From: a virus
DNA length: 16,581 nucleotides
Reading direction: 5' to 3' (one strand)
Virus record (IMG/VR): IMGVR_UViG_3300045988_158152
Under the pieces are notes generated by a model. It was not told the origin of the DNA and did not search any database. It saw nothing but the letters and a program-made list of their open reading frames with translations. Shown here in pieces: positions 1 to 16,581 of this stretch (within the stretch, counting starts at the first letter, position 1; every line of letters starts with the position of its first letter). The position numbers and the translations under genes are program-made.

Positions 1-145
1 GGGGGTCGCGGCCCCAAAACATGCACTTTGGAAAACCAAAATCCCCGTCCTCCATCGAAAAATAAAGCTTGCATTTTCCAGCACACTATGCTATAATGAT
101 TATAGTAACAAATATATAGTGACTCAGAAAGAGAGGGAAATGATG
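1..145. repeat. Left inverted terminal repeat (ITR-L), 145 bp
   Basis: Positions 1..145 are the exact reverse complement of 16437..16581. The match breaks at 146 (t, versus a in the mirrored position). The repeat starts with GGGGGTCGCGGCCCC, a GC clamp in an otherwise AT-rich genome. Confidence 0.95.
69..97 (+). promoter_or_regulatory. Sigma-A/sigma-70-type promoter inside ITR-L (TTGCAT-17 nt-TATAAT with TGn extended -10)
   Basis: TTGCAT at 69..74, 17-nt spacer, TGC at 89..91, TATAAT at 92..97. It faces inward towards the first ORF. Confidence 0.75.
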
Positions 146-253
146 TTCAGTAAATATGGAGAGTTTAAAGGATATGATTGGGACAAACGCCTGTATGCAT
201 CAAGGTATTGTTTTAAAGAAAATCAAGTAATCTTTAGAGGGAGGGTATTATAA
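140..253 (+). CDS. Small early protein, 37 aa (MMFSKYGEFKGYDWDKRLYASRYCFKENQVIFRGRVL), unknown function
   Basis: Hand-translated; it is below the ORF-track size cutoff. GAGAGGGAA SD and the ATGATG start (140/143) lie inside the ITR. The TAA stop at 251..253 overlaps the next ATG (taATG), which suggests translational coupling. Which of the two ATGs is used is unclear; SD spacing favours 143. Confidence 0.55.
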   Translation: MMFSKYGEFKGYDWDKRLYASRYCFKENQVIFRGRVL

Positions 254-504
254 TGAATCACGAACAACTGGTATTAAAAGCGGTTCTAGTTTCAAGACGT
301 TACAACAAACAACTTAATAAGGAAGCTTTACTCAAAACGTATTCTAAGGTTCCTGATTCTCTTCTTAAAGCCTGTATGGAAGAAGAAATTCTTATCCATG
401 CAGAAGAGCCTGAATTCATTCCCGACGAGCCAGAAGAAGAATATGAACCCGAACCAGCGTACTATGAATACGAATACTATAACGACTATCTTTGGAACAT
501 GTAA
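253..504 (+). CDS. Early protein, 83 aa, basic helical N-terminus and hyper-acidic, Tyr-rich C-terminal tail; unknown function
   Basis: ORF track. GGAGGG SD at 240..245, 7 nt before the ATG. The tail EEPEFIPDEPEEEYEPEPAYYEYEYYNDYLW has about 16 D/E and 7 Y in the last 41 residues. Confidence 0.75.
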   Translation: MNHEQLVLKAVLVSRRYNKQLNKEALLKTYSKVPDSLLKACMEEEILIHAEEPEFIPDEPEEEYEPEPAYYEYEYYNDYLWNM

Positions 505-517
505 AGGAGGAAACAAA

Positions 518-838
518 ATGAACTTGATTGCAATTCAATACATCATGGAACAGTTAATAGAACAAACTTGCTCAGATAATCTCAGACTCTATCGCAATGA
601 TAGAGTCTGCTGTATTGAAACAGATGATGGCGAAACATTTTTGGCATATATAAATGAGTTTGGATGTATAACTTTAAATTCGCATTTCACAGGTTCAAGG
701 GTTATTAATGGTGTTACTAGCACATCAAAAGTATACATTTCATTGAGCACATTTGAAACTGCATTGGAATACAACATGATGCATTATTTTCCAGACTATA
801 TCGAACGTCTTGAAAATGTAGCATTATGGGTGGATTAA
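518..838 (+). CDS. Early hypothetical protein, 106 aa
   Basis: Internal ATG of the 398..838 ORF, preceded by AAAGGAGGAAA (503..513). The upstream extension overlaps the previous gene and has no SD. Confidence 0.7.
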   Translation: MNLIAIQYIMEQLIEQTCSDNLRLYRNDRVCCIETDDGETFLAYINEFGCITLNSHFTGSRVINGVTSTSKVYISLSTFETALEYNMMHYFPDYIERLENVALWVD

Positions 839-840
839 AT

Positions 841-1146
841 ATGGCAAATATAAATTTTCAGATTGAGGAATTCTTTAGAAGAGATATCTACAAGTTCTTA
901 GAGTTGATACCAGCAAGACACTATGAAGTTTCTGTTATGCCAATTCCCGAAACAGGAGAAACAAGCATTTCCTTAATCTTTTATGGAGGGCATTTGATAC
1001 AGGAAGAAGCTTACAGACTTAGGATATCTTATGCAGATATTATTGGAGTGATAAAACCCGACGGTTACTTAGACGTAATGTATCTACAATATCTACTTGA
1101 TACTTTCTTAACCATGGCAAAAGAATATAGGAGGAATCTAAAATGA
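841..1146 (+). CDS. Early hypothetical protein, 101 aa
   Basis: ORF 826..1146. ATG 841 follows a GGTGG SD-like motif and lies just after the stop of the preceding gene (836..838). ATG 826 has no SD. Confidence 0.65.
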   Translation: MANINFQIEEFFRRDIYKFLELIPARHYEVSVMPIPETGETSISLIFYGGHLIQEEAYRLRISYADIIGVIKPDGYLDVMYLQYLLDTFLTMAKEYRRNLK

Positions 1147-1253
1147 TTGAAATTATCATAATCGCTTTAACTGCAATAATATCTCTCGCAGTATACCTAA
1201 TCGGTTGCTCCATAACCGCACAAGTTATCAAGCACATAAAAGACAATTTTTAA
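1143..1253 (+). CDS. Small hydrophobic (single-pass membrane) peptide, 36 aa (MIEIIIIALTAIISLAVYLIGCSITAQVIKHIKDNF)
   Basis: Hand-translated and not in the ORF track. AGGAGG at 1128..1133. The ATG overlaps the upstream stop (ATGA). A strong terminator follows directly. Confidence 0.55.
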   Translation: MIEIIIIALTAIISLAVYLIGCSITAQVIKHIKDNF

Positions 1254-1263
1254 GTCAACTGTT

Positions 1264-1303
1264 ACACCTGTTCTATACATTATAGAACAGGTGTATTTTA
1301 TTT
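1264..1303 (+). terminator. Rho-independent terminator ending the left early operon
   Basis: Perfect 14-bp stem, acacctgttctata (1264..1277) paired with tatagaacaggtgt (1281..1294), with a 3-nt loop, followed by ATTTTATTT. Confidence 0.8.
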
Positions 1304-1329
1304 ACAAACGTCCTGAAATATGATATAAT
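1301..1329 (+). promoter_or_regulatory. Sigma-A-type promoter for the replication operon (TTTACA-17 nt-TGaTATAAT)
   Basis: TTTACA at 1301..1306, 17-nt spacer, TGA at 1321..1323, TATAAT at 1324..1329. It lies 29 nt upstream of the ATG at 1358. Confidence 0.7.
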
Positions 1330-1357
1330 AGAGTATAGCGACAAAGGAGGTGAACAA

Positions 1358-1570
1358 ATGAAAAAGAAGATTGTGATACTAGGATTTACGCGACAGGAAT
1401 ACGCAATAATTATGTTGGCATTAAGAAATGTGTTAACAAGTGTAAACAGTGACCAGCAAGATGTAGCACTATCTTTAATAGACCGCATGTATTCTAAAAT
1501 CGATTGTCTTGTAGATGCCGAAGAATTTTATAAGGAGAGTAAGCCATGCCAAAAAGAAGAAAACGATTAA
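1358..1570 (+). CDS. Hypothetical protein, 70 aa, first gene of the replication operon
   Basis: ORF track. AAAGGAGGTGA SD 6 nt upstream. No motif recognised. Confidence 0.7.
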   Translation: MKKKIVILGFTRQEYAIIMLALRNVLTSVNSDQQDVALSLIDRMYSKIDCLVDAEEFYKESKPCQKEEND

Positions 1571-2190
1571 CAGCAGTAGAAAAAGAATACCGTAGAATAC
1601 GTAAAAATTTGCAGTCTTGGGTACGTGCAGAAAACCGTCGTGGTTTTATCTATGACACAGAAAAGCTTATTCCAAAGATTCCGAAAAAAATTACTCGTGG
1701 TTCCATAAACCGTCTTAAAAAACTGACACCAGAAAAACGTCGCTCTTACGCAACTGCATATGTTGATTTTAACACAGGTGAAATATTTACGCCAAAAGAA
1801 GGACGCAAACGATACAGGCAAGACCGTAAGCTGTATCAGGAAACAGGAAATATGGACGTGTTTGCTACAGCACCAGACATTTCCAGTGTTATACTAGAAA
1901 ATTTTTATGACCTCATTTCGTCCTATGTTTTTGGACGTTGGGACAGGCGTGTTACAGACAGACGTGATATGGCGAAAAGTTGGATAGACAGAATCGTAAA
2001 TACTTACGGTGCAGATGCGGCGGCACAGATGCTAGAAGAAGGAAAGCGTAAAGGTAATTGGCTATCCGCCAAAGAAGCATATGATGCAATTAGACTACAA
2101 GCATCACTTAACGAAATGCTAACATATTTGAAAGTACCAGAAAACGAAAAAAGGTCATTCATGGAAAACGAATTTTATGACGAGGAATAG
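1546..2190 (+). CDS. Putative terminal protein (protein primer), 214 aa
   Basis: Immediately upstream of the protein-primed DNA polymerase, as in phi29 (gene 3 then gene 2). Very basic N-terminus (MPKRRKRLTAVEKEYRRIRK), acidic C-terminal end, AAGGAG SD. The assignment rests on position, size and charge pattern only. Confidence 0.6.
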   Translation: MPKRRKRLTAVEKEYRRIRKNLQSWVRAENRRGFIYDTEKLIPKIPKKITRGSINRLKKLTPEKRRSYATAYVDFNTGEIFTPKEGRKRYRQDRKLYQETGNMDVFATAPDISSVILENFYDLISSYVFGRWDRRVTDRRDMAKSWIDRIVNTYGADAAAQMLEEGKRKGNWLSAKEAYDAIRLQASLNEMLTYLKVPENEKRSFMENEFYDEE

Positions 2191-2202
2191 GACGGTATAA
2201 TC

Positions 2203-4080
2203 ATGCGAATATTTTCGTGCGACTTTGAGACAACTGTAGATGATGATACAAAACAACAAACGAGTACGGAAGTATGGAGTGCGGCTATTGCAGAACTGTA
2301 TTCAGATTTTGTTACAGTGTATAATAATATTCATGATTTCATTAAGTTCTTTCATAATCTTTGTGAAGAAAAAGTGATTGCATATTTTCATAATGTAAAA
2401 TTCGACGGTAATTTTCTGCTCAATACTCTCATGGAAAATGGGTATAAATTCCATCATCGCGAGAAGCCATACGAAAAGCTTTATAAGGGGGAATTCGACG
2501 CAATCATTTCAGGACAGAATCGCTGGTATTCCATTACTGTCTGCACAGGACGGACATTAATAGAAATACGAGATAGTGCAAAACTTATGCCAATGACGCT
2601 AGCACGAATGGGAAAAGCGTTTAATACTAAACATCGTAAACTTGAAATGGAGTATAAAGGAGAACGTCATGCTGGCGGTTTAATAAAACCCGAAGAAATG
2701 CAGTACATAATAAATGATGTTTTGGTACTTAAAGAAGCTCTTGAATTTATGCTAGATTCTGGCAACACTCGTTTAACGATAGGAAGTAATTGTATAGCTG
2801 AATATAAGAAGTGTTTTGATAAAGAGCAATGGAACGCAATGTATCCAGACCTTAAAGCAATTACACTTGACGAACAAGCTTACAAATATCCGAATGCAGA
2901 CGCATATATACGTCGCTCTTATCGTGGAGGTTGGTGTTATTGCAATCCAAAATATATGAATAAATGGATAGACGCAGATGGTATGACGTATGATGTAAAT
3001 AGTCTTTACCCATCTGTTATGCATTCCAAAAGCGGTAACATTTATCCAGTAGGTAAGCCTACATTTTGGACAGGCAACAAAATACCCGAAGAAGCTTTGC
3101 AAGAGAATAGAGTATTTTTTGTAAGACTGAAAGCGCGGTTTACAATAAAGCCTAACCACTTGCCTACAATGCAGATTAAAGATAGTCTTATGTATAAGTC
3201 CACAGAATGGCTAACCTCTTCGGACGTTCAGTTTGGCGGTAAAAAATACGCGTATTATTACGATGCAGATGGTATACTGCAATTGGCATACGCAGAATTT
3301 ACGTTAACAAGTCTTGATTATAAACTGTTTTTGGAACATTACGATATACATGAAATTGAGATTTTAAGTGGATGTTATTTTAATGCAGTTTCTGGATTAT
3401 TTGACGAGTACATAGATAAATATATGGCAATGAAAATGAACTCCGAAGGAGGTGCACGAGAAGAAGCAAAGCTTTTCCTAAACAATTGTTATGGCAAACT
3501 TGCAACAAACGATGATAGCAGTTATCAGGAACCATATTTAGACGAGGACGGATTGCTCAGATTTATTTTGCATGAAGAGCACAATAAGAAAACGCTTTCC
3601 ATAGCACAGGGAAGTTTTGTAACATCCTATGCGCGCTACTTTACAATCACACATGCACAGGCTAACTACGATAACTTTATTTATGCCGACACAGACAGCT
3701 TGCACATGTTTAAATGTGAACCAAACAAAATTGTAGAACATTCCTCAAAATTGCTGTGCTGGAAGTTAGAATCTGAATGGAGCCGTGCAAAATTCATACG
3801 CCAGAAAACATACTGTGAATTTATCCGAAAGGAAAACCATAAAAAAGTAACACCTCACTGGGAAATTAAGTGCGCTGGAATGCAAGACCGCACCAAACAG
3901 TATTTGCTTGCCACCAGACCTATTTCATGTTTTGATTATGGATTAACGTTAAATAGTCAATTAAAGCAGAAGCAAGTGAAGGGAGGGATTCTTTTGGTAG
4001 ACGCTGATTTTACTCTTTACAAGCAAAAAGCGTACAAGCCGCCTAAATCTTTTGGTAAAGTGCTTGACAAAATACAGTAA
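2203..4080 (+). CDS. Protein-primed family-B DNA polymerase (phi29 gp2-like), 625 aa
   Basis: Exonuclease motifs: ExoI (CDFETT), ExoII (HNVKFDGNFLL) and ExoIII (YIINDV). Polymerase motifs: A (YDVNSLYPS), B (KLFLNNCYGKL), C (YADTDSLH) and KxY (RQKTYCE). All closely match the phi29 polymerase motifs. Confidence 0.95.
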   Translation: MRIFSCDFETTVDDDTKQQTSTEVWSAAIAELYSDFVTVYNNIHDFIKFFHNLCEEKVIAYFHNVKFDGNFLLNTLMENGYKFHHREKPYEKLYKGEFDAIISGQNRWYSITVCTGRTLIEIRDSAKLMPMTLARMGKAFNTKHRKLEMEYKGERHAGGLIKPEEMQYIINDVLVLKEALEFMLDSGNTRLTIGSNCIAEYKKCFDKEQWNAMYPDLKAITLDEQAYKYPNADAYIRRSYRGGWCYCNPKYMNKWIDADGMTYDVNSLYPSVMHSKSGNIYPVGKPTFWTGNKIPEEALQENRVFFVRLKARFTIKPNHLPTMQIKDSLMYKSTEWLTSSDVQFGGKKYAYYYDADGILQLAYAEFTLTSLDYKLFLEHYDIHEIEILSGCYFNAVSGLFDEYIDKYMAMKMNSEGGAREEAKLFLNNCYGKLATNDDSSYQEPYLDEDGLLRFILHEEHNKKTLSIAQGSFVTSYARYFTITHAQANYDNFIYADTDSLHMFKCEPNKIVEHSSKLLCWKLESEWSRAKFIRQKTYCEFIRKENHKKVTPHWEIKCAGMQDRTKQYLLATRPISCFDYGLTLNSQLKQKQVKGGILLVDADFTLYKQKAYKPPKSFGKVLDKIQ

Positions 4081-4093
4081 AACATGGTATAAT
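4064..4093 (+). promoter_or_regulatory. Sigma-A-type promoter inside the 3' end of the polymerase gene (TTGACA-18 nt-TGgTATAAT)
   Basis: TTGACA at 4064..4069, 18-nt spacer, TGG at 4085..4087, TATAAT at 4088..4093. It lies upstream of the 4156 gene. Confidence 0.65.
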
Positions 4094-4155
4094 GAATTGT
4101 AACAAGTTAATAGACCAAAACGAAACAATAGGCACATGAAAGGAGAGGTGAGAAT

Positions 4156-4458
4156 ATGAGAGGTCATATCACCAGAACATTCAAAATTACCGAAGCTACA
4201 ATCGCGTATTTTGATACGCAGTCAGGACAGGTTGTAACCCTTCCTGAAAAAATCACAGGAAAGAAACTTGGGGATACAAAGAAAATCCTCAAAGAAGCAA
4301 CAGCAAAGTGGCCTGAGCATGAAGGCAAGCTTATCTGTCTTGGAACAGCAACAGTAGAAGAGACAAGAGCCATGTGCGAAGAAGATTTTATTAAGAATTC
4401 TTTTGTTGTACCGGATGGAGACGCAGAAATTAAAGAAGCCTTCGGCGTAACTGAATAA
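4156..4458 (+). CDS. Putative phi29 p6-like double-stranded DNA-binding (histone-like) protein, 100 aa
   Basis: AAAGGAGAGGTGA SD. Size is 100 aa versus about 104 aa for p6, with an acidic C-terminus. The residue pattern (ITRTF..A......G.V..LP......) resembles my recollection of phi29 p6. It sits next to the SSB-like gene. Similarity is weak and recalled from memory. Confidence 0.4.
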   Translation: MRGHITRTFKITEATIAYFDTQSGQVVTLPEKITGKKLGDTKKILKEATAKWPEHEGKLICLGTATVEETRAMCEEDFIKNSFVVPDGDAEIKEAFGVTE

Positions 4459-4505
4459 CCAGTTTACTATGTTAATGAATATGACAAATAAGGAGAGAAA
4501 AGAAA

Positions 4506-4853
4506 ATGAGAGATTTAATTAACACCACAACCGACAAAATGATGCTTTACAACGCTCGTACTGTAAACGGTAAACAGATGCAAGACTTTGTGGGCGATGA
4601 GTTTTTCGTAACTGATATCGTTCAGTACGAAACCGAGAGAAAGAACACAAAGGAGCCGGAATTGGGAATATGCACCGTACTGTTTACGGAAGAAGGAGAA
4701 ATGTATACAACAATGTCCCCTACGGTAAACGATTGTGTTCAGAATCTGGTTGAAATTTTTGGTGTACCTAGTGCAGAACATCCTATCAAGGTGCAGATTG
4801 CATCCGGGACTTCCAAAAGCGATAGAGAGTTTTTACAGCTTAAGGCAATCTAA
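4506..4853 (+). CDS. phi29 p5-like single-stranded DNA-binding protein, 115 aa
   Basis: Blocks LYNARTVNGK, IVQYE, TVLFTEEGEMYTTMSPTVNDCVQNLVEIF and KVQIASGTSKSDREFLQLKA parallel the recalled phi29 p5 blocks IFNAQTGGGQ, IAQYK, TTIFAADGSLYSAISKTVAEAASDLIDLV and KVKVVQGTSSKGNVFFSLQL. AAGGAGAG SD. Confidence 0.65.
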   Translation: MRDLINTTTDKMMLYNARTVNGKQMQDFVGDEFFVTDIVQYETERKNTKEPELGICTVLFTEEGEMYTTMSPTVNDCVQNLVEIFGVPSAEHPIKVQIASGTSKSDREFLQLKAI

Positions 4854-4882
4854 AACACATTTTTATATATCTGCAAATTATG

Positions 4883-4910
4883 AGGGGCGCGAAAGCGTCC
4901 CTTATTTAAT
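4883..4910 (+). terminator. Hairpin, a possible weak terminator or RNA stabiliser after the SSB gene
   Basis: AGGGGCGC (4883..4890), GAAA tetraloop, GCGTCCCT (4895..4902), giving 8 bp including one G-U pair. It is followed by TATTTAAT, an interrupted U-tract. Confidence 0.45.
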
Positions 4911-4924
4911 ATAAGGAGGTACTC

Positions 4925-5980
4925 ATGAGTAAGTACTACGACATATCGCGTTTGTTGAGTAAAAAAGATTTAAACGGTAAAACTCCAGAATTATTTATTG
5001 TAACAGGAAATCGTACAGCCGGAAAAACATTTTCAGCAAAGCGTACAATTTTTGATGATTTTTTAAAAGATAATAAGCGTAAATTTATGCTACAATATAG
5101 ATACAACTATGAGTTGTCTGACTGTGAGAACTCATTTTTTAGTGACATTGCGCAGCTTTACCCTTCTGACTTTGAAATGCACGCAAAGTCTGAAATGAGG
5201 GGCGCTTACAAAGTTTTGTATTTGAACGACACCGAATGCGGCTTTGCTACATTCCTTAATAATGCGGACACAATAAAGAAGGTTTCCTCACGCTTTATAG
5301 AAGTGGAAAACAGATTCATGGACGAGTTCCAGTCTGAGACTGAGCATTATTGCGAGAATGAGATTTCTAAATTTATAAGCATTCAGAATTCCATTGCCAG
5401 AGGGTTTGGTAAACAGACTAGATATGTGCGTAATATTTTATGCGGAAATAACGTTTCCATCTTGAATCCTTATTACAAGGCTTTGGGAATTCAGAAGCGT
5501 TTGGAATCTGACACAAAATTTCTGCGCGGTGATGGTTGGGTGCTGGAAGTAACGGAGAATCAGGCCGCAAAAGAAGCCCTACTTTCCAGTGGTTTCAACC
5601 GCGCTTTTAGTGAATCAAATTACGTACAATTTGCATCGTCAAATAAATACATGCTTGACACCTATTCGTTTGTTCGCAAATTGGAAACCAAAGATAAATA
5701 TTACTACTGCACAATAACTATAAACGACGGTGTTTTAGGAACCGCAGAAAACATAGGGGTTTGGATAAATAAGGACTGTCTTTATTTTTCCAGTAAAGCG
5801 AACGAAAAATTTAAACTAAAATTTGCGTTTGACGCGAACTCGCATTTTGAGGACACCTATTTACTATCCCAGCTTTCCGATACAGCTATGTCATTTAAGC
5901 GTTATTATAATTCCGGAAAAGCGTGGTTTGAAAATGTGGATATCAAAAAAGAAATGCTTGACATATTGTCATATTTATGA
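4925..5980 (+). CDS. DNA encapsidation (packaging) ATPase, phi29 gp16-like, 351 aa
   Basis: Walker A in FIVTGNRTAGKTFSAK (compare phi29 FVIGARGIGKSYAMK). Walker B in RFMDEFQSE (compare IVFDEFIRE). Also FMLQYRYNYEL and FSDIAQLYP versus phi29 FIYVRRYKPEL and FNDVAQEFP. AAGGAGG SD. Confidence 0.9.
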   Translation: MSKYYDISRLLSKKDLNGKTPELFIVTGNRTAGKTFSAKRTIFDDFLKDNKRKFMLQYRYNYELSDCENSFFSDIAQLYPSDFEMHAKSEMRGAYKVLYLNDTECGFATFLNNADTIKKVSSRFIEVENRFMDEFQSETEHYCENEISKFISIQNSIARGFGKQTRYVRNILCGNNVSILNPYYKALGIQKRLESDTKFLRGDGWVLEVTENQAAKEALLSSGFNRAFSESNYVQFASSNKYMLDTYSFVRKLETKDKYYYCTITINDGVLGTAENIGVWINKDCLYFSSKANEKFKLKFAFDANSHFEDTYLLSQLSDTAMSFKRYYNSGKAWFENVDIKKEMLDILSYL

Positions 5981-5986
5981 TACACT
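5958..5986 (+). promoter_or_regulatory. Sigma-A-type promoter inside the 3' end of the ATPase gene (TTGACA-17 nt-TGaTACACT)
   Basis: Perfect TTGACA at 5958..5963, 17-nt spacer, TGA at 5978..5980, TACACT at 5981..5986. The predicted start is near G5993/A5994, the first base of the long helix described in the next feature. Confidence 0.55.
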
Positions 5987-5992
5987 TATATT

Positions 5993-6100
5993 GAGTAGGA
6001 GTGTTTAAATTTTGGTAGACTGCTGAGGGAAAGCGGTAATACGCTGGCAGTCCCATACCGGCTTGCAATCCCGCATTTCGATTTTTAGACGCTCCTATTT
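5993..6100 (+). ncRNA. Structured non-coding RNA; candidate phi29-type packaging RNA (pRNA), or alternatively a structured late-mRNA leader
   Basis: The 163-nt gap has no credible ORF. A 17-bp end-closing helix pairs 5993..6009 with 6084..6100 (14 contiguous pairs with 2 G-U, plus 3 outer pairs). A UUUU junction follows. A long hairpin spans 6014..6059: GGUA/UACC, GACUGC/GCAGUC, AGCG/CGCU, with an 8-nt bulge UGAGGGAA and loop GUAAUA. A small hairpin UGC/GCA has loop AAUCCC. The bulge GGGA (6027..6030) is complementary to the loop UCCC (6069..6072). Confidence 0.4.
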
Positions 6101-6143
6101 CTTTAAATGTGGGATTGACGAAATAAGGGAAGGAGAAAGACGC

Positions 6144-6419
6144 ATGAATGAGAAGCTTTTGAGGATGCTAAGACGGATAGCTGGTACAGAACTGGAAGAA
6201 GGCGAAGTCTATGACGAAACTTTTATCGGTTCAGCGATTAATGAAGCGGCGTCGTATTACAGTGAAATAGAACGTGACCGCGACAGAATCCGTGCACAGT
6301 ACATTAATGATTTTACAAAGCCCAGTGTTGCTGAGGAAGAAGTCATTGCGGATATTGTGCAGAATGAAGAAAAGAAAGAAGTCCCGAAAATTAAAATCGA
6401 GGACTATTTAAACCTGTAA
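6144..6419 (+). CDS. Scaffolding protein (phi29 gp7-like), 91 aa
   Basis: ATG 6144 is preceded by GGGAAGGAG. The protein is small, helical and acidic, and lies directly upstream of the capsid gene. Its C-terminal IKIEDYLNL resembles phi29 gp7 ITIEDLEAK. The ORF-track start at 6063 is a TTG with no SD. Confidence 0.7.
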   Translation: MNEKLLRMLRRIAGTELEEGEVYDETFIGSAINEAASYYSEIERDRDRIRAQYINDFTKPSVAEEEVIADIVQNEEKKEVPKIKIEDYLNL

Positions 6420-6433
6420 AGGAGGGTTAAGAA

Positions 6434-7717
6434 ATGGCAGTAAAAAATGCAGTAACAAATGTTAAGACGCTGTTAGCAGATTTTAGAGCAAGTCTTGCTG
6501 ACACAGAATATGAAGGGCTTTTGCCTGACCCGGTTAGTACTAATATTCGGGAATTTGGCGGAACGCTTATGAACTATGAACCTGTTATGAACCGGTTCTT
6601 TGACTTTTTGGTGAATAAGGTTTCCTTCACCAAAGTGAACAAAATGTACTTTACGAATCCTTTCGGTTTCGCGAAGCGCGGTATGATTCCGTTTGGATAT
6701 ACGATTGAGGATATTTGGGTGGACATTGCAACAGCGCACGCATATGGTGAGGACACCGACCCTTGGGCGATGCTGAAAACAGAAAAACCTGACCTTAAAG
6801 TTGCATATCACAACCGGAACCGTGAGGACTACTTTAAACAGACCATATGGAGACGTGATTTACAGGCCGCGTTTTATTCCGAAGAAGGCGTTGCGTCTCT
6901 GGTTGACCGTGTAATAAACGGCATGTACACTAGTAATGATGTGGCTGAATTTGCGTACACACTTGCGTTGTTTGTGGATTATATAGACAGCGGAAAGTTT
7001 AAATTGGTTCACGCAGACGAACCTACGGACGAAGCTAGCGCAAAAAGTTTTCTTACCGCTCTTAGAATTGCTTCTAATACCTTGCGTTTTCCTACTCGTT
7101 CCATGAATGCGGCGGGAGTTATGAATACAACGTCTCTGGAAGATCAACGTCTATTTATTACTCCTAAGGCCGATGCCGTTACCAGCGTTCAGGCTCTTGC
7201 TTATGCATTCCATATGGACGAGGCGCGATTCCTTGGCAGAATTACCCTCATTCCGGAGATTCCGAATCATCCCGAAATCATAGCTGTCATTGCAGACGAG
7301 GAATTTTTGAATATCTACGATAATCTTTTCGAAGCAAATGATTTTTATGACCGTGAAAAACTGTCTTGGAATTACTGGTTGCATGTATGGCAGACTTATT
7401 TCCTGTCCCCATTTCACAATGCAGTTGCGATTACGACTGCCGCTCTTCCGACTGTTACCAGTGTTACGATTGATGGTTCAGCTGCTTATACGCCGGGCGG
7501 AAGCTCTGTTTACACAGCAACCGTAACTGGGACGAACAATCCCTCTCAGGCGGTTATGTGGTCTGTTCTCGGTAATACGTCCTCTAGTACGCGTATGAAT
7601 GATCAGGGAGTTCTGAGCGTAGGAGCTGAGGAAAAAGGAAATCTTACTATTTACGCTACGCCGTATCTTGATAACTCCGTTCATGGTGAGAAAGCTGTTA
7701 CTGCGGCAGGTAGCTGA
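6434..7717 (+). CDS. Major capsid protein (phi29 gp8-like) with C-terminal BIG2 Ig-like domain, 427 aa
   Basis: YHNRNREDYFKQTI, WNYWLHVWQTYFLSPFHNAVAI and AVMWSVLGN...GVLSVGAEEKGNLTIYAT match the recalled phi29 gp8 blocks [36 protein letters not shown] and KVVWSVEGG...GLLSVSGNEDNQLTVKAT. AAAGGAGGG SD. Confidence 0.9.
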   Translation: MAVKNAVTNVKTLLADFRASLADTEYEGLLPDPVSTNIREFGGTLMNYEPVMNRFFDFLVNKVSFTKVNKMYFTNPFGFAKRGMIPFGYTIEDIWVDIATAHAYGEDTDPWAMLKTEKPDLKVAYHNRNREDYFKQTIWRRDLQAAFYSEEGVASLVDRVINGMYTSNDVAEFAYTLALFVDYIDSGKFKLVHADEPTDEASAKSFLTALRIASNTLRFPTRSMNAAGVMNTTSLEDQRLFITPKADAVTSVQALAYAFHMDEARFLGRITLIPEIPNHPEIIAVIADEEFLNIYDNLFEANDFYDREKLSWNYWLHVWQTYFLSPFHNAVAITTAALPTVTSVTIDGSAAYTPGGSSVYTATVTGTNNPSQAVMWSVLGNTSSSTRMNDQGVLSVGAEEKGNLTIYATPYLDNSVHGEKAVTAAGS

Positions 7718-7732
7718 AAATAAAGGCGGTGC

Positions 7733-9418
7733 ATGAACATGGAATTTATGACAGATGTAGAAACAAGAGCAATGCAATCAAATGTGTTCCAACTTTTAGG
7801 GTATATTCCCGTAGCTGAAAATCGTCAACTTTATTTTACGTCAGAGTCAGATAGAGATAGCTATTTTGACGGTAAAGTGATAGCTGGTAATTTTACGTTT
7901 AAATACATACGCGAACACAGAGCATTACAGGTTAACTACAATGCGGAAACGTTACTTGCATCTAACTATATGCGGTTCAGAAACACACAGTATAACGGCA
8001 TATGGATGTACTGTTTTGTGGATGCCATTGAGTATGTTAATCCTAAAACATCTTTGATACGCTTTCACTTAGATGCTTGGCAGACGTATTTTAATAACGT
8101 AGTAATACGAGATTGCGACATTGCGCGTGAACATGCACCGCGTGGTTATGCTTACAATTACAATACAGTTGTGGAACCGGTTGATTATGGTGATTATGTT
8201 ATCAATCAGGAAAGTGTATTCACTCTTGATTCGTTATCAGAAGTTAACACATATTTGATAATTTCCACAGCAGACCTTGTGAATTCTGGTGGGACAGCGG
8301 ACGAGGTGATTATAAAAGGTGCGCCCGGTTGTGAAATAAACGGACTACCATCTGCGGCGGGTATTTATTTCGTGGACGAAAATACATCAAGTTTGCGTGA
8401 CATATTCGCAAGTTTATCAGACTATGCGTGGGTAGCACAATCTATCATTTCTGTGTTTCCTTTTCCCGCAGACTTTGTCCCAAAACAAGGTATTTTATCA
8501 AGTGCCATGGGATTTCGAATCGGTGTGTGCTACGGAAATACAAGTCCGAGAAAACGTGTCATTGATATCAACTGGCAGTCCATGTTGCCGGCGTACACTC
8601 AGAAAAAATTGTACTGCTATCCGTATAGCTTTTTTGAGATAGTGATGCCGTCTGGAAATAAGGTTGTACTTAAACCGGAATTAATAAACGGAGCCACGTT
8701 ATCTATTTCCATTACCGGAAGTCTGATACCGGATGGAACACTGTTAGCATCCGCGAACGATTATGATGGGAACATAAATAACAGTGATTTACTCAATGCT
8801 GGAACCAGCTTTTCAGGATTCCCATCATTTCCAGTACAGAATAATCAATTCATTTTGTCAAAATCACAAGCCGTAAGCACCAACAATTTAGTGCACAGCC
8901 AGAATCGTACAGATATTGTTATTGGCGCAATTTCTGGATTAGCAAGTGGAATTGGTCAGGCCGTTTCGAACCAGGGAGACGCTAGCGGAATTGTTAACGC
9001 AATTGCGAATACGTTTCAGAGTGCAGTTAGAGAACAGCAATCATCTGAGAGAGACAGACAAAAAATCGATATGATGCAAAGTGCTATCGGACTGGCTGGA
9101 AATTCTTCTGGTGGAAGTGAAGCGGTGTTAATGGCTGTAAACGGTTCCCTTGATGTAATCATTCGTGCGTATACAGTTAAGCCAGAATTCCGTTCTAAGT
9201 TACAAAGCTATTTCGATGCGTACGGGTATAAGTCTAATCGTATCGGAATTCCGTATTTAAATAATCGTCCTAGATTCAACTACGTGAGGTGTAATACCGT
9301 TAACATTTATGGTAATATACCAAACGAGCATTTAGAAACCATAAGAAGCATGTTTTTAAACGGCGTGACATTTTGGCACGATTATGAAAACGTGGGAACT
9401 TATGGAAATAATGAATAG
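7733..9418 (+). CDS. Tail knob / distal tube protein (phi29 gp9-like), 561 aa
   Basis: The N-terminal block YMRFRNTQYNGIWMYCFVDAIEYVNPKTSLIRFHLDAWQTYF matches phi29 gp9 [43 protein letters not shown]. The C-terminal YFDAYGYKSNRI..RPRFNYVR...LETIRSMFLNGVTFWH matches FFHKYGYKINRV..RKAFNYVQ...LQEIRTIFDNGITLWH. The start could be 7733 or 7739 depending on SD spacing. Confidence 0.85.
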   Translation: MNMEFMTDVETRAMQSNVFQLLGYIPVAENRQLYFTSESDRDSYFDGKVIAGNFTFKYIREHRALQVNYNAETLLASNYMRFRNTQYNGIWMYCFVDAIEYVNPKTSLIRFHLDAWQTYFNNVVIRDCDIAREHAPRGYAYNYNTVVEPVDYGDYVINQESVFTLDSLSEVNTYLIISTADLVNSGGTADEVIIKGAPGCEINGLPSAAGIYFVDENTSSLRDIFASLSDYAWVAQSIISVFPFPADFVPKQGILSSAMGFRIGVCYGNTSPRKRVIDINWQSMLPAYTQKKLYCYPYSFFEIVMPSGNKVVLKPELINGATLSISITGSLIPDGTLLASANDYDGNINNSDLLNAGTSFSGFPSFPVQNNQFILSKSQAVSTNNLVHSQNRTDIVIGAISGLASGIGQAVSNQGDASGIVNAIANTFQSAVREQQSSERDRQKIDMMQSAIGLAGNSSGGSEAVLMAVNGSLDVIIRAYTVKPEFRSKLQSYFDAYGYKSNRIGIPYLNNRPRFNYVRCNTVNIYGNIPNEHLETIRSMFLNGVTFWHDYENVGTYGNNE

Positions 9419-9432
9419 AAAGGAGGGATAAG

Positions 9433-10392
9433 ATGGGGAGACGCAGTATAAGCCGTGACCCGCTCGGTCTGTGTGGTATAGGGTATGACCAGAAAATTAT
9501 GAATGGCGTAAATCGAGATTGGACGTACTGGAATTATCTTAGATATCTTTACGTTTTAGCGATTAGCCGTTTTAAGTGGAATAATTTGCCTGACACGGTT
9601 TCAGAGCGGGTGATAGAACAGACGCTAATCATGAAAGGTAATTGTCTGTTTTTCGAAAATCCGGTTATAGGCATGGTAGCCCTTCCTTCCGCAAACACAG
9701 GAAAATTTAACATTTACAACATTCCTAGAATTCGTCATGTAAATACAGCAAATGGTTATCATACGGTTCGGTACGAGGATAACAGCGTTTTAGTTTTTAA
9801 TGATGCAACCTATTCTCCGTTTGTTCCAATTATCGAATATTATGCCCAAAAGTTGGCACGTGTTGAACTCGCAAAAGATGTAAACATTACCTTACAGATG
9901 CGACCTAAAATTATTCGTACTAACAAGGACACACAGAATTCAATGCGTCAAATGATAAATAATACGCAACTCGGTTTACCGTATATTTTTTACGATGATT
10001 CAGACGAATTTATTTCTGAGACAGACAAACCAGAAGTGTTGGATTTAAGTACACCTATCATCACTGAGCCACTTGACAAAACAAAAATGGCGATTCTTGG
10101 AGAATATCTTTCATTACTAGGGTATAACAACATTTCTGTATACAAGGCTGAACATCTTACTGTGGACGAGGGAAACGCAAATAATGAGCACATTATGGGT
10201 TTCAGAAATAACGCTTTGAGAAGTCGAGAAATTGGAGCCGAACAGGTTAACAGAATGTTTGGCACGAACATAAGTGTAGAATTCGATGCGAATGCACTTG
10301 CTAAAGTGGATGGAACATTACAGCCTAGTGAATCATCTGGCCGAGAAGGATATGCCTCAGGAGAAACAGAAGAGAAAGAGGGTGACGAATAA
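9433..10392 (+). CDS. Portal / upper collar connector protein (phi29 gp10-like), 319 aa
   Basis: YLRYLYVLAISRFKWNNLPDTVSERVIEQTLIMKGNCLFFENPVIG parallels phi29 gp10 [46 protein letters not shown]. Size is 319 aa versus 309 aa, with an acidic C-terminal tail. AAAGGAGGG SD. Confidence 0.9.
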   Translation: MGRRSISRDPLGLCGIGYDQKIMNGVNRDWTYWNYLRYLYVLAISRFKWNNLPDTVSERVIEQTLIMKGNCLFFENPVIGMVALPSANTGKFNIYNIPRIRHVNTANGYHTVRYEDNSVLVFNDATYSPFVPIIEYYAQKLARVELAKDVNITLQMRPKIIRTNKDTQNSMRQMINNTQLGLPYIFYDDSDEFISETDKPEVLDLSTPIITEPLDKTKMAILGEYLSLLGYNNISVYKAEHLTVDEGNANNEHIMGFRNNALRSREIGAEQVNRMFGTNISVEFDANALAKVDGTLQPSESSGREGYASGETEEKEGDE

Positions 10393-11123
10393 TGGCATAT
10401 TATACAACAACATTACGTGACATAATTTATCATTATTCACAGGACAAAAACCCCAAAGCTCTTGCTAAACAAAACGCTGGAGAAGGAAGATACCCTTTCT
10501 TTAAACCAGAGTATGACGTGCCGGTATGGGAACGAATAGCAACAGCCGAAAACAGCATGATTGACAAAAATATTCAGTTCTTTTCCCAGCAAATGAAGGA
10601 TGATTTTTTCCAGCTATTTTGTACTGATAATTTGATGCGAGAAATTGAGTACGAAAGTATTACCATGTTTTTATTACGATTTAATGGTAATATAAGACGC
10701 GTAATATGGCGTTATAATAAAATGTACGAAATTATGCAAAAAGACTTTGATTTACTCAATTCATTTTCCGACGAAACTAGTCGCTCGATTAATGAAGGAG
10801 AGAATACCGAAAACTCTGGCAACATTCACACCAGTGCTACAAACACCAACAAGAATGTGTATGAGGATACTCCCGAAAGTGCTTTAGGTAATGAGGACTA
10901 CGCTACTAACATAACAACAGACAATGGGAGTGGAAGTAGTGATTCAAATTCCTCTGATAAGGGAGAACGTAAACGTGACTTAACAGAAACGGTGACTCAT
11001 AAAGGCTTCACTATTCCGCAGGGCGAAGTATTCAAAAGAAATCGAGAGTCATTGCCAGATGTTATTGGAGAAATGGTTAAAGAAGTAAGCCGTGGACTGT
11101 TTCTCAAAATTTTTACATTTTAG
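10392..11123 (+). CDS. Putative lower collar / proximal tube protein (phi29 gp11 position), 243 aa
   Basis: Immediately follows the portal gene with a taATG overlap. Size is close to gp11 (about 290 aa). The call is by synteny; no motif was verified. Confidence 0.55.
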   Translation: MAYYTTTLRDIIYHYSQDKNPKALAKQNAGEGRYPFFKPEYDVPVWERIATAENSMIDKNIQFFSQQMKDDFFQLFCTDNLMREIEYESITMFLLRFNGNIRRVIWRYNKMYEIMQKDFDLLNSFSDETSRSINEGENTENSGNIHTSATNTNKNVYEDTPESALGNEDYATNITTDNGSGSSDSNSSDKGERKRDLTETVTHKGFTIPQGEVFKRNRESLPDVIGEMVKEVSRGLFLKIFTF

Positions 11124-11138
11124 AAGGGAGGTAATAAT

Positions 11139-12455
11139 ATGGATAACGAAAAACCGAAAAAAGTGTGCAATCCTCCATCGTGGCTTTCCTTACCGTCTGC
11201 GTGGGATTGGTCAATTTCGTTTGAGGAAAGTCTCGGAAAAATCCTGTACAACGTAAATGTGATTGTGCAGTATCTGGAAGATATACAAACGAATTACGAG
11301 GAATACACAGATAAGGCAATTGATGCTTTACGTGTAGAACTCACGGCTGTGATTGACCAGTTAAGAGATTATCACGACAGAACTCTTGCAGAATTACGTA
11401 CATATGTAGACCAGCAAGACACATTTTACTGGAATGAGCATATTAAAGACGTGACTAGAATCGAGGGAATGATAACAGATTTACGGACGTACGTTGATGC
11501 TAATTTTAAGGATATCCGTGATAAACACGCAAGCGATGTTGTTAAAATCTATGCTGATATGGATGTTATGAAGCAGAACTTAACTGCTTATGTGGATTCG
11601 AGTATCGAACGAACAAGAGAGTGGGTACAGAAAGAGTTAGACAAACTGCGGCAGGAAGTGGACGAAATTAATGAGGATGGATTCCGCATCGATAATCCCA
11701 CAACAGGTTTACGCGACCACGTTGGAAACACTGTTACAGATGTGTGGAATGCTCTGAGAGTTCACGCAATTACTGCGGCTCAATTTGACGAGTGGTTTGA
11801 AGCGTTTGGAAACGTGGGAACTGATTTCCAGAAATTACACATGACAGCCATCGATTTTGATGTACAGGCTTATCGAATCATGTACGAAAAATACAAGCAT
11901 CGGATTTACAATCCCATGACAGGAGAATGGGGGAGAATTCAGACAGCCGTAGAAGATGTTGCCAGCATGAATAATGAAATGTGTTTAACAGCTAGTGAAC
12001 GCGATAACATTTTACAGTTTAACGATGCTGACTATAAGAAGTACAATGCAACTGCTTACTTCTGGGACAGAAATTCTATTCAGATTTTTGATACAAATAA
12101 CATCCAAACGATAGAACGTTCAGCAAATGGTTTCAAAAGAAAGTTCAAAATTGCTGGTGTATATGATGCACCAGAAGTTACGGAAGGAACCGTTCCATAT
12201 CTTATCAAAGCAGACCTTCCAGTAACAGCAAAACGGATAGATTTAATAAACGCTATTGTAGCACCAGCATTAAGCAATAGCGGAACTTACCAAACAGAAT
12301 CCAGAAACTATGTGGAAAGCGTAGAGCATAATTTATGGGAAGTTGACTTTAACGTAAATGTGTTAAACGTTACAGTGGAAAACGATTTACACATCATCGA
12401 AGCCCCGGTAATTATGTACATCGAAAATGTTGCTCTTAAGGGAGGGATAGCTTAA
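11139..12455 (+). CDS. Tail appendage / fibre-anchoring protein with N-terminal coiled-coil, 438 aa
   Basis: Occupies the phi29 gp12 position, but I see no similarity to gp12. Residues about 40..180 are heptad-like and carry the recurring motif LRDYHD, LRTYVD, LRTYVD, LTAYVD. GGGAGG SD. Confidence 0.5.
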   Translation: MDNEKPKKVCNPPSWLSLPSAWDWSISFEESLGKILYNVNVIVQYLEDIQTNYEEYTDKAIDALRVELTAVIDQLRDYHDRTLAELRTYVDQQDTFYWNEHIKDVTRIEGMITDLRTYVDANFKDIRDKHASDVVKIYADMDVMKQNLTAYVDSSIERTREWVQKELDKLRQEVDEINEDGFRIDNPTTGLRDHVGNTVTDVWNALRVHAITAAQFDEWFEAFGNVGTDFQKLHMTAIDFDVQAYRIMYEKYKHRIYNPMTGEWGRIQTAVEDVASMNNEMCLTASERDNILQFNDADYKKYNATAYFWDRNSIQIFDTNNIQTIERSANGFKRKFKIAGVYDAPEVTEGTVPYLIKADLPVTAKRIDLINAIVAPALSNSGTYQTESRNYVESVEHNLWEVDFNVNVLNVTVENDLHIIEAPVIMYIENVALKGGIA

Positions 12456-12901
12456 TGTTTACAAGACAGACTCCATATTACAAACTCGGAATTTATAACA
12501 AAATGGACGCTCCGTATCCGAATGAAGATTGGACTGCGAACTTTTCAGAAATCGACACGGATATGAACAGCAATGGAACACTTGCGAATCGTATTTTGCA
12601 AAGGGCAAATGAAATTATTGCCAGAGTTGCGCAGATAGTTTCCATTAATGTTAACATGCGTGAACAGTTAACCTTTGCAGAAGCAAAGTTTCACGAACAG
12701 AACGGAAACGCAACAACTGCTGTCACGGTTGCTACAAATGCCGCTACACTTGCTAACACTGCTTTGACAAATGCAAACAATGCAACAGATAGTGTAAGTA
12801 AATCGGCCGCTCTGGTTACGCAAGCACAGCAAGCAAATAACAATGTTGCTATTTCTATTTCAGGTTTGGACCAGAGAATAGCCGCTCTGGAAAATGCATA
12901 G
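12455..12901 (+). CDS. Tail fibre stalk-like protein, 148 aa (paralogue of the N-terminal 146 aa of the next gene)
   Basis: N-terminal fibre-type motif TPYYKLGIY..D.PYPNEDW..NFSEIDTDMNSN, an Ala/Asn/Gln-rich coiled coil, and an ending ISGLDQRIAALENA. The taATG start overlaps the upstream stop. GGGAGGG SD. Confidence 0.6.
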   Translation: MFTRQTPYYKLGIYNKMDAPYPNEDWTANFSEIDTDMNSNGTLANRILQRANEIIARVAQIVSINVNMREQLTFAEAKFHEQNGNATTAVTVATNAATLANTALTNANNATDSVSKSAALVTQAQQANNNVAISISGLDQRIAALENA

Positions 12902-12904
12902 AAA

Positions 12905-12922
12905 ATGTTTCACGTGAAACAT
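12905..12922. repeat. Perfect 18-bp palindrome ATGTTTCACGTGAAACAT between the two fibre paralogues
   Basis: Read directly: atgtttcac followed by gtgaaacat, which is its exact reverse complement, centred on CACGTG. It lies 4 nt after the stop at 12901 and 20 nt before the ATG at 12943. Confidence 0.9.
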
Positions 12923-12942
12923 CTATAAGGAGGAATTCAAAA

Positions 12943-13719
12943 ATGAGTAGTACAAACAAAACACCTAACTATGGACTGCCACAGTACATCGGCACCGATA
13001 AACCCACATACCTTGGAGATTTTAATGACGCTATGGGAATTATCGACAAGGGAATGAACGACAACAAAAATGCTGCTGGTGAAGGATCAAACAAAATGGA
13101 TGAAGCCAATGCCAGAATCGGTGATGCAGAAGAATCGTTAACAGAAACCCAAAATCAGGTGGACAGTATTAGTGGACTTGCTGAAACCATAGAAGCAAAA
13201 GTTCAAACTGCTTTAACTCAAGCAAATGATGCGGCCACAAAATCTGGACAGGCTAATACCAATTCTACAGCGGCCGTGAATGCAGCTAATCAGGCTAGCA
13301 CAGATGCAAATGCGGCGTTACAACAGGCACAGGGAAATGTTAGTCAGATTAATGGGCTTGCTGCTAGAGTGACAGCACTGGAAGGGGATACTGGCAAAAT
13401 ATTATTCGCCGGTTCCTTGCAAGCAACTAGCAGTGATTACAATAATCCCGGCCATGGAATGTTTGATTTAAAAAATGTATTACCTGACAACTACCAAAAC
13501 ATAACAACAGCACAAATGATTGTACAGGCTGGAACCTTTACATCACAAAATAGCAGGACAGATAACCTTTCTATTGGAGCCGAAACAGGATGGAGTTATA
13601 CTTATACTGCGGAAACAGGTATCCTTTCAGTTTCAGGAATTGGAACAGTTAACTTTGGTTACAAAAATTACCCAAAGGGAATCTGGCTTGTAGTTCTTAA
13701 GGAACCCTTTAAATCTTGA
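12943..13719 (+). CDS. Tail fibre / receptor-binding protein, 258 aa
   Basis: N-terminal motif TPNYGLPQYIGTDKPTYLGDFNDAMGIIDKGMNDN, typical of Gram-positive phage fibre N-termini. An Ala/Asn/Gln coiled coil ends in INGLAARVTALEGD, followed by a C-terminal globular domain of about 110 aa. AAGGAGG SD. Confidence 0.65.
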   Translation: MSSTNKTPNYGLPQYIGTDKPTYLGDFNDAMGIIDKGMNDNKNAAGEGSNKMDEANARIGDAEESLTETQNQVDSISGLAETIEAKVQTALTQANDAATKSGQANTNSTAAVNAANQASTDANAALQQAQGNVSQINGLAARVTALEGDTGKILFAGSLQATSSDYNNPGHGMFDLKNVLPDNYQNITTAQMIVQAGTFTSQNSRTDNLSIGAETGWSYTYTAETGILSVSGIGTVNFGYKNYPKGIWLVVLKEPFKS

Positions 13720-14471
13720 TAACCAGCAACGCATACTTGCAGTTACCGGGCATGACAGAAAATGCAACAGAATTATGGCCTTTATTTAAAGCTATGGGCT
13801 GGACAGAATATGCAATTGCTGGAATGTTCGGTAACTTACAGACAGAGAGTACTTTTAATCCGGGTATCTGGGAAGGATTAAATGCGGGAAACACCAGTGG
13901 AGGATATGGTCTGGTTCAATGGACTCCGGCTACAAAATATTTCAGCTGGTGCCGAGATAATGGATGGACAGACTATAGCAATTATGAACACCAACTTGCC
14001 AGAATACAATGGGAATTAGATAATCATGAACAGTATTACCCTACAAGTAAATACCCATTATCGTTCGCTGAGTTCATAAAATATACACCTGACACCAGCA
14101 TAGGAATGACAGACAAACAGTGTGTTAAATATTTAGCGGATGCGTGGTTAAAAAACTATGAGCGTCCTAGCAACCAGAATCAGCCAAAACGCGGAACACA
14201 AGCATGGTATTGGTATCAGGTATTAGCTCAAGGAGAACCTGACCCACCGCCTGACCCGCCAACACCTCCGCCTGACCCGCCGCCTGACCCTGAACCTGAT
14301 AACGAATATTTATATTTGTGGGAATGGAATGGTAATTTTTATCTTAAAATGACACAGAATCCATTGTATTTTTTACCGTGGCAAGTTAGACGTATCAGCA
14401 CGAACATAGTAAAATATAGAAATACCTTGTTTTACTTCATTGGAAACGGGTATTATAAACCGAGAGGATAG
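13716..14471 (+). CDS. Tail-associated peptidoglycan hydrolase (phage tail lysozyme-type domain; phi29 gp13 position), 251 aa
   Basis: The signature AIAGMFGNLQTESTFNPG....GGYGLVQWTP...QLARIQWEL resembles the GN.q.ES / G.G..QWT signature of the phage tail lysozyme family. It is followed by a proline-rich linker and a 55-aa aromatic-rich C-terminus. The start is uncertain: TTG 13716 overlaps the upstream stop, and the alternative ATG near 13752 has no SD. Confidence 0.6.
   Translation: MITSNAYLQLPGMTENATELWPLFKAMGWTEYAIAGMFGNLQTESTFNPGIWEGLNAGNTSGGYGLVQWTPATKYFSWCRDNGWTDYSNYEHQLARIQWELDNHEQYYPTSKYPLSFAEFIKYTPDTSIGMTDKQCVKYLADAWLKNYERPSNQNQPKRGTQAWYWYQVLAQGEPDPPPDPPTPPPDPPPDPEPDNEYLYLWEWNGNFYLKMTQNPLYFLPWQVRRISTNIVKYRNTLFYFIGNGYYKPRG
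14238..14300 (+). repeat. Imperfect tandem repeat of a 12-nt unit CCTGACCCGCCG encoding (P-D-P-P)n
   Basis: CCTGACCC occurs at 14238, 14250, 14271 and 14283, plus CCTGAT at 14295. The spacing is 12, 21, 12 and 12 nt. It forms a locally GC-rich island and encodes EPDPPPDPPTPPPDPPPDPEPD. Confidence 0.85.
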
Positions 14472-14476
14472 TAAGC

Positions 14477-14935
14477 ATGAAAAATATGGAAATAGCAATA
14501 CACAGCGGACTTACACTTTTACTTACATGGATAACGGCAGAAACGCAAGCTATATTTCCGGTCATGGTTATACTTTTGTGTTGCATGGTTGTGGACTTTA
14601 TTAGTGGCTGTGCTAACAATGCGGAAAAAGAAGGACTGAGTTCTAAGGCGGGTGTGAAGGGAATTATTAAAAAAGTTGGATATTTATGCGTGATAATGGT
14701 GGCTATGTTTTTTGATTACATTATCATGTATGCGCTGTCAATCATGGGACTGAAATATGAGATTACGATGTTCTTTGGATTGCTGGTGACTGTGTGGTTT
14801 ATCTTAAATGAGTTACTCAGCATTCTGGAAAACGTTGCTGGTTTGGGAGTTCCGATTCCTGACTTTTTAACGCACTATGTAAAAGACGTGAGAGGTAAGA
14901 TTAATAAAAAAGGGGAGGAAAATGTTCATGATTAA
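14477..14935 (+). CDS. Holin (phage_holin_4_1 / TcdE-like family), 152 aa
   Basis: Multiple hydrophobic segments, plus the family-typical C-terminal motif NELLSILENVAGLGVPIPDFL and the VVDFISGC motif. GAGAGGA SD 8 nt upstream. Located directly before the endolysin gene. Confidence 0.85.
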   Translation: MKNMEIAIHSGLTLLLTWITAETQAIFPVMVILLCCMVVDFISGCANNAEKEGLSSKAGVKGIIKKVGYLCVIMVAMFFDYIIMYALSIMGLKYEITMFFGLLVTVWFILNELLSILENVAGLGVPIPDFLTHYVKDVRGKINKKGEENVHD

Positions 14936-15779
14936 AGGTGTGGATTTAAGTGCGTTCCAAACTGATATAGACTGGGACAAGGCTCATGGGAGTATAGATT
15001 ACGCAATTTTAAGAAGTACAACAAAAAATAATAAACCGGACTCTCAGTTTATGAATCATGCGGCTAGTTGTAAAACATATGGAATTCCGTTTGACGTGTA
15101 TAAATACATGTACGCAACAAACCAAAATGAAGCGTATGAAGAAGTGATAAGCGTTATAAAACTTCTTTCAGGAATTTATAAAGATAGTGTGAATATAATT
15201 TTTCTTGATGTGGAAGATAATAGCTTACGCAATTTAGGTTCTGAAAAGTTGACTAATCTTATTTGCTATGAAGCTAACATGATTAAAGAAGCTGGTTTAA
15301 AGTTTGGTTTGTATACAGGAATGTCTTTCTGGAATGAACATAATTTCAACCATGAAGAAGTGCTAAAATTACAGCCTATTGTTTGGGCGGCGAGATATCC
15401 TCACGATAATAAAATAAATTCTTATCCGATTGAGGAAGATATTCCTGTGGGAAGTTTGAATCCGAATTTACCGAATCAGATAGGTTGGCAGTATACTAGT
15501 AAGGGTTTTGTCGATGGAATTAAGCAGAAAGTTGACCTTAACGCGTTTGACGAAAGCATTTTAAATTTGCATCCAAAAGAATTATATGAACTGTTTTTGA
15601 ATGATGTATTTAACGGTGAGAGTATCAGCAAGGCCTTAGAGAGTATAGGTTTCGATGGAAGTTATGAGTATAGGAAAAAGATTGCGGCTGTTAATGGAAT
15701 TATTGATTACAAGGGAACGACTTACCAGAATGAGCTTATGCTTAATTTGCTTAGGGCTGGAATTTTAATTAAGCCTTAA
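14922..15779 (+). CDS. Endolysin: GH25 muramidase plus an unassigned C-terminal domain of about 75 aa, 285 aa total
   Basis: GH25 hallmarks: IKGVDLSAFQTDIDWDKA, IDYAILRS, FLDVED and GWQYTSKGFVDGIKQKVDLNAF. GGGGAGGAAA SD. The start overlaps the holin 3' end by 14 nt. Confidence 0.9.
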   Translation: MFMIKGVDLSAFQTDIDWDKAHGSIDYAILRSTTKNNKPDSQFMNHAASCKTYGIPFDVYKYMYATNQNEAYEEVISVIKLLSGIYKDSVNIIFLDVEDNSLRNLGSEKLTNLICYEANMIKEAGLKFGLYTGMSFWNEHNFNHEEVLKLQPIVWAARYPHDNKINSYPIEEDIPVGSLNPNLPNQIGWQYTSKGFVDGIKQKVDLNAFDESILNLHPKELYELFLNDVFNGESISKALESIGFDGSYEYRKKIAAVNGIIDYKGTTYQNELMLNLLRAGILIKP

Positions 15780-15789
15780 AACGGAAGAA

Positions 15790-15814
15790 CGGTGGAACCG
15801 TTATGGTTCCACCG
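15790..15814. terminator. Bidirectional rho-independent terminator between the convergent late and right-early operons
   Basis: CGGTGGAACC (15790..15799), loop GTTAT, GGTTCCACCG (15805..15814), a 10-bp GC-rich stem. On the plus strand it is followed by CCTTGTTGC, a weak U-tract. On the minus strand it is followed by TTCTTCCGTTTT. Confidence 0.7.
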
Positions 15815-15822
15815 CCTTGTTG

Positions 15823-15975
15823 CTAATAGCGTGATTTCTTATGGACGTTTACTTTCAGGTTTGTTATTGATTGTGCGATTGAAAACAAACCTACTGCGAT
15901 TAGTACATTCGTGTCTCCTGAGTAAATGAAGAGTGCAAGGGAGATTACTATTAGTACGTAGTTTAATACTATCAT
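15823..15975 (-). CDS. Small membrane protein with two hydrophobic segments, 50 aa (MIVLNYVLIVISLALFIYSGDTNVLIAVGLFSIAQSITNLKVNVHKKSRY)
   Basis: Hand-translated and not in the ORF track. Strong AAAGGAGGTGA SD 6 nt upstream of the ATG at 15975. It ends 8 nt before the terminator hairpin. It replaces the SD-less GTG ORF 15839..16021, which is in another frame. Confidence 0.65.
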   Translation of the reverse strand: MIVLNYVLIVISLALFIYSGDTNVLIAVGLFSIAQSITNLKVNVHKKSRY

Positions 15976-16038
15976 GTGTGTTCACCTCCTTTATTCTGGA
16001 TTGAAGGTTTGACCATCCCACCTACAAGGAATTTAGAG

Positions 16039-16242
16039 TTAACATAAATTAAGTTCACGCGGGTGTTCATTCATAAAACGAACTGTTTCAGTGTTTAGGA
16101 TGATTGATTCTTCATGTGTTATTGCTCCTAGTTCTCTTGCCATAATTGCTTTACCGTGAACTTCATAAAAGAGACATTTTGAATTGCTATTCTGCGCGTA
16201 TTTTGCTTCATGCATTAATTGTTCGAATATTGTTCTTCTCAT
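16039..16242 (-). CDS. Right-end early hypothetical protein, 67 aa
   Basis: ORF track. The ATG overlaps the upstream stop (ATGA), which suggests translational coupling. No motif recognised. Confidence 0.65.
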   Translation of the reverse strand: MRRTIFEQLMHEAKYAQNSNSKCLFYEVHGKAIMARELGAITHEESIILNTETVRFMNEHPRELNLC

Positions 16243-16442
16243 AAATTTCTCTCATTTTCTGTTTCCTTAAGTGCAATGTAATTATCGTGAAATCTTATAA
16301 CTGCATAATCTCCGTACTTAACTGACACATCAATAAGCTTCATTTGTGAATAAATCTGTAAATGCAAGAACTGAACATTAAGTTCTGTGTCTAAATTCCA
16401 GTTATCATTGCTGTCTAAAAGTTCGCTACATTTAATCATCAT
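16239..16442 (-). CDS. Right-end early hypothetical protein, 67 aa (MMIKCSELLDSNDNWNLD...)
   Basis: The ORF-track start at 16463 is a GTG inside the 5' leader. The mirrored ITR SD GAGAGGGAA and ATGATG put the real start at 16442 or 16439. Confidence 0.7.
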   Translation of the reverse strand: MMIKCSELLDSNDNWNLDTELNVQFLHLQIYSQMKLIDVSVKYGDYAVIRFHDNYIALKETENERNL

Positions 16443-16581
16443 TTCCCTCTCTTTCTGAGTCACTATATATTTGTTACTATAATCATTATAGCATAGTGTG
16501 CTGGAAAATGCAAGCTTTATTTTTCGATGGAGGACGGGGATTTTGGTTTTCCAAAGTGCATGTTTTGGGGCCGCGACCCCC
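16437..16581. repeat. Right inverted terminal repeat (ITR-R), 145 bp
   Basis: Exact reverse complement of 1..145, compared base by base. Confidence 0.95.
16485..16513 (-). promoter_or_regulatory. Mirror copy of the ITR promoter, driving the right-end operon leftwards
   Basis: Reverse complement of 69..97. attata at 16485..16490 is TATAAT on the minus strand; atgcaa at 16508..16513 is TTGCAT. Confidence 0.75.

Follow-up and report, generated by a model that had tools for sequence, protein, structure and literature searches.

The prohead RNA (pRNA) of phage phi29 is the sole RNA known to be an indispensable component of any viral motor for DNA packaging, and since 1987 it has been held to be unique to phi29 and its relatives among the Bacillus phages (PMC5066667, PMC11476376). 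The known set, all from Bacillus phages and modelled in Rfam as RF00044 (Phage_pRNA), comprises the RNAs of phi29, PZA, B103, Nf, M2, SF5, GA-1 and the DLc1 group. In phi29 the left genome end carries the RNA gene, which follows the early genes (PMC11476376, PMC6266182). Infernal searches seeded with known pRNAs have returned Bacillus phage RNAs only (PMC12670572, PMC6266182), and when and how pRNA originated has been described as an open question (PMC7672431). A putative pRNA has been predicted outside the Bacillus phages, in Streptococcus phage Cp-1; a covariance model derived from the pRNAs of Nf and GA-1 failed to detect it reliably (PMC6266182). This RNA is not annotated in the Cp-1 record (NC_001825). 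The gaps before and after the Cp-1 scaffold gene folded strongly, and no three-way junction with a bulge/loop match was recognised in them. We know of no covariation or experimental support for the Cp-1 candidate.

The window, that is, the whole stretch of 16,581 nucleotides analysed here (IMG/VR record IMGVR_UViG_3300045988_158152), is a complete phi29-like phage genome of 16.6 kb with inverted terminal repeats of 145 bp. Pfam, PHROG and comparative assignments identified a protein-primed type B polymerase, a phi29 SSB, Phi29_MCP and a gp9 tail knob, as well as a gp10-type connector (Phage_connector, 2.9e-40; Pfam/PHROG). The gene for a phi29 gp16-type DNA packaging ATPase occupies positions 4925–5980 on the + strand (PHROG 2150, terminase, 1.5e-53). 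Its product is 27% identical to that of GA-1 gene 16, and PF05894 (Podovirus_Gp16) was present in its relatives. The stop codon of the ATPase gene is followed by a gap of 163 nt (5981–6143), which had been singled out in the first-pass annotation as the only large non-coding gap of the late region; this holds among the + strand genes between 2203 and 15779. The next gene is a presumed scaffold gene (91 aa; 6144–6419, + strand), assigned by synteny in L023–L026, with its ribosome binding site (RBS) at about 6127–6136. GGGA-like purine runs also occur at this RBS. Based on the promoter, fold, conservation and covariation described below, we consider it likely that a small stand-alone RNA of approximately 108–115 nt is encoded in the gap and that it is the counterpart of phi29 prohead RNA.

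A promoter-like site overlaps the end of the ATPase gene. Its −35 hexamer TTGACA (5958–5963, + strand) still lies within the ATPase gene, near its 3' end, and is invariant in 18 close genomes. After a spacer of 17 nt follows the extended −10 element TGaTACACT (5978–5986, + strand; TG at 5978–5979, TACACT at 5981–5986), in which TG forms the first letters of the ATPase stop codon TGA (5978–5980). The site scored 10/12 plus the extended −10, in agreement with the near-consensus promoter proposed earlier. In some close relatives the −10 is TACAAT, nearer to the consensus, and only positions 5971, 5974 and 5985 near the promoter varied among the 18 genomes. TTGACA was also kept in the more distant genomes L023, L025, L026, L036 and L109. 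The −10 ends 6 nt 5' of a 108-nt structured element (5993–6100), and we infer that transcription starts at about 5993, which would make the first base of the closing helix of the element (helix A) the 5' end of the RNA. At the other end, a U-rich tract read from the sequence (UUUCUUUAA; 6098–6106, + strand), which takes in the base of helix A and the nucleotides behind it, may serve as a weak, terminator-like 3' end. A U-rich run was found at the matching place in all members of the clade to which the window belongs. A terminator scan of 5981–6143 detected no intrinsic terminator (a short G+C-rich hairpin with a 3–8-nt loop and a T run); the only terminator-like feature in the gap is the long-range helix A together with the U-rich run.

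Positions 5993–6100 were folded by RNAfold at −40.4 kcal/mol (z = −4.22), a value reached by 0 of 200 shuffles, and the opposite strand folded far worse (−26.8 kcal/mol, z = −1.9). The element, 108 nt long as estimated earlier, is a three-way junction closed by a helix of 17 bp, all on the + strand. Helix A pairs 5993–6009 with 6084–6100, exactly the helix first proposed, with zero mismatches and four G.U pairs; the 3' strand is defined by the fold and by covariation in the clade. The junction strand UUUU (6010–6013) leads from helix A to the C arm and reads UCUAU, CUAUU or UUUAU in relatives. The 5' strand of the C arm (6014–6024) comprises an outer GGUA (6014–6017) and an inner GACUGCU (6018–6024); the 3' strand (6046–6059) comprises GGCAGUC (6046–6052), a CCA bulge and UACC (6056–6059). 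Enclosed by the C arm are the 5' bulge GAGGGAA (6025–6031), the equivalent of the pRNA CE bulge, and the E hairpin AGCG-GUAAUA-CGCU (6032–6045), whose 4 bp and 6-nt loop are the dimensions of helix/loop E in phi29. The D hairpin UGC-AAUCCC-GCA (6064–6075) has a stem of 3 bp. GGGA in the bulge (6027–6030) is complementary to UCCC in the D loop (6069–6072). The RNAfold structure contained the U-rich junction and the small hairpin with loop AAUCCC named in the first-pass annotation, and also its bulged hairpin at 6014–6059 with GGGA in the bulge; the bulge length had to be corrected from 8 to 7 nt. The weakness of the second hairpin, given as about 3 bp, was borne out in the window, and the D stem of relatives has 6–10 bp.

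Topology alone was not specific, since a loose descriptor of the layout had approximately 20 chance matches in the window. These matches count in favour of a chance fold in an ordinary intergenic spacer with no more than a promoter in it. A strict descriptor (helix A ≥ 12 bp, helix C ≥ 6 bp) matched the window only at the element, 1 observed against 0.017 expected, the mean per shuffle among dinucleotide shuffles (1/60). The fold energy (z = −4.2) also speaks against chance, as do the 0 of 131 variable sites and the compensatory changes in every helix. We regard a chance fold as having a negligible probability, refuted by the conservation and covariation results. The significance of the element is carried only by its helix lengths, energy, conservation and covariation, not by the bare topology.

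The conservation test was carried out with the window and its closest genomes. None of the 131 columns from 5987 to 6117 varied among the 18 genomes, compared with approximately 24% of columns elsewhere, 267 of 1056 in the ATPase gene and 329 of 1284 in the capsid gene. The element does not differ between the 17 closest genomes (L001–L017), which therefore offered no covariation and were used for this test. Other readings of the stretch were considered. A tRNA or tmRNA was rejected. An extension of the scaffold ORF from TTG at 6063 is unlikely because every position is invariant, not just codon positions 1 and 2; the ATG at 6144 with its good RBS also counts against it. An RNA from the minus strand is unlikely in view of the 3–5 G.U pairs that helix A contains in each RNA and the poor fold of the minus strand.

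Covariation was analysed in the clade of the window, which comprises six ATPase clusters with 47–50% identity and a common gene order. Its members all kept TTGACA-17-(TG)TATAAT and the fold, with differing helix sequences and fold z-scores down to −7.9. In the RNAalifold analysis of the clade alignment, compensatory changes were present in 17 of 28 pairs. Helix A accounted for 17 pairs, 13 of them with compensatory changes and 1 broken cell in the alignment; across the six RNAs it had zero non-pairs and 3–5 G.U pairs each. Between L025 and L111, a single double change replaced G-C with A-U. Covariation in homologues, the test set beforehand, was found in helices A, C and D, including the longer D stems of the relatives. 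GGGA of the bulge and AUCCC of the D loop were invariant across the clade, and a fifth kissing pair covaried (AGGGA/UCCCU in L026 vs UGGGA/UCCCA in L036). The complementarity of bulge and loop was kept throughout, over D stem lengths ranging from 3 to 10 bp. L109 and L110, with 46% identical ATPases and the same gene order, could not be convincingly parsed into the pRNA layout; their gap contains a different, G+C-rich structure and a promoter of the same kind.

RF00044 was scanned at its gathering threshold (100 bits) and at relaxed thresholds. It gave no match at E ≤ 10 on 5900–6200, at E ≤ 5 in the whole window, or at E ≤ 10 in 12 related loci; phi29 itself scored 145.4 bits. The scan with the Rfam phi29 pRNA model, suggested as a check in the first-pass annotation, did not match the element. 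An Rfam-type pRNA scan also found no other pRNA candidate elsewhere in the window genome. Chance matches to Rfam in the window scans were XIST_intron (E = 9.7), mir-7637 and AdoCbl, never pRNA.

A second, much larger group of ATPase-adjacent RNAs, the sister family, was described with a covariance model built here (R1). R1 matched at least 73 loci, and at least 73 of the 81 searched sources carried such an RNA. These RNAs are 108–118 nt long and have the arrangement seen in the clade of the window. Among their sources are the named isolates Clostridium phages CS229P1–3 and HM2, whose records contain no annotated feature at this place. With filters off, R1 matched neither 5993–6100 nor the RNAs of L023, L025, L026 and L036, nor did it detect HM2, and therefore no sequence-level homology is claimed. 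Architecture, position and related ATPases are the basis for regarding the two groups as homologous; sequence statistics do not contribute. A model restricted to the core was dropped, as the MAFFT core alignment misaligned the E helix between loop-length classes.

In the sister family, 30 bulge variants covaried with the hairpin loop. The bulge/D-loop pairs had been left out of R1, and their positions were paired in 83.5% of cases, compared with 60% in shuffles and 15–41% in slid registers. The two central pairs were GC19/AU17/UA10/CG3 and GC19/AU15/CG11/UA5. An alignment-free test found at least 4 contiguous Watson–Crick pairs in 86% vs 27% of combinations, with 0 of 5000 permutations as high, and the same parser recovered the known AACC/GGUU of phi29. 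The complementarity of bulge GGGA and loop UCCC, first noticed in the window and invariant in its clade, occupies positions whose equivalents covary extensively in the sister family.

Judged by the sequences, this covariation fits an intermolecular contact and an intramolecular pseudoknot equally. The element could be a trans-acting or structural phage RNA with another function, such as host takeover, anti-defence or replication, with a convergent likeness to pRNA and a pseudoknot formed within one molecule. Covariation cannot tell intramolecular from intermolecular pairing, and an intramolecular contact looks geometrically possible in L023, where C (9 bp) and D (9–10 bp) are of similar length. 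Moreover, neither the Rfam pRNA model nor R1 ties the RNA of the window to known pRNAs. We nevertheless consider such a function rather unlikely. The whole layout and its dimensions match pRNA, the phages concerned have phi29-type motor proteins, and the RNA tracks the ATPase gene through five gene arrangements. In the window, helix lengths suggest that an intramolecular contact would be difficult, as D has 3 bp and the bulge lies approximately 11 bp from the junction. The D stem varies from 3 to 10 bp, yet the complementarity is kept.

The RNA stays beside the ATPase gene through the five arrangements, while all else moves; the ATPase gene is its constant neighbour. In a large clade, the RNA lies directly 3' of the ATPase stop codon and is followed by a terminator. 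In L039, L040 and L042 it lies 3' of an inserted small ORF. In genomes of the L059 type, the RNA and the ATPase gene are on opposite strands, and a separate promoter (TTGACA-17-TAAATT) 6 nt upstream of the RNA is so placed that transcription would start at its first base. In the clade of the window the RNA sits before the late genes, and in CI461P1 and LE1-1 it is found upstream of the ATPase gene. For most sister-family RNAs no clear promoter was detected (mean best score 7.1 vs 6.15 at random positions), and having its own promoter is therefore a property limited to the clade of the window and the L059-type genomes.

These arrangements bear on the possibility that the element acts in cis, as a 5' leader or attenuator of the scaffold–capsid operon transcribed from the promoter at 5958, and as a terminator or stabiliser of the ATPase transcript. 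In the window, the element and the scaffold gene are transcribed in the same direction with no canonical terminator in between, as expected of a leader. The U-rich run after helix A in all clade members and the GGGA-like purine runs at the downstream RBS would also fit a cis-acting role. In addition, an invariant segment downstream of the element (AAAUGUGGGAUUG; 6105–6117, + strand) can form 13 bp with 6066–6078 in the D hairpin region, an alternative fold seen in the minimum-energy structure of the longer context. Neither this segment nor the alternative pairing was conserved in L023, L025, L026 and L036. In the sister family a strong terminator stands directly 3' of the RNA, with no gene downstream of it in cis, and the L059-type RNA is encoded on the opposite strand to the ATPase gene with its own promoter starting at its first base. 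For a leader, a covarying long-range loop contact and 131 invariant positions would both be superfluous. We therefore consider a cis-acting role very unlikely.

The element is probably a divergent packaging RNA of the pRNA type in a new genomic position, and on this reading the following sequence of events can be proposed. Host sigma-A RNA polymerase would start at about 5993 from the strong promoter overlapping the ATPase stop codon, and the RNA would also be available as the 3' end of the ATPase transcript. Transcripts would stop, at least in part, at helix A and the U-rich run, with read-through supplying the scaffold and capsid genes. Once folded into the three-way junction, each RNA would pair its GGGA bulge with the UCCC loop of the next molecule, and the RNAs would assemble into a ring that sits on the empty prohead's connector. 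The long helix A, projecting outwards, would dock the gp16-type ATPase, which would then pump the protein-capped linear genome into the head. The RNA would depart before addition of the tail. In this scheme the transcript ends, the ring between molecules, the binding to connector and ATPase, and a need for the RNA in packaging are drawn by analogy from phi29.

The ATPase family of gut phi29-like phages contains more than 1,200 protein clusters, and the hosts of these phages are gut Clostridia-type bacteria, not Bacillus. On balance, we favour the view that RNA-dependent packaging is widespread in the phi29-like phages of the human gut and that it relies on a large, diverse and unrecognised pRNA family whose RNA gene is tied to the ATPase gene. 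These RNAs escape current models. Among their interlocking loops, dozens of matched "alleles" have arisen, and these may constitute a code for assembly specificity between co-infecting phages. If the RNAs are pRNAs, an RNA-dependent motor is common in the gut virome, the pRNA fold is far older and more plastic than thought, and many natural variants of three-way junctions and interlocking loops become available for structural work and RNA nanotechnology. Relatives with this type of RNA and a recorded host are CS229P1–3 (Clostridium symbiosum), CI461P1 (a Clostridium_AQ strain) and LE1-1 (Eggerthella lenta); HM2 is a further named isolate with such an RNA, with no host given in its record. The existence of relatives with named hosts makes the idea directly testable.

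The two groups of gut phage RNAs share their architecture, their place beside the packaging ATPase gene and the bulge/D-loop complementarity. The E hairpin of most sister-family members has 3–4 bp and a loop of 6–10 nt (4 nt in HM2), and in L080 its 14-mer is identical to that of the window. The sister family differs from the window in its conserved ends (GUAUCU...AGAUAUA), a bulge of 6 nt and a helix A in three segments, with a 3-nt bulge and an internal loop, which is uninterrupted in the window. It also has a strong terminator directly 3', and usually no visible promoter of its own. Like small RNAs derived from 3' UTRs and terminators, the RNA of most relatives runs from the ATPase stop codon to the operon terminator. 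Unlike them, the RNAs in the clade of the window and in genomes of the L059 type have a promoter to themselves, from which transcription would begin at the first base of helix A, and the fold of the window is far more elaborate than a terminator hairpin.

For the comparison with phi29 pRNA, the layout was taken from the Rfam alignment of phi29 itself. Similarity between the two RNAs was not detectable in sequence or by covariance model. The RNA gene of the window lies mid-genome beside the ATPase gene, a position noted as new from the outset, as the phi29 gene is found at the left end of its genome (PMC11476376, PMC6266182). Between A and C lies the main unpaired junction strand of the window; that of phi29 lies between C and D. 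The phi29 helix A has a CCA bulge that binds the ATPase (PMC5066667). No such bulge was present in the 17 uninterrupted pairs of helix A in the window; it may belong to phi29 and not be defining for the class. The D hairpin of the window has only 3 bp, unlike that of phi29, and no domain II is obvious. The C helix has 9 bp in phi29 and in L023, compared with 7 + 4 bp in the window, and the 5' bulge has 9 nt in phi29 and 7–8 nt in RNAs of the type found in the window. Both RNAs belong to small protein-primed podophages with a gp16-type ATPase and a gp10-type connector, and both have a strong sigma-A-type promoter. In each, the 5' and 3' ends pair as a long helix A that closes a domain of approximately 110–120 nt, the feature that had first suggested a resemblance to phi29. 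The layout corresponds in every element. The common order is A helix, junction, C helix, 5' bulge, E hairpin, junction, D hairpin and A helix, forming a three-way junction with the bulge on the 5' side and the 3' strand of E continuous with that of C. In phi29 and window alike, E is a hairpin of 4 bp with a loop of 6 nt. Unpaired U residues at the three-way junction are common to pRNA and the element (PMC5066667, PMC12670572), and in pRNA as in these RNAs the D loop matches approximately 4 nt of the bulge in a complementarity whose two sides covary between lineages (PMC5066667, PMC12670572).

The 16,581-bp genome is linear and carries perfect inverted terminal repeats of 145 bp (1–145 and 16437–16581), so the genome is complete and of the linear, protein-primed type. 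A promoter-like site (TGCTATAAT) lies inside the terminal repeat. The plus strand encodes a protein-primed type B DNA polymerase (2203–4080), a phi29-type SSB (4506–4853), the packaging ATPase (4925–5980; PHROG 2150, 1.5e-53; stop codon TGA, 5978–5980), a small ORF presumed to be the scaffold gene (6144–6419), a Phi29_MCP capsid protein (6434–7717), and the gp9 tail knob, gp10 connector and lower collar protein. Since the ATPase matched PHROG 2150 and GA-1 gene 16 (27% identity), and its metagenomic relatives carried PF05894 (Podovirus_Gp16), the window represents a phi29-like phage. Its nearest relatives in GenBank and IMG/VR were obtained from samples of human faeces. A promoter site with a perfect 12/12 match (TTGACA-18-TATAAT with TG, 4064–4093) lies across the polymerase gene end, ahead of the small-ORF/SSB/ATPase block. 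The transcription unit that includes the ATPase is therefore probably an early or middle one. Two strong hairpins resemble bidirectional terminators: one at 1263–1295 (15 bp), with a TTTACA-17-TATAAT promoter after it at 1301, and one at 15788–15816 (11–12 bp), adjoining short minus-strand ORFs at the right end.

The first-pass annotation had proposed a packaging RNA (pRNA) with its own promoter in the gap after the ATPase gene, and all the items it described were present. The promoter-like sequence (TTGACA 5958–5963, 17-nt spacer, TACACT 5981–5986; 10/12) has an extended −10 whose TG is part of the ATPase stop codon. Six bases past the −10, at G5993, the predicted start, begins a folding stretch of 108 nt (5993–6100). 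It is closed by a helix A of 17 bp (5993–6009 with 6084–6100), which is separated from the C arm by a U-rich junction (UUUU). The bulged arm comprises GGUA/UACC and GACUGCU/GGCAGUC, a 7-nt 5' bulge (GAGGGAA) and the hairpin AGCG-GUAAUA-CGCU; the small hairpin D is UGC-AAUCCC-GCA. GGGA in the bulge (6027–6030) is complementary to UCCC in the D loop (6069–6072). The fold had an energy of −40.4 kcal/mol (z = −4.22), equalled by 0 of 200 dinucleotide shuffles; the opposite strand folded poorly (−26.8 kcal/mol, z = −1.9). A permissive topology descriptor found approximately 20 chance matches across the window, so topology by itself proves nothing. With a strict descriptor (helix A of at least 12 bp, helix C of at least 6 bp), the element was the sole match and shuffled windows averaged 0.017 matches. 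That the structure is a product of chance is extremely improbable.

Conservation was assessed in the window, 16 IMG/VR contigs and GenBank MT835904, the relatives sharing 89–97% identity with the window across 7 kb. About 24% of all columns were variable (ATPase gene 267/1056, capsid gene 329/1284), against 0 of 131 at 5987–6117; from these counts, we calculated a chance of ~1e-15 for this at the background rate. The only changes nearby were at 5971, 5974 and 5985 (promoter spacer and −10, TACACT to TACAAT) and at 6127 and 6138 (near the RBS). The element is therefore under stronger nucleotide-level constraint than the flanking protein-coding genes. In the D hairpin region, CAAUCCCGCAUUU (6066–6078) can also pair over 13 bp with AAAUGUGGGAUUG (6105–6117), which lies just 3' of the RNA, holds a second GGGA and was invariant in the 18 genomes. 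Longer transcripts bring this pairing into competition with the pRNA-like fold; clade members with ~50% ATPase identity did not retain it.

The next ATPase protein clusters (P0002–P0005, P0008) were 47–50% identical to the window ATPase, and their genomes shared the order polymerase, small ORF, SSB, ATPase, gap, small ORF and capsid gene. The gaps retained TTGACA-17-(TG)TATAAT at the ATPase gene end and the same fold, with differing helix sequences (z = −7.9, −3.7, −5.2 and −2.4). Covariation in homologues, a check named in the first-pass annotation, was detected: an RNAalifold alignment of seven RNAs gave 28 pairs, 17 with compensatory changes, and helix A contained one broken cell in 17 × 7. 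In six RNAs, helix A had zero non-pairs and 3–5 G·U pairs each, which fixes the strand of the RNA. Two close RNAs, L025 (3582–3694) and L111, are set apart in helix A by one G–C to A–U double substitution, a recent compensatory change. The inner C helix varied by member (GACUGCU, ..GUGAC, UCCGGC, GGUC, UGGCC). The weakness seen earlier in the second hairpin applies to the window, where D has 3 bp, but not to its relatives, whose D stems have 6–10 bp and covary. Within the clade, the bulge GGGA and the D-loop AUCCC did not vary, the fifth bulge/loop pair covaried (AGGGA/UCCCU in L026 versus UGGGA/UCCCA in L036), and every member had a U-rich run after helix A. Two further genomes (L109 and L110; ATPase 46% identical, same gene order) carry a different, G+C-rich structured RNA in the gap (~2266–2441), behind a TTGACA-17-TGGTAATAT promoter; no convincing fit of this RNA to the pRNA layout was found.

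ATPases at 36–46% identity formed >1,268 clusters (E ≤ 1e-10), and of the first 600 candidates from IMG/VR they made up 581. Nearly all of 80 such IMG/VR loci had an RNA of 108–118 nt starting at the ATPase stop codon, and the same held for several faecal contigs and for Clostridium phage CS229P1-3, which are named isolates. This sister family has conserved ends (GUAUCU...AGAUAUA) followed by a strong terminator. A long closing helix in three segments leads to a three-way junction with two arms: helix C, carrying hairpin E beyond a 6-nt 5' bulge, and hairpin D. A covariance model (R1) built from 27 of these RNAs found 73 true copies in 81 sources, one at each locus. Among 57 distinct RNAs aligned with R1, 83% of cells were paired versus 61% in shuffles, with double changes in 29 of 33 pairs. 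The decisive result came from the five bulge/D-loop pairs, which were left out of the model: 83.5% were paired, versus 60% in shuffles and 15–41% in shifted registers, and the two central pairs occurred as GC, AU, UA and CG in comparable numbers. For a test that needed no alignment, 49 distinct RNAs carrying 30 different bulges were used, among them HM2, L022 and the RNAs of the window's clade. At least four contiguous Watson–Crick pairs linked bulge and own 3' region in 86% of cases, versus 27% of mismatched combinations; the observed mean was reached in 0 of 5000 permutations. The same parser recovered the known phi29 AACC/GGUU as a positive control. Bulge and loop could also pair within one molecule, as a pseudoknot in an RNA of another function; we consider this unlikely, because the layout resembles that of pRNA, motor genes are present and the RNA is linked to the ATPase gene.

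That linkage took five different forms. The RNA lay directly 3' of the ATPase gene, with downstream genes convergent or unrelated; or 3' of it past an inserted small ORF (~50 codons, ~2527–2735, in L039, L040 and L042, otherwise typical sister-family genomes); or on the opposite strand, convergent with it (L059, L062, L067, L068, L069 and L071; minus strand, ~2700–2818, after a 401-aa ORF); or, in the window's clade, downstream of it and ahead of the late genes, behind a promoter of its own; or upstream of it. The last was found in two distant phi29-like gut phages with ATPases ~25% identical, Clostridium phage CI461P1 (L115, ~1372–1445) and Eggerthella phage LE1-1 (L116, ~1112–1200), as three-way-junction RNAs with bulge/loop matches ACCA/UGGU and GGGGC/GCCCC, respectively. 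The convergent RNA and the ATPase gene share a bidirectional terminator. Its own promoter (TTGACA-17-TAAATT) ends 6 nt before the first RNA base. In two independent arrangements, a near-consensus promoter is positioned such that transcription would begin with the first helix A base, which argues for a discrete RNA with its predicted 5' end at the helix A foot. A purely cis-acting leader or attenuator would fit the alternative 13-bp pairing (6066–6078 with 6105–6117) and the absence of a canonical terminator ahead of the scaffold gene. It is disfavoured by sister-family RNAs that have no downstream gene or lie on the other strand, and we hold it to be quite improbable.

The best explanation, and a probable one, is that the element is a pRNA-type packaging RNA. 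It would be transcribed from the promoter at 5958, and probably also produced as the tail of the ATPase transcript, terminating at helix A and the following U run. GGGA/UCCC contacts would assemble the RNAs into a ring on the connector, and helix A would dock the ATPase. The RNA might also act as a leaky terminator setting the ratio of RNA to late mRNA, a dual role compatible with all data. The literature searched describes pRNA as confined to phi29 and its Bacillus phage relatives (PMC5066667, PMC11476376), and the pRNAs gained from recent structure-based searches all belong to Bacillus phages (PMC12670572, PMC6266182). It contained no paper linking pRNA to Guelinviridae or gut phi29-like phages, the CS229P1 record has no annotated feature at the RNA site, and Rfam 15 holds no family for the element. 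The element bears on the long-standing question of the origin and distribution of the phi29 motor RNA component (PMC7672431), and isolates exist for testing.

A scan with the Rfam phi29 pRNA model (RF00044), proposed in the first-pass annotation, gave no match on the element or on 12 related loci at E ≤ 10, nor on the whole window at E ≤ 5; phi29 pRNA itself scored 145 bits. R1 gave no score to RNAs of the window's clade. Scored by neither model, the element belongs to neither model-defined family. This is weak evidence against a pRNA, since known pRNAs keep their fold at ~12% sequence similarity (PMC5066667) and a model from Nf and GA-1 failed on the putative pRNA of Cp-1 (PMC6266182). In the record of Streptococcus phage Cp-1 (L114), that pRNA is not annotated and was not located; the gap before the scaffold gene (4655–4875), with annotated late promoters PL1 and PL2, folds (−70 kcal/mol for its 221 nt) into a long and irregular helix. 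In phi29, the CE bulge and D loop interlock between molecules, mediating self-association, and helix A contacts the ATPase (PMC5066667, PMC12670572). According to the RF00044 structure line, phi29 pRNA consists of helix A with a CCA bulge, one unpaired U, helix C (5+4 bp) with a 9-nt 5' bulge (GAUUAAACC), helix E (4 bp, 6-nt loop) immediately followed by the C 3' strand, UUU, hairpin D (6 bp, loop UGGUU) and the A 3' strand. The window RNA differs in its gene location, as had been claimed, in the absence of sequence similarity, in its unbroken helix A and short D stem, and in having its longest unpaired junction strand between A and C. Its elements and their order are identical and its dimensions similar, and as far as sequence analysis can tell, it would work like a pRNA.
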